From a virus, in IMG/VR virus record IMGVR_UViG_3300045971_000528, positions 32,001-96,000 of that record: DNA of 64,000 nucleotides. One strand, written 5' to 3'. The notes under the pieces are model-generated. The model ran no database searches. It was not told the origin of the DNA and worked only from the letters and a program-made list of their open reading frames with translations. The position numbers were made by a program, and so were the translations under genes. Positions 1-64,000 of the stretch are shown here, in pieces. Every line of letters starts with the position of its first letter. The stretch's first letter is position 1.

Positions 1-491
1 TTGCCCATGGAAGCGCCACGTAGGACGCCAGTGGAGCACCACACTTCAGGCCAACGCGGGTACGTGCGGTGCCAGTAGTCTTCAACGTAGGTGCGCTTGA
101 CGATCTCTTCCCTGATCGTGTTCACGATCTTGGCAGGCTCACGTTCAAATTCGAACTCGACACGGATCAAACCGTCTTCGGCTTGGATACCACGTGGGCC
201 ATCCTCAATCTTCTGGGTCCGTTCGATGAACTTGAACTTGTGTCCCTTGTCCATCTGACCGGCAATCAGGAAACGCTCGAGGTCTACAGTGCCATTGGCG
301 GGGACGATCAGGCTGGTGCCCTTGGTCGCATCGACGCCATCTACGGAGACCCGTACGAGTGCGCGAACTGAGTTGAGGTTCTTGAAGTGGAGGGTGTATT
401 CAGCGCCGAACGGCATGAACACGGTGTCGCCAGACTCGCGTAGAACGCGGCCATTATGCTTGACGGCGACGACAAGCTTTTCTTGATACAT
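1..491 (-). CDS. hypothetical phage protein, runs off window start (MYQEKLVVAVKHNGRVLRESGDTVFMPFGAEY...)
   Basis: Manual translation from ATG at 491; RBS-like AAGGAAG upstream; TAAATAG motif at 573-579. Confidence 0.75.
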   Translation of the reverse strand, partial: MYQEKLVVAVKHNGRVLRESGDTVFMPFGAEYTLHFKNLNSVRALVRVSVDGVDATKGTSLIVPANGTVDLERFLIAGQMDKGHKFKFIERTQKIEDGPRGIQAEDGLIRVEFEFEREPAKIVNTIREEIVKRTYVEDYWHRTYPRWPEVWCSTGVLRGASMG

Positions 492-602
492 CACGTATCT
501 TCCTTTCCCAACAACTTGAAACCGTCCACAGACTAAGGACGCGAAGAGTTAAAGTCTGTCGTGCTGGTAGAGCTATTTAATCACAAACCCCGAATTGCAC
601 CG

Positions 603-1055
603 TCAGTCATTCAGGTTGCTGATGGCCCATAGGACGCGGATTTCCTTACCACTATCATTGACATCGGACAAGCGAAACAGCTTCTCTTCGATTTCGTCAA
701 TGTCACATGATGGCCATGACAGGTTTGCACCAGTGTTCCGTGACACGTAGATGTGGCGGCCTTCGCCAGCATACTTCTGGAGTTCATGGACCAGATCCTT
801 CAGGAAGAACTTAGCACGCTTCGCCAGCGGAATGCGCATCGAGTCTTCTTCCTTCTTCCAACCGCCCTTGGGTAGGAAGGTGCCACCGAACCAGGACATC
901 TCGCGGCGAACACGCGGCAAGCCATCATGGGCGCCGTTGCCGCTCCCATCAATGGTGATCTCGTACTTGGCGGCTTGGCCACGATACCACCTGACATGAT
1001 CAAGTGCAAACGATTCACGTCCAGCCTGCCCAACAGATACTTCACTCAGCTTCAT
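603..1055 (-). CDS. MKLxE-leader protein, W[FY]GG family
   Basis: Starts MKLSEVS at internal ATG; WFGGTFLPKGG motif shared with neighbours. Confidence 0.75.
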   Translation of the reverse strand: MKLSEVSVGQAGRESFALDHVRWYRGQAAKYEITIDGSGNGAHDGLPRVRREMSWFGGTFLPKGGWKKEEDSMRIPLAKRAKFFLKDLVHELQKYAGEGRHIYVSRNTGANLSWPSCDIDEIEEKLFRLSDVNDSGKEIRVLWAISNLND

Positions 1056-1521
1056 TGGAGATCCACCAGCAGATACGAGGATAGTCGAAGCGATGATTGA
1101 CAAAAGGATCCTTGACCTTTGCCATCACGCGCATTTCGGTAAGAGTGTCTTCGCCTGGACGAACAGCGCGCATCGTGTTGGTGCTCCAGGTCGGCTGGTC
1201 ATTGATGTAGACCTTGTAACCATCGGCGATCTTTGCATCAATGACCTTGGCAACTTCCTTCAGCCAGAGCATGACACGCTTCTCGAAGGTAAGACAGATG
1301 CCTTCACGTCGCTTCTCTTCGTCTGCAACACCATTGTGGAATACCAAGGTGCCGCCAAACCAGCAGCCCTCGTGTTCACGGTGCGGGGTGCGACGACCGC
1401 TAAATGAACCATTCATGACACCCATGTCTAGAGTGCGGGCAAGCTTCTTGTACCAAGCTGCATGCTCGGAGCGGAACTCTCGAGCTTCAAATGGGATGTA
1501 GGAGACCTCGTCGAGTTTCAT
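1042..1521 (-). CDS. MKLxE-leader protein, W[FY]GG family
   Basis: MKLDEVS start; CWFGGTL motif; overlaps adjacent genes. Confidence 0.8.
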   Translation of the reverse strand: MKLDEVSYIPFEAREFRSEHAAWYKKLARTLDMGVMNGSFSGRRTPHREHEGCWFGGTLVFHNGVADEEKRREGICLTFEKRVMLWLKEVAKVIDAKIADGYKVYINDQPTWSTNTMRAVRPGEDTLTEMRVMAKVKDPFVNHRFDYPRICWWISNEAE

Positions 1522-1991
1522 TTCGGTTCCGAGATGGACCAGAGGACCTTGAGCTGCATTGGAATGACGAAGCGACCATCGCCGCGCGAGACGTCCTGGT
1601 ACACACAGTCACCGACAATGTCCTCCGCCTGGCGTGGAGTGTCATCATCCTTGATGTAGTGGGGGCTGGGATTCCAGCCACGTGGGTGACTGACAATCTT
1701 GACGTAGCGATCTGGGAACTGCTTCGCTTTCTTCAACAGGAAGGACGCAAGTTGCTTCTTGAAGCCAGTGAAGCGGCGTTCAGGAGACAAGCCGATGTCA
1801 TCAACACCAGTTCTGTCAACGTCTTTGATCTCGCCGCCAATCATCCATTGGTCAGGTGAGTGAAACTCCAGCTTGCGTGTCATCAGTTTGAAGCCAAACT
1901 TCTTGACGAAGTCAGCGAACTCCTGCTGCTCGGCCTGGGCCCAGTCTGGTGCCTGCTTTGGCTTGGCTTCGAATAGTTCGATCGTCTTCAT
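1518..1991 (-). CDS. leader-bearing protein, divergent W-x-GG family
   Basis: MKTIELFE start in ATGA overlap; WMIGG motif. Confidence 0.7.
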   Translation of the reverse strand: MKTIELFEAKPKQAPDWAQAEQQEFADFVKKFGFKLMTRKLEFHSPDQWMIGGEIKDVDRTGVDDIGLSPERRFTGFKKQLASFLLKKAKQFPDRYVKIVSHPRGWNPSPHYIKDDDTPRQAEDIVGDCVYQDVSRGDGRFVIPMQLKVLWSISEPK

Positions 1992-2302
1992 GTGTGGAAT
2001 TCTGAATTGCTGAGGGTGAACCACTCGGCTCCTGAATGCGACTTCTTCTGGCGTAGCTGAAGCTTCTCGAGGTTCTTGTCGTTGATCACGATCCAACGGT
2101 TGTCCTCCAGCTTGACGGAGGTTGCACCATTACCGCCTGGATTTTGAGGAGGATCCCATTCAATAAACTTGACAATGCCGCCATCGCCCTTGTAGTAGAA
2201 GCGAACTTCCGTGCCCTTCTTGAGAAGGTTGCGCATCACCGTCAAGACGAAGGGAGCTTCGTCTGGCAGGCGATCATCTTCGAAGAGTTCAAGGACCTTC
2301 AT
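1988..2302 (-). CDS. leader-bearing paralog, P-[LF]...LLKKG..V family
   Basis: MKVLELFEDDRLPDEAPFVLT...NLLKKGTEVR; N-half nearly identical to 2299..2631. Confidence 0.8.
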   Translation of the reverse strand: MKVLELFEDDRLPDEAPFVLTVMRNLLKKGTEVRFYYKGDGGIVKFIEWDPPQNPGGNGATSVKLEDNRWIVINDKNLEKLQLRQKKSHSGAEWFTLSNSEFHT

Positions 2303-2631
2303 TTGTGGTCATCATCCGAGGGTGAACGTAGGGTGAACATGTCCTTTTGGCTAAAGGAGGACCGCTTGTTCTGAAAGAGCTTCAACTTGTCCAGGTTCAC
2401 GTCGTTGATTGTCATAGAGCCAAGACCGTAAGACAGCTCGAAGACGCTATAGCCCATTATGGTGCCTACGGTTGACGGCACCCATTCAAGCCCCTCGATC
2501 TGGCCACCTTCGCCCTTGTAGTAGACGCGAACCTCCGTGCCCTTCTTGAGCAGGTTCTTGATGATGGTCAGCACGAAGGGTGCCTCGTCAGGGAGGCGGC
2601 CTTCATCTTCGAACAGTTCAGAGACACGCAT
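2299..2631 (-). CDS. leader-bearing paralog, P-[LF]...LLKKG..V family
   Basis: MRVSELFEDEGRLPDEAPFVLT...NLLKKGTEVR. Confidence 0.8.
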   Translation of the reverse strand: MRVSELFEDEGRLPDEAPFVLTIIKNLLKKGTEVRVYYKGEGGQIEGLEWVPSTVGTIMGYSVFELSYGLGSMTINDVNLDKLKLFQNKRSSFSQKDMFTLRSPSDDDHK

Positions 2632-3068
2632 CAGTCATACTCCACGTAGAGGATGGTGCCGCGTTTGAATTGCTTTTCCATCTCGGGGCTGCTGATTGCC
2701 CACATCATGGCTGCGAGTATCTGTTGCTCAACAGTTTCTGGGTCTAGCACTTGGACAGCAGGACTTGCTTTCGCGTTGAAGACCTTGACACGATCTGCCT
2801 TCTCCATCAGGCGGCGTGCTACGGGAACAGCGACTTTCTTGGCATAGAGCTTGACGCGCAGCGGTCGATCCAGCAGTTCGTCATCATCCTCAATGACAAC
2901 CCCGAACTGAATCTGCATCTGCTCGTTCCACCTGTCGCTGTTAGAGTGTCTGGCGCGACTAACTTTCGTCCAGATCTTGAGGTCAAAGTCAATGCCACCC
3001 GCCACCAAGTAGTCTGCTTGGTTAGTACAGAGATCACGAAGATCGGAATGAGGAGTGACGTCGTTCAT
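2631..3068 (-). CDS. hypothetical protein
   Basis: 145-aa ORF overlapping both neighbours. Confidence 0.7.
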   Translation of the reverse strand: MNDVTPHSDLRDLCTNQADYLVAGGIDFDLKIWTKVSRARHSNSDRWNEQMQIQFGVVIEDDDELLDRPLRVKLYAKKVAVPVARRLMEKADRVKVFNAKASPAVQVLDPETVEQQILAAMMWAISSPEMEKQFKRGTILYVEYD

Positions 3069-3922
3069 GCTAGGCGCCGATAGTACTTCTCGATGAGGTC
3101 ACCGAGCTGGGTGTTAGGGACCTGGAGCGCAGTCTTTGGAAGCACGGTGCCCTTTACCTTGGCAACGCCGCGTGACGCCCAGCGCGGGCCGTCGCTTGTC
3201 TGTTTCATCTGTGGTTTGTTGCAGATGTCGATGTATTCGTCGAGATCCTTGCCGTAGCCGCCGTATCCTGGCTTTGCAGTAGCATCACCACCTGCTACGT
3301 GCCACATGTAGAACAGTTCACCGGTCAGTCTACTGTTGGCAACAGGATCTTCTTCAATCCGAGCCATCATCTTCTTCAAGGACTTGTGAACTGCGGGTGT
3401 TACGTTGGCGTAGATGGTTCCCCACAGTCCGCGTACCTTGTCAGAGGAGGCCATCAGATCGACGCGAAACGGGAGCCCAATGTCCGCACGCTCTTCACCA
3501 AAGGAGACGTACCACCGGCACCATGCACGATAGACATTGTCCCCGAAGTCCTTCATCTCCACTGACCTGAGAGCATCCATGACCTCGTCTTCGGTCATCG
3601 AGACCTTGACCTTGGGTCCATTAGAGGAGCTGTTCGGGTAGACAGAGACCTTGCGGCCATCTTCTGTGTAGGACATCAATAGCTTGCCAAGCGCCTTGAG
3701 GAAGACCCGGCATCTGGCATCGAACGTCATCAGGTGCTTCCTGTCAGCGGTGTTGCCACCCTTTGGTGACAGACTTCCGCCGTACCAGCAACCGTCTTTC
3801 ATGAAGCCAACCATCTCGGACCACGTAACATCGTACTTGGCTGCTAGCTCACGCATGTCCTTGTTGAGACCCTTGCCGATCTCGAACGTGTTCGTCTCCA
3901 TGATGAGCTCTGTCACTCGCAT
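3065..3922 (-). CDS. leader-bearing protein, W[FY]GG family with C-terminal extension
   Basis: MRVTELIME start; CWYGGSLSPKGG. Confidence 0.8.
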   Translation of the reverse strand: MRVTELIMETNTFEIGKGLNKDMRELAAKYDVTWSEMVGFMKDGCWYGGSLSPKGGNTADRKHLMTFDARCRVFLKALGKLLMSYTEDGRKVSVYPNSSSNGPKVKVSMTEDEVMDALRSVEMKDFGDNVYRAWCRWYVSFGEERADIGLPFRVDLMASSDKVRGLWGTIYANVTPAVHKSLKKMMARIEEDPVANSRLTGELFYMWHVAGGDATAKPGYGGYGKDLDEYIDICNKPQMKQTSDGPRWASRGVAKVKGTVLPKTALQVPNTQLGDLIEKYYRRLA

Positions 3923-4827
3923 CAGATGTGCTGCCGTAGGAACTGATCGAAGGCTTCCATGTCAATGCGCTGGCTGCTCATTGGCAGAACCTTACGAGAG
4001 ATCTCCATGTAGGCCATTGCGACTGGCTGTGGGCACTCTTGACCAGTGACCTTGCCGAGGTAGGCTCCGAGGGCGTTGCGCATCTTGCGGAACTTCTCAG
4101 TCTCGCCTGTGATTGGCTTGACGCTGACGCGGCCGTTCCAGTACTGTTCGCCTGAGTGAGCTCGCTTGAAATTCCGGAAGTCTAGATCAATGCGCTTGGC
4201 TTTCTCGATGGTCATGGTGCCACCACAGTCGATCGCCATGGATTCTTTGGGGTTGTACTCCATCGAATGACCCCTTGCGCGCCGTTCGATTTCTTCAGGA
4301 TCCTTTGGATCTGTTGGCCCGTAGAAACGGCCAGTGAATCGAACAGCGATCGTGCCGGCCATCGAGGCAGGTTGGCTGACATACCATGCAAGGCATGGCA
4401 TCACTGGAGCCGTGACGTTGCCAGGTGGAAAATTGTCGACAGCAGCGGCTATTAGCTTTGCGAGTGCCTCACCCGCCTTGACTTCTTCCTTGTGCTTGGA
4501 TCGTTCAGCACCGGCAGCGACCATCACAGTACGACCATCAGCGATGTAGCCTTCGAGTTTCTTGGCCAGCATCTGCAAAAAGCCCTTGCGGCGGATGTCT
4601 AGCCGAATGCGACCCTTGTCTGGATCCTCATTGCGGCTGCCGCCCTTTGGACCTAGGCCGCCACCATACCAGCCGCCTTCAGCGCCAACCTGCGGCCAGC
4701 CCATGCCTGCGACCAAGGTGAGGTCGAGCTCGGCAGCAAGATCCTTGAACTCCTTGTTCATGCCCTTGATGGCGGCAAACGGATCTGTGGGTTCGGAAGT
4801 GTCTTCGTGAAGTTCTGAAATCAGCAT
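3922..4827 (-). CDS. leader-bearing protein, W[FY]GG family with C-terminal extension
   Basis: MLISELHED start; GWYGGGLGPKGG; TAAATAG motif at 4848-4854. Confidence 0.8.
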   Translation of the reverse strand: MLISELHEDTSEPTDPFAAIKGMNKEFKDLAAELDLTLVAGMGWPQVGAEGGWYGGGLGPKGGSRNEDPDKGRIRLDIRRKGFLQMLAKKLEGYIADGRTVMVAAGAERSKHKEEVKAGEALAKLIAAAVDNFPPGNVTAPVMPCLAWYVSQPASMAGTIAVRFTGRFYGPTDPKDPEEIERRARGHSMEYNPKESMAIDCGGTMTIEKAKRIDLDFRNFKRAHSGEQYWNGRVSVKPITGETEKFRKMRNALGAYLGKVTGQECPQPVAMAYMEISRKVLPMSSQRIDMEAFDQFLRQHI

Positions 4828-4865
4828 GTAAGCTCCAATGGCTGGAGCTATTTACGCCGGTGGGA

Positions 4866-5306
4866 TCAGAACAGTGGATGAACCAATCGCACTCGAAAGC
4901 GGGCTTCAGCCACGTACGTCGCTCCGCTCTTCGTGATGAAGCTCTTGTTGGTTGTCTGGGCCTCCAGATTCGCAACGGTGAGCGCGCTCTGTTCGGCGGT
5001 AAGCGTATTAGCCCCATCTGCCCGAAGGACACCCCATGTCCCTGGCATGACCTGGGGTAGGCCGTCAGCCAGCAGCTTGTAGATGACTTTGATGCGGATC
5101 CGGAACGGCATATCCTGAGCAAACTCATCGACGACGGAATCCACCTTGAACCCGACGGTCCAGCCGTCGAACATGGTCGAGGTCTTCAAGACCTCAACCT
5201 GCATGTTGAAGCCGAGTTCCATCTCGCGGTTGTACTTCTCGAGAGCAGCCACAAGCTGCCGCTGGAAGTCGTCAGCGGACGGTTTCGCGGTGACAGCGTA
5301 GGCCAT
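4866..5306 (-). CDS. hypothetical protein
   Basis: 146-aa ORF coupled to upstream gene. Confidence 0.7.
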   Translation of the reverse strand: MAYAVTAKPSADDFQRQLVAALEKYNREMELGFNMQVEVLKTSTMFDGWTVGFKVDSVVDEFAQDMPFRIRIKVIYKLLADGLPQVMPGTWGVLRADGANTLTAEQSALTVANLEAQTTNKSFITKSGATYVAEARFRVRLVHPLF

Positions 5307-6217
5307 CAGGCAGCCAATCCAGCTTGCTTCAGCTGCTTGTGGGAAGCCGACTGCTTAGTCGCATGGTAGCGAGTCGCTTGCTGCATCCAACGATGGGTGG
5401 CTCCCTTCACAAGACCTTGAGGGCAGTAGACACGCTCTCCAGTGAAGAGGTCGGTGACCATGCCCTGGATCTTGCGGGTGCCGAAGCGCTCACGTTCATG
5501 CTGGTTCAGTTCTTCCCAGGTCTTTGTCAGACGAGAGGTCTGCTGGCCGAGCATCTTACTCCACCCCACGAAGAAGGTCTGCGGCTGAACGCCGTGGTGT
5601 CCTGGGCGGACGAAGGTGATGGTGGCAATCGGCACGTCCTTCACCTCGAAGTGGTACCAGACACCGTCGACCAAGCGGAGAACGTTGTCCTTGTCCAGCC
5701 AGCGAGTGACCGCGAAGTCTTCGGCTGCCGCACGTTCGGACCTGATCCTCTTGGCAGATTTTTGACCCAGCTTTTGGGTGCGCTTGACGGTACCGTCCTT
5801 CGGGCAGACGTAGTAGTCGTGGTAGAGTTCCTTGATGGGAACGTAGCCCTTGTCGGACCAGCGCTGAAGAGCAACCACCTGACCAGCTTCGTTGAGCTTG
5901 GTGTTGACCTGAATCAGACGGGCGAGATCATCGTGAACGTCGTGATTGGTCTTGGTCTGCGCGGCGACCTTGGCACAGAACTCGCTGTAGCACTTGTCCC
6001 ACTTCTTGCCGACGCAGGAGCGGAGCCAACCTTCGAGGACGCTGTTGTTGGTGTGCTTCTCTTTGCGGTCATCCCAACTGTCGTAGCGGCGCTTCATCGA
6101 CTCGCGACCACCGACCTCGTCATCTGCGAACCCCTTGTCGCGGCGATGTTCCTTGAACCCACGGCCAGAGCCGTAACGTTCGGGTTCGGTCAGTACCTTG
6201 GCGAAGTCTTCACGCAT
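5306..6217 (-). CDS. hypothetical basic protein
   Basis: 303-aa ORF on the coding strand. Confidence 0.7.
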   Translation of the reverse strand: MREDFAKVLTEPERYGSGRGFKEHRRDKGFADDEVGGRESMKRRYDSWDDRKEKHTNNSVLEGWLRSCVGKKWDKCYSEFCAKVAAQTKTNHDVHDDLARLIQVNTKLNEAGQVVALQRWSDKGYVPIKELYHDYYVCPKDGTVKRTQKLGQKSAKRIRSERAAAEDFAVTRWLDKDNVLRLVDGVWYHFEVKDVPIATITFVRPGHHGVQPQTFFVGWSKMLGQQTSRLTKTWEELNQHERERFGTRKIQGMVTDLFTGERVYCPQGLVKGATHRWMQQATRYHATKQSASHKQLKQAGLAA

Positions 6218-6220
6218 CGA

Positions 6221-6553
6221 TCATTCCTTGAAACGGTCTTTCAGTTGTTCACACGACGGGGTGCGGCAGGCAGTTCCAACGCCACCGCTTCCACACGGGC
6301 AGCTACGAACCCAGCGCCACTGGTTGATGAGGTCGGGGTTCAACTGCGGAACTTCACCGAGACGGCCCTTGGCCGCGTAGAGATAGCCAGCCTTGAACTC
6401 GACGAGAACGCCGAAGACCCGCACCTTGGCGTATTTATCGCCGTCGTACTGCACTGGTGTGCATTCGCGGACTGGAGCGTCCTTGCCGGGCTCGTCGCCC
6501 AGGTGAATCATCGGGTAGTCGGTCCAGGCACGGAGGGTAGAGGTAGTATCCAT
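6221..6553 (-). CDS. hypothetical protein
   Basis: ORF from MDTTST; TG-x-TACAAT -10 just upstream. Confidence 0.55.
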   Translation of the reverse strand: MDTTSTLRAWTDYPMIHLGDEPGKDAPVRECTPVQYDGDKYAKVRVFGVLVEFKAGYLYAAKGRLGEVPQLNPDLINQWRWVRSCPCGSGGVGTACRTPSCEQLKDRFKE

Positions 6554-6583
6554 ATTGGATTGTATCACAGTTTGTTGAATGAA

Positions 6584-6607
6584 GCACAAGGCCCGAAGGC
6601 CTTGTGC
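6584..6607 (-). terminator. hairpin terminator after the lipoprotein gene
   Basis: GCACAAGGCC-TTCG-GGCCTTGTGC perfect stem. Confidence 0.7.
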
Positions 6608-6627
6608 AGGTTGAAGAGCGGACTCGA

Positions 6628-8361
6628 TCAGTTGCCGAACGGAACCAGATCGACCACCACTCGGGTGCCGACGCTGATCACGCCGCGGTTGGCGACTTCA
6701 CCCGTCTCGAAGTTCAGTTCGACGTACATGCGGTCGGAGTTCTTGGTGTTGACCACTTCGATCATGGCCGTCGTGTCGAACATCGTGAACGCCTTCGGGA
6801 AGAGACCCAACGCATCGGTGTTGAAGTAGCGGAAGGTCTTGGCCTTCACGTCGTACTTCGTGAACTCGTTCATGGACTGATTCACGCAGGTGGCCTGGCC
6901 GTTGTACAGCTTGGCGTACTGCGGGTTCTGCGAACCGTACACATCAGCCGACGTGACTTGGCCGGCGACGTGTTGGAGGTACGTCGTTTCGCCAGTGGCC
7001 GAGTTCCACAGCGTGCAACGGGTGGACATCCAGGTGGAGCCGCTGCGGCCGGCGTGACCGTAACCTGGCTCGCTCGTCCACTTCGGCATCGCAAAACCGC
7101 CGGTGCCGGATGTGGGCGCCAACGTCTGGAAGAACACGCCGTCCTTGTACATGGCGTAGGTGCCGGTGACCGGATCAGAGACGCCGTAGGAGAACTTCGG
7201 AGCTGCGGTCCACAGAGTGGAGGCGCCGGTCTTCGGGTCGATGATGTGAACGCCGTCATTCTGGTTCGACTTGATCGTGCCGTCGGCATCGACGAAGTTG
7301 CCCCAAGTGAACGAGGTAGAAACGGCGGAGTTGCGCACCATCTTGAAGCCGGTGGAGCCCTTCTCGTAGACCAGAACACCGACGAAGGCACGATCGGCAG
7401 AGGTACCGACCAGGTACTGGCCGTTGTAGGCAATGGAACCGTTGCCGGTCTTGACCTTGGCGTCCAGCGACGTGAGGTCAGTCAGGGTGGCGGTGTAGTT
7501 GTCGGAGACATCCAGCACACGGATCTGGCCGCCTGCGTAGATCAGGACGGCTGACTGGCTGGTGTTGAAGGCCTCGTCACCAGCGGGAATCACGGTGGTG
7601 ATTGAGTCGGCAGTGACGGTGGTGTCGAAGACGGTGCCGTCACCAGCGATCACGAATTCGCCGGTGCGGAAGGTGACGTTGCAGTCCTTGTCGACGGTGT
7701 CGGGAACCTGCATCTTCGCCAGCATGTGGCCCTTGACCGGATCCAGCGTCCAGATCTTCTCGACCACGACTTCAGTGTTCGAGGTGTTGCAGTTCAGGGT
7801 GGCATTGCTCTTGGTTGTCAGTTGGGCACCGAGGCTGGTCAGCTTGCCATTCACCAGCTTGTTCGTGAAACCGTGGTTCGAACCGTGATTCAGCTTCGGG
7901 CGGTCATCGGCGAGTGCGTCGCCCATGATCGGCGACATCAGCTTGTAGAAGGCCGTCGTGATGGTGTCGAAGAAGGCGCTCGCCACGGTTGTGTTGCCGG
8001 CGGTGCGAGCCAGGATGTCCTTGCGGGTCAGACTCAGGCGCGTGATGCCGACCTTGACAGGTGCTGCTGACGGGGTCGGTGCAACGGCGACAGGCGGGGG
8101 AGTCACGACCACTGGCGTCGGTGCGACAGCGACAGGATCGGGTGCAACAACGACAGGATCGGGTGCAACAACAACAGGCGCAGAGAGTGCGGGCGGGGTC
8201 GAAGCGACGGGGGCATCGGCAATAGGAGCCGAAGTGCCAGTCGCGGGGGCGGGCGAAGACGAGGTGCTGGATGGGGTATCACTTCCACCGCCGCCGCAGG
8301 CGGTCAGTGCGGCCGCCAGTGCCAGGGTTGAGAAGGAAAACAGCTTGCGTTGAGTGCTCAC
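6628..8361 (-). CDS. large lipoprotein with Pro-rich linker and beta-rich body
   Basis: Signal peptide with lipobox LTAC followed by GGGGS; (VVVAPDP)n linker. Confidence 0.8.
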   Translation of the reverse strand: MSTQRKLFSFSTLALAAALTACGGGGSDTPSSTSSSPAPATGTSAPIADAPVASTPPALSAPVVVAPDPVVVAPDPVAVAPTPVVVTPPPVAVAPTPSAAPVKVGITRLSLTRKDILARTAGNTTVASAFFDTITTAFYKLMSPIMGDALADDRPKLNHGSNHGFTNKLVNGKLTSLGAQLTTKSNATLNCNTSNTEVVVEKIWTLDPVKGHMLAKMQVPDTVDKDCNVTFRTGEFVIAGDGTVFDTTVTADSITTVIPAGDEAFNTSQSAVLIYAGGQIRVLDVSDNYTATLTDLTSLDAKVKTGNGSIAYNGQYLVGTSADRAFVGVLVYEKGSTGFKMVRNSAVSTSFTWGNFVDADGTIKSNQNDGVHIIDPKTGASTLWTAAPKFSYGVSDPVTGTYAMYKDGVFFQTLAPTSGTGGFAMPKWTSEPGYGHAGRSGSTWMSTRCTLWNSATGETTYLQHVAGQVTSADVYGSQNPQYAKLYNGQATCVNQSMNEFTKYDVKAKTFRYFNTDALGLFPKAFTMFDTTAMIEVVNTKNSDRMYVELNFETGEVANRGVISVGTRVVVDLVPFGN

Positions 8362-8437
8362 GTTATGCTCCGGTAGGTCCTGCGGGATCTTCCCCGCCTG
8401 TGGTATCAGAGGTGTTCAATCTCTGTTTCAGTAAGAT

Positions 8438-8466
8438 ATTGTAAGTCGCAGCCTGCTAGATGTACA
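8438..8466 (-). promoter_or_regulatory. sigma70-like promoter TGTACA-N17-TACAAT
   Basis: Motif recurs at several operon starts; GTTACAC element further upstream. Confidence 0.7.
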
Positions 8467-8618
8467 CAACAAGAGTGTAACGACCTGGACTTGTAACTAG
8501 GGGCCGTAGCCGCTTGCCCACACGCAAACGTACCCAGGATCCGCTTCGTACAGATCGAGGAACTCGTCGTACGTCATCATGCCGAGGTATTCATCGCCGT
8601 ACCAAACTTCGACCATGA

Positions 8619-9050
8619 TCAAAGCACCTGCAGTTTCGAGAAATCGCGGACATGGGCGTTTTCGTACCAGAGCCGGCCTTGAACGCTTTCCTGCGTCAAC
8701 CGACCCGTGCGCTTCAATTCTTCTTGTTCGTTCTCGGATGAAGTGATGCGGACGCAGGCCGACGGTGTGCACTGGATGATGTACACCGATTGCGTGACGA
8801 TGTTGACCTTCTTGAGATTGGGGCAGAAGCGCTCGAGCCGCTGGTACAGCGATCGTTCCTCGACGATATTCATCCACCGTTCGGGATAGAAGAACGTGAC
8901 CTCGGTCAATTCGGGATTCACACGCTCTTCATCGAACACTTGGCGCAGAACGCCTTGGCCCATGTGAAGTTGAAATTCGAGGTTGTCATCTCGCATGTGC
9001 GGGCGACGTTGCACGAGAACGAGTAGTTCGAAAGGGTAGTTCATGTTCAA
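8619..9050 (-). CDS. hypothetical protein
   Basis: 143-aa ORF. Confidence 0.65.
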   Translation of the reverse strand: MNMNYPFELLVLVQRRPHMRDDNLEFQLHMGQGVLRQVFDEERVNPELTEVTFFYPERWMNIVEERSLYQRLERFCPNLKKVNIVTQSVYIIQCTPSACVRITSSENEQEELKRTGRLTQESVQGRLWYENAHVRDFSKLQVL

Positions 9051-9370
9051 GCCGTGTTGAGAGTTGCGCCGATCTGCTTGGTGACTTCGCGTTCGCGCTG
9101 ATGGGCTTCAGCCTTGCCACGCACACGCTCCATCACTTCCACGACGAAGGCTTCGGCTCCGTGTTGGCGAATGGCCTTGCACAGGGTCCAGTCCTTGGCT
9201 TGAGTGAGGGCGCGGGTAACGTGTCGTTGCCAACGGCCTTCGACTGCCTTCTTCGGGGAAAGACCCGAGCAGACGGTCATTCCGATGTAGACCTCAGCGG
9301 TCGGCTTGCACGTGACCTTGTAGATCGCGTGCATACGGTCTGACCGCTTCTTGCGCTTTACTTGTTCCAT
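9047..9370 (-). CDS. GIY-YIG nuclease family protein
   Basis: AIYKVT...VYIGMT...R W..H and C-terminal E...LN motifs. Confidence 0.75.
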   Translation of the reverse strand: MEQVKRKKRSDRMHAIYKVTCKPTAEVYIGMTVCSGLSPKKAVEGRWQRHVTRALTQAKDWTLCKAIRQHGAEAFVVEVMERVRGKAEAHQREREVTKQIGATLNTA

Positions 9371-9422
9371 AAGCCATTATACATCAACTTGACGTTGAGA
9401 TGTGGCTAAAGTGTAACCGTCG

Positions 9423-10178
9423 TTACTTGACTGGGGCGCCTGGTACTACCGGGGCGGTGTCCATCTTGCGTGCCTTCGACAGCGAATGGATCTGGGCTGC
9501 AGCGGCAGCGAGCTGACGACGAACAGTCAACAGCGTGTAGTAGACCTGAGACACTGCGGTCTTGCGGTCTTGGCCAGCAGGAGCATCTGCTGGAGTAGCC
9601 ATCAGCTTCCGCTCAAGCAGGTCTGCCCCACCGTCGATGTTGAGGGTGAGAGCGGTCTTGTCGAGGGTCAGCACGTCAGTGATGAACTTGGCATGCGTGG
9701 TGATGAACTTGTCGTTGTTCGGCCCGACGTTGGCGAACTGACCTGCCTTCACAGCAGCAATGGCACGGTCGGCTTCTTGAACAGTGATGATGCCTTGCTG
9801 TTGAGCTGCACGCTGGAACTGCTTGTGCATCTCTTCGCAGGCTGAGGACATGGCCGTGAAGGTCGTGTAGGCGCCTGCAGCTTCGTCCTTGGTGCGCAGC
9901 AGATCAACGAACGTTGTCATGTTCGGCGTCGTCTTCGGCGCCCTAAGAATTGCTTGTAGCGTCTGTGTGGCTGCTGCAAGGATCTTTCGGTGCTGGTCAG
10001 GCGACAGCTTCTTGAGGACCTTCTTGTGCTCTCGCTCGACATCGCTGTATGCAGAGCGCCAGCCAGTTCTGATGTCAGACACCACTTGGCGCAGGCCTGC
10101 AGTGATGTTGTCCTCACCACCAGCCGAGTACTCGAGGAGCAGGTGCTCCTTGAACGATGGCAAGTTAGCTTCCCGCAT
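9423..10178 (-). CDS. putative virion/internal protein
   Basis: N-terminal SFKEHLLLE; in a late-motif operon. Confidence 0.55.
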   Translation of the reverse strand: MREANLPSFKEHLLLEYSAGGEDNITAGLRQVVSDIRTGWRSAYSDVEREHKKVLKKLSPDQHRKILAAATQTLQAILRAPKTTPNMTTFVDLLRTKDEAAGAYTTFTAMSSACEEMHKQFQRAAQQQGIITVQEADRAIAAVKAGQFANVGPNNDKFITTHAKFITDVLTLDKTALTLNIDGGADLLERKLMATPADAPAGQDRKTAVSQVYYTLLTVRRQLAAAAAQIHSLSKARKMDTAPVVPGAPVK

Positions 10179-10902
10179 TGATCAGCTCGGCCTTCAGGGC
10201 GCGGTAGGCGGTGTCGACTTCACCAAGCTGAGTAACGAAGTCGCCATTGAGGGATGCAGCAGAGGTGCTGAAGTTGTCATCAGTCACCTGCATCCAGTTT
10301 TCCCAGCGTGGTGAGTGAACGATCTTCTCGATCTCGCCAATTTGAACACCAACCTTGAGCAGCTCTTCAGTGAAGTCGCCGCTGTCGTCGTAGTCCTTGG
10401 CTTCAGTCAGACGACCTTCAGCAACCTTGCCACGAACGGTGACAGTGCGACCGTTCTCGTCCTGAATGGTGTGGCTGTCGCCAGAGGAACGGATGATCTT
10501 CTTGGCACGAGTGACTGTGGTCTTGCCGCCAACAGTGCTCACGATGTTCTTGCCTTCATCGCCTTGATCAGCGGCGCCAGCCATCGCTTCATCTACGTCG
10601 CGATGTGCTTCACCTGCTTCATCGGCCATCAAGTCGACTTCAATGTGCGTCATGTGCTTTTCAACGAGACGCTTGAAATCTTCGAAGGCATTCGCTAGTA
10701 CATGAGAACTCATGGGACCTGCGAAATGTTCGATTGAGCCACCAACCCCAAGGGCGTCTTCGAGATCAGCTAGACTGTCATTGACGTAGTCAAGGACGGC
10801 ATGAAACTGGTGTGATGAGACGCCTTCCTGAATGGCTGGAGCTTGCTCCTGCACTTGAGCCGGGCGGAGGGAAGAGAGTTCTTGCAGACGTGAAAGGGAC
10901 AT
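10165..10902 (-). CDS. acidic putative virion/internal protein
   Basis: MSLSRLQELSSL start; TAAATAA motif about 25 nt upstream. Confidence 0.6.
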   Translation of the reverse strand: MSLSRLQELSSLRPAQVQEQAPAIQEGVSSHQFHAVLDYVNDSLADLEDALGVGGSIEHFAGPMSSHVLANAFEDFKRLVEKHMTHIEVDLMADEAGEAHRDVDEAMAGAADQGDEGKNIVSTVGGKTTVTRAKKIIRSSGDSHTIQDENGRTVTVRGKVAEGRLTEAKDYDDSGDFTEELLKVGVQIGEIEKIVHSPRWENWMQVTDDNFSTSAASLNGDFVTQLGEVDTAYRALKAELINAGS

Positions 10903-10947
10903 GAGAGTCTCCGGATGTTCGTAGCTTATTTATCGTTCCGGACAGCA

Positions 10948-10969
10948 GAATGGGCCCGAAGGCCCATTC
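10948..10969 (-). terminator. hairpin terminator
   Basis: GAATGGGCC-TTCG-GGCCCATTC. Confidence 0.65.
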
Positions 10970-11017
10970 ATTTTGCGCGCGCTATCTTGAAGCTAATGCT
11001 ATAAATCGGCGGCGGAG

Positions 11018-11482
11018 TTATGGTGTTGGTTCTTCTTCAGGCGGAAGATCGGTAGGAGCTCCATCCAGGTCTTCGTCTGGCGGTGTTTCGTCTTCTGGTG
11101 CAGGTTCAGCCGGCTCATCGAAGGCGCCTGTGTCCTGCTGCATGCCGGTTCCCCAAGCCTGATGCAGGTCGTCGACCGCATTAAACAGCGTCTCGATAGC
11201 AGAGTGCACTGCATCAAGAGCACCCATATCTCCGCCAGCCTTGACACCAATGTGGTGCAGCTTGTGTGCCTGACCTGTAGCACCTGGTGCATGCTTGAAG
11301 ATGGACTCGATTTCCTCGAGCTTGTTGCGGGCCTGGTCGATCTTGTCGTAGAAGCGAACGATCTCCGCACGCGACAAAACGGGGTGCGGCTTTGGGCCCA
11401 TCCCGTATTCGTCTTGATCTTCAGTGATCGGAGTGGCTGATTCGTGCAGGCTCAGCAGACCCGAGAGGGTTGTGAAGGACAT
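11018..11482 (-). CDS. acidic hypothetical protein (late)
   Basis: TAAATAG at 11505-11511; Pro/Glu-rich tail. Confidence 0.65.
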   Translation of the reverse strand: MSFTTLSGLLSLHESATPITEDQDEYGMGPKPHPVLSRAEIVRFYDKIDQARNKLEEIESIFKHAPGATGQAHKLHHIGVKAGGDMGALDAVHSAIETLFNAVDDLHQAWGTGMQQDTGAFDEPAEPAPEDETPPDEDLDGAPTDLPPEEEPTP

Positions 11483-11508
11483 AGGAACTCCATGTTGGAT
11501 GCTCCTAT

Positions 11509-12177
11509 TTATGCCCGGTTCCGCTCATATTGCAGCTCGTCCAGCCATGCCATGAACTCCCGATAGACCTCGATTGCTGGCTTCGGCGGCTCGAAATCCT
11601 GCAGTTCGACGATCCCGATGTTCAGCAACCGCGTCCAGTTGGTGCCACGACTCGGCATCAGGTGGTAGGCCTCGATCGTGAGGGCGTACATGTCGGCCCA
11701 CTTGATGATGTCACGGGTTGTGGAATCCGGTTCTGACAGGCCGAGGGATTGCCAGATGGTTTCCATCATGCGCTGCTCGATAGCACCGTATGCCTCCTTC
11801 ATTCCCGGTAGCTGCTTCAGCGGGGTGGGTAGGTCGAGCAAGTAGGCCTCGCTGCCATCATGCACATGCGAATGAAGAAGGACGGTACCGGTGATGTAGT
11901 GCGCAACCTCACCGTGGAAGTGGGTTTCGTTGTAGAAGCTCTGCCGAAGACCTGTCTCTTTGGGATCCTTCAAGCGCTGAACGATCTTGGCGACTGCTGT
12001 GGAGTGTTGTCCTACCGTGTAGGGCAGGGTGGTCATGGTGTGACCTGCATACCGAGGCATGCGACTGAGTGCCCACCCCATGTCACGATGGTCGATCTGC
12101 TCCACCTTCGGATCGAGGAGGTCGATATAGAGACCACTCACGGTCTCGATGCAGTTGGTTCCAACTGGTGTGTTCAT
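11509..12177 (-). CDS. HD-domain phosphohydrolase (YfbR/YfdR-like 5'-deoxynucleotidase)
   Basis: R Y A G H...Y TVGQHS and HDGSEAYLLDLPTPLK motifs. Confidence 0.85.
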   Translation of the reverse strand: MNTPVGTNCIETVSGLYIDLLDPKVEQIDHRDMGWALSRMPRYAGHTMTTLPYTVGQHSTAVAKIVQRLKDPKETGLRQSFYNETHFHGEVAHYITGTVLLHSHVHDGSEAYLLDLPTPLKQLPGMKEAYGAIEQRMMETIWQSLGLSEPDSTTRDIIKWADMYALTIEAYHLMPSRGTNWTRLLNIGIVELQDFEPPKPAIEVYREFMAWLDELQYERNRA

Positions 12178-12713
12178 GCCGTTCTCTTGGTTGTGGCGAC
12201 TAGACGAATGTCTCCCTTGCCGCCGTAAAGCCGATGCCGGCTGTAGAGCTCCCCATCATCCCAGTAGACAGGACAGCGAATGCTCAGGTTCTTGAAATCA
12301 TGGGCCCAAATAGTGAAGAAGTCTCTTCGAACGAAACTCTCCCACAGGGCTTTCGAGTGCTTCGTGTGGGTCTTGCCTGATGCGACCAACATGCCATCAT
12401 CATTGATGACCGCGCGGTAGAGATCCTTGGCCAATCCCTGCCCACGAAATGCAGGGAAGATCCAGAGCTGCTCGACTTCCCATGCAGTCCAGCCGGGTCG
12501 CTGCTTGAGCATGAGCCAAGCCATCGGCCTTGGGCCTTTGGATGTCTCTCGGAAGATGGCGTAGTAGACTCGAAACCCAAGCCCGCAGCAAGGTAGCTGC
12601 ACCACTCCACGTTTCCCAACAAACCGATTGGGTCCTTGCTGGTGGCGACGCGTGATGATCTTGTAGGTCCATTCCCAGTATGGACGCGTGATGCTCTGCT
12701 CGAGAATCTGCAC
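12174..12713 (-). CDS. GNAT acetyltransferase
   Basis: WIFPAFRGQGLAKDLY acetyl-CoA motif A. Confidence 0.75.
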   Translation of the reverse strand: MQILEQSITRPYWEWTYKIITRRHQQGPNRFVGKRGVVQLPCCGLGFRVYYAIFRETSKGPRPMAWLMLKQRPGWTAWEVEQLWIFPAFRGQGLAKDLYRAVINDDGMLVASGKTHTKHSKALWESFVRRDFFTIWAHDFKNLSIRCPVYWDDGELYSRHRLYGGKGDIRLVATTKRTA

Positions 12714-12717
12714 TAGC

Positions 12718-12927
12718 TCACCACTTGTTGATGGGGCAGGAAGCTTCGAGCAGCTTCGTCTTCAGATCGAGGAAGCAACCGCAGAGGTCGCATTGGTGTG
12801 TCATTTTGCGATAGTGCGGACATGCTTGGCAGACCTTGACACGTTCGCCCGCCAGTTCACCATCAGCCATGGGTGGCAGCTCGCCCTTCATAAGCTTGCG
12901 TGCGATGTCTTTGAGGGTCAAACTCAT
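12718..12927 (-). CDS. small Cys-rich putative Zn-binding protein
   Basis: CxxC...CxxCGC...CP..KW. Confidence 0.7.
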   Translation of the reverse strand: MSLTLKDIARKLMKGELPPMADGELAGERVKVCQACPHYRKMTHQCDLCGCFLDLKTKLLEASCPINKW

Positions 12928-13337
12928 GAGCGCCTCTTGTTGCTGGAGAGGAGAGCTTGGAGCTCGTCCTCAGACACGTACACATCGTTGCCTTTGTTGT
13001 AGGCAGGCGCCACATTGAACTTCCGCTCGCGTGCAGCCAGTTCGCGAGCCAGCATCTCAGGATCCTCGGCGTACTGGAGCTCAGGTCGAGCCACAGTTTT
13101 GGTGCCACCGTGGCGGATGTACTTCGCTGCATGGTGTGGATGCAGACCTTCGCACCTGTCTGTGAGCATGCGGGGCGGGTTGCTCTTCGGCTTGATGGCC
13201 GTGATTGACGTCTGCCGAATGCCGCTCGACATGGTGCTCACAGACTGTAGCCATGCATTGTATTCGGCTTCAAGCTTCTGCCATCCCGGCTTGCGCTTCT
13301 GCTTGCCTGGTCGAGTGTGTATACGAAGTAGTCCCAT
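12924..13337 (-). CDS. conserved phage hypothetical protein
   Basis: C-terminal VAPAYNKG motif. Confidence 0.65.
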   Translation of the reverse strand: MGLLRIHTRPGKQKRKPGWQKLEAEYNAWLQSVSTMSSGIRQTSITAIKPKSNPPRMLTDRCEGLHPHHAAKYIRHGGTKTVARPELQYAEDPEMLARELAARERKFNVAPAYNKGNDVYVSEDELQALLSSNKRRS

Positions 13338-13374
13338 GATGCCATTGTATCACGACAATGGGTCGGAGCGACCT

Positions 13375-14079
13375 CTACTTGCGACGTTTGTAGAGGATGA
13401 GCGCCAACCCAGCGACCAGCAGCGACAGCGTTGATGGTTCAGGAATGCTGGGTACGACAACTGGAATGTAGATGGGCGGCGATGGCTGCCACACAGGCCA
13501 TCTGTTTGGATAGTCAGGCTCTTGCGGCACGATGCTGTTGGTCTGTGGCAAGGGGGCTGGCGGCACCATTGGAGTATCGGGCGGGGTCGTAGCACCGCCA
13601 CCTGGTATTTTGTCGCCAGTTCCTGGTGGAACCCCGGCACCACCACCACCACCACCACCCTTTGATTCTGGTTTCGGTTCAGGCTTTGGCGCCACGCGCG
13701 TGATTTGGCTGAGGTTTCCGCAGATAGTGGGGACAATTACACAATACCCGTCGCTGCAATAGACCATACCACGTTCGAGAGCATCCGGCTTCCACTTGTC
13801 GCGAGTAACGGTAGCGCACATCTGGTTTCGTCCAAAGTGCATCCCACGCAGATCAGTGTACTCGTGCTTGCCCTTGATTTCAGTCTTCGTAATGTCAACG
13901 ACTTCATCGAACTTGCGCTTTGCAATCCGCTGTTGCAGCCGATCGCGAGTCTCTTGTGGGATGTCGGTGTAGTGCTGCACTGCAGACGGCACATCACCCT
14001 GAAACCGGTTCGCCCCTGGATTGTCCCAAGAGCATGACGGGGTTGAGATGATAGCGGCGAGAGCGAGGGCACTGAGCAT
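13375..14079 (-). CDS. MHFG-family PEP-CTERM sorted protein
   Basis: Signal peptide, CSWDNPG, GMHFG motif, C-terminal IPEPSTLSLLVAGLALILYKRRK. Confidence 0.9.
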   Translation of the reverse strand: MLSALALAAIISTPSCSWDNPGANRFQGDVPSAVQHYTDIPQETRDRLQQRIAKRKFDEVVDITKTEIKGKHEYTDLRGMHFGRNQMCATVTRDKWKPDALERGMVYCSDGYCVIVPTICGNLSQITRVAPKPEPKPESKGGGGGGGAGVPPGTGDKIPGGGATTPPDTPMVPPAPLPQTNSIVPQEPDYPNRWPVWQPSPPIYIPVVVPSIPEPSTLSLLVAGLALILYKRRK

Positions 14080-14395
14080 GCCCTATTTATGGCTCAGCGC
14101 ATGTCGTGCCCAGGCTGATTCACGTGTACCGTGTAGTTGTTTTCCGACAACCACGTTCCATCGACCTCTTCAGCATCGATGCAAGGCACCACAGACTTCC
14201 CCGTTTTGTTCTTGAGGATCCTATGGTCGGTCAGATCGTAGATCCAACTTGCCTCAAATGTCAGCCGCTGTGGAAGCGCGGCACCATTATCGAACCTCGG
14301 CCGAGGAAGGATGACATCGTACTCGATCCCGCCAAGACGCCGACCCACTACGTGATAGTAGTGGGTCTTTACACGCACCCTGACGAGTTCGCGGG

Positions 14396-14665
14396 TCACG
14401 CCTCGACTTGTTCAGGCTGAGCAGCCTTGCCGGCACCACGGAGAATGCGCTTGCCGGCGGTCTTCTCGGCCTTGCCGCCAGACGACTCGTGCTCCGCCTT
14501 AATCATCTCGGCGATGCGCTTCAGCACTTCGGGATTGTCCCGATAGCCCCACTTCTTGCCATGGGACGGCGTGGTGCGAGCCGGACCCTTCTCACCGTTC
14601 TTGTGCATCAAAGTAATGCTGCGAGCCTTGGCGAGGTTCCGGGCGTTCTTGCTGTTGCGGGACAT
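14396..14665 (-). CDS. small basic hypothetical protein
   Basis: GGAG RBS; TACAAT -10 upstream. Confidence 0.65.
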   Translation of the reverse strand: MSRNSKNARNLAKARSITLMHKNGEKGPARTTPSHGKKWGYRDNPEVLKRIAEMIKAEHESSGGKAEKTAGKRILRGAGKAAQPEQVEA

Positions 14666-14709
14666 GTGGTCTCCAGTTGAATAGATCTATTGTAAGTCGA
14701 GAGCCGGGT

Positions 14710-15816
14710 TTAGCAGGCTCTTTCGTCAGGTTGCAGCATCGAGATCAGAGCACCGATGCGGGCTTGTTCGATGCCCTCACCGATTTCCTTGCCGCTCATG
14801 CCATCGGCCACGAACACGGGTGCCAGTTGAGAAGCCAGCGGTTGCGCGAGGCTGAAGCCACCCACCATTTCGCGGGCAGTGAATGTCTGCGCTGTGCCCA
14901 ACTTCGCCGCGCCGTAGCTGATCAGCGTGAACAGCTCCAGGCGCTTTTCATTCTGCCAGCCGATGCGCCGCAGCAATGCACTCAAATCGCGGGCGGTATG
15001 ATTGGCTGTGCGGTTCTGGCTGATGAACTGCGCAAATGCCCAACCTTCGCTACCGCCGACCTGCATCGAGAACGCTTGATCACTTTGCGCGATGGCTGTG
15101 AACGCCAGCACACGTTCGTCCTTGTTGAAGTTCTGGCGAACCCAACCAGCAACATCGGCGAGTCGCAAGGTGTTCATGCCGCGGAAGAAGCTGACGTGCT
15201 GGGTAACCTTCAGCTCATGCAGCATCTTGAAGAAGCGCATGCAGCCCTTGACCGTGCACGTCTTCAGCACCTTGACAATCTCGGCAGCGAAGCGCTCCCA
15301 CGGCAGCTCATTCAGCTCGCCGCGTGCGACCATTTCCTGCGCGAATAACAGCGTGACGTCAGCGACCGTGAAATCCTCGAAGCGACCGTAGAAGCGAGCC
15401 AAACGAACGACGCGCAATGGGTCTTCCTTGAAGGCACTCGACACATGGCGTAGGATGCGCTTGTTGATGTCGTTGATGCCGTCGAACGGGTCGATGAACT
15501 CGCTGGTCTCTTCGTCCATGGCGATCGCATTGATCGTCAAGTCACGACGGCCCAGGTCGTCGGCCAGCGTGACATCTTCGTCGTAGTGCACCGCGAAACC
15601 GTGGTAGCCGGCCCCCGTCTTGCGCTCCGTGCGAGCGAGAGCGTATTCTTCACCCGTCGTGGGATGCAGGAAGACAGGGAAATCGGCACCGACTTGTTCG
15701 TAGCCCATGGCCAGCATCTCTTGCGGGGATGCACCAACGACTACATAGTCACGGTCCTGGATGGAGTTGCCCATCAACAGGTCACGAACTGCGCCACCAA
15801 CGAGGTATTGTTTCAT
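14710..15816 (-). CDS. cca: tRNA nucleotidyltransferase (CCA-adding enzyme, class II)
   Basis: YLVGGAVRD, DRD, EYALARTERK, RRDLTINA, EDPLRVVR motifs. Confidence 0.95.
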   Translation of the reverse strand: MKQYLVGGAVRDLLMGNSIQDRDYVVVGASPQEMLAMGYEQVGADFPVFLHPTTGEEYALARTERKTGAGYHGFAVHYDEDVTLADDLGRRDLTINAIAMDEETSEFIDPFDGINDINKRILRHVSSAFKEDPLRVVRLARFYGRFEDFTVADVTLLFAQEMVARGELNELPWERFAAEIVKVLKTCTVKGCMRFFKMLHELKVTQHVSFFRGMNTLRLADVAGWVRQNFNKDERVLAFTAIAQSDQAFSMQVGGSEGWAFAQFISQNRTANHTARDLSALLRRIGWQNEKRLELFTLISYGAAKLGTAQTFTAREMVGGFSLAQPLASQLAPVFVADGMSGKEIGEGIEQARIGALISMLQPDERAC

Positions 15817-16031
15817 GGTGCTATTCTATCACAGCGGGTAGGAATGTACACTACGAAAGTGTTACCGCGGCCGATGGATCTGTTCGTGGGTTTCGATTTT
15901 GTGGCACTTACGGCAGATGTGCCGCTCAGACCAGAAGCGGTAACCAGACCGCAGGTCTTGATCCTCGACGGTGTCAAGGTACCGCCACTGGTGATTGCAC
16001 CAGAGCATGCTTTTGATCCAAGCTAGGATGT

Positions 16032-16433
16032 TCATGCCCAGTCCAGCAACATGCCCACGTCTAGTTCGAGAACGATGGCATGTCGATCTTGAAGGGTGAT
16101 GTCAGCCCAGTCCAAACAGGCGGGGTCGATCGCGCCGTCCTTCATGAGCATGTTCAGCGAGATGCGGAGGTTGGTGTCGGTGATGGCATGACCGTGAATC
16201 TCGGAGTCGTAGCCTTCCAGCCGAAGCTGCGCGACTGCATGAATGTCGCTTGGGCTGTCGTCATCATCAGCCTGCATGGACACACCGACCCCGGTGATCT
16301 TGCAGTAGCGGGGGAATTCAGACTTGCCGTGCTTGCCGTTGCCATCTTCACCAAACATGAAGATGGTCTTGCCGAGCATGGCACGTTCAAGCAGGATCCT
16401 GCAGTCCTGGCGAAGTTCTTCAAGAATTGTCAT
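16032..16433 (-). CDS. hypothetical protein
   Basis: 133-aa ORF. Confidence 0.65.
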   Translation of the reverse strand: MTILEELRQDCRILLERAMLGKTIFMFGEDGNGKHGKSEFPRYCKITGVGVSMQADDDDSPSDIHAVAQLRLEGYDSEIHGHAITDTNLRISLNMLMKDGAIDPACLDWADITLQDRHAIVLELDVGMLLDWA

Positions 16434-16830
16434 TGAGTTGGCGCTGCAGATCGCGCTTCAGGTTCTGGCGGTTGAAGTCCTTCGGCCCACGCATACGACC
16501 GCCCTTAGCAGCAAGCAACACATCGTTGAGCTGCTTGGCGCGGGGTTTGGGGATATGAATGGTGAAGGTGGTCTTTTGCATGATGAATCATTATACATCG
16601 GGTACGTGCACATGTACACCGTCAAGATGTAACCTCAACTGTTAGATCCCACATAGCGTTTTCGATGTCGAGATCGGCCGCCAGGATCTTACAGCCCGGA
16701 GATTGCTGCTGCGCTTGCGCCACCATCCACTGCCGTTCGTCAGGCAGAACACCAAGCGCCGTACCCATGATGGCATGGTCGGCGATGATGTCCTCTTGCT
16801 CAGGACTACATGGAACTCGAATGGTCGTCA

Positions 16831-17784
16831 TCACTCTATCTCGTCAAATGAGGTGGCGCCCTCAGCCCTCTTGGCTGGTGGGGTATCGATGACAAGAGGT
16901 TCAACCTCCCAGAATTGCGTTTCGGTGGCTTGATAGAACTTCCATGTGCCAAGCTCAACGCACGTCATGCGCTCCCAACCAGTAGCATCCGTGTCGTACG
17001 AGCCGTAGGCGCATGTGTCGATGTTCGTCTGCCCGATGATGGTGAGTGGGCGCTGCACGATCGTGTGACCACTGATGATGTGACTCAACTTGTCGTTGAA
17101 CATCTTCGGCTTGTTGCCATTGAGGTAGACCGTACGTTTGATCTTCTCGACGTTGGACAGGTTGGCCTTGTAGAAGTTATAGAAGAGGAAGCGGCCCCAC
17201 ACAATGTGGTCGCCGTCTCGGGTCTGTACATTGTTCAGCGCAAGCACCTTGGCTGGGTCAGCAAGGATCTCATCAGTCACCTCATGTCCAGGTGGGAACT
17301 CGGCGTGGATCACGTGGAACTTCTTGCCATCAGGTCGTTCGATGGTGATGAGGAGCGGAAGCTCCTCAACAAGCGGGAACAATTCAAACAAGGCCTTGCT
17401 GTCTGCTTCAATGACCGGACGCTTCGATTCGTCTGTGATGAAGCTAGTGCGGTGCTGCCAATCCTTGTAGGCCTGAATGCCCCATGCCCCGCCATTCTGA
17501 ACCCAGAACTGGCCCATGTACCCGCCATTGAATGCCTCGAGCATCATCTGCTCGTGGTTGGCAAGCACACAGTGGAACCACGACTCGTTCAACAGCTGAA
17601 GACAGCGAAGACTGTCAGGCCCGCGATCTACCAGATCGGCAACGCTGACGAGACGATCCTTGGTAGGATCAAACCTAACGCCAGCCAGCAGATTCACCAA
17701 GACCGATAAGGATCCGTGAATGTCCCCAACCACGAAGTCTCTGCCTTCATGGTTGGGTGGTAGGGTCTTGATTGGATTTCGCAT
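16831..17784 (-). CDS. metallophosphoesterase (NinI/PphA-like Ser/Thr phosphatase)
   Basis: GDIHG, DLVDRG, NHE, HA, GHT motifs. Confidence 0.9.
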   Translation of the reverse strand: MRNPIKTLPPNHEGRDFVVGDIHGSLSVLVNLLAGVRFDPTKDRLVSVADLVDRGPDSLRCLQLLNESWFHCVLANHEQMMLEAFNGGYMGQFWVQNGGAWGIQAYKDWQHRTSFITDESKRPVIEADSKALFELFPLVEELPLLITIERPDGKKFHVIHAEFPPGHEVTDEILADPAKVLALNNVQTRDGDHIVWGRFLFYNFYKANLSNVEKIKRTVYLNGNKPKMFNDKLSHIISGHTIVQRPLTIIGQTNIDTCAYGSYDTDATGWERMTCVELGTWKFYQATETQFWEVEPLVIDTPPAKRAEGATSFDEIE

Positions 17785-17995
17785 TCGATACTGCCAAAGG
17801 TGAGGAGTTGTATTTACACCCTCAACCCCTCGACAATATCGTGCAGTTGGTCAGGATGGTCGATGAGGTATTGTTTGATCGCGTAGAGGACACACTGGTC
17901 CAGCCCGCCGATTTGACCGTTGCAGCGGTCATTGGCGTTCTGGACAACAGTGAGAACCTCCTCGCCCGTGATTGGGTATTCGAGGAGGTTACGCA

Positions 17996-18808
17996 TCATG
18001 CCAGCTTGAAGACGTCGCGGAAGGCGACCTTGACGATGCGGCCCGACAGATTGACCATCACGTCGGCAACGACACGGAAGAACTCGGTCAGCAGGTCACC
18101 GAAGATGAGGCTGAGAGCGTAGGCCGGCCACAGGAACGTCCAAGCACCCACGTGTTCGGTCAGTTCACCGCGGTTGATCTTCGGCTCCACGCTCAGCTTG
18201 TCTGCACCGAGAACCGTGCCGATGATGCGGTCTTCTTGACATTGAGCGCGGAAGCAAGAATTGGTGATGAAGGACTTGATGGCATCGACTGCAGTCTGGA
18301 AGGCACCCCATTCGGCACCCCGTTCACGAGCTTCGCGGATCAGATCGGCGTGGGAGATGTCAACCCGGCCTTCATTGTCCTTGAAGCGAACGGATTCGGT
18401 CGTCTTCAGCCAGTCAGACCATAGACCAGCCAAATGGCGAGCAGAGCGGCGGATGGTGAGACCGAACTCGAGACACGAGTAGACCAAGCCAAGGCCGAGG
18501 TAGGCAGCCAGCGGCGCCCAGAACGACCAGTTGCGAACGACTTCCCACAGCACGACGCGGTCTTGCGCCTTCGTGATCACCGTAGCAGCATCCTTGCCGG
18601 TACCCATCACGGCATCAACGTGCGCAGGACCAATGAAGGTGAACTCCGGCCAGTAGTACCAAGCCAGTGCCACAAGGCCGACACCGATAAGGTACCACTT
18701 TGGTTCCTCATTGGTCGTACGTCGGTCGAATGCCGTGGCAACGATGAGCGCCAGGAAAAACGCGCTGATGAGCGCCAGTTCGAGAAGGCCAAGACCCAGG
18801 AAAATCAT
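17996..18808 (-). CDS. membrane protein
   Basis: Several hydrophobic helices. Confidence 0.7.
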   Translation of the reverse strand: MIFLGLGLLELALISAFFLALIVATAFDRRTTNEEPKWYLIGVGLVALAWYYWPEFTFIGPAHVDAVMGTGKDAATVITKAQDRVVLWEVVRNWSFWAPLAAYLGLGLVYSCLEFGLTIRRSARHLAGLWSDWLKTTESVRFKDNEGRVDISHADLIREARERGAEWGAFQTAVDAIKSFITNSCFRAQCQEDRIIGTVLGADKLSVEPKINRGELTEHVGAWTFLWPAYALSLIFGDLLTEFFRVVADVMVNLSGRIVKVAFRDVFKLA

Positions 18809-19144
18809 GGAGTTGCTCCAGTTGTTGAGAGTTTATTCTAACACTCTCAACTGTTGGAGCGACCTGGTATCAGGTCCGGTAGTGCATCCTCGACAAGCGG
18901 AAGATGCGTGCCGCCAGGCGTTGGTTCGCCATCATCTGCACAGTCCAGGCCGTCTGCTTGAACTTCTCGTAGTCCTCACGACTGAAGCCGAGGGTGCAGA
19001 AGTTGCCGTAGTCGTCGACTGCGTTCAGGCGGACCTGTGCAGTCGGCAGTTCGATCTCGCAGCAGGGGCAGGGACCGGGATTTGGCTCACGTGGTTGGTC
19101 CGTCAGCCAATACTTGTTGGTGTGTTCCCAATCAAAGATGCGAA

Positions 19145-19585
19145 TCATGCCAACCCCTTGTCGAAAAGACAACCACCGTGCAAGCAGGCAACGCCCGCCG
19201 CTTCATTGTGTAGCGCCTCAACCCGCATGCATCCCTTCTTGCAGGGGTGCACCTTCGGCTTGCGATCTTCGCGCTTGCGCAGGAGAACCACATCACTGAC
19301 CTTGTAGCAGAGGATGGCAAGCTGGTCGTAGTAGTCCATCGTCATGTCGATGATGGCGCTGATCTGATCGTTCGTGGCCATGATGCGCACTGGGATCATG
19401 CGCTCGATGAAGAGCTCACCGTCCGGTGCCACCCACTGTCCCTTGGCGGGGGTGAGGATGGTGAGGCCGCCAGAAATCATGCGAACCTTGGCATCCCAAA
19501 CCCGGTGGTAGCGGGTCGTATAGGGCTTACCGCCGATGCGACGAACTGTCGGCACCAGAATTTCCCACATGTATGGTGTGTTCAT
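19145..19585 (-). CDS. hypothetical protein
   Basis: 146-aa ORF with ATGA coupling. Confidence 0.65.
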   Translation of the reverse strand: MNTPYMWEILVPTVRRIGGKPYTTRYHRVWDAKVRMISGGLTILTPAKGQWVAPDGELFIERMIPVRIMATNDQISAIIDMTMDYYDQLAILCYKVSDVVLLRKREDRKPKVHPCKKGCMRVEALHNEAAGVACLHGGCLFDKGLA

Positions 19586-20043
19586 CTCAGTTTGAGTTCC
19601 GCGTATGCTTCATCTTCGTTGATGTCGAGGTCCATGGAGAAGCTTCTGGCCAAAGCCTGCATCTTCTTGTTGGTCCGCAGGCAGGACACGAAGATCAACT
19701 CCGTGCCATCTGCTCGGCAGTCAGCGATGATCTGCGCCATGAGCATCTTGCCCAGCCCCTGTGTACGGTGCGCTTCATCTACGGTGAATGCGGCCTCAAC
19801 ACTCTTGCGGCCACTAACGTTGATGTGGCATGCAACAGCCATGGCTGCAAGCTGGCCTTCATGGAAGATGCCATAGGCGGTGTCTGTCTCGAAATTGAGG
19901 ATGGTGTCGATGTAGTTCTCGACGCCCCAGTCGCTGAGGGTAGTGCAGAACCGCATGTGACGGTCTTCTGGGCTCAGGCGAAGGTAGTGTTTTGTGATAG
20001 CCGGACGGTCTTCTACCGTCAGCATTTTGAGTGTGTGCGTCAT
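19582..20043 (-). CDS. GNAT acetyltransferase
   Basis: AFTVDEAHRTQGLGKMLM and N..M..LA motifs. Confidence 0.85.
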   Translation of the reverse strand: MTHTLKMLTVEDRPAITKHYLRLSPEDRHMRFCTTLSDWGVENYIDTILNFETDTAYGIFHEGQLAAMAVACHINVSGRKSVEAAFTVDEAHRTQGLGKMLMAQIIADCRADGTELIFVSCLRTNKKMQALARSFSMDLDINEDEAYAELKLR

Positions 20044-20059
20044 GATGTGTGATGTGTAG

Positions 20060-20134
20060 TGGTCTCTCTGGCAGGAATCGGACCTGCGTCTCAGGCTTAG
20101 GAGGCCCGCGTATTCTCCACTATACGACAGAGAG
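20060..20134 (-). tRNA. tRNA-Arg(CCT)
   Basis: Cloverleaf; CGGGC-CTCCTAA-GCCTG; CCA end. Confidence 0.85.
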
Positions 20135-20433
20135 TGTGTCCTATTTACTCACCCACGAGAATCAGATTGAGACAGCCGTCATCGTCGGCAACTACCAGGC
20201 TGCCGAACTTCCACGTTCTGCCACCAGACCATTCGCCAGTGCGGTCAGTCAGATCGAGCTTCAATCGCTGTTCCGAGCCCAGTTCGCGTAGCTCCTTGAC
20301 GGTGCCCTTGGATGGCATGAAGGCGGTCACAAGTAGATCGCCTTTGTGCGCGATCGTGGTGATGCGACTCGCGTGAAGCATGATGCGTATGAAGTCCATG
20401 GTTGTATTGTATCACAACCATGGACCAAGAATG

Positions 20434-21192
20434 TTACCGCTTGCGCTTCTTCCTGACCGCGGTTACCTTCACAGGTACGTAGAAGCCAGTGTCGCCCAAC
20501 ATCCGCCGAAGCTCGATCAAGTCTGACCATCGCTCCTTCGTATTGGCTGCACCGAGGATGACGACGGTAACCACCGCCTTGTTGATCTCGGTGATGACGA
20601 CCAAGCAGCCGCCAGAAGAGTTGATGAAGCCAGTTTTGGAGAGGTAGAATGACCAACCTTCCTTCGTCAGGAGCGGATTGGTGCTGTTGCGCTTGCCAAC
20701 TTCGGTGACTGTACGTGTCGAGATCTCAGCAACATCTGTCTGGTAGAGCTCCTTCGCCAGCAAAGCAAGCTGCCTCGCCGAGGAGGTGTTCTGCGGGCTC
20801 AGACCGGATGGCTCAACGATGGTGGCGTACGACGATTGATTCTCGGGAACTGTTCGGCCAAGAGCAACAGCGGCAACATTGTCAGAGGAGACGAGAGCAA
20901 GCTCCTCGAGCTGCTTGCGAGTGTACATTTGGCCGGGTTTCAGAGCCGAATGCTTGCCACCAGCGGCATCACGGAAGTCGAACTTCGAGATGCGAATGAG
21001 CTCCAGCGGATCCAGTGGGAGTGAGTTGTTGACAACCACCAGCTTGGAGATAGATGCAATGGGCCGGATGTCGTCAGCGTTCTTCTCGAGAAGCACGTTA
21101 CCATCCATGTCCTGCACAAGATACGTCGACGCTGTCAGAGCGAAAGCATGGCCTGTCCAGCAAAGGACAAGTGCAAGCAGAAACCGGGTCAT
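20434..21192 (-). CDS. peptidase S11 (D-Ala-D-Ala endo/carboxypeptidase, PBP7-like)
   Basis: Signal peptide; SISK, SDN and KTG motifs. Confidence 0.9.
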   Translation of the reverse strand: MTRFLLALVLCWTGHAFALTASTYLVQDMDGNVLLEKNADDIRPIASISKLVVVNNSLPLDPLELIRISKFDFRDAAGGKHSALKPGQMYTRKQLEELALVSSDNVAAVALGRTVPENQSSYATIVEPSGLSPQNTSSARQLALLAKELYQTDVAEISTRTVTEVGKRNSTNPLLTKEGWSFYLSKTGFINSSGGCLVVITEINKAVVTVVILGAANTKERWSDLIELRRMLGDTGFYVPVKVTAVRKKRKR

Positions 21193-21415
21193 CTCTTGTC
21201 CAGGTTCCAGAAGGCAGTGTCGACGAGCGCCTGCTGTTCCTTCTCGTTGTACTCACCGTTGCCGCGACGGTGGCTGTAGGACCACGTGCCGATCTTGTTG
21301 AGCAGCGCAACGACCGCTTGGTGATTCATCGTCACTTCACGATGGAACTGGAGGTCATGAAGAAGCTGCTCGTAGACAGCGATCTTCTCTTTCTGGGTGG
21401 GGTGTTTTGGTGCAG

Positions 21416-22030
21416 TCATACGATGATGCAGTTGCTTTCCTCGCAGCCCAGGATCTTAGAGCAAGCGAAGTAGTCGTGGCCGCTGAAGCCATAGTGTGGG
21501 TCGGTGAGATAGTGCACGCACTGACTCGAATCAAAGTCAGCACCGTCGTCAATGGCCACGTGACAGTCAATTTCCGGATGGTCACGCAGGAAAGCTTGAA
21601 CCTCTAGCCCACGCTTTTCCCACAGTCGTGGTGTGACGCCAACCAGCTCGACCTCAAAGCCGAGCAGCTTCAGGTAGAGACCCAGACATTCGAGGTGTTC
21701 AGGCGACCCGTACTCGATGTCGCATCGTCCTTCGAGAGCTGGAGACATTTTGCTGAAGTAGACACGGTGCGAAGAGGACAGCACAACCTTGGCACCTGAC
21801 CGCTTTGCCAGCCGGTTGAGCAGCGACACTGAGGTTGGGCAGAATGTCTGGAAGGACTGGATGACACCGTAACCGAACTCGCCGCCCGGGCACTTGCTCA
21901 GGAGCTGCATGGTCCAGTCAGCGATCTCTGTCTCGGTGCCGTTGCTGGCTTCCCAATAGGTGCCGGTGCGGGCAAGACAGGATGCGATGGAGTTTGCGAC
22001 TCCATCGATGTCGAGGAAGATCGCCTTCAT
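21416..22030 (-). CDS. HAD-family phosphatase (RNA-repair 'Swiss army knife'-like HAD)
   Basis: FLDIDGV, VVLSSSHR, AIDD motifs. Confidence 0.8.
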   Translation of the reverse strand: MKAIFLDIDGVANSIASCLARTGTYWEASNGTETEIADWTMQLLSKCPGGEFGYGVIQSFQTFCPTSVSLLNRLAKRSGAKVVLSSSHRVYFSKMSPALEGRCDIEYGSPEHLECLGLYLKLLGFEVELVGVTPRLWEKRGLEVQAFLRDHPEIDCHVAIDDGADFDSSQCVHYLTDPHYGFSGHDYFACSKILGCEESNCIIV

Positions 22031-22350
22031 ACCCGTTCTGCAGAGCGCCGTTCGTCAGCCGAGGTGTTGGTAAGCGTCAGCTTGCCGGAGTCTTCGTCGA
22101 TGCAGAAGGTGATGACGTCGCCGACAACGTAGTCATGCTCGACCACCCATTCTGGGCTGAACGTCAACAGGAGTTCTCCGCTCGGCAGCTCATGACACTG
22201 GATGGCATCACCGCTGGGGTCGTGTTGGGGATCTTCTGGGAACTGCTCGTTGCTCAGTGTCTGGTCAAATTGCATTGTGCATCCTTCTGGTGATTGTTCT
22301 ATTGTAGCACATCCCGGGCACCACTGGTCTGGCAGATGCAGGTTGATCAT
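22027..22350 (-). CDS. hypothetical protein, possible AbrB-like C-terminus
   Basis: LLLTFSPEW...GDVITF pattern. Confidence 0.45.
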   Translation of the reverse strand: MINLHLPDQWCPGCATIEQSPEGCTMQFDQTLSNEQFPEDPQHDPSGDAIQCHELPSGELLLTFSPEWVVEHDYVVGDVITFCIDEDSGKLTLTNTSADERRSAERV

Positions 22351-22691
22351 TCGAGCCGCCCCATCTCTCGGTCATGATCCTCTTGATCGACGTCTGCGAG
22401 CTCAAGCGATCCGTCCTTCTGTGGGCGCAGTTCGAGCTGGTCAATGTGCATGGGGATGTGGTAGCCCTTGGAGTGGAACTCGTTGCCATCAGCACCCTTG
22501 ATGTCGATCCACATGGTCTCTGCATCTCGCTCACCTGAGCTGAGCTTGTTGGGCTCGATGTAGGTCCTGATGACAGTGCAGAGCTCACGACCATAGTCGT
22601 AGAAGATGACGCGCTTGTCCTTGCTGAGCGCTCTGCTCAGGAGTTTGTAGACCAGAGGAACGTCCTCGTCGGCGATTTCGTATAGCTTCAT
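22347..22691 (-). CDS. array-2 paralog
   Basis: MKLYEIADEDVPLVYKLLSRALSKDKRV. Confidence 0.8.
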   Translation of the reverse strand: MKLYEIADEDVPLVYKLLSRALSKDKRVIFYDYGRELCTVIRTYIEPNKLSSGERDAETMWIDIKGADGNEFHSKGYHIPMHIDQLELRPQKDGSLELADVDQEDHDREMGRLE

Positions 22692-23029
22692 GTGATCCCC
22701 AATTCGCGCAGCCGACCCCACTTGGGCTTCAGCGTCCAAATGTCACCATCCTTCTCAATCCCGATCAGATGGTCCATGTCTTCGGTGTCCATTAGAATGA
22801 GCGTTTGCTCTCTGAACCCCGTGCCAGGATACCATTTGCCGCGATCGCGGAATGCTTCGGTGTACACCATCTTGTAGCGCTTGCCATCATGGAAGAATTT
22901 GGTGGCGATGCACATTGTGTTGTCGCGGTCTGTAATGCGCAACGCTGTCTGGTCAACGGTCGTTTGGAAGTGCTTCAGTGCCAGCTTCAGTATGAGGGAC
23001 CCGATGTCCTCAATTTCATGCAACATCAT
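22688..23029 (-). CDS. array-2 paralog
   Basis: MMLHEIEDIGSLILKL. Confidence 0.75.
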   Translation of the reverse strand: MMLHEIEDIGSLILKLALKHFQTTVDQTALRITDRDNTMCIATKFFHDGKRYKMVYTEAFRDRGKWYPGTGFREQTLILMDTEDMDHLIGIEKDGDIWTLKPKWGRLRELGIT

Positions 23030-23348
23030 TTGGCATCTCCCATTCGCCCTTCAGCAACCAGCACCAGCCACCGCTCATTTGGTCGTAGTGCTTCTTCAGT
23101 TGGAACGTCTCTAGCCAAGCAGCGTGCGTGAAGTACGTGGTCATTGTTGAGCTACCACCGAAGTCGGACTTGTAGAAGAACGTGTAGTCGTTGCTGTCAC
23201 TGTCGTATTCCGCCTTGAACATCCAACCAAGGACTAGAAATTGATCGTCTTGCTTCACGCTCAGCTTTACTCGCTCGCCCTTGGCCAGCAGCTTTTGGAC
23301 GACGGTGAAGATCAGCGGAGTGTCGTCAGAGATTTCATCGAGTCTCAT
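23016..23348 (-). CDS. array-2 paralog
   Basis: MRLDEISDDTPLIFTVVQKLLAKGERV. Confidence 0.8.
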   Translation of the reverse strand: MRLDEISDDTPLIFTVVQKLLAKGERVKLSVKQDDQFLVLGWMFKAEYDSDSNDYTFFYKSDFGGSSTMTTYFTHAAWLETFQLKKHYDQMSGGWCWLLKGEWEMPNDVA

Positions 23349-23701
23349 AGGTCATGACCCCCGAGATCCGTATTGTTGCCAGATGCTGGAACATAGAGGG
23401 CTGGCACCAGAGGGCCCCACTTGTTTGGATAGTGTTTCTGCCGAATGTCTGCGCGCTGCAAGCGACCGGCTGGCTGTGAATACTGTTTCGAGACATTGGT
23501 GTACACGTTGAAGGTGTACACCTCGAAAGGCTTGTCAGGCGTTGGCGCAAATGAATCCACCTCGAAGCTGGTGATGCGACCCAGTGTAGACTCAGTGCCA
23601 TCATCTTGGACTATGACCATCAGCACTGGTTCTTCCTTCTTCAGGAGACTGCGCAGCATCTTCACCACGAACGGTTCGGCGTTGAGTTCGTCGAGTCTCA
23701 T
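23345..23701 (-). CDS. array-2 paralog
   Basis: MRLDELNAEPFVVKMLRSLLKKEEPV. Confidence 0.8.
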   Translation of the reverse strand: MRLDELNAEPFVVKMLRSLLKKEEPVLMVIVQDDGTESTLGRITSFEVDSFAPTPDKPFEVYTFNVYTNVSKQYSQPAGRLQRADIRQKHYPNKWGPLVPALYVPASGNNTDLGGHDL

Positions 23702-24018
23702 ATCAGCCCGCTCTTCTTGAAGGTCCAGTAGAAAGCAGGGCCGTCATCATCCTTGCCCAACTCGATGGTCGATTCATCTGCTTCTGGGCCAGTGCGCCAT
23801 GACGTGCCTATTTCACCAGACACTGCAGCCTTCGGCCAAACGATGCCGTACATCGTGCTGCCTGCAGCACGACCGGAAGTGGTGATGTCAACCACCCGGC
23901 GCGGGCGACCAGAAGCACCGATGAAGTAGACGCGATCGCCCTTCTCCAGCTTGCGCTTGATGATGGTCACAGCCAAAGGATCCTCGTCGGTGACGTCATT
24001 GATCTCATCAAGGCGCAT
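23698..24018 (-). CDS. array-2 paralog
   Basis: MRLDEINDVTDEDPLAVTIIKRKLEKGDRV. Confidence 0.8.
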   Translation of the reverse strand: MRLDEINDVTDEDPLAVTIIKRKLEKGDRVYFIGASGRPRRVVDITTSGRAAGSTMYGIVWPKAAVSGEIGTSWRTGPEADESTIELGKDDDGPAFYWTFKKSGLI

Positions 24019-24343
24019 TGACGACCTCCCACTCTTTGTCGCCGACCTTCTTGATGTCCAACAGACTGTCCAAATCTGGATCATGATCCCTTATGCTCAA
24101 CATCCAGATCTGCGGATTGCGGCTCGTAGACAGATTATACATCAGTGCGTAGCGATCTTCATCCTTTCCTACGTGCGTCAACTGACCATGTGCGGGAAAG
24201 ACAGTCAAAGTGCCAGTGTTGGTAGGGAACCGCTTCTTCTCGATGTTGAGCGTGACTATCTCGCCCTTGTCAATGAGGCGCTTCATCAGCCCAAGGATCA
24301 GCGGATCCTGATGATCTTCTTCGAACAGTTCGGTGACCTTCAT
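24008..24343 (-). CDS. array-2 paralog
   Basis: MKVTELFEEDHQDPLILGLMKRLIDKGEIV. Confidence 0.8.
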   Translation of the reverse strand: MKVTELFEEDHQDPLILGLMKRLIDKGEIVTLNIEKKRFPTNTGTLTVFPAHGQLTHVGKDEDRYALMYNLSTSRNPQIWMLSIRDHDPDLDSLLDIKKVGDKEWEVVNAP

Positions 24344-24627
24344 CGCATCTCCCAGGAGACGATCTTGCCGTCTTTTCTCTCGAGTGGATGGAGCATCATG
24401 CCTTCTAGCTGTTCAGGTGTCAAGTAGTCAACACCAAAGGTTGGCTCACTGCCGGCCGTGTCTACGATCTCATAGGACAATTGATACTGAAACTTCTTGG
24501 GAGCGTAGATCAGCGACAGCACCTCACCATAGCCTTGGTAAAAGACAGGCTCGCCCCGATCCTTGAGCTTGTGAACAAGCTTGTAGATGAGCGGCACATC
24601 TGCCTCGTGAATTTCAGTGAGCTTCAA
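24340..24627 (-). CDS. array-2 paralog
   Basis: MKLTEIHEADVPLIYKLVHKLKDRGEPV. Confidence 0.8.
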   Translation of the reverse strand: MKLTEIHEADVPLIYKLVHKLKDRGEPVFYQGYGEVLSLIYAPKKFQYQLSYEIVDTAGSEPTFGVDYLTPEQLEGMMLHPLERKDGKIVSWEMR

Positions 24628-24956
24628 TTTTCAATCACCCAGACTTCGTCTTTTGCGTAGTGCTTCAGTTTCAGTTCATCATCAACAGTCTCAGCCGGTT
24701 CGGCCCAACTGTGGGTCGTCATGCCACCGGGAGAGGTGTAGTAGATGAAGAGATTGCCAACCTCGTACTCGACGCGGTCGACTGCGCCATCCTCGTAGTG
24801 CCCCTTCTTGCCATTTCGCGTGATGACTTTGTATCCGTTCTCTTCGTCATCCTCCATCCAAAGATGGATGTACAGAGTCGCCTCATCCTTCAACAGCTTA
24901 TTTAGGACAGTCAGAAGCAGCGGACGGTGCAGATCCAGTTCTTCAAGCAGCATCAA
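24624..24956 (-). CDS. array-2 paralog
   Basis: MLLEELDLHRPLLLTVLNKLLK. Confidence 0.75.
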   Translation of the reverse strand: MMLLEELDLHRPLLLTVLNKLLKDEATLYIHLWMEDDEENGYKVITRNGKKGHYEDGAVDRVEYEVGNLFIYYTSPGGMTTHSWAEPAETVDDELKLKHYAKDEVWVIEN

Positions 24957-26182
24957 CGTTTCTCCCGACGCTGCTTTTCCAGATCTGCCAGGAATTCAGG
25001 GGTGTATGTGAAGCACCAGACATCACCCTTCTTCACGAGAGTGAAGCAGTAGTCCATGGCTTTGTAGCTGAACTTCTGGACAGGCACCCACCCCTGAGTG
25101 GTAGATTGGTACGCGATATTCAGGCCGTCAGACTTTTCCTCAATGCGAGTGATGTCACCGATGAAGCCATGGAAGCCCATGTCAATCAAGATCTGGTGTC
25201 CCTTGTTGTAGAGCTGAAGCAGAAGCGTAGCGACCAGCGGGATCTTCCCATCATCTACCTCTTCTTCCAGCTCCTCTGCTTGATCAGGATCATAGCGCAC
25301 CATCCAATGACCCTCATGCTTGTCAAGTGTCATGTGGTTCTCGAGATGTTCCCGATCATAGGTGATGCTTTGCCGATTGTTGCCATGCGGGCGCATTACC
25401 TTAAAGATGTAGCTGCCATCCCACTGATAGAGATCTTCTAGCCATGCTGGTTCACCCATGTCTTCAGTGTCATAGAAGAACATGGCGTCCTCCTTGACCT
25501 TTCGCTGCGCCAACAGCTTCCTCACTTGGGTGAAGATGAGTGGATCCTTCTCCAGCTCTTCCCTCACTTTGCGACTACTTTCGCTGCCAGCATCCTCGAT
25601 GCGATAGATCTCCCACCCATTGTGGTCACCACGCAGATCCCACAGGTGCATCAAACTGTCGGGAATGGTAAGGCCGTAGTACCTACCCGTCTTGAGTTGT
25701 TCGAACTCAAAGGCGGTGCGCGCATCCTTGGTACCTTCAGCATGTCGTAAGATCTTCTTCAGCTCGAAGGTCCTCACGCGCTTGTGTTCCATGCGCTCGT
25801 CGTCATCGATAGATTGGTAGAGGACCTGCTCGCCCTTCTTCATTCGTTGTCTTAGAATGGTCGTGAGGATCGGTTCGCGATCATCGTCAATGTCTTCAGT
25901 GATGTCACGGTCTTCTTGCATCTCCCACTCAAGGTCACCGTTATTGTCACGCTTCATGATCGTCCAGCGATCGGCATTCAGCTCATTGATGCGTCTAGAA
26001 GTAACACCGATACCGGGACACTTGAATTTCAACTGCCAATGGTGGGCATTGAACAACGGATCGTCATGCTGCTCGGTAATTTTCTCGAGATAGTAGTGCA
26101 GCTTTCCCTGGCCAATGTAGACAGTGTTTCCAGTATCGTGCAGCTTCTGTACGACCTTGATGATCAGCGGCATGTCATCCAT
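24953..26182 (-). CDS. array-2 four-domain tandem protein
   Basis: Four P-[LI]-[LIV] domain starts separated by acidic linkers. Confidence 0.8.
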   Translation of the reverse strand: MDDMPLIIKVVQKLHDTGNTVYIGQGKLHYYLEKITEQHDDPLFNAHHWQLKFKCPGIGVTSRRINELNADRWTIMKRDNNGDLEWEMQEDRDITEDIDDDREPILTTILRQRMKKGEQVLYQSIDDDERMEHKRVRTFELKKILRHAEGTKDARTAFEFEQLKTGRYYGLTIPDSLMHLWDLRGDHNGWEIYRIEDAGSESSRKVREELEKDPLIFTQVRKLLAQRKVKEDAMFFYDTEDMGEPAWLEDLYQWDGSYIFKVMRPHGNNRQSITYDREHLENHMTLDKHEGHWMVRYDPDQAEELEEEVDDGKIPLVATLLLQLYNKGHQILIDMGFHGFIGDITRIEEKSDGLNIAYQSTTQGWVPVQKFSYKAMDYCFTLVKKGDVWCFTYTPEFLADLEKQRREKR

Positions 26183-26504
26183 TGCGTACTCTCTTTAGTT
26201 CCCAATCATCTGGTGCATCTTCTGTCTTGAGACCGATTCGCGTCTTTTCCAGTGTCCATCTTGTTTCAGCTTCATCTGGGGTCATACTCACCCCGATGCC
26301 ACCATGTACATCAATGCTGTAAGCTGGGCCATGATACTCGTCACTGTCCATTGTGCGTGGATGATCAACAACTACCTTGCCAATCTTGCGCACTTCGAGC
26401 AATGCAAAAGACCCCCTCAACCAGATGCGGTCACCCTTAGCCATCAGCTTCCGCATGGTGCTGATGAGCAATGGTTCACGTTCGGTGATTTCACTGAGGA
26501 TCAT
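26175..26504 (-). CDS. array-2 paralog
   Basis: MILSEITEREPLLISTMRKLMAKGDRI. Confidence 0.8.
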   Translation of the reverse strand: MILSEITEREPLLISTMRKLMAKGDRIWLRGSFALLEVRKIGKVVVDHPRTMDSDEYHGPAYSIDVHGGIGVSMTPDEAETRWTLEKTRIGLKTEDAPDDWELKRVRNG

Positions 26505-26892
26505 TGGTCAGGATCCATGAAGGTGATGGGCTTGCAGGCACAAGGGTAAAGGTGGTGTCAAATTCATCAGCCCAAATAGCTGCAATTTGATTGCCATTGC
26601 CAGGACCACGGGAGTTCGGATCTACGTCGATCTCGTACTCGATCTCGATGAACAATCGGTTCGGATTCTTCACGCTTGGGTTGCTATCGCCACCACAACG
26701 TCGCGCATCGTGCGCCTCGAAGATGCGACCATTGTCGACGCGATACTTATCATGGGTGCCTTCCATTCCCAGATCATTCGAGGCATCTAGGGTGCAGTCA
26801 AGCCACACACGCTCACCCTTCGCAAGCTTGCGGCGAATGATGTTGATGAGGATCGGAGTGTCGGTCGGATCGGTGATCTCGGTCAGCTTCAT
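26491..26892 (-). CDS. array-2 paralog
   Basis: MKLTEITDPTDTPILINIIRRKLAKGERV. Confidence 0.8.
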   Translation of the reverse strand: MKLTEITDPTDTPILINIIRRKLAKGERVWLDCTLDASNDLGMEGTHDKYRVDNGRIFEAHDARRCGGDSNPSVKNPNRLFIEIEYEIDVDPNSRGPGNGNQIAAIWADEFDTTFTLVPASPSPSWILTNDPQ

Positions 26893-27539
26893 TGCTTCTC
26901 CAACACGTAGTCTTTGCCATTGTTGATGGGAGACAGGGTGTAGTCGTCAGGATCGATGTACATCTGTTGCATGAAGCTGCTCGCTGGCACGGGTCGCTTG
27001 TCCATGAAGTCGATCTGCACCCCGCCATGCTCATCGTGTTCCATCTTGGAGACCTCGAAGGAGCAAGCACCGTGGTTGTTGTGGCGACGAATGAAGATCG
27101 TGCCGCCCTTGGCATAGATCTTCTTGGCAAGGATAAGCATCAGCGGCATCCCGTCAACTTCCTCCTTGACGACAGATTCGCTATTGACGAACTCCCAAGT
27201 GCTTCGACCCATGTGCTTGAACTGCTTCAGCATGTAGCAGTCCTCGAAGGTATCAGCATTGATCATCAAGTTGGTTTCGCCCTTGTACTGGGTATCGTCA
27301 GGTAGATCCTGTTTCACGTAGGTCAATTCGATCACATTCTCAGTGCCAATCAACCCCTGTATGAGACTGCTCGGGTTTGGTTTGGTTTCAAGTCGCAGGA
27401 TCGGACCTTCATGATGGACCTTCATCGCGCGCAGAGGCATGTCAATGGACAGCCATACCTCTTCGCCTTTTGCTAGCCGCTGCTTCACCAACTTGGCAAG
27501 CAGCGGCAGATCTTCTTCGTGGAGTTCAAAGAGCTTCAT
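26889..27539 (-). CDS. array-2 two-domain paralog
   Basis: MKLFELHEEDLPLLAKLVKQRLAKGEEV ... VKEEVDGMPLMLILAKKIYAKG. Confidence 0.8.
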   Translation of the reverse strand: MKLFELHEEDLPLLAKLVKQRLAKGEEVWLSIDMPLRAMKVHHEGPILRLETKPNPSSLIQGLIGTENVIELTYVKQDLPDDTQYKGETNLMINADTFEDCYMLKQFKHMGRSTWEFVNSESVVKEEVDGMPLMLILAKKIYAKGGTIFIRRHNNHGACSFEVSKMEHDEHGGVQIDFMDKRPVPASSFMQQMYIDPDDYTLSPINNGKDYVLEKQ

Positions 27540-28225
27540 GCGCCCGCCGACATGTTACCGGTCACTGCAAGTGCCGGCTTGCCATCGATCCTAGTGAACT
27601 CGCCACAACGCTCGAGGTCATCATCAACGTAGCCAAAGGCCTGTGGTATTCTGCCGCCTGGCGCGATCACCATGAATTCAATCTCTTTGCCAGAGGCTTT
27701 ACCTTCAGTCTTGCGCTGAAAGCTGGTGATCCTGCCCTGCCACTCAAGCTTGTCCTGGTCATCGATGCGCCAGAAAAGATTGACTTCTTCCCCCTTGTCG
27801 AGGAGCTTCTGCAGGACCTTCTCGAGTAGAGAGACATCAACCTCTTCATCAACCTGCTTCACGCGGTTCGTCAGAATCCAGTGGCCGTCCTCGTCCTTCT
27901 TGAAGTCATAGCGATCATCAAAGCTATCAGCACGGACCCATTCTTCCTTGCCGCCAGGGCGGGTCATGTGCTTCCACTTGATGAAGAGACGGGGAATATC
28001 AAAGGCCTTCTCTGGCGCAGCCAGCGCACCACCCTTACCGATACCACCGACCTTGAGCGGGGCGCCCATCCGAATGCCAACGATGTCACCGAAGACGCGA
28101 TTGGATCCGTTCGATAGCTTGGCCCAGATCTTGACCTCGTCAGTTTTCATGCGCCGCAAGATGATCCGCGCCAACAGGGGCAGATCATCGTCGAAGTCGG
28201 ATTCGAGGAGGTGTGATACGAGCAT
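27536..28225 (-). CDS. array-2 two-domain paralog, first gene of the late unit
   Basis: MLVSHLLESD..LPLL ... VDEEVDVSLLEKVLQKLLDKGEEV; TAAATAG at 28229-28235. Confidence 0.8.
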   Translation of the reverse strand: MLVSHLLESDFDDDLPLLARIILRRMKTDEVKIWAKLSNGSNRVFGDIVGIRMGAPLKVGGIGKGGALAAPEKAFDIPRLFIKWKHMTRPGGKEEWVRADSFDDRYDFKKDEDGHWILTNRVKQVDEEVDVSLLEKVLQKLLDKGEEVNLFWRIDDQDKLEWQGRITSFQRKTEGKASGKEIEFMVIAPGGRIPQAFGYVDDDLERCGEFTRIDGKPALAVTGNMSAGA

Positions 28226-28251
28226 CCCCTATTTACGGGGATGCGAGGCTG

Positions 28252-28563
28252 TCAGTCAGCAAGCTTGAAGATGCGGCCGGACCAGTAGGTGGCTTGACGG
28301 GTGCGGATGTAGCGGCCCATTTCCTTGCCTTCCGTGTAGTAGTCACACGGCTTTCCATCCTTCACCCAGCCACGCACTTCTTCGGTGAGGCGGACGACCT
28401 GGGCAGCTTTGCGGCCCTCGCCACGGACACCGAGGAAGATGCCCTCGTAGGTGCCGATGAAGGAGCTGCGACCACCGGCCACAGCCACGATGCGATCGCC
28501 AGGTTGGATGGTCTGGCCAAACTTGTTGAGGAAGGACTTCGGTTCGTAGGTGATTTTCTTCAT
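28252..28563 (-). CDS. hypothetical protein, paralog of 29487..29840
   Basis: N[KR]FG..I..GD.[IV]V...EG.F.G shared motif. Confidence 0.7.
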   Translation of the reverse strand: MKKITYEPKSFLNKFGQTIQPGDRIVAVAGGRSSFIGTYEGIFLGVRGEGRKAAQVVRLTEEVRGWVKDGKPCDYYTEGKEMGRYIRTRQATYWSGRIFKLAD

Positions 28564-28865
28564 GTGCTCTCCGTTTCGGTGACGGTCAAGCTACCACAGT
28601 GCAGCTCCCACGTCTTAGTTTCTGGATCTTGAATGAGACGCGCCTGCTGCTCGATCTTGTCGATGTCGATCATGCAAGACAACCCGCGCCACTCCTGGGT
28701 CTGGCGTGCAGCCATATGGTATCTGATAGCCACGCAGTCATTCACAATGTCGATGCGATTGATCACTCGCGGCTTCGGCTTCAGGTGGTGGTTGATGTAG
28801 TCGACTCGGGTGCCCTTCTTGAGAAGGATGTTCACCATCGAGACGAGGATGGGAACCTCGGTCAT
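28560..28865 (-). CDS. array-2 domain paralog lacking the leader
   Basis: MTEVPILVSMVNILLKKGTRV. Confidence 0.75.
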   Translation of the reverse strand: MTEVPILVSMVNILLKKGTRVDYINHHLKPKPRVINRIDIVNDCVAIRYHMAARQTQEWRGLSCMIDIDKIEQQARLIQDPETKTWELHCGSLTVTETEST

Positions 28866-29197
28866 ATCGGGCCGAGACCGTACGACTCAGTCTTCTTCGC
28901 GTGGTTGATCTTCAGTTCCCAGATGGTGGGTGCAGTCTGCTTGATGAAGGCGCAGTGCTCGAGTTCTTCGTGTGTGAACACTGAAACGTCATGCACGTCG
29001 AAGTTGAACTCGTACGTGATGCGGTAGCGAAATTGGATCGGTTGGGCCGCCGGCCATTCGACTGCATCAATTGCCACCAAGATTCCACTGCGTCTACCGC
29101 CGGCATGTTCGAGATCCACCCGGACGGTTTCGCCTTTGCGAAGTAGACCCTGCAAGATCCCGAAGATCAGCGGATGGGGTGTACTGAGGGTAGACAT
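28862..29197 (-). CDS. array-2 domain paralog lacking the leader
   Basis: MSTLSTPHPLIFGILQGLLRKGETV. Confidence 0.75.
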   Translation of the reverse strand: MSTLSTPHPLIFGILQGLLRKGETVRVDLEHAGGRRSGILVAIDAVEWPAAQPIQFRYRITYEFNFDVHDVSVFTHEELEHCAFIKQTAPTIWELKINHAKKTESYGLGPI

Positions 29198-29454
29198 GTG
29201 AAGTCTCCTATGCGAAGGGTCTTTACCCCGTTGATCTCTACTAGGTCTGCATTTTCCTCCAGGAACTCGACGCTAAACATCTCATTGCGTCGCTCGGGGG
29301 TCTCGTACATGAACTGCACCATCCCGCCCAACCCACCAGGAATGATGGAGACCAAGTCGCCCTTGCCGTTCTTGTCGAACTTCGACTCGAACACTATCCA
29401 CTTGCCTTCGTTCAGCAACTTGATAGCGCAGTGGATGGCGAGCGGGAGTTTCAT
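29167..29454 (-). CDS. array-2 domain paralog lacking the leader
   Basis: MKLPLAIHCAIKLLNEGKWI; TG-A-TATAAT -10 just upstream. Confidence 0.7.
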   Translation of the reverse strand: MKLPLAIHCAIKLLNEGKWIVFESKFDKNGKGDLVSIIPGGLGGMVQFMYETPERRNEMFSVEFLEENADLVEINGVKTLRIGDFTCLPSVHPIR

Positions 29455-29486
29455 GATTGGATTATATCACGTCCACCGGAAACGTG

Positions 29487-29840
29487 TTAGATTGTGTGGC
29501 CGATCAGATCCTTGACCGTGATGCTGGCATGGCAGAGCGACTGCTCGTAGTGTAGCTTGGTGCGCTTGCCACTGAGCCGCTCGACGATGTAGTAGGTCTG
29601 CTCGCGCTGCAGGGTGTATGGCGTCTCGGGATCTTTCCGATACCACGTCTCGACCCTCATGATGCCCTTGAAGGTGCCTTCATCGACAGACGTGGCTCGA
29701 CCGCACTGGGCGAACGTGACAACTGGATCGCCGACGTTGATCTGTTTGCCGAAGCGACTGTTGACGGACTCCTCGAGGGGTTCCTTCTGCGAGCCGAACG
29801 CGCGCTCGTCGTAGTGGTGACGGTATCCATAGCGGCTCAT
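29487..29840 (-). CDS. hypothetical protein
   Basis: From MSRYGY; paralog of 28252..28563. Confidence 0.65.
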   Translation of the reverse strand: MSRYGYRHHYDERAFGSQKEPLEESVNSRFGKQINVGDPVVTFAQCGRATSVDEGTFKGIMRVETWYRKDPETPYTLQREQTYYIVERLSGKRTKLHYEQSLCHASITVKDLIGHTI

Positions 29841-30094
29841 GTCGGTTCTCCGATCGTGAGGGTGACAGGTACGGCCTCGTAGCGGGGCCATGGTGTGAAG
29901 CTACCGCGCCCAGCACTGGTGACCTGGCGGTTGAAGTCATCTTGTCGATCGGCATCCTTGTTCTTCTTGCCGACAACCGAGAAGGCGCTGCCCTTGGTGT
30001 AGAGCTTCGGGGTGGCATACTTGCCGTAGCCAGACTCGTATTCCTGGGTGCCTATCTGGCGGATGAAGTAGAACTGTTGCGTCGCAGCGCTCAT
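29837..30094 (-). CDS. hypothetical protein
   Basis: AGGAG RBS; 85 aa. Confidence 0.65.
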   Translation of the reverse strand: MSAATQQFYFIRQIGTQEYESGYGKYATPKLYTKGSAFSVVGKKNKDADRQDDFNRQVTSAGRGSFTPWPRYEAVPVTLTIGEPT

Positions 30095-30136
30095 GAGGTT
30101 CTCCTGTGAGAGGAGAGGGGCCGAAGCCCCTCGTGA

Positions 30137-31186
30137 TCAGGCGCTCTTGCCTTCCTTGAAGTGCTTGCCGACGGACGGCCAGTACAACAGGTTGGTGCCG
30201 GCGACGACCTTGCGGTTCGTGCTGGTGGACTGGATGAACACGTCCCATTCGCCGAGGTTGTCAGGCGACAGCTTGGCGTCGACGCTGGGCAGACCCACCA
30301 TCTGGCGAGCAGCCGGGCCGGCGAAGACTTCGCCCGTCTTCTGGTTGCGGACGGCGATCAGCTTGTAGCCCTGCACCTTCAGTTCGCTCTTGGTGAGCTG
30401 GTAGAAGGCGGCGCCCTTCAGCATCTTCGTGCCCAGGCGGGCTTCGACGAAGTCACGGATCTGCTGTTCGTGTTCGGCAGGGCCGACAGGCAGGAGCTGC
30501 ACTTCGGCGCCGACGTTGACCAGCGCGGCCTTGACGTCTTCGATGTTGACCTCGGCCATGTTGGCGTAGAAGCGCTTCGTCGACTTCATGCCCTTCGAGC
30601 GACCAGTCATGTAGTCGGTGAAGGCGGCAGTGGCTTGCGCTTGCGCGACTTCGACACCACGCTGGGTCTGCTCCCAGGCCAGGATGTTGCCTTCGTGGAC
30701 GCCCAGGCGGATGAGATTCTTGACCTCGGTGGCCGGCACGCGGAAGGTGAAGGTCCAGCGGTCAGATGCGATCAGCTCTTCCATCTTGGCGATGGCGCGG
30801 CCGGAACTCCAGCGACGGCTGTGTTCGTCGCGACCGTCGGTCGTCAGCGAAACCAGGAAGGCGGCATCGGGCTCGTTGGCGCCGGGTTGGCTCAGCAGGT
30901 TGTCGATGGCGTCGCCGACTGCATCCCACAGGGGCGTGCCGCCATTGGTGGAGTAGGACGAAACGGGGGTGAGGGCTTGAACGGGCTGGCCGTCTACCAC
31001 GACGCGTACGTCGGTGGTGTGACCGTAGCCGAGCTCCAGGACTGAGACGATCGTCTCTTGACCGGAGGCAGCCGTTGCGGCTGCGATGGAAGCAATGAGA
31101 CCGTTGTAGTCGTTCATTGCTGGGCGAGCGATCCGGGTCATGGAGCCGGAGTGGTCGCGGATGAGGGCCATGAAACTCTTGGACAT
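30137..31186 (-). CDS. von Willebrand factor A domain protein
   Basis: MIDAS DHSGS, GGTPLWDAVG, TTDG; TATAAATAG upstream. Confidence 0.85.
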   Translation of the reverse strand: MSKSFMALIRDHSGSMTRIARPAMNDYNGLIASIAAATAASGQETIVSVLELGYGHTTDVRVVVDGQPVQALTPVSSYSTNGGTPLWDAVGDAIDNLLSQPGANEPDAAFLVSLTTDGRDEHSRRWSSGRAIAKMEELIASDRWTFTFRVPATEVKNLIRLGVHEGNILAWEQTQRGVEVAQAQATAAFTDYMTGRSKGMKSTKRFYANMAEVNIEDVKAALVNVGAEVQLLPVGPAEHEQQIRDFVEARLGTKMLKGAAFYQLTKSELKVQGYKLIAVRNQKTGEVFAGPAARQMVGLPSVDAKLSPDNLGEWDVFIQSTSTNRKVVAGTNLLYWPSVGKHFKEGKSA

Positions 31187-31322
31187 GTTTGCAAATTCCT
31201 TCAAAGACAAAGTTGATGTTGGGAACAAAGTTTGCCGTCTTCCGACGGCGTTCTATTTATACCAATCCACTCTGGTATTGTATCACACCATCAACCTGAC
31301 GTGTCAGGCTGATTGTAACGTG

Positions 31323-32111
31323 TTACTTGATGGAGCAGACCTTGGCAGCTTGGGCCATGGTAGGCCACATAGGACCTGTCAGCTTGGCACCCTTTGGCAG
31401 CGGAATGATGATCCCCGTCTGCTTCTGCACCTCAGCAATGCTAGACCTGAAGGTTTGTGGCGTGGCCTTGGAGGCTGCATGCGGGTAGATGAAGACCAAT
31501 ACCTCGAGGGTCTTCTGATCAACCAGCACCTTGTAGAAGGCTGTGGGAACTACCACCGCATTCTTACCAATCGTGGTAGCACCCTTCAGGTCGTAGATGG
31601 GACCGACGTAGACAAGGATGTCATCGCCACGGCCAGCTGCCCATGCACGTGAGCGGACCTCAAGAGACTTCCATGCGGCACGATTCAGGCCTGGGAGTTG
31701 GGGTGCCGCGTTCGACAGGACGTTGCTCTCGAGGGAGAGTTGGTCTGTGGACCGCATGTCAGCGCTGTTGGCCATGTGGCCAATGTCGTAGCCTGACTTG
31801 GCGTAGTCCTTGGTCTCAGCGCGCTTCCCAGCCGGGACAGACGGCTCGGGCTTGAAGCCAGCAGCGCGATCATCGCATCCAGTGGCTGAAGCAGGAGTCA
31901 GGGTGTAGGCGACCCATGCCGGGATCTTGGCCTTGTTGTCATGCGCAAGCGCGTAACCTTCACGACAGATAGGCGTGATGTCAGACTTGGAGACTTTGGG
32001 CTGACCGTAGGGGAGGTGAGCCTTGCAAGCATCCATTGGCATGGATGGCCGAATGCCGGCAGCTGAGGCGGTCAGTGAAACGGCAAGAAGCAGGAGGGGC
32101 AGCAAGCGCAT
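31323..32111 (-). CDS. secreted DNA/RNA non-specific endonuclease (NucA/EndA-like)
   Basis: Signal peptide; GYDIGHMA, N..PQ...LN...W..LE, VPTAFYKV. Confidence 0.9.
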   Translation of the reverse strand: MRLLPLLLLAVSLTASAAGIRPSMPMDACKAHLPYGQPKVSKSDITPICREGYALAHDNKAKIPAWVAYTLTPASATGCDDRAAGFKPEPSVPAGKRAETKDYAKSGYDIGHMANSADMRSTDQLSLESNVLSNAAPQLPGLNRAAWKSLEVRSRAWAAGRGDDILVYVGPIYDLKGATTIGKNAVVVPTAFYKVLVDQKTLEVLVFIYPHAASKATPQTFRSSIAEVQKQTGIIIPLPKGAKLTGPMWPTMAQAAKVCSIK

Positions 32112-32181
32112 GAGGATCCTTGTGGTGTGGGATATTTACAGGCGCTGGGCTCAGTACAATTCAAGATTGCCAGGATACGTG

Positions 32182-32311
32182 CGTGAACAAAAGATAGAAA
32201 TCGGGGATGACATGGGAATCGAACCCTCTCCTCCGTCCGTCAGGACGGTGTGCAGCCTCTACACCACAGTCGCTATGATGGCAGCGATAACCAATTTCAA
32301 GTCGGTTCACG
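32182..32311 (-). ncRNA. Y RNA-like paralog with an embedded tRNA-like domain
   Basis: CGTGAAC-C-GA / TTTTGTTCACG stem, GGTTATC motif, internal D/T-arm module. Confidence 0.65.
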
Positions 32312-32313
32312 AC

Positions 32314-32467
32314 TTTCTAAATCAACTGGAGTGGAGACTGCTCTTGCTGCAGGCTTGGCCGTCTCGCTAAAGCGCCCTGACCTTACGGTCATTATGCGTC
32401 TTCCAACGACCGATCGCTGCTCGCGAGCTTAGAAGGGTACAGATGAAGGTGCCAGTTGATTGAGAAA
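32314..32467 (-). ncRNA. structured RNA of unknown class
   Basis: Terminal stem TTTCTCAATCAACTGG / CCAGTTGATTTAGAAA with internal hairpins; no convincing ORF. Confidence 0.45.
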
Positions 32468-32476
32468 AGCGTGTGA

Positions 32477-32539
32477 AGACAGCAAAGGGTTTTTGGAACG
32501 GAGGTCGGATGGATGATAACCGTCCCAGATCGGCTGTCT
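32477..32539 (-). ncRNA. Y RNA-like paralog (minimal)
   Basis: AGACAGC-C-GA / TTTGCTGTCT stem, GGTTATC; directly after TG-A-TAGAAT -10 (32549-32554). Confidence 0.65.
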
Positions 32540-32554
32540 ACAAGATCTATTCTA

Positions 32555-32797
32555 TCACTCTTCCGAGCGATTTGCTGCGGCAATCAGGTCAGCCGCAAAA
32601 GAAGGGTCGCGCTTGCTGATGCTGTTGGCATAGGCGATGACGTCTTGCGCAGTCTCAGCCTTGTCGAGCGGCTTCACTTCACGGAACTGCTCCGAGATGA
32701 AGTCAATGCCACCATCGATTGCATCGATGATCTTGGTGAAGGCGTTAGCCGCCCAGACGGCGCCACGCGGTGCCTTGAACATTTCTTCGTGTTCCAT
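32555..32797 (-). CDS. hypothetical protein
   Basis: 80-aa ORF with RBS. Confidence 0.6.
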   Translation of the reverse strand: MEHEEMFKAPRGAVWAANAFTKIIDAIDGGIDFISEQFREVKPLDKAETAQDVIAYANSISKRDPSFAADLIAAANRSEE

Positions 32798-32799
32798 GA

Positions 32800-33036
32800 T
32801 CAGTCCTTCTTCAGAATGAAGGCGTACATCTCGACTGCCTTTGCAGTGAGTTCGTCGATGCCATACATCTTTGGCACGAGCTTTGACATCTCGTCGACAG
32901 TGGCCTTGTTGGCGTTGATCAGGGCTTGCATCATCGTCGTTGCGAAGTCGCAGTTACGGTGAAATTGGGCATCCAGTTGTTCTTTCGCCATCTGAAGAAT
33001 TTCGAGGCGAATTTCGTACGGGGTCTTTGAAGACAT
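32800..33036 (-). CDS. conserved small phage protein
   Basis: KTPYEIRLEIL.MAK motif; AAGGA RBS. Confidence 0.7.
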   Translation of the reverse strand: MSSKTPYEIRLEILQMAKEQLDAQFHRNCDFATTMMQALINANKATVDEMSKLVPKMYGIDELTAKAVEMYAFILKKD

Positions 33037-33092
33037 TGCGTTTCCTTGCTGTGTCCGCGATTATACTGGCTCGCGGTGTGCCAGTGCAGGGT

Positions 33093-33818
33093 TCAATGAA
33101 CCCTTGTCTTGTGCTCGTCGATCAGCGTGACCAACCAGTCCGGTGGATTGGTAGTGTCATCGACCATGCCTGCTGGCAGGGTGATCTGATAGACCTCAGA
33201 GTTCTCACCCTGAACTCGTGCACGAAGCTTCATCATGGCGACCATCTGGTGGTGCTCTGATGAGAAGCGATCGATCTTCACGAGGCGCTCAATCTCGAGC
33301 ATCTTTCGGTAGTTGCCGTCCTTGGTCTCCTTGAACCCCGGACGACCGATGAAGACGAACAGTTCGTTCTCCTCATCTTGCTTCTCTTGGTCTGGAGTGC
33401 GGTTGATCTTCCAGCCGGCTAGCTTGAGTTTGACACCGAGCTTAGCATCAAGGTGCTTTGCAAGTTCGTTCAAATCGATCTTGTCCTGTAGCTTGCGGAT
33501 GGCAGGTGCATCCATCTTGGTCATTGCGACAACGATGCTAGTGAGGAGCTGATTCAGAACTTGCCCGTACTCGTAGCGTGTGGAGTGATCTACGCTTTTG
33601 TTGTTTTGCACGTCGATCAGCGGCTTGATGTACGTCAGCAGAACCTCGGGAGAATCGACCGAGTGCTTGTCATACGCCTTGTTCAGAATGCTAGCGAGCA
33701 TCTCCTCATCTTCACCCATGGTGCGAAGCACGCGAAGGGTGATGGCAAACTGGTTCCCGTGCCAGATCTTGGTCAAGGGACTGAAGTCAGAGGATTCGAG
33801 GAGTTGAGCTACACGCAT
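33093..33818 (-). CDS. leader-bearing hypothetical protein (late)
   Basis: MRVAQLLES start right after TAAATA. Confidence 0.7.
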   Translation of the reverse strand: MRVAQLLESSDFSPLTKIWHGNQFAITLRVLRTMGEDEEMLASILNKAYDKHSVDSPEVLLTYIKPLIDVQNNKSVDHSTRYEYGQVLNQLLTSIVVAMTKMDAPAIRKLQDKIDLNELAKHLDAKLGVKLKLAGWKINRTPDQEKQDEENELFVFIGRPGFKETKDGNYRKMLEIERLVKIDRFSSEHHQMVAMMKLRARVQGENSEVYQITLPAGMVDDTTNPPDWLVTLIDEHKTRVH

Positions 33819-33828
33819 GCGATATTTA

Positions 33829-33920
33829 TGGAGGAGACGGCGGGATTCGAACCCGCGGATCCTGTGAGGGACCTCAACCTTTCCAGGGTTGTGCAATCAG
33901 CCGGGCTCTGCCACGTCTCC
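33829..33920 (-). tRNA. tRNA-Ser(GGA)
   Basis: CAACC-CTGGAAA-GGTTG; long variable arm; CCA. Confidence 0.9.
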
Positions 33921-33980
33921 AGATTGCTGGGATCGCTTTCACGATCCCGTAACTCTTCGTACACTTGGTACGTGAGCTAT

Positions 33981-34214
33981 TTACTTGGCGGCGGAAGCTG
34001 CCTTTGCCGGTACACGTGGGACCACGGTACTTGGGTGAACGTTCTTCAGATGCAGTGCCTTGGCAGCACTGCGTTCACGCTGATACTTCTTGACAGCAGC
34101 CTTGTTCTTGGCTGCTTGGGAAGCTGCAGTAGTTGGTGCTGAAGCTGCAGGTGCTGCCGCTTGAGCGACGAGTGAAGTGGCCAAAAGGGAGGCCAGCAAA
34201 AATGACTTGATCAT
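33981..34214 (-). CDS. small secreted Ala-rich protein
   Basis: Signal peptide; AAS repeats. Confidence 0.6.
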   Translation of the reverse strand: MIKSFLLASLLATSLVAQAAAPAASAPTTAASQAAKNKAAVKKYQRERSAAKALHLKNVHPSTVVPRVPAKAASAAK

Positions 34215-34489
34215 GGAAGATTCCTATTGTTTGGTTGGCAGAGGTGTCTCGCCGCCACCGGCGCGAGTATTTCTACGTTCAACGGCAACCTGCACATCGG
34301 TCTTGCGGCGATTTCCGACCGCGGCGGTGCGTGGAAATCCGTTGAAGGTTCGGTAAGATGTAAAGCTGACACCACAGAGAAGCGCGAGAATCGTCAAATC
34401 TGCTGGTTTCATCTGTTATCTCCATCCATATGCGTATACCTGCCGGTGATATGGTATTTAGCAGGTTCTGCGCATGAAGCACCGTTTGT

Positions 34490-34928
34490 ATTCAAAGTCC
34501 TATAGCCGGGGTTCTGTCTAGACCTGTCATTCATCTACGGCTTTCACCGTCCTCGTGGGGTTTCAATCCCAGTCATAGGTGCAACAACCCGTTCCCTCGG
34601 CGAGCAGCGTCAGCGAGAACTGTTTGTCTTGCTCCAGAATCGTTGTGGTGCAAACGGGGCTAGCCGTGTTTCCTTACTGCAAGTCCGTCATTCACGAGAG
34701 TAAACACAGAACATCTCATGACACTTTGGCGAAACAAACAGCCTCGCGCTTTGAAGCGAGTCCCCTCCCACAGAGCGATCATCCTTGCTCTTCGGAGCCC
34801 CGAACTTCCTCTAGACGGTTAGGTTTGTACCACACGGACTGGTTTCATCGACTTGATAGTCTCCACCAGAGGCTCAGCACAATTATCGTTGTCACCTAAT
34901 TCGTCCAGCGACAGGTCGGACTTTGAAT
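34490..34928 (-). ncRNA. rnpB: RNase P RNA (bacterial type)
   Basis: P1 ATTCAAAGTCC/GGACTTTGAAT, P2 GACCTGTC/GACAGGTC, GAGGAAGTTCGGGGCTCC, GGAGCAAG, TAGATGAATGAC, ACAGAACCCCGGCTAT. Confidence 0.9.
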
Positions 34929-35082
34929 TCTTGTCCAATGGATCAAGTGAATGTCGAAGCATCCGATCACGAATGACCTTGATCTTCGAACTCCCCTTGT
35001 CGCAGTACCAGCAGCTACAATAGATCTTGTGCTTCTGCCGGTTCATCTTGATTCCGCGATCACGGTTCTTTCGATCACTCAT
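34819..35082 (-). CDS. small basic CSCWYC protein overlapping the RNase P RNA 5' part
   Basis: 87-aa ORF with AGGA RBS. Confidence 0.45.
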   Translation of the reverse strand: MSDRKNRDRGIKMNRQKHKIYCSCWYCDKGSSKIKVIRDRMLRHSLDPLDKNSKSDLSLDELGDNDNCAEPLVETIKSMKPVRVVQT

Positions 35083-35092
35083 TGAAGTATCC

Positions 35093-35186
35093 TGGCGGTG
35101 ATGGTGGGATTCGAACCCACGGGCCGTCTTGCGACGACCTCTTCCTTAGCAGGGAAGCCCGATAAGCCTGGCTCTGGCACATCACC
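35093..35186 (-). tRNA. tRNA-Ser(GCT)
   Basis: CTTCC-CTGCTAA-GGAAG; CCA. Confidence 0.9.
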
Positions 35187-35191
35187 TTTGT

Positions 35192-35416
35192 TTACTGTCG
35201 CGATAGGTGCGACTTGATCGCTGCGCGCATCTTCGGCAGAGAGTCTGCCAAAATGGGCTTGTCATTCAGCCGAATGTAGTAGTGCCCAGGCTCTCCTGGG
35301 ACATTCCTGAATCGAATCGTGCCAATGACCTTGTCACCACAACGAGCCTCATAAGTTCCTTCCTCTCGGTCGAGAACTTTGAGCACGATCTTGTCGGTGA
35401 TTTCGAGTAGTATCAT
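35192..35416 (-). CDS. leader-bearing small protein
   Basis: MILLEITD after TAAATAG (35421-35427). Confidence 0.65.
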   Translation of the reverse strand: MILLEITDKIVLKVLDREEGTYEARCGDKVIGTIRFRNVPGEPGHYYIRLNDKPILADSLPKMRAAIKSHLSRQ

Positions 35417-35429
35417 GCAGCTATTTATG

Positions 35430-35514
35430 TGGTCCCCTCGGCGAGACTCGAACTCGCACGCCTTTCAGCACCGGATTTTGAATCCAGCGCGTCTACCAAT
35501 TCCGCCACGAGGGG
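35430..35514 (-). tRNA. tRNA-Leu(CAA)
   Basis: CTGGA-TTCAAAA-TCCGG; CCA. Confidence 0.9.
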
Positions 35515-35718
35515 TTAGTTCTTGCAGGTGGGTGTCATGCCTTGAGCATCCACCCACTTCGTTAGGTTGCCGGCACGATCCTTGATCCACTTCTCACCGC
35601 TGATGCAGACGACTGAAGCGTTCGCATCGCGCTTGACCTTTGCTGTGGACATTGCGATGATCAACACCGAGATGGGCACGATAGCTGCGATCACGGCGAT
35701 TAGAAGGGTCTTGTTCAT
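35515..35718 (-). CDS. small membrane-anchored protein
   Basis: N-terminal hydrophobic helix. Confidence 0.55.
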   Translation of the reverse strand: MNKTLLIAVIAAIVPISVLIIAMSTAKVKRDANASVVCISGEKWIKDRAGNLTKWVDAQGMTPTCKN

Positions 35719-35730
35719 ACCTTGCCTTGT

Positions 35731-35822
35731 TGGAGGAGATGGTGGGATTCGAACCCACGGCCAGGTTTCCCCAGCTCCGCATTTCGAGTGCGGTGCAATA
35801 AGCCAGACTCTACCACATCTCC
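35731..35822 (-). tRNA. tRNA-Ser(CGA)
   Basis: CCGCA-CTCGAAA-TGCGG; CCA. Confidence 0.9.
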
Positions 35823-36250
35823 ATTGTTTCTCTGAGCCCTTGACGAATGTCCATCACGAGCTTTCCTAGTTTGTTCTCTCCGATCCCGTTGCAGACTCCC
35901 CAGTAGATGTCTCCCCAGGTGTTCGTCTCTTCGAGATACATGTCGCCCGTGTTGAGCAACCAGATCTGTTCTTTGCCGTCCGCGTACTTTTGGAAGTTCA
36001 CGTCAGCCATAACGTCATCACGAATTCCTTCGTACCAACCCGGTCGAATGACGACCTCTTGACCAAGGCGGCGTGCATCACGTGGCTTCTCAGCGGCTTG
36101 GATGACTCGACGATGGTCGAGGTTCAGGGTCTTCGCTGCTTGATACGCGTGTTCAGTCGTGCGGTAGATCTCACCGTCATACACCACCTTCTTGAAGTGG
36201 AAGTTGGAGAGGAACCGAAATGGACCGAAGAAACCGCGGATTGCTTGCAT
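35810..36250 (-). CDS. NADAR (YbiA-like) family protein
   Basis: FLSNF, TEHAYQAAK, LLNTGD, WGDIYWG, GENKLG motifs. Confidence 0.9.
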   Translation of the reverse strand: MQAIRGFFGPFRFLSNFHFKKVVYDGEIYRTTEHAYQAAKTLNLDHRRVIQAAEKPRDARRLGQEVVIRPGWYEGIRDDVMADVNFQKYADGKEQIWLLNTGDMYLEETNTWGDIYWGVCNGIGENKLGKLVMDIRQGLRETMEMW

Positions 36251-36253
36251 AAT

Positions 36254-36329
36254 TGGCTCCACCTCCTGGGCTCGAACCAGGGACCCACTGATTAACAGTC
36301 AGTTGCTCTACCAGCTGAGCTAAGGCGGA
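36254..36329 (-). tRNA. tRNA-Asn(GTT)
   Basis: ACTGA-CTGTTAA-TCAGT; CCA. Confidence 0.92.
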
Positions 36330-36473
36330 ATGGAATATTGGGGTGGTTGGTATTGTAGCTGCAGATTCGAACTGCTTGAAACCATTCTACACTAAGAGTC
36401 AGTCAGTGGCCACCAACTTTCTCTGATCGGCCGATCACCTGCCCCTCTTGCGAAGGGACCCACCCGTTTTCTG

Positions 36474-36560
36474 TGGTGCGCGGGGCGGGACTCGAACCCG
36501 CATGCCGGTTAAGGCGTCAGGACCTAAACCTGGTGCGTCTACCAATTTCGCCACCCGCGC
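36474..36560 (-). tRNA. tRNA-Leu(TAG)
   Basis: Loop TTTAGGT; CCA. Confidence 0.9.
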
Positions 36561-36566
36561 AGAAAC

Positions 36567-36703
36567 CTTGATCTGAACACCGACAAAAGGCGATGTCGGA
36601 GATTGCCCACCTTTACCAAAGGGCATGGACGAATCGAACGTCCTCGGTTCTATTTCCACAATTGAAGGTAACCAACAATCAAGCGGTCGGTCTTCAGATC
36701 AAG
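36567..36703 (-). ncRNA. Y RNA-like paralog with T-arm
   Basis: Long terminal stem, GGTTACC motif, GGACG-TTCGATT-CGTCC T arm, 3' ATCTCCGACATCGCCTTTTG. Confidence 0.65.
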
Positions 36704-36708
36704 ATTCA

Positions 36709-36783
36709 TGGTGCCCCAGGTAGGAATCGAACTCACGACCTACCGCTTACAAGGCGGTTGCTCTACCACTGAGCTACTAGGGC
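36709..36783 (-). tRNA. tRNA-Thr(TGT)
   Basis: ACCGC-CTTGTAA-GCGGT; CCA. Confidence 0.9.
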
Positions 36784-36793
36784 ATTCAAACTT

Positions 36794-36869
36794 TGGAGTG
36801 GCGAGCCAGAATCGAACTGAGCTTCTGAAGGGTTGCAGCCTTCCGGATGGACCAATCTCCCACCGCCAC
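36794..36869 (-). tRNA. tRNA-Cys(GCA)
   Basis: GAAGG-CTGCAAC-CCTTC; U73; CCA. Confidence 0.85.
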
Positions 36870-36885
36870 ATTATCTGTTATTGTA

Positions 36886-37173
36886 TCACACTGTCAGGAC
36901 TTCGTGTCCTTCAACAGTCAGGTTGTCCTCTTCTTCTGGAAGCGGATCCTTTGGAATCTTCTTGAGCCAGTCCTGAGGAACATGAACTGTCTCGCCAATA
37001 CCACCGTACTCGGAGATGAGATCACTGCCTTGGCTCTTCACAAGCCAGATGGTGCCATGTTCAGGGTGCCCGATGTAGTCGATCTGAACGCACTCGACGA
37101 TCTTGCCGGTGGAGTGTCCGTCCAAGCTCTTGATGACCACAGCGAGATCACCTGGTTCTAGTGAGTTCGACAT
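36886..37173 (-). CDS. hypothetical protein (SH3-like)
   Basis: LEPGDLAVVI..G..V pattern. Confidence 0.6.
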   Translation of the reverse strand: MSNSLEPGDLAVVIKSLDGHSTGKIVECVQIDYIGHPEHGTIWLVKSQGSDLISEYGGIGETVHVPQDWLKKIPKDPLPEEEDNLTVEGHEVLTV

Positions 37174-37403
37174 CAGACGCCTGTGCGAAGTTCAGTGATG
37201 TGAATCTGTTGGCCGGTGAGCTTCTCGCCGATCACTGTGGTGTCGAGAGCAACCTTGTTGATGAGGTGCGTACCTTCACCGAGCACACTGACGTCTGCAC
37301 CAAGTTCGCGCAGCGCGCGTGCGATCGCAACCAAGATGTAGCCCTTACGGGAATGATCTGGACCGCTGACTTGAATCTGAACCATCGCTGTCTCCTTGTG
37401 GTT

Positions 37404-37495
37404 TGGTAGGACCGCTCGGATTCGAACCGAGATCGTGCGCTAATCTGGCGCTCATGGCTTATAAGGCCACCGCTCTACCGTTGAGCTACAGTCCC
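37404..37495 (-). tRNA. tRNA-Ile(TAT) with long variable arm
   Basis: GTGGC-CTTATAA-GCCAT; variable arm GCGC-CAGATTA-GCGC; CCA. Confidence 0.8.
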
Positions 37496-37540
37496 TTGGA
37501 CTGTAGGTATTCGTGAAAAATCCATGTCAAAACTCCTTGA

Positions 37541-37614
37541 GGGTTGCGGGACCCTGAATCGAACAGTACTTCCGGGTTATGAGCCCAGTGTGCGGCCTCC
37601 ACACTCGTCCCGCG
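37541..37614 (-). tRNA. degenerate initiator-type tRNA-Met(CAT)
   Basis: CTGGG-CTCATAA-CCCGG, C1:A72 mismatch; weak D/T arms; ends ACCC. Confidence 0.55.
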
Positions 37615-37624
37615 ATTGATCTTT

Positions 37625-37710
37625 TGGTGCGCCGGGTGGGCCTCGAACCCACAATCCCGGAGGAAGCGGGGCTTAAACCCGCTGCGTATACCCACTTTCG
37701 CCACCGGCGC
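37625..37710 (-). tRNA. tRNA-Leu(TAA)
   Basis: GCGGG-TTTAAGC-CCCGC; CCA. Confidence 0.88.
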
Positions 37711-37715
37711 CTTGT

Positions 37716-38114
37716 TCAGGTCTTTGGTAAGCGGACTGTCTTGATGTGAGCTGCTGCAGCCATATCGAATGAAACGATGTGATCGTGCAGAATCTCTTCG
37801 AGACTCAGAATTGTTTTCTCATTCGACTTCGCCGGCGAAGTCGCAAGCATGTGCATCGCTTGGGCAAGCTCCTTATGGCGAGCTCGGTGAAGATCAAGAC
37901 CTGGGCAACCCATGCGCTCCATCAGCGTCTCTTCAACGATGAAGTGCCGGCAGAGCTCACCACAAAAATCAGCGAGCTCGATCTGAATGAGATTTTGCGG
38001 CACACAAGCAGTAATCATCGCTGCTATGTTCGTAGCCATGATGAGTAGGCTGAAGTGATCAGCGTCCATTTCGAGTACGCCTGTGGCATACTTGCTTGTC
38101 ACTTCGGTCATCAT
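37716..38114 (-). CDS. hemerythrin-like protein
   Basis: DxxH, HFxxEExLM, HxxxH, HIxxxD motifs. Confidence 0.8.
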   Translation of the reverse strand: MMTEVTSKYATGVLEMDADHFSLLIMATNIAAMITACVPQNLIQIELADFCGELCRHFIVEETLMERMGCPGLDLHRARHKELAQAMHMLATSPAKSNEKTILSLEEILHDHIVSFDMAAAAHIKTVRLPKT

Positions 38115-38144
38115 GGATTTACGCGAACGTCTCCGGTTTTATTT

Positions 38145-38219
38145 TGGTGCCCATGGAGAGAATCGGACTCTCGACCTCCCCCTTACCAAGGGGGTGCTCT
38201 GCCACTGAGCCACATGGGC
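38145..38219 (-). tRNA. tRNA-Thr(GGT)
   Basis: CCCCC-TTGGTAA-GGGGG; CCA. Confidence 0.9.
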
Positions 38220-38229
38220 GTTTTTCTAT

Positions 38230-38517
38230 TTAGGCATCCGGGGGTCTATTCAACCTATTTCTGCCGATGTGGTAGCCATCGCAGTGAATGCACTTGTAGT
38301 TGGAGAAGTAGCAGCTGTTCTTCTTGGTCATGGCTGCAGCAGACTTCTCAGCGGTGGCCTTGGTGTTGTACATCACCTTCGGCTTACCCGATCCCTGAGC
38401 AACGTGTGAATTGATGTGGAACAGCCCCCACGCATTGCGAGTGATGAAGAAGTTCCGAAAGAACCGAAGTGGCGGCCCTTGATCCAAGAGAGCCAACCAG
38501 AGGTTTCTCAGCTTCAT
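38230..38517 (-). CDS. hypothetical Zn-ribbon protein
   Basis: YKCIHCDGYHIG; AAGGA RBS. Confidence 0.65.
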   Translation of the reverse strand: MKLRNLWLALLDQGPPLRFFRNFFITRNAWGLFHINSHVAQGSGKPKVMYNTKATAEKSAAAMTKKNSCYFSNYKCIHCDGYHIGRNRLNRPPDA

Positions 38518-38535
38518 GATTGTTCCTTGATGTAG

Positions 38536-38610
38536 TGGTGGAGACCGCGAGAATCGAACTCGTCTAGACATCCTCGCTGCCAGCGAGAACCGCAACCCAT
38601 TGCTGCCCCC
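38536..38610 (-). tRNA. atypical tRNA-Ala(GGC), reduced D arm
   Basis: G3.U70 pair; loop CTGGCAG; CCA. Confidence 0.6.
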
Positions 38611-38751
38611 AAAATTCTGTGAGGAGCTTTGACTCCTCTCGCTAGCCCCTTCCCTAAGGCTTCTCCTCGAGACCGGCCGGGACGTCGAGGGTCTTATCGC
38701 TTCTCAGTTTAGCTAGACGCCTTTCGGCGGCACCCTTGCGGGATTCTTGTG

Positions 38752-39354
38752 TTAGCGCAATGAAAGGACGCCATCCTTGAAGTGGAAACCATCAGCCATA
38801 TTGGCTGGTTTACGCACGAGTTCTCGAAACGTGCGCTGCTCGCCAGAAACCGCAGCGATTCTTTGCTGTCCTGACGGATGGGTTCCAGATGCACCAGTGA
38901 CGCTAAGCAGCTTCGTGAGGCCGGGTAGGATATTCAAACCAGCGTCTCGAGCTATTGCGACGCCAAGAAGATCGGCATCGTACTCGCGGTTCCAGGTTTC
39001 TTGCTCATTCTTTGGTAGCACAGAGAGATCAAGTTGATGTGAGTGGCCCAATGCGCAGTGAGCAAGCTCGTGAGCAACCGCAGCAGTGAAGGCTTCACCA
39101 TCCATACCCTTGAGGAAGGTTGATGACACCTGGAGGCGGCAACCATCGGTGTACACAACAAACGGAAATCGCGGTGCTGACGAATCTTCCTTGATGGTGA
39201 GAGTTGCCGCGGGTACTCTTGGTGCGTAGTGCGCAAGATGCTCTACTACGGTGCGGGCTTCTTCTTGAGGCATCGCCTGTATGCACGGCACAGTGAAGGC
39301 AGACAAGAGGATGAGCAGCAATCGAGCTGCTCGGGGCTTGATTTGTCGGTCCAT
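38752..39354 (-). CDS. M48-family metallopeptidase
   Basis: Signal peptide; AHELAH, EYDAD, THP motifs. Confidence 0.8.
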   Translation of the reverse strand: MDRQIKPRAARLLLILLSAFTVPCIQAMPQEEARTVVEHLAHYAPRVPAATLTIKEDSSAPRFPFVVYTDGCRLQVSSTFLKGMDGEAFTAAVAHELAHCALGHSHQLDLSVLPKNEQETWNREYDADLLGVAIARDAGLNILPGLTKLLSVTGASGTHPSGQQRIAAVSGEQRTFRELVRKPANMADGFHFKDGVLSLR

Positions 39355-46590: not shown

Positions 46591-47225
46591 AGGTTCGTCA
46601 GATCGATGATGTCGAGTCGCTTGAAGACGGCTGACTTGTGGATGCCCTTGAAGAAGCCGCCAGGCATGACAAGCTCTTCTTCAGCTGACTGACCAGCAGT
46701 GTGGTAGAGCAGGCCGAAGAACATCTCGTCCCTGAACTTGTTCCACACCTGCGAGAAGGCGTGCTCGTGTCCAGGATTTTCGTCGTCGAACTCTTGTCCG
46801 GTTGCTTGTTTGAATTCACGGTCCCACACCCCATTGAAAGCTTCTTCACCGATCCAGGCATCATAGCCCATGTAGAGGCCATTGTCTTCAGGACGGTAGC
46901 CCACGAACACGAGAGACTTGTCATCGACGGGTGATGAGAAGCTGAAGGCGTGATGTGGCTTGCGGGAGCCCTTCACCTTAGACAGATCCATCTCGATTTC
47001 GACTTCAATGCCGTCAGAGCGCTTCAGCAGACGCATCACTCGGTTTTGGGCATTGTCGATGGCAGGACCATCCTCACCATCACCAAAGACCAACTGGCCC
47101 TTGTAGGTGAGTGCGTTCTTCTTGGCACGCATGGCCTTGACGTAGGTGTTCTTGTAGAACCTGACGAGGTCACCTAGTTCGACTAGGTTAGCTGCGTCTT
47201 CCGAGAGCAGTTCATTGATCTTCAT
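46587..47225 (-). CDS. leader-bearing hypothetical protein, first of the late unit
   Basis: MKINELLSE; TAAATAG at 47249-47255. Confidence 0.75.
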   Translation of the reverse strand: MKINELLSEDAANLVELGDLVRFYKNTYVKAMRAKKNALTYKGQLVFGDGEDGPAIDNAQNRVMRLLKRSDGIEVEIEMDLSKVKGSRKPHHAFSFSSPVDDKSLVFVGYRPEDNGLYMGYDAWIGEEAFNGVWDREFKQATGQEFDDENPGHEHAFSQVWNKFRDEMFFGLLYHTAGQSAEEELVMPGGFFKGIHKSAVFKRLDIIDLTNL

Positions 47226-47495
47226 AGCTGATCCGTAGCATGGATCAGCTATTTACGGACAACCAGTGTCAGCCGAAGATCTTGGTGATGACTGCTTCAG
47301 GCACCTGCCAGAGCAGGGTGTCCTGTTCCGTAGTGAGCGACTCAGAGATGGAGATGCCACGGACGATGTCGGTGACAATCTCGAGAGCCTCTTCTTTGAG
47401 GAGATGCGTAGAGACCGATTGATCTTCCAGCCGAAGCTGGAGATTCCGTGATAGATCTGGCGGCAGGCGTCGAAAGATCTCTACGATGTCCATGT

Positions 47496-47801
47496 TCAAC
47501 CCCGAAGTAGCTGATTGGAAGGTGTGGCGAGGATCAAACCGGTGGTCTGTTGAATGTAGCTGTCGGAAACCTCACCGAGGATCTTGACAGGGCGCGCCAC
47601 GAGCGCGTGATCGAGCAGCTCGACTTCTTCTTCGTCGTGCAGAAGCGACCACTTCGAGAAGCCAAGGGTTGGCTGGCCATCGGCGCCGCGCATCATGTGG
47701 ATGACGAGCGGGTTCTTGACCTTGTAACCAGTGCCAGTGGCAGCAACCAGGTTGGCAATGAGTTCCTGACCAGTCGTCAGCATGAATGAGCGAATGTCCA
47801 T
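47496..47801 (-). CDS. conserved T4-like small beta-barrel (Sm-like) protein
   Basis: L.TGQELIA...KNPL...F..W pattern. Confidence 0.6.
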   Translation of the reverse strand: MDIRSFMLTTGQELIANLVAATGTGYKVKNPLVIHMMRGADGQPTLGFSKWSLLHDEEEVELLDHALVARPVKILGEVSDSYIQQTTGLILATPSNQLLRG

Positions 47802-47828
47802 TGAAATATCCCGGGAGTTTGAAAGTAT

Positions 47829-48239
47829 TTACAGAGCTTCAGGCAGCTGATACATCCGCTGCATGTTGTTCGTGATGAACGAACGCCAGCCGTCACGGTC
47901 CGTCGAGTAGACGTGAAGCAGGTGGGGTTGTTCTGGGCGGCCTGCACCGGCGAACACCGTCGGATCAGACGATGGCAGCAGCTTCGGATCGAGCGTGCAC
48001 TCCATGATCGCGTTGGTGCCATCAGCCTTGGTGAACTCGATGACCCACTTGCCGACTTGCAGGTAGCTGCGGATCTGCTCGCGCTTCTCGAGCTGAGATT
48101 CGGTCATGACTGTCGCTGGCTTGGGGATCTTGGGAATCGTTTTGCGGTACGGTGCATTTGGGCCACCGATCTTGGTGTCGGCAATGGGCACCCCGTTCTG
48201 CATGGAGTTGAGGACGGCGATGGTGGATGGCTTGGTCAT
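47829..48239 (-). CDS. WYL_2-like SH3/Sm beta-barrel protein
   Basis: IEFTKADGT...M.CTL...WRSF motif. Confidence 0.75.
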   Translation of the reverse strand: MTKPSTIAVLNSMQNGVPIADTKIGGPNAPYRKTIPKIPKPATVMTESQLEKREQIRSYLQVGKWVIEFTKADGTNAIMECTLDPKLLPSSDPTVFAGAGRPEQPHLLHVYSTDRDGWRSFITNNMQRMYQLPEAL

Positions 48240-48528
48240 TCAGAGTCTCCTCGGGCTTGGGCAGCAGCTTCTTCTGCTTCACGATCACAGTCCATAACGC
48301 ACTTGTCGGCGATATGGTTGGCAAGGGAAATCAAGATCGAACGAACACTCTCACGGCTCATGCACTCGTTCATGCACGTGATCTCATGGGTATCTCGATT
48401 CACATCGAAGGAGAGTTGGCCGAAGCCACAGCCCTTCCAGGCCCAGTTGAAGTAGGCCTGGCCTTGGAAGATCGTACCGATCTCAGGTGGGTTCGCGGCC
48501 ATCATAGCCCGCCGTTCATCAGGTGTCA

Positions 48529-49065
48529 TCATAGTTCGTCGATGTTGAGAATGCAGCCCTTGACTTGGAGGTCTGGCCACATGAAGGTTTCATTGAACAC
48601 GGCGTCATCGAGGAGCATCACCTCGCCGACAATACCATGCTCGCGTGTCTTGGAGAACATGTTGCGCATACAGAGACGGAAGGCTTCGTGTTTGCCCCAA
48701 AAGTTGCTCATCTCCTGGAAGTCGACGAGGCTGCGTTGAAGCCCCATCACCTTGCAGCAAACCGGGAGAATGTCTTCGTCGACGGTGGGCACTAGACTGA
48801 ATTGCATGCCGAGCGCCGCCTCCAGCATTGGGCGAACGGCTTGATTAAACTGCTCGCGTTGCGCGACGTTCCAGATGGCGAAAGAGAAGATGTGCAGGAA
48901 GTCTGGCTGAAACTTCGCCATGACCGCCTTGACCTTGTCAATGTTGATGAGCTCCGTCTTCCACCAACCCTCGATCACGGGCGTGATCACGGTGTCTTCG
49001 AGGTCTATAAATAGATGGGAACGAACTTCAGGAGCCCGAGTTGAGTGATCAAATGATGCATCCAT
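48529..49065 (-). CDS. HAD-like hypothetical protein
   Basis: LFIDLEDTVI ... LLDD. Confidence 0.6.
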   Translation of the reverse strand: MDASFDHSTRAPEVRSHLFIDLEDTVITPVIEGWWKTELINIDKVKAVMAKFQPDFLHIFSFAIWNVAQREQFNQAVRPMLEAALGMQFSLVPTVDEDILPVCCKVMGLQRSLVDFQEMSNFWGKHEAFRLCMRNMFSKTREHGIVGEVMLLDDAVFNETFMWPDLQVKGCILNIDEL

Positions 49066-49751
49066 ATTGTGTCTACATTACCTTCTATCATGGTGACCTT
49101 CTACCTCCATTTTACATCGGATCGTCGTCAACGTGTAAAGTGGAAGCAGGTTACAATGGCACCGTTTCATCTAAAACGTGGAAGCGCGTGTGGGAAGATG
49201 AACAGCGACTTCACAAAGATCTATTCTACACGATGATCGTGTCAGTGCATCCTACCCGTAATGATGCACTCGAAGCCGAATTCGCAGCACAAAAACAGTT
49301 CGATGCGGTCAACTCAGATCTATTCATCAACAAGGGGTATGCTCACAAGAAGTTTTGGGGCGAGAACTTCAAACCTGGACACCGACACACAGAAGAAACG
49401 AAAGCGAAGATGCGAAATCGAGTAGTGACGGAGGAGACACGAAGAAGAATGTCAGAGGCCGGGAAACTAAAAGCGCCAATGTCAGAGGAGACACGAGCCA
49501 AAATGCTTGCACGTGATCCCGCAACCCGTCTTCATTCTACCGAAACAAAAGCAAAGATCAGCAGATCAAACAGAAAACCAAAGACGGCCGAGGCCGTCAA
49601 AAATTCAGTTGCCGCTCGTTTGGCAGTCATGACCCCGGAGTTCAGAGAGAAGTTAGCAGCCAATCGTGGCAAGCATTGGTATAACAACGGCACCAAAAGC
49701 TTCTTGATGCTTGACACTGAAGCCGATGGTCTGCAGCGTGGTCGCCTTTAG
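49053..49751 (+). mobile_element. GIY-YIG (Seg-like) homing endonuclease with NUMOD3-like repeats
   Basis: YCVYIT..PPFYIGS; HTEETKAKM repeats; only convincing plus-strand gene; TATAAATA at 49006-49013. Confidence 0.85.
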
Positions 49752-50132
49752 ATCTTCAGGTGCTGCGTCAATCCGTCCAGCTGCTTCATCTGGGCTTTGG
49801 TTGCTTTCTGATCCGTCGGGAGTAGACATTTTTGTGCGAGGGCCTGTGTCATCATTCGGATACCGTTCTCGGACATCTTCGATGCCACGATCACTTTGCG
49901 CTGGGCGGGCGTCACGTCTTCTTGCGTGAAGAAAACGTACTGGGCCCCGCTGCCCCGTTTGGGGTCAGGGTAGAAGGCCTCAGTGAAAAGACCCGTCGCC
50001 ATCGGCGTCAAAGTTGCGCGGTACCAAAGTCGTGTTGAGTTCTGCGGTGTCATGCGGAGCCAGGAAGTGAAGGGGCTCCATACCACCATAAGAACATTGT
50101 ATCACGGTACCGCGCCTTTGTACACAGTCTAG

Positions 50133-50462
50133 TCAGGTTGAAGCTGCTTCTCGTGCCAGCTCCATCTGAATGCCCGCTTCCTGACGGCTGAGGTGCCGCT
50201 CGGTGATCAGCTCAGTTGCTTCAGTGATGAGGCTCTTGTGCTCCTCGCGGAGGTTCTCCATCTTGGCATGCGCGCCATGGTAGTCAGCGCGGCGTTGCGA
50301 GATCCACTTGTAGTCAAACGCGCCATGCTTCGAGAACTCGCGCTGGGCGTTCTTGAAATCGACCTTCACCTTGCGGATGCCGGCGATCGTGTCGAAATAC
50401 TGGAGGCGCCATGTAGCAACGTAGGCGAGGTAGGTTTTACGGGAGTTGAATTCGAATTTCAT
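50133..50462 (-). CDS. hypothetical protein
   Basis: TAAGGA RBS; 109 aa. Confidence 0.7.
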   Translation of the reverse strand: MKFEFNSRKTYLAYVATWRLQYFDTIAGIRKVKVDFKNAQREFSKHGAFDYKWISQRRADYHGAHAKMENLREEHKSLITEATELITERHLSRQEAGIQMELAREAAST

Positions 50463-50595
50463 GATATGGTATCCTTAAGGTTGGGTGAATGAGTTGTTGG
50501 GCAAATTCGGTCACCTTAGGGAGGACCCCGGGCTTGGGTAAATGCGCGCGCTATCTAGCAACTAATGCTATAAGTCGCACGCTGAGTGGTGGTGT

Positions 50596-51057
50596 TCATA
50601 GTCCAAGTTCCTTCTTCAGTTTGGTGTACTGCTCGAGCTGGCTTTTGCGGAGCCGCTCGTCAGCCAAGGCCCTCGCCTTGAGTGCATTGGCGTGTGCTTC
50701 GGCTTCGCGGGCTTCACGGAGCTTCTTCTCACGTGCTGCCCGCTCTTCGAAGATCTGCGCCACGAGGGCATCGAACTTCACAAGCTCTTCACGTTCCTCG
50801 TCAGACCACTTGTCGTCCTCGGCGCTGTAGTCCGAGTGCTGGAGGTTCTGGAAGTTGTCGTCACCGTGACGCTTCCCGTTGATCAGGAGAAGCGTGTCAG
50901 CAGACGACCACTGGCAGTTTGCCCAAGCACGAGCTGCTTCGTCGAGTTCATCGAACTGTTCGATCTCGCAAGAGCCCTCCGAGAGGATTCGATCTGGGTC
51001 GCCGCAGCAGCCGCGCTCGATCTCGGTGCCTTCGAACTTGATGATGGTGAACTTCAT
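50596..51057 (-). CDS. hypothetical protein with coiled-coil tail
   Basis: ATGA-coupled operon. Confidence 0.7.
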   Translation of the reverse strand: MKFTIIKFEGTEIERGCCGDPDRILSEGSCEIEQFDELDEAARAWANCQWSSADTLLLINGKRHGDDNFQNLQHSDYSAEDDKWSDEEREELVKFDALVAQIFEERAAREKKLREAREAEAHANALKARALADERLRKSQLEQYTKLKKELGL

Positions 51058-51446
51058 GATTGTGCCCCAGTGATACGGTGGTATTCAGCGATGATCGCGG
51101 CCTTCCGAGCTTCTTCAGCGCGGGCAGCTTCTTGACGTTCGGCTTCTTCCTTGTCGGCAACGAACTGCTTCGCAGCAGCGATCGGGTCTTCGGCGTTCAT
51201 CACGCTCAGCGGGATCCGATGTTCGCCGTCCATAGCGCAGCATCGAACTTCGTACGCTGTCTCGATCACGAACTCGTCGCCGTCCTCGTACGTGCGAGTG
51301 ATTCGGTCGTGCCCGATCTGGCCTTCACCGAGGGCTTCGAGAATCTTGTCGAGCTCGATAGCGAACTCGTACGATGCCTGCGCCTTGCGGGCCTTGGCAT
51401 GGCTGATCTCAGATTCGAGATCGCTGAGTGTGTCGCGGAGGCTCAT
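51054..51446 (-). CDS. hypothetical protein with coiled-coil tail
   Basis: ATGA-coupled operon. Confidence 0.7.
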   Translation of the reverse strand: MSLRDTLSDLESEISHAKARKAQASYEFAIELDKILEALGEGQIGHDRITRTYEDGDEFVIETAYEVRCCAMDGEHRIPLSVMNAEDPIAAAKQFVADKEEAERQEAARAEEARKAAIIAEYHRITGAQS

Positions 51447-51901
51447 GATTGTCCTCCCATGGCGGCGAGCTTCTTGTTCAGCTCTGCCTGTTGGCGGAGC
51501 AGCGCAGCACGGGTCTGTTCGAGTTCCTTCTGTGCCGCCTGGATCTTGCGGGCCTCGATCGTCTTCAGATGACGCTTGAAGAAGTCGAACTGCTTCTGCT
51601 TGAAGAGATCGTGCTGGCCGTCGAGCACCAGCGGGTCGAGTTGAAAGCTGCCGCTGATCTCGTCTTGACCACCCCAGTGACCGCGTTCCCAGCAGTTGAT
51701 CGAACCACCTTCACCCACCTCCATCCAATCCGTGTACTGGAGATAGCGATAGTTCGAGTCCATGCTGTGTGAAAAGCCGGCAGTGACCGAAGCTTCTCGC
51801 ATGAGTTGGAGTTGAGTCTCGGCGAAGCCGTGAAGCTTGCCCTCGAGTTCGCTGACTTGGTTCATGAGGTCAGCATGTTGTTGCAAAAGTGCGTGGCTCA
51901 T
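51443..51901 (-). CDS. hypothetical protein with coiled-coil tail
   Basis: MSHALL start overlapping the upstream TGA. Confidence 0.7.
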   Translation of the reverse strand: MSHALLQQHADLMNQVSELEGKLHGFAETQLQLMREASVTAGFSHSMDSNYRYLQYTDWMEVGEGGSINCWERGHWGGQDEISGSFQLDPLVLDGQHDLFKQKQFDFFKRHLKTIEARKIQAAQKELEQTRAALLRQQAELNKKLAAMGGQS

Positions 51902-52227
51902 TTGATGCTCCAAAGTGGGAGATGTGAAAGGAAGAACTTTTGATCGGCAGTGATCATGCACGAGATCGCAGTGAGACCCCAGTGTTGGTAGGGTTCATGG
52001 AACTCGGCAGTCTTGATGCCCTGTTCGTGCAGCGAATGACGCAGCAACTCGAGTGACTTGGTGTCACGAGCAGACAGGTGGATCAAAGACGGGTGATGGT
52101 CGTGAGGGCGACCGAACTGGAACGCGTATTCGAGAGCGGCGTGGCCGGCCTGAATAGCCTGGTGCGCGAGTGGGAGATCGCGGCGGGAGATCGTGTAGAG
52201 ATAGGACTTGCGGGAAACCTACATCAT
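51898..52227 (-). CDS. Pth2-like peptidyl-tRNA hydrolase with an in-frame TAG at codon 3
   Basis: GAGG RBS, then ATG ATG TAG GTT..., continuing YLYTISRRDLPLAHQAIQAGHAALE...EFHEP...GLTAI. Confidence 0.75.
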
Positions 52228-52313
52228 GATAGCCTCGTAGTGTGGTGACTTCGTTTACAGCGTGGTGAAGTCGATACCGGTTCAATGCTGCGGGACTCTT
52301 TGTTGACTGTTCT

Positions 52314-52342
52314 ATTCTACCATAGTCAACGCCGAATGTACA
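52314..52342 (-). promoter_or_regulatory. sigma70-like promoter of the pth-like operon
   Basis: TGTACA-N17-TAGAAT. Confidence 0.7.
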
Positions 52343-52624
52343 ACTATTTATGCGAATCCTTCAGGTCGACACCCAGCATTTTGGCAGCAACCTCGTCGAA
52401 AGACATCTCGAGGTCATGGTAGACGATGGTGCTACCATCTTTGCGTGCCTTTTCCGTGAAGAGGTTCATGACCATGTTCGACCGATGCTCGCGGCTCGGG
52501 TTCACGAGAGGACCCCAGAGCATCATGTCGCCGATCTTGGTGCCTTCAGCAGGCGGCCAGGTGGGCGTGATGCAGACGATGTCGTGTTCCTTGGCCACAG
52601 CCAGCATCTTGTCGAACAGGTTCT

Positions 52625-53113
52625 TCATGATCCGGTGCTCAACATGAGGGTGTCAGCCCGGCCCGGCTTCGGCTGGAAATCCTCGACGAAGATGTGGTGG
52701 GTGTCACCACTCGCGTCGATCGCACCGTCAGCAGCGATGTAGAGGTCCTTCCAGGTGGGGCCTTCCACGTCTGCCGTCACATGCACGGAGCTGGTGTGGT
52801 ACTGGAGCTTTGTGATCTTGCCGAACGGATGGTCAGCGAGCAGGTCTTCGACTTCATGCAGACTCCAGATCGCCTTGAGGTTGTGCTCGATCGCGACCTT
52901 GCCGGCACTGTCGATGCTCTTCTCGGCCATTGCATCGTCCTGCTCGTACGCGTTCTTCAGCCCCTTATTCAGGAGGTCGATCGCCTTCTGGAGACGGGCG
53001 GCCATCTTCGGATGCACGACGCCTTCCATCGACTGCAGAATGCCGTGCAGCTCGCACTTGGCATTGTGGACATCAGCGAACTCAGAAGGAGTCAGAGTGG
53101 GAGAGATGTTCAT
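52625..53113 (-). CDS. hypothetical protein
   Basis: 162-aa ORF with AAGGA RBS. Confidence 0.7.
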   Translation of the reverse strand: MNISPTLTPSEFADVHNAKCELHGILQSMEGVVHPKMAARLQKAIDLLNKGLKNAYEQDDAMAEKSIDSAGKVAIEHNLKAIWSLHEVEDLLADHPFGKITKLQYHTSSVHVTADVEGPTWKDLYIAADGAIDASGDTHHIFVEDFQPKPGRADTLMLSTGS

Positions 53114-53126
53114 GCCTGTCCTTGAT

Positions 53127-53201
53127 TGGTGCGCCCGGCGGGAATCGAACCCGCGCCAAAGGATTTAGAATCCCCTACTCTAACCGCTGAGCTACGAGCG
53201 C
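53127..53201 (-). tRNA. amber-suppressor tRNA (anticodon CTA)
   Basis: Canonical numbering gives GGGGA-TT CTA AA-TCCTT; CCA; own TG-G-TATAAT promoter. Confidence 0.8.
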
Positions 53202-53504
53202 GTATTTGGTGCATGTAGCCATTATACCATAAGCGCCGAATCCGGACAACAAGAAGTGTAACGTCAGAAGCTGATCTTCCCGGTGGCCCACATGACAGCA
53301 AGAGTCGGCACCAGAATGTGCTCGAAGATCTCGTACAGCGTCATGAACGTGAGAAGCACTGCAAAGAGCGGGTTGGTCTCAGCCTTCGTGGCGAGCCAAC
53401 GGAAGAAGCGAGCGTGTGTAGCAGCAATCTGCTGGGCAATTTTGACGATGAACATAAGAACCTCCAATGAGAATGATTCTTATTTACAGAGAACATCTAG
53501 CGGA

Positions 53505-53815
53505 AACAACAACGGACCCGAAGGTCCGTGTCGGATGACTCAGCGAACTGAGTCACCTACCGTTTGATGACAAGGACCGGGTGTCCTCGCAAAGCTTACG
53601 CCGCTAGGCGCAGTCCTTCGAAGTTAGCATCGTTTGCAGATACTTGGTTTTGCTTGATTTACGGTCATCGCCTACCGAGCGCAAGAAAAGTTACTAGTCT
53701 GTCGGTCGATTACCAGATCACCCCCATCAGAAGAACACCCGCAGATGCGCTTATGGTGGAGGTGGGGGGATTTGAACCCCCGTGTCGCCAGCATTTCTCA
53801 GTCCTCGTTTACGCT
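53505..53815 (-). ncRNA. ssrA: circularly permuted (two-piece) tmRNA, tag ANDANFEGLRLAA
   Basis: T arm plus CACCTCCACCA (ending 53754) precedes GGGGGTGA (starting 53725); G3.U70; tag ORF 53637-53596; terminator. Confidence 0.9.
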
Positions 53816-53816
53816 G

Positions 53817-54437
53817 TTATTGGAAGCCTGGGTTCAGGCGTCCCAATTTCAAATTCTTCGTCCTCTCGTCAGTGATGGCAAGCAGAAAATTGGTAGTTGA
53901 ATCATTATACCACCTTTTCCCGTACGTGCCATTCTTTTTGCACTTTTTGTTTTCGATCCATTCGCTTGACAAAATCCATCCAACAGGTTGATCACCACGA
54001 ACAAACCTCCTTCGGTCGCCATCAGCATCTCGATAGATGCTCGTACCAAATGCAGAATTTGTATCGCCTTGCTGGTGGTTGATCGATGCGTATGTGTTCT
54101 TCCGTTTAGCAACCGCTTCTGGTGTGGAAGCCTGGGCCGTGGCATATTCTTGGTTCTTCGTATTTAGTTTCCAATTAGCAGATGTCGGCTTTTTCCAGGG
54201 TTGATTTGCAGCGACTGCCTTATGACCACCTAGTCTTTGCAGCTCATGCACTAATTCTGACTTCGAGATAATTCCTGCCAAACCTTTCCAAGCCAACTTG
54301 TCCTCTACTCTACCGTGCGTTTCATAGAGCAGCCGGTGTGCTTCGGCGTGTTCAGCAACGGTGAGCAGTTCTATGTTGTCTGGAGAATCTGTTCCACCAG
54401 CATGTGTGGGAATTTTGTGATGACGATGTTTCAACAT
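53817..54437 (-). mobile_element. HNH homing endonuclease
   Basis: HHKIP...GG.D...N...LT..EH..AH; WYN tail; TATAAATA at 54442-54449; AT-richer than flanks. Confidence 0.85.
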
Positions 54438-55011
54438 CGTCTATTTATACGGAATCGAACCTATGTCCTATGGTGTCAGGATGTTGCCGATATCCTCGAG
54501 CTGTTTGCGGATGTTATCGAACATGTCTTCAACGGCCTTCTGTTCATCGGGCGTCATCGGTTCGACGTGCCCATCGATGATGATGATTCCGTATTCGACC
54601 TCAGTCTTGTACGAAACACCTGGTGATGTCAGTGGCTTCTTCCCGCGCTTCGATATGATTTTCAAGGACAGCTCCCGTATGCTGCCTTATTTATCTCACC
54701 AACGGTCGCGGAGGTCCGCAAAGCTGGTATCGGGAACAAACTTGTACCGCTTGATGTGCTCGGCGCAGATGGCCTTCAATGCCTTCTGCATGTCCGCTGG
54801 CCAGCCCTCACGATCGAACTGGTCAGTGTAGATCCACCGCATGAGATTGTTCTGCAGAAGCTGGGTGCCCCACTCTCCCACGATCTGCTTGTAGATCCGC
54901 GGGTACATGGCTTTCACCACGAGCAGCGGATTGAGATCAGTGTGGGGCATGTCGAGGCCGGACGGTTCAGTGTCCTCAAAACCCGGCAGCTGCGGAAAAT
55001 CCATGCTCATG

Positions 55012-55491
55012 TCATCCTCGCTTGTCCCTCTTCGCCTGCTGGGCTGCGTGCTTCTCACAGTAGGTCTTGAGCCAGTTCTTGCCGCCGCACTCGCCGGGTG
55101 CACCACACGCTTCACACGTGTGGGATGCCTTTATCTCGGCAGTTCGAATGTAGTTGCCGATGGCGCTGTAGAACGCCTCCTCGTCTGGCGCTTTGCCTGC
55201 CTTCGACTGCGTGTAGAAGCGCAAGCCACCAAACTTCTCCTTGATCTGTTGCGCTTGGCATGAAGATCCTGGGCACAGCTCCAACAAGCCTGTGATGCCG
55301 ATGAACGCTTCTTCCAGGATCGGCCACCAACCTGGCCCGACCAGCGTGCCGAGATCTCGGCCCTTGAAGATCAACGGATACTTGGCTTTGATCAGTTTCC
55401 ACTCGGCTTCGATGATGTCCCAATGCCCATGGTCGTCGAGTACATCGCGGCTGACGGCAGCCTCGTAGGCGGTGATGGCGGCTTGGCTCAT
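55012..55491 (-). CDS. conserved phage protein with Zn ribbon
   Basis: GW..I, QIKEKFGGLRFY, TCEACG. Confidence 0.75.
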   Translation of the reverse strand: MSQAAITAYEAAVSRDVLDDHGHWDIIEAEWKLIKAKYPLIFKGRDLGTLVGPGWWPILEEAFIGITGLLELCPGSSCQAQQIKEKFGGLRFYTQSKAGKAPDEEAFYSAIGNYIRTAEIKASHTCEACGAPGECGGKNWLKTYCEKHAAQQAKRDKRG

Positions 55492-56097
55492 AGGTGAAAT
55501 GCCTTTTGAAGTAGAAGCACGACTGCGTCGCGCATGGTTTGTTTGAAGAGGGTGGTGCTGAAGTCGGCGGTCTTGAGTGTCTCGACCATACCGCGGATCT
55601 CGTCTTGCCGGTACTTCAATCGAGCGGTCTCCATCAGCTCCATCATGCCTTCACCACTCTGTGCCCACTCTTCCTTGACGCGCAAGATGTAGTCACGGCT
55701 GGATTCGCCGAACTGGACTTCGGGAAGTCGACTGAGTAGACGAATGTTCATTGCTTGTCCGTCCACTGGTTGTAGAGCTTCCAGCCCAGCACCACCTTCA
55801 AGCGCTGGTCGATGCTGGTCGTTGAGCGGCCAAGTTGCCACGCGCAGTGGGCAAGGTCGACGTCCATGAGGTGACCACCATTCCCGCCAGCCCGCTGCGT
55901 AGCAATGTGCTTGAGCACATCATCTTCGGCCGGACTCCAGCGTGCGCCGAGGCGCGGACGATCGGTCCACGGCGGCATGGCTGGGTTCAGACCAAGCTGC
56001 GGGAACAACCAGGTCTCGGCCTTCTTTAGCGCACGTTGGCGCTGGATCTGCGCATAGACATGCGCTGTGGGATTGAATTGGGGGCGATAGCGGTAGG

Positions 56098-57114
56098 TCA
56101 TGTCAGGTAGTCCACGATTTGCTTGACGCGTTGTTCGACTGTGCCACCCACGTAGAGCGGGTGAAGACCACGATGTTTGAGCATTGTACCATACCAGAGC
56201 CAGGCACGGTCACGGAACTCAGGACTCTCCCGCGTTCCGTCCTGCTCGAATGGGATCTCGTTGCCGCACATGATGTAGTGGCTGTACGGCCGTTCGGAGA
56301 GTTCGCGAAGGCGCGGCGAAACGTGGCTGTTGAAGAGCTCCTTGCTGTACCACATCGTGGTCAGTGGAGTCGTGTCGCACACCAAGAACCCCTTCGCTTG
56401 ACGTGCGATCTTCCGTTCCTCGTCAACCTGCACTTCCGCGATCTTCAGCATGTCGTTGTAGCAAAGTTGGTCCGTCCCTCCGATTCGCTCGGTTAGTGTA
56501 CGTCCATATTCGGGCACCCAGGCTGTGCCCAGGGCGTCAGCAAGCGCCTTGGCCAGTGTCGTTTTGCCACTGGATTCACCACCCAGGATGGCGATTCGGG
56601 GCACCAAGCTGGCCTGCACGAATTGGCTGACGTTTGGAATCTGGCCTGGAATACCGCGCCGTGCTTCGGTGCCGCTGATGGGGAATACCTTGCGTTCCAA
56701 ATCTACGCAGATGTGATCCACCTGGTGCGACACGAAGAACCGGTCTTGGTAGTAGTCCATCGCGAACTTCGCAAACCCGTCGCCGTATTCCTCGCTCGTG
56801 AAGATGGCGTTGACTACCGCATCACAGCTGTCGATGCAGAAATTCAGGCAGAACTGGCGATGGTAGTCAGCGTCCTCGTGATCGAACGGAATGTAGTTCG
56901 GCTCGAGCACGTAGATCTCGACATGCTTCAGGTGGCCAAAGGAGGTGTTCAGCCAGAAGCGCCGCTCATCAGCGTGGCAACCAGGATGTACGAGGTCGGT
57001 GTAGCTGAGCACGATAAGCCGCTCGCATTGGCCAGCCGCCGTGCTGATGAGGTACTCGTGACCAACCGTGAGTGGGCAGAACTTGCCGACGACGAGACCG
57101 GTTCCGTACATCAT
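56098..57114 (-). CDS. nadR: NadR-type NMN adenylyltransferase / ribosylnicotinamide kinase
   Basis: GKFCPLTVGH, ISGT, GGESSGKTT, EYGR, CDT motifs. Confidence 0.9.
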   Translation of the reverse strand: MMYGTGLVVGKFCPLTVGHEYLISTAAGQCERLIVLSYTDLVHPGCHADERRFWLNTSFGHLKHVEIYVLEPNYIPFDHEDADYHRQFCLNFCIDSCDAVVNAIFTSEEYGDGFAKFAMDYYQDRFFVSHQVDHICVDLERKVFPISGTEARRGIPGQIPNVSQFVQASLVPRIAILGGESSGKTTLAKALADALGTAWVPEYGRTLTERIGGTDQLCYNDMLKIAEVQVDEERKIARQAKGFLVCDTTPLTTMWYSKELFNSHVSPRLRELSERPYSHYIMCGNEIPFEQDGTRESPEFRDRAWLWYGTMLKHRGLHPLYVGGTVEQRVKQIVDYLT

Positions 57115-57827
57115 TCCACCTTCATGTTCTGAACGCGCTCGTTCACGATCTTGTTGATCCAGGCTTCGTTCGCCTCAGAGAGCGGCACCGTCTTCCCATC
57201 TTCCTGATCATCGAACAGATCGAGCCAGTGGCGCCATGCAACGATCGCGTTCACCCAGCAGACAGCGTAGAGAGCGGCCGACAGGTACAGCTCACGATAG
57301 AAGTAGAGCGGCACAGACAGCGTGTTGACGAGCAACCACACTGGCCAGTTCTCGATCTTGCGGCGCATCAGGAGCAGCTGACCGACGATGCTGAATGTGA
57401 GCACTAAGCTGTCGATACCGGGTGACCATGCATCAGTGAACGTGTTGAGCAAGTAGCTGTAGCCGGCGGCGACGAGGATGGCAATTCCAGCCATGATCGC
57501 AAGGGTCTTCGGTTCAGTCTTCGTGATCGGCAGTTCACCATTGCCATTGCGCTGGTCATCGCCGACAGTCAGGAGACCGCCAGTGTTCTCGATTGACATT
57601 CTGGACTTCTTGACCCATGCCACCCAGCCGATGATGCCGGTAGCGACGAAGAAGATCTGCAACGTGGCGTCAGCGTAGAGCTTGGCGTCGAAGAACACCT
57701 TGCCGTAGAGGACGCAAGCGAGGATGCCGATCCACCACGTGTGGATGTTGTTGCGACCGGCGAGGATGATGCAGGCAGCAGTCGTGATGACTGCTGCCCA
57801 TTCGTAGTAGGTGGTACCGAGGAACAT
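57111..57827 (-). CDS. pnuC: nicotinamide riboside transporter
   Basis: LYADATLQ, GW..W, DS, KIENWPVW.LVN motifs; adjacent to nadR. Confidence 0.9.
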   Translation of the reverse strand: MFLGTTYYEWAAVITTAACIILAGRNNIHTWWIGILACVLYGKVFFDAKLYADATLQIFFVATGIIGWVAWVKKSRMSIENTGGLLTVGDDQRNGNGELPITKTEPKTLAIMAGIAILVAAGYSYLLNTFTDAWSPGIDSLVLTFSIVGQLLLMRRKIENWPVWLLVNTLSVPLYFYRELYLSAALYAVCWVNAIVAWRHWLDLFDDQEDGKTVPLSEANEAWINKIVNERVQNMKVE

Positions 57828-57837
57828 GGTGCGTCTT

Positions 57838-58188
57838 TCAGATGATTTCAGGATTGAAGTACTTGACGGTGACGTCGTGTAGACCGGCGTGGTACACTTC
57901 GCCCTTGACGCCGACCGAGGTTTCCCAGCCGTCGAACTGAAGAACCCAGACTTCGTCTGAGCGCTCAATCATCACGCGACAGTGCTGACCCCATTCTTCC
58001 CACGTCGCGGCAGTGCTCGGCATGAAGCGAAGCAACTGGTAGTCCTGCACCATCGGCGCCCAAAACGTGATGTCTGGAAACCGCATTTGCAGCGCAGCGA
58101 ATGCACGAAGGAACGACTCGTTCAGGGCGCCATCAGTGACGGTGCCCTTGGTCGGGATCGCGATGAAAACCAGTTTCCGCTTGCTCAT
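57838..58188 (-). CDS. DUF1937 / nucleoside deoxyribosyltransferase-like protein
   Basis: VFIAIP, SDEVWVL..DGW..S.GV..E. Confidence 0.7.
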   Translation of the reverse strand: MSKRKLVFIAIPTKGTVTDGALNESFLRAFAALQMRFPDITFWAPMVQDYQLLRFMPSTAATWEEWGQHCRVMIERSDEVWVLQFDGWETSVGVKGEVYHAGLHDVTVKYFNPEII

Positions 58189-58583
58189 GTCAGACCTCGA
58201 CGTGTTTGACGATCGTGTGAATCTTTTGCTTCAAGAGCCGCTCTTTGTGCGTCTGTCTGATGCAGTACTTGAGCGTGTCTTCGGCCTCTTCCAACGTATC
58301 GCCAGGACCCACGAACGAATTCGTGCCGATGTAATGGAAGCCGACGTCTTGCCAGAAGAAACCGTAGACCTTCATCTGCGTTCTGAACACGGTGGTTCCG
58401 TCGCCGTGGTCAGTTCGTCGGATGCGAAATTCGTGGCTCATGGGTTTCTCGGTTGGCGCGATTCGAACGGGGTGCCTTTGTCCCAGATGATGTCATCGTC
58501 CTGGGGCTTTCGCTCGGGCTGAGCGGGTGGGGACTCGAAGGGCGTACCCTTGTCCCACACCCTCTTGTCGTCCTGTTCCACGA

Positions 58584-59165
58584 TCAGAACGAGTAGAACA
58601 GCATCGTGACGACGCCTTGCTGGGTCGTGCCGTACTGCCAGATGCGCGAGTACCCGACACGAGCCGTGACCTTCTCGGTCAGCGTGACGTCCACGCCGAA
58701 CTGTACCCTGTTCTGGCTCGCGATGCCGTACTTGTTCAGGCCCTTCATGTGCGAAACGCTGACATAGCCATTGGCCGCCTTGCACAGCGGGAAGCCAGCT
58801 TCGACGGAACCGAGGGCGTAGTGGCCGGTGGCCGCGGTACCATCAGGCTGCTCGATGTTGCGCATGTCGCCGAGGGCCAGACGTGGAAGCAGCGTGACCT
58901 TGCCGAGGGTGATCACCGGCGTGGTGTAGCCGACCTCGAAGCCGTTCAGATTGTCGACGTAGCCAGGGCCGGAAGCACGAACGCCTTGGGCGTAGCCGTC
59001 GATCGTGCCATACTTGCCACCGTACGAGAGGCCGGTGGCCCAATACGTGGAGCGATCACTCGTGCCGTTGTACCGGTGGTAATCGACTTCGGCGATGGCC
59101 GTGACTTGGGCGAAAGAGGAAGTGGCCAAAACGGCCAAAGCCAGAGCTGAGAAGATCTTCTTCAT
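58584..59165 (-). CDS. outer-membrane beta-barrel protein
   Basis: Signal peptide, alternating strands, C-terminal YSF. Confidence 0.75.
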   Translation of the reverse strand: MKKIFSALALAVLATSSFAQVTAIAEVDYHRYNGTSDRSTYWATGLSYGGKYGTIDGYAQGVRASGPGYVDNLNGFEVGYTTPVITLGKVTLLPRLALGDMRNIEQPDGTAATGHYALGSVEAGFPLCKAANGYVSVSHMKGLNKYGIASQNRVQFGVDVTLTEKVTARVGYSRIWQYGTTQQGVVTMLFYSF

Positions 59166-59228
59166 GGTGTACCTTGTTGAGATGAATGATTGTATACCAG
59201 GGTGTCCGAAATGTACACCCTGAACTTG

Positions 59229-59540
59229 TTACCGACGTGAGAACTTGAAGTTCGCTTCGTACGTCTCGCAGTACGCAGGTTTGTCGTACTCGACCTTCCA
59301 GCCAGCCTTCTCGTAGAACGGTTCGAAGTCGAGCCAACCACTCGAGTAGATCAGGCTCTTGTGCAAGCCTGGGCTTGCGGCACAGATCCGATCACAGATG
59401 TCCTTCTGAAGGAGCGTGACATACCCGCTCTTCGTCATCTTCTCGGCGAGCATGTTGTTCACCGTCTCGATGACGACATCGGGGATGTTCGTGATCTTCA
59501 GATCGAGGGCGCCTTGTGGGCTGATAGGTTCAACGGCCAT
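59229..59540 (-). CDS. conserved phage hypothetical protein
   Basis: WLDFE..Y..AGWKVEYDKPAY.E. Confidence 0.7.
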   Translation of the reverse strand: MAVEPISPQGALDLKITNIPDVVIETVNNMLAEKMTKSGYVTLLQKDICDRICAASPGLHKSLIYSSGWLDFEPFYEKAGWKVEYDKPAYCETYEANFKFSRR

Positions 59541-59550
59541 GATGGTCTCC

Positions 59551-61074
59551 TTAGACAGCCGCAGATTCGCGGACCTGGTCGATGTTCACCTTGTTGTACA
59601 GGCGGCCAGTGTGCAGCACGAGGCGATGCACGTCTTCCCAACCTTCCGGCACTTTGGCGTTGTCCAGGCGGAACGGCTTTGTTTCGCGGGTCTTCAGGCT
59701 GCGGATGGTGGTCATCACGCCTTCTTTGGACTTCTTGCCTGGATCGGTGATCGGGTCCTTGGCAATGCCTTCCCACTTCTCCATCATGGCACCACCGTGG
59801 GCTCCGACGACCAGCTTCTCGACCAGAATGGCAGAGCCTTTTTGCGCCCACTTCAGCGTATCGCGGTTCACCTTCTGAAGCAGCGCACCGCCGGAGCCGA
59901 ACACGACCGACGAAGCGACGAAGCCCATGGCCAGGATGTTGCCGATCAGCGTGAGCATGTTCAGGCGGTCCACGCCGTCACCTTGGATGATGCCGACGTT
60001 GTTGATGACCTTGTAGCCCTTCTCGTTCACGGTGAAACCGAACGACTCGGCTTGCAGGCGGACCAGCCAAGGCACGATCTCCATCATGTCGCCACTGTCA
60101 GGGCGGAACACGACCTTCGCCTTCGACTCGATGATGTCCTCGCGGAAGCCGCCTTCGGCACGAGGGGCGCACAGGCGCTGAGCACAGCGCTTCGTGTCCT
60201 TGCCGTCGATCACGATCGACAGGATCGAACCTTCCACTGCGTTCGCGAGCATCGCCTTGATGTACTCGCCTTCACCTTCCACGTCCAGACCGAACGAGCA
60301 CTCGACGCTGTGCTCGGTGGCGAACACCGAGAACGCCGACATCGGGCTGTCGTAGTAGAAGTTCATGGCCAGCACACCTTCGACGGTGTCCGAGCCCATG
60401 TAGTTCACCAAGTGCGCAGCACCGCCGACTTCGGCTTGTTCACCGCAGGAGACACCGCGACCGCCGAAGTCGTGCAGCGAGAACGGCAGGAGTTCCATTG
60501 GAGCACCGCTGATCTCGTAGAACCGCTTCATCTCGATCTTGCTGTCACGGTCCAGGGACGCGATCGTCGACGGGTACCAGACACCACGGAGGATCACGGT
60601 CTCGAACCCGCTGGACATCCAGAACAGGTCTTCGTCGAGCACAGTCACCGAGTACACGGGATCGCCACCGGACAGAACGGTGCCGTCCGGAGCAGCGCGA
60701 ACGATCAGCGGAGGGAACCCGCCGTACACGTTCACGACCTTCTCCCACGAAGCGCGGTCGAACAGCGGCCGGCCGAAGTGGGCGATCGCGAACTGCTCAG
60801 CAGCGTCGATGTGGGCCATCGTGATCGGCTTCGAGAAGAACTTCGCGAACAGCATCTGAATGCCGAACACGGTGATCTTGATGGCGCTCGGCACACGGGC
60901 TTCGCCGTAGCTGGTCATGCCCTTCACGCGCTTCAGCTTCTTGAGCTGCTTGAACATGAAGGGGTGGGTGAACTTGTACGAGTCGGTACGGCAGATCAGG
61001 GAGATCTGGAGTTCATCGAGGGCCGTCCATTGAATGTCGGACGGTTGCGGGGTGAAGATGTTCATCAGAGACAT
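59551..61074 (-). CDS. nadV: nicotinamide phosphoribosyltransferase
   Basis: TDSYK..H, LHDFGGRG, ATEHS, RPDSGD, IQGDG, FGSGGALLQ, KDPITDPGKKSK. Confidence 0.95.
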   Translation of the reverse strand: MSLMNIFTPQPSDIQWTALDELQISLICRTDSYKFTHPFMFKQLKKLKRVKGMTSYGEARVPSAIKITVFGIQMLFAKFFSKPITMAHIDAAEQFAIAHFGRPLFDRASWEKVVNVYGGFPPLIVRAAPDGTVLSGGDPVYSVTVLDEDLFWMSSGFETVILRGVWYPSTIASLDRDSKIEMKRFYEISGAPMELLPFSLHDFGGRGVSCGEQAEVGGAAHLVNYMGSDTVEGVLAMNFYYDSPMSAFSVFATEHSVECSFGLDVEGEGEYIKAMLANAVEGSILSIVIDGKDTKRCAQRLCAPRAEGGFREDIIESKAKVVFRPDSGDMMEIVPWLVRLQAESFGFTVNEKGYKVINNVGIIQGDGVDRLNMLTLIGNILAMGFVASSVVFGSGGALLQKVNRDTLKWAQKGSAILVEKLVVGAHGGAMMEKWEGIAKDPITDPGKKSKEGVMTTIRSLKTRETKPFRLDNAKVPEGWEDVHRLVLHTGRLYNKVNIDQVRESAAV

Positions 61075-61122
61075 TGCAAGCTCCTTGCAGTTAAAGCCGA
61101 ACTCGGTGTTCGGCGGTTGGAA

Positions 61123-62316
61123 TTACTGGTCGATCTGGGCTTCTGCCCAACCGATGATGCGGTCGTGATCCTCGAAGATGAGATGCGTGTTGGAAGAGAC
61201 CCACTCGAGACGCTTCCACTCGGCGGCGAATGTCTCGACTGTTTCCTTGCCGTTGGATTCGTAGGCAGGGACGAGTTGTCCTGACACCTTCGGCAGTGGC
61301 TTCGTGTCGTCGAGGCGCATCAGGTACGCTACCGTGATGATGCGCCCGCGCTCCGAGCGGTTGGGGTCGTCGAAGATCTCCTTGCCGCGGATGGCGCCGT
61401 CGAGCATCTTCTTGGTGATCTCTTCAGCGTTCTTGCCCGTCGTCAGGCGAATGCCGGTTTCTTCCAGCGCTTCGCGAACAGCGGCAGCACGAATGCGCTC
61501 ATGCTGGTTCACGTAGCCGCCAGGCAGGGCCCAGAGACCGTAGCCCGGCTGGTTGGCCCGCTGGATCATGAGCACGTGACCCGACTGGATGATGACGGCG
61601 TCGGCGGTGTTGAAGGTGACGGGGTGCGGGGAGCCGGCCCACTTCTCCTTGCCTTCCTTGATGAAGGCATTCTGCACCCGCAGGGCGCCGAGTTCCTCAG
61701 GCTGCTTGCGAATGAAGGAGGTGATGAAACCTACCGTGGTTTTGGGCAGCTTCTGTTGCAAGACCGCAAGGTCGGCATCGCTGAACTGCACACCATTTGT
61801 AGTGATCAGAATGTCGCTTTCATAGAGCACACGACGAACACTGGTGGCGCTGAGGTCGGCGTCGGTGCCAGGCTTGTGCTGCAGCGCAGGGACGAGATCC
61901 TTGTTCCAGTGAGGGAAGGCCTCGAGGTACCAGGTGGTGTCATCACGGTCAGAGCCGGTGATGGTCACGTCGGTGAGGATCTCGTTGCGTGCGAGACAGA
62001 ACTTGTTCATCGCGTTGTGCACGGTGGCTTGCACTGACTTGATCCACATGTTGTTGGATGCGAAGTCGCGCATGGGCAGCACAACGAGATTGCCGATGGT
62101 GTCGGTTTGGAGAGACCAGTCGGTCTTCCATGTTTCGATCATGTCTTTCCGTTCCGCGTACGTGAACGGGTTCTTGGGCATGCGAGGCTGAAAAGCCGAG
62201 CCCACGAGAACGATGACGAGCTTGTATTTCTTGAGTGCCTGTTCCAGCACGTAGGCATGGCCTAGGTGGAAAGGGTTGAAGCGTCCGATGTAGACGCCGA
62301 CGTCCGTGTTTGCCAT
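61123..62316 (-). CDS. bifunctional NMN adenylyltransferase / Nudix ADP-ribose hydrolase (NadM-Nudix)
   Basis: IGRFNPFHLGH, KNPF, SAT..R, Nudix box GG...AAVREALEETG, FEDH. Confidence 0.93.
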   Translation of the reverse strand: MANTDVGVYIGRFNPFHLGHAYVLEQALKKYKLVIVLVGSAFQPRMPKNPFTYAERKDMIETWKTDWSLQTDTIGNLVVLPMRDFASNNMWIKSVQATVHNAMNKFCLARNEILTDVTITGSDRDDTTWYLEAFPHWNKDLVPALQHKPGTDADLSATSVRRVLYESDILITTNGVQFSDADLAVLQQKLPKTTVGFITSFIRKQPEELGALRVQNAFIKEGKEKWAGSPHPVTFNTADAVIIQSGHVLMIQRANQPGYGLWALPGGYVNQHERIRAAAVREALEETGIRLTTGKNAEEITKKMLDGAIRGKEIFDDPNRSERGRIITVAYLMRLDDTKPLPKVSGQLVPAYESNGKETVETFAAEWKRLEWVSSNTHLIFEDHDRIIGWAEAQIDQ

Positions 62317-62423
62317 GTCGAGCTCCTCGATTAGCGGGTTGTGCAGTGTCGGATCGTTTCCGTCTGCTTGGTATTTATTGCATTCTACACCAGTTGCGCA
62401 CTGGTGTATGGCGTTCGTTCAGG

Positions 62424-62840
62424 TCATTGGTAGACCATGAAGTAGTTCGCCTCGAGGTGCTGTGGCAGGATGCCGCAGGCCTTGCCTTCGGACTGTTCCT
62501 TGCACTGGAGGTATGCACCCTTGACCGCTTCGCCGACCGTCGGGCTCAGGCTCATGCCGATGGCGCCGCCATCTTCCGAGTGGCTGATGGCAAACCATCC
62601 AGCCCGGTCTACGTTCATCACGAGCTTGCATGGTCCCGGGAATTCCTTGGCGTTCTTCGCCTGGAATTCCTTGCAGTTCTTGAGCGCGCTCTGGGCCGCC
62701 TGGGCCGCATCGTCAGCACGCACGGTGAAGAAATACCGGATGTCATTCTTGTTCACCAGGGCGGTGAGGGCAATGCCAGTACCGGCAAAAGATGCGGAGG
62801 CGGCAAGCGCCAGCGAAACGGCAAGCAAAATCTTCTTCAT
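62424..62840 (-). CDS. secreted Cys-containing protein (DUF4189-like)
   Basis: Signal peptide; repeated A...A...C....C motif. Confidence 0.55.
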   Translation of the reverse strand: MKKILLAVSLALAASASFAGTGIALTALVNKNDIRYFFTVRADDAAQAAQSALKNCKEFQAKNAKEFPGPCKLVMNVDRAGWFAISHSEDGGAIGMSLSPTVGEAVKGAYLQCKEQSEGKACGILPQHLEANYFMVYQ

Positions 62841-62898
62841 GACAAGCTCCTTGGGGATCGCCCCCACTGTGGTTGCCTCAGGGCCGCTGAGGCGCCGG

Positions 62899-63330
62899 TT
62901 ATTCGTTGGTTGCGATTTTCAGTTCGATCGCCTTCTTGATCAGCTTCTCTAATGTCTGCTGATTTGGAAACGCGCGATACACTGGCGTCTCTCTCGGTTG
63001 GACCAGAAATGTCAGGTACGTCTTGATCTTGTTGTCTTCAAACCGCACGATCAAGCGGCTGTATATCGAATCGTCGCAGGCATCCTTGACAAGGCGCAGG
63101 TCGGCGTATCGCATCATCACCGCCCGATCAAACTGGATGTTGGCTATCCAGCATTCACCGGTAGATTGATCGGCATGCAGGCCGAGATTGAAGCAAGCGT
63201 CCTGCTTCTCTGGCACCACCAACTTCAATGTCGGCCAGCTATGCTCCGCCAACACCTCATCGATGTGGGCAGCTTGGGCTGTGGCGGTGATTGTGCAGAG
63301 AAGCAGAGCGGCGAGTGGCTTCATGATCAT
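62899..63330 (-). CDS. secreted hypothetical protein
   Basis: Signal peptide. Confidence 0.6.
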   Translation of the reverse strand: MIMKPLAALLLCTITATAQAAHIDEVLAEHSWPTLKLVVPEKQDACFNLGLHADQSTGECWIANIQFDRAVMMRYADLRLVKDACDDSIYSRLIVRFEDNKIKTYLTFLVQPRETPVYRAFPNQQTLEKLIKKAIELKIATNE

Positions 63331-64000
63331 TGTAGGTTGGTTGCTATGATGTCATTATACCATGTTTGCCGCTGAGAAGTAGTTACGAGGTGTAACGACT
63401 CACCTGCCGGCCTGGGCCATCACTGCTGCGGAGAACTCCTCGATGAGCGAGGCGAGCGAGGCGTCGTCGAGATCAGCCAAGTAGATCTTCGGCAGACCCT
63501 GAATGCCGTCTTGTTTGCGGCCCGCAGGCATGTCCAAGTAGACAAATTCGGGCACTTCGAAAGGCTTGATGGGGAGGGAAAGGGTGGCCATGTCAGGTCC
63601 TTAGAAAATGGGGTAGAAGAGATCGCGCATCTGTTGATCGATGCGCCGGCGCCAGCCGATGCGCGGGCCACCACAGAAGCGGCAGCGAGCGCGGTACATG
63701 GCACGGGTCATGCTGTGGCCTTCTGCACTGGCACACGGCGAACAGTGGCGCCGCTCGAGGTCTTGATGATCTCGACGCCCGTGTCAGTCGGCTTCTTGAC
63801 AGCGGTGCGCTTCACGCCGGCCACGCCCTTGGCGATGGCTTCGCGGGCCTTGACGACGACGTCAGACGTGGATTCGGCAGGCTTGTTGTTGCCGCGATTG
63901 GCCTTGGAACGGATGCCGCTCTTGTTGGTGAGACGGCCACCGACGATCCAGGACAGCTCCATCAGTTCCTTCTTGACCGAGCGGAAGTTGCTCGAGGCCT

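What the first reader, a model, noticed from the sequence alone, without database searches (positions are those of the whole stretch)
34490..35082. Phage RNase P RNA with a long P3 overlapped by an ORF
Seen: the conserved RNase P segments are present with variants (GAGGAAGUUCGGG; AGAACCCCGGCUAU). The roughly 100-nt P3 region also encodes the C-terminus of an 87-aa ORF. With the CCA enzyme, the phage covers both 5' and 3' tRNA maturation. Inference: independent processing of the tRNA array and the permuted tmRNA.
Basis: partly seen in the sequence, partly recalled or inferred. Interest (0 to 1): 0.7.

Follow-up and report, generated by a model that had tools for sequence, protein, structure and literature searches.

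The report
Phage RNase P RNA, long P3
A huge uncultured phage carries, inside its block of about 30 tRNA genes, its own 437-base gene for RNase P RNA (the ribozyme that trims new tRNAs); it has an unusually long P3 arm that a small conserved gene reads into, and I found no paper describing this phage-only RNA family.

Summary
Observation confirmed. The RNA runs 34927→34491 on the minus strand (437 nt).

- **Rfam:** RF00010 gives only 32.6 bits (cut-off 100). cmscan placed P1/P2 on a look-alike inside P3.
- **True ends:** P1 is 10 Watson-Crick pairs and P2 is 8. Both match the closest relatives (L023, L056).
- **P3:** 99 nt, against about 15–35 nt in relatives. A relative in another pond sample has 10 nt in place of 92 nt of it.
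- **Family:** 33 distinct RNAs from viral and metagenome contigs share a signature P4. It is essentially absent from about 185,000 reference genomes.
- **Covariation:** P1–P3, P5–P7, the P6 pseudoknot, P10/P11-like stems, P15/16 and P18 are 95.6% paired, against 34–49% with slid partners.
- **Domains:** The catalytic half is complete. The distal specificity half (~100 nt) is lineage-specific.
- **ORF87:** The first ~50 codons belong to a real small-protein family. The 36 codons inside P1–P3 are read-through, and a relative reads the same bases in another frame.
- **"Independent" processing is not shown:** No RnpA gene is in this record or in two complete related genomes. 25 of 28 tRNAs already encode CCA.

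Earlier agents of this scan reported related miniature phage RNase P RNAs on other genomes. I found no paper describing them.

The parts
34491..34927 (-). Whole RNase P RNA gene (437 nt, RNA position p = 34928 - coordinate)
   Evidence: P1 pairing search; homology of both ends to L023 and L056; Rfam ends in those relatives agree with the P1-based ends
34918..34927 (-). P1 5' strand UUCAAAGUCC; pairs with 34491-34500
   Evidence: 10/10 Watson-Crick pairs. 9 of 10 pairs covary in the family; note that P1 was located by its pairing
34491..34500 (-). P1 3' strand GGACUUUGAA
34910..34917 (-). P2 5' strand GACCUGUC; pairs with GACAGGUC at 34521-34528
   Evidence: 8/8 pairs in the window; 7 of 8 pairs show double-sided changes across 28 sequences
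34811..34909 (-). P3, 99 nt. The base helix CUGGAC/GUCUAG covaries. An extended hairpin (UUAGGU/ACCUAA and beyond) carries the ORF stop codon UAA at 34819-34821
   Evidence: Fold -31.2 kcal/mol, z -2.99; base helix covariation; family P3 is about 15-35 nt
34814..34905 (-). P3 insert (92 nt) that a relative lacks; single-copy in the record
   Evidence: An X2 DNA contig joins 34813 to 34906 with 10 other letters, giving a GCAA loop; only a self-match in the record
34836..34855 (-). Decoy P1/P2-like strands inside P3 (UCAAGUC...ACCAGUC) that cmscan took for P1/P2
   Evidence: cmscan alignment compared
34794..34811 (-). CR-I-like string GAGGAAGUUCGGGGCUCC. P4 5' strand at 34798-34806 with a bulged U; P5 5' strand at 34794-34797
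34500..34520 (-). J2/4 and CR-V-like string UAGACAGAACCCCGGCUAUAG. P4 3' strand at 34504-34511
34786..34790 (-). P6 pseudoknot 5' strand GAGCA; pairs with UGCUC at 34602-34606
   Evidence: GAGCA/UGCUC, GAACA/UGUUC and GAGUA/UACUC across the family
34762..34785 (-). 5' strands of P7 (34776-34785), the P10-like stem UGUGG (34768-34772) and the P11-like stem GGGG (34762-34765)
34660..34761 (-). Lineage-specific distal specificity-domain cap. It does not align to any relative or to CR-II/CR-III
   Evidence: cmscan deletes it; blastn finds no match; no fold signal for the 129-nt segment that contains it, z -0.04; relatives have 29-92 nt here
34636..34659 (-). 3' strands of the P11-like stem (CCCC 34656-34659), the conserved loop GUUUGCA, the P10-like stem (CCACA 34644-34648) and P7 (34636-34642)
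34583..34635 (-). P5 3' strand, J5/15 (GCAAGACAAACAG), P15, P16 and the L15 loop with the GGU motif (34587-34589)
   Evidence: cmscan alignment; covariation of P15 and P16
34529..34579 (-). Two P18-region hairpins (34551-34579 and 34537-34550, the latter with a GAAA loop), then J18/2 AGAUGAAU (34529-34536)
   Evidence: All pairs of both hairpin stems covary; the CR-IV string is aligned by cmscan
34819..35082 (-). ORF87. Codons 1 to about 50 (34930-35082) are the conserved small basic protein core with an SCxxC motif. Codons 52-87 are read-through into P1-P3
35093..35186 (-). tRNA-Ser(gct) directly upstream; conserved synteny partner
33829..33920 (-). tRNA-Ser(gga), the next tRNA downstream; conserved synteny partner

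Best explanation
This is a genuine phage gene for an RNase P RNA derived from the bacterial type-A ribozyme. It is 437 nt long (34927 to 34491, minus strand) and is co-oriented with about 30 tRNA genes and a permuted tmRNA gene.

Shown:
- The complete catalytic-domain architecture is present: P1, P2, P3, the P4 pseudoknot with a bulged U, P5, the P6 pseudoknot, P7, P15/P16 with the GGU loop that pairs with the tRNA 3'-CCA, two P18-region hairpins, and the J18/2 and J2/4 strings.
- It belongs to a phage-specific clade with a signature P4 (AG(U)UCGGGG / CCCCGGCU).
- Of the specificity half it keeps only the conserved stem base (P7, a P10-like stem, a conserved internal loop, a P11-like stem). 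This carries a ~100-nt cap unrelated to that of any relative.
- P3 holds a 92-nt expansion that some close relatives lack.

Inferred:
- The RNA is cut out of the polycistronic tRNA transcript.
- It assembles with a protein, most likely the host's RnpA.
- It removes the 5' leaders of the phage's own CCA-bearing pre-tRNAs and the tmRNA precursor, securing RNase P capacity during infection.
- The long P3 and the distal cap are tolerated peripheral expansions.

The 87-codon ORF is a real small gene. It belongs to a family with a basic, SCxxC-containing core of about 45 aa. It has no stop codon of its own before the RNA gene, so its last 36 codons are unselected read-through into P1-P3.
For: - **Rfam:** full-length match, E 6.2e-10 over the record.
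- **Relatives:** they score 56-141 bits, and a 300-kb phage genome has one at 255 bits.
- **Family:** 33 distinct full-length sequences in which the unusual 5' and 3' P4 strings co-occur 170-350 nt apart.
- **Covariation:** 80 proposed pairs on 28 sequences are 95.6% paired, against 34-49% with slid partners. 50 pairs have double-sided changes. No shuffle out of 500 reaches the observed values.
- **P11-like stem:** all four pairs form in 20 of 22 sequences, with 10 different strand combinations.
- **True 5' end and long P3:**
- **P3 indel and variable cap in a relative's DNA:**
- **Context:** the same strand as all the tRNAs; synteny Ser(gct)/Leu(caa) - RNA - Ser(gga) in the window, L023 and L056; in L056 the RNA is flush between tRNAs.
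- **Substrates:** 25 of 28 tRNAs encode CCA, which fits the retained GGU loop.
- **RNA libraries:** contigs of three studies hold the conserved core of relatives. This is a weak hint only.
- **ORF:** the profile of the core finds 7 more proteins at E 3e-15 to 6e-8. Tails differ, and P0002 reads the same P3 bases in another frame. In L011 and L062 the homologous ORF ends inside a tRNA instead.
- **Precedent:** a C-domain alone cleaves pre-tRNA (PMC5839562, abstract).
Against: - The Rfam score is far below the gathering score.
- CR-II/CR-III, P8/P9 and P12-P14 are not recognisable. In known enzymes these read the tRNA elbow.
- The distal cap has no fold signal.
- No comparative support exists for the distal part of P3, because no independent sequence was available.
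- P4 could not be tested by covariation, because my search patterns fixed its 3' strand.
- No promoter or terminator marks the gene.
- No catalytic assay exists, and there are no raw RNA reads of this phage.
- No protein partner has been identified.
Confidence: 0.78

Rival explanations
1. It is a decaying or non-catalytic RNase P RNA derivative. The catalytic-looking core persists, but the copy in this phage, with its foreign specificity cap and 92-nt P3 insert, is inactive. Alternatively it acts as a decoy that titrates host RnpA or pre-tRNAs.
For: 32.6 bits only. The cap is unalignable and has no fold signal. The P3 insert is absent in relatives. One family member (L006) is clearly disrupted.
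Against: All core helices are perfectly paired in the window. Compensatory differences from L023 and L056 occur in P1, P2 and P18. The universally conserved strings are intact, and the conserved synteny is kept. P3 and the distal specificity domain are peripheral sites that vary in length across the whole family.
Confidence: 0.12
2. It is a retargeted ribozyme. The hypervariable specificity cap, and possibly P3, redirect the catalytic core from ordinary tRNAs to phage-specific substrates, such as odd tRNA-like RNAs of the array, the two-piece tmRNA or mRNAs.
For: Cap length ranges from 10 to 130 nt between members and differs even between close relatives. The window contains unusual tRNA-shaped genes and a permuted tmRNA.
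Against: No complementarity or covariation links the cap to any candidate substrate. The GGU loop and encoded CCA fit ordinary tRNA substrates. Members with almost no cap (L007, L052) sit in ordinary tRNA arrays.
Confidence: 0.08
3. There is true dual coding. The 36 codons inside P1-P3 are a functional part of the ORF87 protein, and the P3 expansion exists to encode them.
For: The ORF is open through P1-P3. Gene callers predicted it. Several relatives also read into the RNA.
Against: P0002 reads the same P3 nucleotides in a different frame. Tails differ in length and sequence. L023 reads through P4 into P7, and L011 and L062 read into a tRNA. Members such as P0005 and P0008 stop soon after the core.
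Confidence: 0.04
4. The RNA is the 366-nt molecule that cmscan reports (34855-34490), with a short P3, and the upstream 72 nt are only ORF sequence.
For: The cmscan alignment. The internal strands can pair imperfectly with the 3' strands.
Against: The upstream strands pair perfectly (10 and 8 bp, against 7 with a bulge and 6 with a mismatch). They are identical or compensated in L023 and L056, and they sit where Rfam places P1 in those relatives.
Confidence: 0.04

Closest known systems
Bacterial class A RNase P RNA (Rfam RF00010; E. coli M1 RNA / rnpB)
   Same: P1-P7, the P4 and P6 pseudoknots, P15/P16 with the GGU loop, the P18 region, and the CR-I, CR-IV and CR-V strings. The presumed substrates are pre-tRNAs with encoded CCA.
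   Different: It is encoded by a phage. The P4 register is shifted, with one fewer A-U pair proximal to the bulged U and one more G-C pair distal. No P8/P9, P12-P14 or CR-II/III can be recognised. P3 is 99 nt. It scores 32.6 bits against a cut-off of 100. No rnpA gene is found in the partial record or in two complete related genomes.
Natural and engineered minimal RNase P RNAs: Pyrobaculum/Thermoproteaceae type T (Lai et al. 2010 as cited in PMC5839562; PMC3579882) and E. coli C-domain-only RNA (PMC5839562)
   Same: The catalytic domain is kept while the specificity domain is reduced or replaced. This precedent shows that such RNAs can still cleave pre-tRNA.
   Different: Those are archaeal or laboratory constructs. 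Here the lineage is bacterial-type and viral. This member has not lost the specificity-half length, but has replaced it with unrelated sequence on a conserved stem.
Phage-encoded miniature RNase P RNAs reported earlier in this scan (e1-371790, e1-5790475, e1-5972170, e1-5991847, e1-5988241)
   Same: Location in phage tRNA clusters, a complete catalytic half, a rewritten P4 and a stub-like specificity half. My family includes 236-258-nt members (L052, L007, the G002 copy).
   Different: The window's RNA is about twice as long, with a ~100-nt lineage-specific cap and a 92-nt P3 expansion, and a small gene reads into its 5' end. I did not compare sequences with those earlier loci directly.
P3 domain of eukaryotic RNase P / RNase MRP RNAs (recalled from general knowledge; not tested here)
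   Same: An enlarged helix-loop-helix P3 on an otherwise conserved core.
   Different: In eukaryotes P3 is a conserved protein-binding platform (Pop6/Pop7). Here the expansion is present or absent between close relatives, and no binding partner is known.
Theta (minimal HDV-like) ribozymes next to phage tRNAs (bioRxiv 10.1101/2023.06.13.544163)
   Same: A phage-encoded ribozyme in tRNA regions, proposed to free phage tRNA maturation from host enzymes.
   Different: A different ribozyme class, cis-cleaving, proposed to act at tRNA 3' trailers rather than 5' leaders.

Membership tests
Bacterial RNase P RNA class A (RF00010) | Score at or above Rfam's gathering score (100 bits) | tested here: not met
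   32.6 bits, E 2.2e-8; no hit at gathering. Part of the deficit comes from the P3 insert and the mis-placed P1/P2.
Bacterial RNase P RNA class A (RF00010) | P4 long-range helix between the CR-I and CR-V strings, with a bulged U | tested here: met
   AG(U)UCGGGG at 34806-34798 pairs with CCCCGGCU at 34511-34504 (8 bp plus a bulged U). Both strands differ from the bacterial consensus in a compensating way (an extra G and an extra C) and co-occur in about 40 contigs. The helix is invariant within the family, so no internal covariation is available.
Bacterial RNase P RNA class A (RF00010) | P1-P2-P3 stack closing the molecule | tested here: met
   10, 8 and 6 bp in the window. 9/10, 7/8 and 4/6 pairs have double-sided changes across 28 sequences. 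P1 was located by its pairing.
Bacterial RNase P RNA class A (RF00010) | P6 pseudoknot (J5/7 with the P16/17 loop), typical of type A | tested here: met
   GAGCA/UGCUC in the window, GAACA/UGUUC and GAGUA/UACUC in relatives; 93.6% of cells paired.
Bacterial RNase P RNA class A (RF00010) | P15 / L15 internal loop with the GGU motif that pairs with the tRNA 3'-CCA | tested here: met
   CGGGUUG is aligned to the model's CGGGUAG. P15 and P16 covary. 25 of 28 tRNAs encode CCA. The pairing itself was not assayed.
Bacterial RNase P RNA class A (RF00010) | CR-IV (J18/2 AGAUGAAUG) and J2/4 ACAGAA | tested here: met
   UAGAUGAAUGAC and ACAGAA are aligned with high posterior probability and are nearly invariant in A3.
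Bacterial RNase P RNA class A (RF00010) | Specificity domain with P8, P9, P10-P14 and the CR-II/CR-III strings | tested here: not met
   cmscan deletes these model positions. Only P7, a P10-like stem and a P11-like stem with a conserved internal loop are supported. The distal 102 nt are unalignable.
Bacterial RNase P RNA class A (RF00010) | Endonucleolytic removal of pre-tRNA 5' leaders | not testable with these tools
   No assay is possible. C-domain-only activity is documented for E. coli RNA (PMC5839562).
Bacterial RNase P holoenzyme | Partner protein RnpA (PF00825) | tested here: inconclusive
   Absent from the 106-kb record, which is 29% complete, and from five related viral records including two complete ones. 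The host protein may serve.
Phage-specific RNase P RNA clade (defined here) | Signature strings GAGGAAGUUCGGGG and ACAGAACCCCGGCUAUAG 170-350 nt apart; rare outside viral or metagenome contigs | tested here: met
   Among about 185,000 reference genomes there were only 3 pattern hits. Two have no RNase P RNA there, and one (L059) is a phage-type copy on a 12.7-kb MAG contig.
Phage-specific RNase P RNA clade (defined here) | Location in tRNA / tmRNA gene regions | tested here: met
   The window has 30 tRNAs and a tmRNA on the same strand. 18 of 29 family loci have tRNA or tmRNA genes in the fetched flanks, and many of the rest are short contigs.
Small basic SCxxC protein family (defined here) | A core of about 45 aa with invariant R15, K17, S23, C24, C27 and K33 (window numbering) | tested here: met
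   Alignment A6 of 11 members. The window's copy is the most divergent (21-40% identity). There are no Pfam or PHROG hits.

The most novel reading that the evidence does not exclude
The ~45-aa basic SCxxC protein is a phage-specific protein partner of the ribozyme, standing in for RnpA. It is encoded within a few hundred bases of the phage RNase P RNA in every locus I could see, and in this subclade it runs straight into P1-P3. Its production would be coupled to RNA maturation. Ribosomes reading into P1-P3 would compete with folding. Cutting out the RNA 5' end would leave a stop-less message, a natural substrate for the phage's own tmRNA. The expanded P3 would be the binding or regulatory platform.
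Probability: 0.07. Interest if true: 0.85.

Novelty: new variant of a known kind. Interest (0 to 1): 0.7.

Why it matters
RNase P RNA is regarded as a cellular and organellar housekeeping ribozyme. I found no paper describing a virus-encoded one in five full-text searches.

A phage clade of such RNAs would be a natural experiment on several points:
- **Domain requirements:** it keeps the catalytic half, has a compensated change in the P4 active-site helix, and has a freely replaceable specificity half. This shows how much of the ribozyme is needed in vivo.
- **Translation takeover:** it adds a new item to the translation-related toolkit of huge phages, alongside tRNAs, tmRNA and the CCA enzyme.
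- **Engineering:** it supplies compact ribozyme scaffolds, with members from 236 to 437 nt.
- **Annotation:** Rfam's threshold misses most members, cmscan mis-places the 5' end here, and gene callers fill the gap with an ORF.

This particular member shows that P3 tolerates a 92-nt expansion and that a protein gene can terminate inside a ribozyme gene.

Tried and rejected
- **cmscan's boundaries (34855-34490).** Rejected in favour of 34927-34491.
- **Single-sequence folds.** The MFE fold of the 376-nt version gave z +1.25, which is uninformative because of the pseudoknots. The fold of the specificity segment gave z -0.04.
- **Promoter and terminator scan.** It found no sigma-70-like promoter. 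The only terminator-like hits are a hairpin inside the RNA.
- **GenBank phages.** blastn with the window's RNA found only tRNA-Ser matches. The main-group RNA found nothing.
- **Chance matches.** L009, L057 and L058 are chance matches to the 3' pattern with no RNase P RNA.
- **Slips of my own.** My first two regular expressions for the 5' motif, and the pattern, were mis-written and were redone.
- **ORF comparisons.** BLASTP of ORF87 against the L023 ORF found only the RNA-encoded stretch. Pfam and PHROGs gave nothing. The upstream DNA of the window and L023 is unalignable at 45% identity.
- I could not fetch the contigs of P0002-P0009, so I had no second sequence for covariation in the distal P3.
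- **Covariance model.** I did not build a family model. A model of about 340 positions exceeds the calibration limit, and the alignment exceeds 400 columns.
- **RNA libraries.** Contigs cover only conserved core pieces of relatives, not this phage. There was no cover over the flanks or the P3 insert in the RNA runs. I treat this as a weak hint of expression of the family, not as evidence for this gene.
- **P3 insert as a dispersed repeat.** Rejected, because it has only a self-match in the record.
- **Cofactor idea.** Strict linkage of the small ORF to the RNA as evidence for a cofactor was weakened, because the loci are related and share synteny.

Full report
**1. What the sequence shows**

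The window is part of a 106-kb IMG/VR virus record, estimated 29% complete. It is therefore a huge phage. It carries about 30 tRNA genes and a permuted tmRNA, all on the minus strand.

At Rfam's gathering thresholds nothing is reported at 34490-35082. With permissive filters, RF00010 (bacterial RNase P class A) matches 34490-34855 on the minus strand over the whole model. The score is only 32.6 bits against a cut-off of 100 (E 2.2e-8; 6.2e-10 over the record).

**2. A family, not a one-off**

The unusual P4 strings retrieved further contigs from IMG/VR and from JGI/ENA metagenomes.
- In 42 stretches (33 distinct sequences) the 5' string GAGGAAGUUCGGGG and the 3' string ACAGAACCCCGGCUAUAG lie 170-350 nt apart.
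- Rfam scores these relatives at 56-141 bits. A 300-kb phage genome with terminal repeats has a canonical copy at 255 bits.
- Most copies sit among tRNA or tmRNA genes.
- In about 185,000 reference bacterial and archaeal genomes the 3' pattern hit three times. Two hits have no RNase P RNA there. The third is a phage-type copy on a short MAG contig.

**3. True boundaries and the long P3**

The alignment with the closest relatives, L023 and L056, showed that their 5' ends match the window about 75 nt upstream of cmscan's start.

I searched each sequence for the strand that pairs with its 3' tail.
- In the window this gave UUCAAAGUCC at 34927-34918, which pairs 10/10 Watson-Crick with 34500-34491.
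- It lies 118 nt before P4, against 32-56 nt in 27 of the 28 other distinct relatives. The exception, L002, is an artefact of that search.
- P2 (GACCUGUC/GACAGGUC) follows directly.

cmscan had used look-alike strands inside P3. Rfam's ends for L023 (1378-1688) and L056 (4019-4372) agree with the P1-based ends.

P3 is therefore 34909-34811, 99 nt. It folds as one long hairpin (-31.2 kcal/mol, z -2.99).
- A DNA contig from another pond sample joins 34813 to 34906 with 10 other letters, giving a GCAA loop. The same sample also holds the window's own version.
- L023 has a 6-bp P3 with a GAAA loop.
- The insert is single-copy in the record.

It is an indel between relatives.

**4. Secondary structure by covariation**

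I projected my helix assignments onto alignment A3 (28 sequences).
- The 80 pairs are 95.6% paired, against 34-49% with slid partners.
- 50 pairs have double-sided changes.
- The covariation score is 0.326, against 0.05-0.06 with slid partners.
- No shuffle out of 500 reaches the observed values.

Supported elements are P1, P2, the P3 base, P5, the P6 pseudoknot, P7, a P10-like stem, P15, P16 and two P18-region hairpins.

Two caveats apply. P1 was located by its pairing. P4 is invariant, because my patterns fixed its 3' strand. Even so, relative to the bacterial consensus the two P4 strands carry a compensating extra G and extra C.

A further P11-like stem just inside the P10-like stem forms all four pairs in 20 of 22 sequences, with 10 different strand combinations. 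It is closed by a conserved internal loop.

Distal to it, sequences are unrelated and span 10-130 nt between the stem's strands. In the window that span is 110 nt, of which the unaligned cap is 102 nt (34761-34660). The 129-nt segment that contains the cap has no fold signal.

cmscan finds no CR-II/CR-III, P8/P9 or P12-P14. The catalytic half is therefore complete, and the specificity half is a conserved stalk with a replaceable cap.

**5. Context and likely working**
- Synteny Ser(gct)/Leu(caa) - RNA - Ser(gga) is shared by the window, L023 and L056. In L056 the RNA lies 3 nt from the tRNA on each side. This suggests release by tRNA-processing cuts (inference).
- 25 of 28 tRNAs encode CCA, which matches the retained L15 GGU motif.
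- No RnpA-type protein is found in the record. None is found in five related viral records either, two of them complete. All five have one RNase P-like RNA.
- A CCA-adding-family gene is present at about 15448-15807.
- A C-domain alone can cleave pre-tRNA (PMC5839562), and natural minimal forms exist (Lai et al. 2010 as cited there; PMC3579882).

I infer a phage-supplied catalytic RNA that works with a protein, probably the host's, on the phage's own tRNA and tmRNA precursors.

Contigs from three RNA libraries hold the conserved core of relatives with 29-58 nt in place of the cap. This is only a weak hint that the family is expressed.

**6. The ORF**

ORF87 (34819-35082) overlaps the RNA by 109 nt. 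Outside that stretch it has no BLASTP similarity to the L023 ORF.

A database hit, P0002, combines an L023-like N-terminus with the window's P3-encoded stretch. Its tail SPCGTNL(I)V is the window's P3 sequence read in a different frame. The overlapping part is therefore constrained as RNA, not as protein.

The N-terminal ~45 residues do form a real family.
- A three-sequence profile found seven more proteins, at E 3e-15 to 6e-8.
- Their substitutions are of the amino-acid type, with invariant R15, K17, S23, C24, C27 and K33.
- Third-position GC is highest in the ORF frame.

Members either stop soon after the core or read into an RNase P RNA. The EEVRGSEEQG tails are the P4 strand read as codons. 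In L011 and L062 the ORF reads into tRNA-Ser(gga) instead. There the RNase P RNA lies about 290-400 nt upstream.

The ORF is thus a genuine small gene that regularly terminates inside the next structured-RNA gene. Its function is unknown. Its linkage to the RNA may only reflect shared synteny.

**7. Comparison and novelty**

Five full-text searches found no paper describing a phage- or virus-encoded RNase P RNA. A sixth showed that the two held papers naming phage MaAM05 mention it once each; I did not read them.

Earlier agents of this scan reported 'phage-encoded miniature RNase P RNAs' on other genomes. My family includes such short members (L007 at 256 nt, L052 at 236 nt, the G002 copy at 258 nt). 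The window's member is the longest I saw.

It fails membership of RF00010 on score and on the specificity domain, and it meets every catalytic-domain feature I could test. I class it as a new variant of a known kind.

**8. Limits**
- There is no biochemical or transcript-end evidence.
- Distal P3 and the cap lack comparative support.
- The record is incomplete.

Noticed in passing
L006:7340-8190 (IMGVR_UViG_3300048580_000994): Only the last ~85 nt of a family RNase P RNA (second P18-region hairpin, J18/2, P2, P4 and P1 3' strands) are present. They lie directly behind a GIY-YIG-type homing-endonuclease-like ORF. No 5' half was found anywhere in the 11.5-kb locus, so this copy appears to be disrupted.
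   Followed up: partly
L064:1369-1768 (Microcystis phage MaAM05, MW495066.1:115284-115683): A deposited 274-kb phage genome has a full class-A RNase P RNA (251.8 bits) in an unannotated gap between hypothetical genes. The two papers in the library that name this phage mention it only once each.
   Followed up: partly
L007:813-1068; L052:2201-2436; L062:953-1210: Family members of only 236-258 nt in which the specificity half is reduced to a short stub. One lies in a complete 358-kb phage genome.
   Followed up: partly
window 53127-53201 (-); also L003:4784-4859, L005:4907-4981, L033:5698-5773, L055:348-422: tRNAs with stop-codon-reading anticodons (CTA, which ARAGORN calls Pyl; TTA in L055) recur near the permuted tmRNA in the window and its relatives. 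This hints at stop-codon suppression or recoding in these phages.
   Followed up: no
window 53513-53866 (-): ARAGORN's tag peptide for the window's permuted tmRNA (DDRKSSKTKYLQTMLTSKDCA) is unlike the well-conserved tags of relatives (...LDLSALA[D/E]SDM.L.A). It may be mis-predicted or truly divergent.
   Followed up: no
window 33981-34412 (-) and 35515-35718 (-): Small ORFs with signal-peptide-like N-termini (62, 77 and 67 aa) are interspersed between the tRNA genes, on the same strand as the array.
   Followed up: no
window 34836-34855 (-): Inside the P3 insert, the strands UCAAGUC and ACCAGUC resemble the true P1 and P2 5' strands and can pair imperfectly with the same 3' partners. This could be chance, a partial duplication or an alternative fold.
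   Followed up: partly
L059 (MAG contig JANWKP010000389.1, labelled Nitrososphaerales archaeon): A 12.7-kb contig binned in an archaeal MAG carries a phage-type RNase P RNA (64.8 bits). It shares the GAGGAAGTTCGGGGCTGCAT 5' P4 string and the P11-like/loop strings with metagenome phage loci such as L027. It is probably a mis-binned phage contig.
   Followed up: no

What the first reader, a model, noticed from the sequence alone, without database searches (positions are those of the whole stretch)
51898..53230. Amber-gated peptidyl-tRNA hydrolase next to an amber-suppressor tRNA
Seen: after a promoter and RBS the gene reads ATG ATG TAG, then continues in frame for 106 codons with Pth2-like motifs (R.DL....QA.QA.HA..E; EP...GLTAI). 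No alternative start precedes these motifs, and its TGA is coupled to the next gene. A CUA-anticodon tRNA with its own promoter lies 0.9 kb away. Other genes are intact in code 11, so this is not global recoding. Known: very short minigenes promote peptidyl-tRNA drop-off, which is the Pth substrate. Inference: a stop-codon switch that makes Pth only when the suppressor outcompetes RF1 or termination is impaired, within a rescue module that includes tmRNA.
Basis: partly seen in the sequence, partly recalled or inferred. Interest (0 to 1): 0.9.

Follow-up and report, generated by a model that had tools for sequence, protein, structure and literature searches.

The report
Stop-codon-gated PTH2 gene in jumbo phages
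A giant phage keeps a stop codon at the third codon of a tRNA-cleaning enzyme gene next to its own stop-reading tRNA, and because dozens of related phages, including lab-grown ones, do the same, this probably explains what their puzzling "suppressor" tRNAs are for.

Summary
On the minus strand the gene reads GAGG, 5 nt, ATG ATG TAG, then 106 in-frame codons with no canonical start before the conserved core. A tRNA(CUA) lies 0.9 kb upstream and a tmRNA is adjacent.

The TAG is not an error or a private mutation. Of 63 distinct homologous gene starts, 54 have the same layout: a start, 0-6 sense codons, a stop, then an ORF without a start. These come from viral contigs, metagenomes and cultured jumbo phages (Serratia BF, Pectobacterium CBB, Acinetobacter ME3, Ralstonia RsoM2USA).
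- The stop is TAG where the neighbouring suppressor tRNA is CUA. It is TGA in the two loci where the suppressor is UCA.
- The base after the stop is always a purine.
- A second gene, an HD-type tRNA-end enzyme, is gated in the same way and is fused to the first in Xanthomonas phages XacN1 and Xoo-sp13.

Three phage genomes (two complete, plus CBB as deposited) and this 106-kb fragment otherwise use the standard code. The protein has a PTH2 fold but lacks the canonical lysine loop.

Best reading: a suppressor-tRNA-dependent translational gate on tRNA 3'-end enzymes. Nothing here shows expression or which amino acid is inserted, and why the phage uses the gate is inferred. I found no paper describing it.

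The parts
53533..53866 (-). two-piece (permuted) tmRNA, betaproteobacterial type
   Evidence: Rfam RF01850 90.5 bits and RF04321 90 bits. ARAGORN calls a permuted tmRNA at 53513-53846. A tmRNA lies within 5 kb upstream in about half of the related loci.
53221..53249 (-). sigma-70-like promoter match directly upstream of the suppressor tRNA
   Evidence: TTGTCC-17-TATAAT with a TG extension, 10 of 12 matches. This is a consensus match only.
53127..53201 (-). suppressor tRNA, anticodon CUA, encoded CCA, discriminator A73, A36-A37-A38
   Evidence: ARAGORN; Rfam tRNA 68.8 bits. No clear parent isoacceptor among the phage's 56 tRNAs.
52625..53113 (-). ORF of 162 aa, unknown function, between the tRNA and the gated gene
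   Evidence: ORF list. No Pfam or PHROG match.
52344..52628 (-). ORF of 94 aa, unknown function, ends in TAG
   Evidence: ORF list; code-11 gene model. No Pfam or PHROG match.
52314..52342 (-). promoter-like site upstream of the gated gene
   Evidence: TGTACA-17-TAGAAT with TG, 9 of 12 matches. This is a consensus match only.
52247..52272 (-). 5'-leader hairpin: 6-bp covarying stem and conserved 14-nt loop that begins ACCA
   Evidence: Found once in the 106-kb record, and in 5 related loci always 17-20 nt 5' of the gate's SD. All stem cells pair, 4 of 6 pairs show compensatory changes, and 0 of 500 shuffles reach the observed score.
52219..52236 (-). the gate: SD GAGG, ATG ATG, TAG, with a purine (G) at +4
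   Evidence: Sequence. The same layout occurs in 54 of 63 distinct homologous gene starts.
51898..52218 (-). PTH2-fold protein body (106 codons plus TGA); no canonical start before codon 44
   Evidence: Translation. AlphaFold pLDDT 91.4. Foldseek hits PTH2 structures at TM 0.70-0.80, prob 1.0. The A3 profile hits PTH2 2zv3 at E 0.018.
51443..51901 (-). next gene (152 aa from the ATG at 51901), coupled by an ATGA overlap; unknown function
   Evidence: Sequence. No Pfam or PHROG match.

Best explanation
This is a suppressor-tRNA-dependent translational gate. Ribosomes start at a well-placed SD and ATG and meet a stop codon after 1-7 sense codons (codons 2-8; codon 3 here). Host release factor ends translation there unless the phage's own suppressor tRNA reads the stop. 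That tRNA is CUA for TAG gates and UCA for TGA gates. Only readthrough yields the full PTH2-fold protein, because its first core beta-strand lies upstream of any other start codon. In many relatives a second enzyme is gated the same way: an HD-type metal phosphoesterase whose nearest structural matches are tRNA-acceptor-binding domains. In Xanthomonas phages the two are one fused protein. So the gate controls a pair of enzymes that most likely act on the 3' (CCA) end of tRNA. The suppressor tRNA and its targets sit in one module, usually with tmRNA, and form a coherent feed-forward AND gate: phage transcription AND a functional phage tRNA. Shown here: the anatomy, its conservation, the stop/anticodon co-variation, the standard code elsewhere, and the folds. 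Inferred: that readthrough happens, that the enzymes act on tRNA ends, and what the gating is for (no leaky or premature synthesis; output tied to a working phage tRNA supply).
For: (1) The gate is conserved across deep divergence. 54 of 63 dereplicated gene starts are strictly gated, 53 with TAG and 1 with TGA, and L026 adds a second TGA case. The sources are 29 viral loci, 56 metagenome loci and cultured phages at 31-38% protein identity: Serratia BF, RsoM2USA, CBB, ME3, XacN1, Xoo-sp13 and the uncultured 595-kb LR756511. The protein tree has two deep clades and both are TAG-gated. (2) Stop type follows the suppressor anticodon. Of 53 TAG gates, 38 have CUA within 5 kb, 0 have UCA and 15 have none, mostly on short contigs. 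Both TGA loci (L026, L030) have only UCA suppressors. The HD gene of L030 is TGA-gated too. (3) The base after the gate stop is a purine in 54 of 54 cases (A 44, G 10). True TAG terminators in G1 are followed by T 18, A 14, G 15, C 15. From established knowledge, a 3' purine favours nonsense suppression. (4) There is no other way to make the protein. Beta1 (residues 8-15, pLDDT 96) precedes any ATG, GTG or TTG. (5) There is no global recoding. Code-11 ORFs cover 80-90% of the sequence. TGA ends 234 of 442 genes in the opal-suppressor phage G2. Genome-wide scans find only these two families gated. Same-frame neighbours are separate genes. (6) Function: the PTH2 fold. The HD motif H..HD..H..D is invariant. 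VIA-align gives Z 13.7 to the C-terminal half of a class II tRNA nucleotidyltransferase and Z 10.6 to the GlyRS-beta HD region. The two domains are fused in XacN1 ORF364 and Xoo-sp13_327. (7) Published papers report suppressor tRNAs of XacN1 and RsoM2USA with no identified target (PMC5852040; PMC8504454).
Against: There is no expression, proteomic or reporter evidence for readthrough. The inserted amino acid is unknown. The co-variation rests on only two TGA loci, whose independence the tree cannot resolve. A suppressor active enough to open the gate should also read through the phage's own TAG or TGA terminators (15 of 167 genes here; 234 of 442 in G2), and how that is tolerated is unexplained. 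A small subclade (L139, L143, L150, L152 and the second copy in L023-25) makes the protein from a plain ATG, so the gate is dispensable. In XacN1 and Xoo-sp13 an ATG lies 4-5 codons after the TAG and could bypass it. The protein lacks the lysine-bearing loop of canonical PTH2, so its chemistry may differ.
Confidence: 0.78

Rival explanations
1. This is incipient or residual stop-codon reassignment with no regulatory role. Once a suppressor tRNA was present, a nonsense codon became harmless at a tolerant N-terminal position and simply persisted.
For: The Borges et al. model holds that a suppressor is acquired before in-frame stops accumulate. The residues around the gate are variable.
Against: A neutral stop would be lost or would move. 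Instead it stays 1-7 sense codons after the start in both deep clades, always with a purine at +4. It occurs in exactly two functionally linked genes and nowhere else in 340-380-kb genomes. It tracks the anticodon when that changes.
Confidence: 0.08
2. [quoted passage not shown] The phage suppressor tRNA serves another purpose.
For: 15 of 53 TAG-gated loci show no suppressor within 5 kb. Short nascent chains terminate poorly (established knowledge of minigenes).
Against: Most of those 15 are short contigs. Stop type matches the phage anticodon in every locus that has a suppressor (38 of 38 TAG, 2 of 2 TGA). The tRNA often lies under 250 nt upstream on the same strand.
Confidence: 0.06
3. The short ORF is a regulatory upstream minigene. 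Ribosomes terminate at the stop and the enzyme is made by re-initiation at a non-canonical codon just downstream, with no suppression.
For: The codon after the stop is ATT, ATC or ATA in about a third of cases. These are rare but known bacterial start codons.
Against: In the other cases the next codons are AAC, AAT, ACA, ACC, GTT or GTC, which are not initiators. Re-initiation gives no reason for the stop to be TAG in 53 of 54 cases when TAG ends only 6-12% of genes in the four phage genomes examined. It also gives no reason for the stop to become TGA exactly where the tRNA is UCA.
Confidence: 0.05
4. The gene is a pseudogene, or the TAG is an assembly or sequencing error.
For: A single contig supports the TAG in this record; the second run does not cover it. 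GenBank leaves the gene unannotated or truncated in BF, RsoM2USA, CBB and ME3.
Against: The same stop occurs in dozens of independent assemblies and in finished genomes of cultured phages. The downstream frame is intact and under strong conservation, with 13 invariant columns across clades. A true decayed copy (the first copy in L023) looks quite different: it loses all likeness after about 40 residues.
Confidence: 0.01

Closest known systems
Stop-codon-recoded phages (TAG or TGA read as sense; crAss-like, Lak and others; Borges et al., bioRxiv 10.1101/2021.08.26.457843)
   Same: A phage-encoded suppressor tRNA reads an in-frame stop in phage genes inside a standard-code host. It is proposed as a post-transcriptional timer.
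   Different: In those phages 26-71% of genes carry in-frame stops, mostly in late and lysis genes and at many positions. Here the genome uses the standard code. One or two genes carry a single stop within the first eight codons, and the targets are tRNA-end enzymes beside the tRNA itself.
Synthetic suppressor-tRNA feed-forward 'leak dampener' (PMC7969014)
   Same: The target gene carries an early amber codon and the suppressor tRNA is supplied by the same genetic unit. This gives an AND gate that removes leaky expression (abstract).
   Different: That circuit is engineered. This would be a natural counterpart, conserved across jumbo phages. Whether leak suppression is its purpose here is an inference.
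Autoregulatory recoding of translation-factor genes (prfB +1 frameshift at an in-frame UGA; infC AUU start)
   Same: A translation-related gene is gated by an early recoding signal whose efficiency reports the state of the translation machinery (established knowledge).
   Different: In prfB the product itself competes at the signal.
Lambda bar minigenes and peptidyl-tRNA hydrolase
   Same: A strong SD and a 2-4-codon ORF ending in a stop. Such minigenes release peptidyl-tRNA, which is the substrate of Pth (established knowledge).
   Different: bar minigenes stand alone and are toxic only when Pth is limiting. Here the minigene is in frame with, and continuous with, a PTH2-fold gene, and the stop type follows a suppressor tRNA.
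PTH2 of jumbo phages (Iyer et al. 2021, PMC7824862)
   Same: [quoted passage not shown]
   Different: The survey does not mention an in-frame stop or suppressor tRNAs: the words 'suppressor' and 'stop codon' have 0 occurrences. The subfamily here is too divergent for the Pfam threshold and is mostly unannotated or truncated in GenBank.

Membership tests
PTH2 (peptidyl-tRNA hydrolase 2, PF01981) | Sequence match to the Pfam model above the gathering score | tested here: not met
   12.9 bits against a cut-off of 23, E 0.13. A profile of both clades reaches PTH2 chains 2zv3 (E 0.018), 24bt (E 0.085) and 1rzw (E 0.23) as top PDB hits. This is remote homology only.
PTH2 (peptidyl-tRNA hydrolase 2, PF01981) | PTH2 alpha/beta fold | tested here: met
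   Model pLDDT 91.4. Foldseek hits 1q7s, 2zv3, 3erj, 1wn2, 1rlk and 1xty at TM 0.70-0.80, prob 1.0.
PTH2 (peptidyl-tRNA hydrolase 2, PF01981) | Active-site residues: the R-x-D-L...Q..HA motif, the Lys of the G-K loop, and the acidic residue of the D-A-G motif (assignment recalled from the literature) | tested here: inconclusive
   D17, Q26, H29, E33, E78 and T86 are invariant across clades. In the HMMER alignment to 2zv3 the phage family has a 2-residue gap where 2zv3 has its G-K-G-K loop, and E-P stands opposite D-A-G. The loop lysine is therefore absent.
PTH2 (peptidyl-tRNA hydrolase 2, PF01981) | Hydrolysis of peptidyl-tRNA | not testable with these tools
   This needs an enzyme assay or complementation of pth(ts).
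HD-domain metal-dependent phosphohydrolases (partner gene; absent from this window) | H...HD...H...D metal-ligand motif and HD fold | tested here: met
   H30, H79-D80, H100 and D125 are invariant in 12 sequences. VIA-align gives Z 13.7 to 3wfo_A residues 250-448 and Z 7-10 to many HD enzymes. Pfam HD matches only 1 of 12 members, at E 8e-4.
Alternatively coded (code 15 / code 4) phages | In-frame reassigned stops in a large share of genes, with that stop depleted as a terminator | tested here: not met
   Code 11 gives 80-90% coverage. TAG ends 15 of 167, 62 of 500 and 22 of 560 genes; TGA ends 234 of 442 genes in the UCA-suppressor phage. No other readthrough genes were found.
Programmed suppressor-tRNA readthrough | A cognate suppressor tRNA is encoded, and stop type co-varies with the anticodon | tested here: met
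   Every locus that has a suppressor matches: 38 TAG with CUA and 2 TGA with UCA.
Programmed suppressor-tRNA readthrough | The full-length product is made in vivo and depends on the tRNA | not testable with these tools
   No listed run that holds this stretch is on record as RNA. No proteomic data were available.

The most novel reading that the evidence does not exclude
The 'orphan' suppressor tRNAs of standard-code jumbo phages may be dedicated regulatory tRNAs. Their only targets would be these one or two tRNA-3'-end enzymes. No host tRNA can read the stop, so readthrough reports purely on whether phage tRNAs are being made, matured, charged and left intact. The phage would then release enzymes that act on tRNA ends (repair, clearing of blocked or peptidyl-tRNAs, or attack on host tRNAs) only once its own tRNA supply works. 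The covarying leader hairpin, whose loop starts with ACCA directly after a helix strand, may mimic an acceptor end and let the enzymes feed back on their own mRNA.
Probability: 0.3. Interest if true: 0.9.

Novelty: new variant of a known kind. Interest (0 to 1): 0.8.

Why it matters
Suppressor tRNAs have been reported in several cultured standard-code jumbo phages. The XacN1 authors stated that no target could be found (PMC5852040); for RsoM2USA and Atu_ph07 the authors only proposed that many genes might be targets (PMC8504454, PMC6102473). This finding gives XacN1 and RsoM2USA a concrete, testable target.

It also shows a natural single-codon translational AND gate. That state lies between the standard code and the broad recoding known from gut phages, and it matches a design that synthetic biologists built independently.

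It links two uncharacterised enzyme families (a PTH2-fold protein without the usual lysine, and an HD protein resembling tRNA-acceptor-binding domains) to each other and to tRNA 3'-end biology. It also exposes a systematic annotation gap: the genes are missing or truncated in GenBank records of BF, RsoM2USA, CBB and ME3.

Several of these phages grow on laboratory hosts, so the proposal can be tested directly.

Tried and rejected
Contigs of the database homologs could therefore not be fetched by identity, and the search for related loci was used instead.
- The 'Q' aligned at the gate in many database proteins first looked like evidence for glutamine. Where the DNA was recovered it is TAG translated as Q by the source's gene caller (P0010 equals L104). 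It says nothing about the inserted residue.
- The parent isoacceptor of the suppressor could not be determined. The best identities to the phage's own tRNAs are only 0.66-0.77 and point to no single amino acid. BLAST hits are tRNA-Arg, Lys and Met.
- Read support: run X1 holds an identical contig and is probably the source. X2 holds relatives, but no contig crosses the TAG. No holder listed is on record as RNA.
- Atu_ph07 (UCA suppressor) has no member of this subfamily, so it could not serve as a third TGA test.
- The protein tree is too poorly resolved to say whether the two TGA loci are independent switches.
- megablast of the region against the phage collection found nothing.
- No homolog of the HD gene exists in this 106-kb fragment.
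- A second gate-like hit in CBB (P0046) has an internal ATG and no support from relatives. It is left as doubtful.
- The alignment of both clades was too divergent for the metagenome scan.
Full report
**What is in the window**

The window is bases 32001-96000 of a 106,081-bp IMG/VR virus record that CheckV rates as 29% complete, so it is a fragment of a jumbo phage. The fragment carries 56 tRNA genes and a tmRNA. Rfam places the tmRNA in the two-piece betaproteobacterial type.

The finding lies on the minus strand:
- GAGG at 52236-52233, ATG at 52227-52225, ATG at 52224-52222 and TAG at 52221-52219.
- 106 sense codons follow, ending in a TGA (51900-51898) that overlaps the ATG of the next gene.
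- The first ATG, GTG or TTG after the TAG is 44 codons in.
- A tRNA with anticodon CUA, an encoded CCA and a consensus promoter match lies 0.9 kb upstream on the same strand.
- Two small ORFs of unknown function lie between the tRNA and the gene.

**The stop is conserved, so it is not an error**

A word-index search found 43 homologs at 55-71% identity. Pattern scans returned 29 viral loci and 56 metagenome loci.

In nearly all of them the gene begins with an SD, a start codon, 0-6 further sense codons and a stop. The frame then runs straight into the conserved motif Y-L-Y-T-I-S-R-R-D without any canonical start.

After removing duplicates there are 63 distinct gene starts:
- 54 are strictly gated: 53 with TAG and 1 with TGA.
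- L026 has TGA followed by GTG.
- Two are fusion genes, and two more have an ATG a few codons after the TAG.
- Four, forming one small subclade, start with a plain ATG.

tblastn against GenBank phages found the same gene at 31-38% identity in cultured jumbo phages. The gate reads:
- ATG ACG CAC TAG in Serratia phage BF
- ATG TTG TAG in Ralstonia phage RsoM2USA
- ATG GCA CAA TAG in Pectobacterium phage CBB
- ATG ACT TAG in Acinetobacter phage ME3
- ATG ACT CAC TAG in the 595-kb uncultured phage LR756511

. In those records the gene is unannotated (BF, RsoM2USA) or called from an internal start (CBB_406, ME3_195).

The protein tree has two deep, well-supported clades, environmental and cultured, and both are TAG-gated. 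A stop codon held near the start of the gene (1-7 sense codons after the start) across that much divergence is under selection.

**The suppressor tRNA is the likely reader**

One or two tRNA(CUA) genes lie within 5 kb of the gate, on the same strand and usually upstream, in 38 of the 53 TAG-gated loci. In several they are less than 250 nt from the gate. The other 15 loci are mostly short contigs.

In the two loci whose gate is TGA (L026, L030), the neighbouring suppressors have anticodon UCA and there is no CUA. CBB carries a tRNA(CUA) 4 kb from its gate and ME3 has one 420 nt upstream. The papers on RsoM2USA and XacN1 report CUA suppressors.

The base after the gate stop is A in 44 cases and G in 10, and never a pyrimidine. 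True TAG terminators in a complete relative are followed by T 18, A 14, G 15, C 15. From established knowledge, a 3' purine is the context that favours nonsense suppression. All the suppressors also have A36-A37-A38, which from established knowledge is the MiaA modification determinant that improves reading of U-starting codons.

**This is not global recoding**

A simple codon-usage gene model under code 11 gave these figures:

| Genome | Coverage | Genes ending in TGA | TAA | TAG |
|---|---|---|---|---|
| This 106-kb fragment | 80% | 106 | 46 | 15 |
| G001 (358 kb, complete) | 88% | 254 | 184 | 62 |
| G002 (343 kb, complete) | 90% | 234 | 169 | 39 |
| CBB | 88% | 109 | 429 | 22 |

G002, the phage with opal suppressors, ends more than half of its genes in TGA.

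- Extensions beyond TAG terminators are short and score as non-coding.
- Same-frame neighbours separated by one stop are separate genes. Their homologs end at the junction.
- A genome-wide scan for the gate layout returned only two gene families in G001 and G002, and only the finding itself, plus two unsupported plus-strand matches, in this record.

**A second gated gene and a fusion**

The other family is a protein of about 190 aa with invariant H, HD, H and D residues. It lies about 1 kb downstream of the first gene.
- It begins ATG ACG TAG in most loci.
- It begins ATG ACA TGG TCG TGA in the opal-suppressor phage L030/G002.
- It begins ATG AAA TCG TAG in RsoM2USA.
- In BF, CBB and ME3 it is ungated and lies directly after the gated gene: its ATG follows the TAA in BF and CBB and lies about 10 nt upstream of the upstream gene's stop in ME3.
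- In XacN1 (ORF364) and Xoo-sp13 (gene 327) the HD domain and the PTH2-fold domain form one protein. A TAG lies 4-5 codons upstream of the annotated ATG.

The fusion argues that the two act together. This window's fragment has no HD homolog.

**What the proteins are**

*The gated protein of the window.*
- It misses Pfam's PTH2 threshold (12.9 against 23 bits).
- It folds confidently (pLDDT 91.4). Its only strong structural neighbours are PTH2 enzymes: human Bit1, MJ0051, AF2095 and Sulfolobus Pth2, at TM 0.70-0.80.
- A profile of both clades finds PTH2 chains as the top PDB sequence hits (E 0.018).
- D17, Q26, H29, E33, E78 and T86 are invariant.
- The alignment shows a two-residue gap where 2zv3 has its G-K-G-K loop.

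It is therefore a divergent member of the PTH2 superfamily, and its exact substrate is open.

*The HD protein.* Its best structural match is the C-terminal half of a class II tRNA nucleotidyltransferase (Z 13.7, rmsd 2.8 Å over 159 residues). The HD region of bacterial GlyRS-beta follows at Z 10.6, then generic HD phosphohydrolases at Z 7-9. For helical proteins such Z values are only moderately specific, as the tool notes.

Both proteins point to the acceptor/CCA end of tRNA. That is an inference from fold.

**How it most likely works**

Host release factor ends translation after a peptide of 1-7 residues unless the phage suppressor tRNA reads the stop. Only then is the enzyme made. In this window the downstream gene is coupled by an ATGA overlap and so probably depends on readthrough as well.

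Because the tRNA and its targets come from the same module, the arrangement is a coherent feed-forward AND gate. Engineers built the same logic to remove leaky expression (PMC7969014).

Why tRNA-end enzymes need such a gate is not shown. The likeliest reasons are to prevent premature synthesis and to tie their output to a working phage tRNA supply.

How the phage tolerates readthrough of its own terminators is unexplained. The adjacent tmRNA may help, but that too is an inference.

**Novelty**

Broad stop-codon recoding with phage suppressor tRNAs is known, and PTH2 in jumbo phages is known. Four full-text searches and the phage papers I read found no description of a single early stop in these genes. 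None names them as targets of the suppressors. The XacN1 paper states that no target could be identified. I rate this a new variant of a known kind.

**Limits**

All the evidence is comparative. Only two TGA loci support the co-variation, and the tree cannot show whether they are independent. The second sequencing run does not cover the TAG.

Noticed in passing
window 52247-52272 (-); also L031:4932-4957, L142:2539-2564, L151:4935-4960, L029:4949-4974, L121:4944-4969: A 6-bp hairpin with four different fully complementary stems and a conserved 14-nt loop (ACCACGCTGYAAAC) lies 17-20 nt 5' of the gate's SD. It occurs once in the 106-kb record and never in G001, G002 or CBB. The loop starts with ACCA directly after a helix strand, which resembles a tRNA acceptor end. 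It may be an operator for the tRNA-end enzymes, but its function is unknown.
   Followed up: partly
L070:2446-3306 (XacN1 ORF364) and L073:1943-2809 (Xoo-sp13_327): In Xanthomonas jumbo phages the HD-type and PTH2-fold domains are fused into one protein. Its true start appears to be an ATG AAG (AAG) TAG gate 4-5 codons upstream of the annotated ATG. A small YqeY/GatB-like gene, annotated 'glutamyl-tRNA amidotransferase', lies two to four genes upstream.
   Followed up: partly
L068:2983-3318 (Serratia BF), L069:3001-3366 and 3921-4499 (RsoM2USA), L071:2501-2836 (CBB), L072:2480-2812 (ME3): GenBank records of cultured jumbo phages leave these gated genes unannotated or call them from internal starts, because of the early TAG. 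This is a systematic annotation gap.
   Followed up: yes
L095:8297-8710 (CBB genome 308297-308710): This is the only other gate-pattern hit in CBB: ATG CTA TAG followed by a 134-codon frame, right after a tRNA-Gly. An internal ATG 26 codons after the TAG could be the real start. It was not checked in relatives.
   Followed up: no
L023:4320-4983 (also L024, L025): There are two tandem copies of the PTH2-fold gene. The first is TAG-gated but keeps only about 40 recognisable residues and then loses all likeness, so it looks like a decayed copy. The second is intact and starts with a plain ATG. This looks like an instance of gate loss.
   Followed up: partly
upstream of gates in L019, L030, L116, L118, L120, L125 and others (about 25-35 nt 5' of the ATG): A recurrent TAAATAG motif lies upstream of the gated gene in many loci. 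It may be a phage promoter element and is related to the GTAAATA noted by first readers elsewhere in this genome.
   Followed up: no
G001 and G002, whole genomes (loci L032-L067): Adjacent same-frame genes separated by a single stop and a short gap are overwhelmingly TAA-separated (26 of 34 and 39 of 48). This probably reflects TAA-n-ATG junction architecture rather than recoding. Homologs end at the junctions.
   Followed up: partly
L004:3127-3294, L012:3882-4040, L015:2792-3265, L017:2175-2329, L030:3724-3936: Many relatives carry two different suppressor tRNAs with the same anticodon but different acceptor stems. In most of these pairs (not L030, where both are A73) the discriminator also differs, A73 against G73. 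This suggests two different amino acids could be inserted at the same stop.
   Followed up: no
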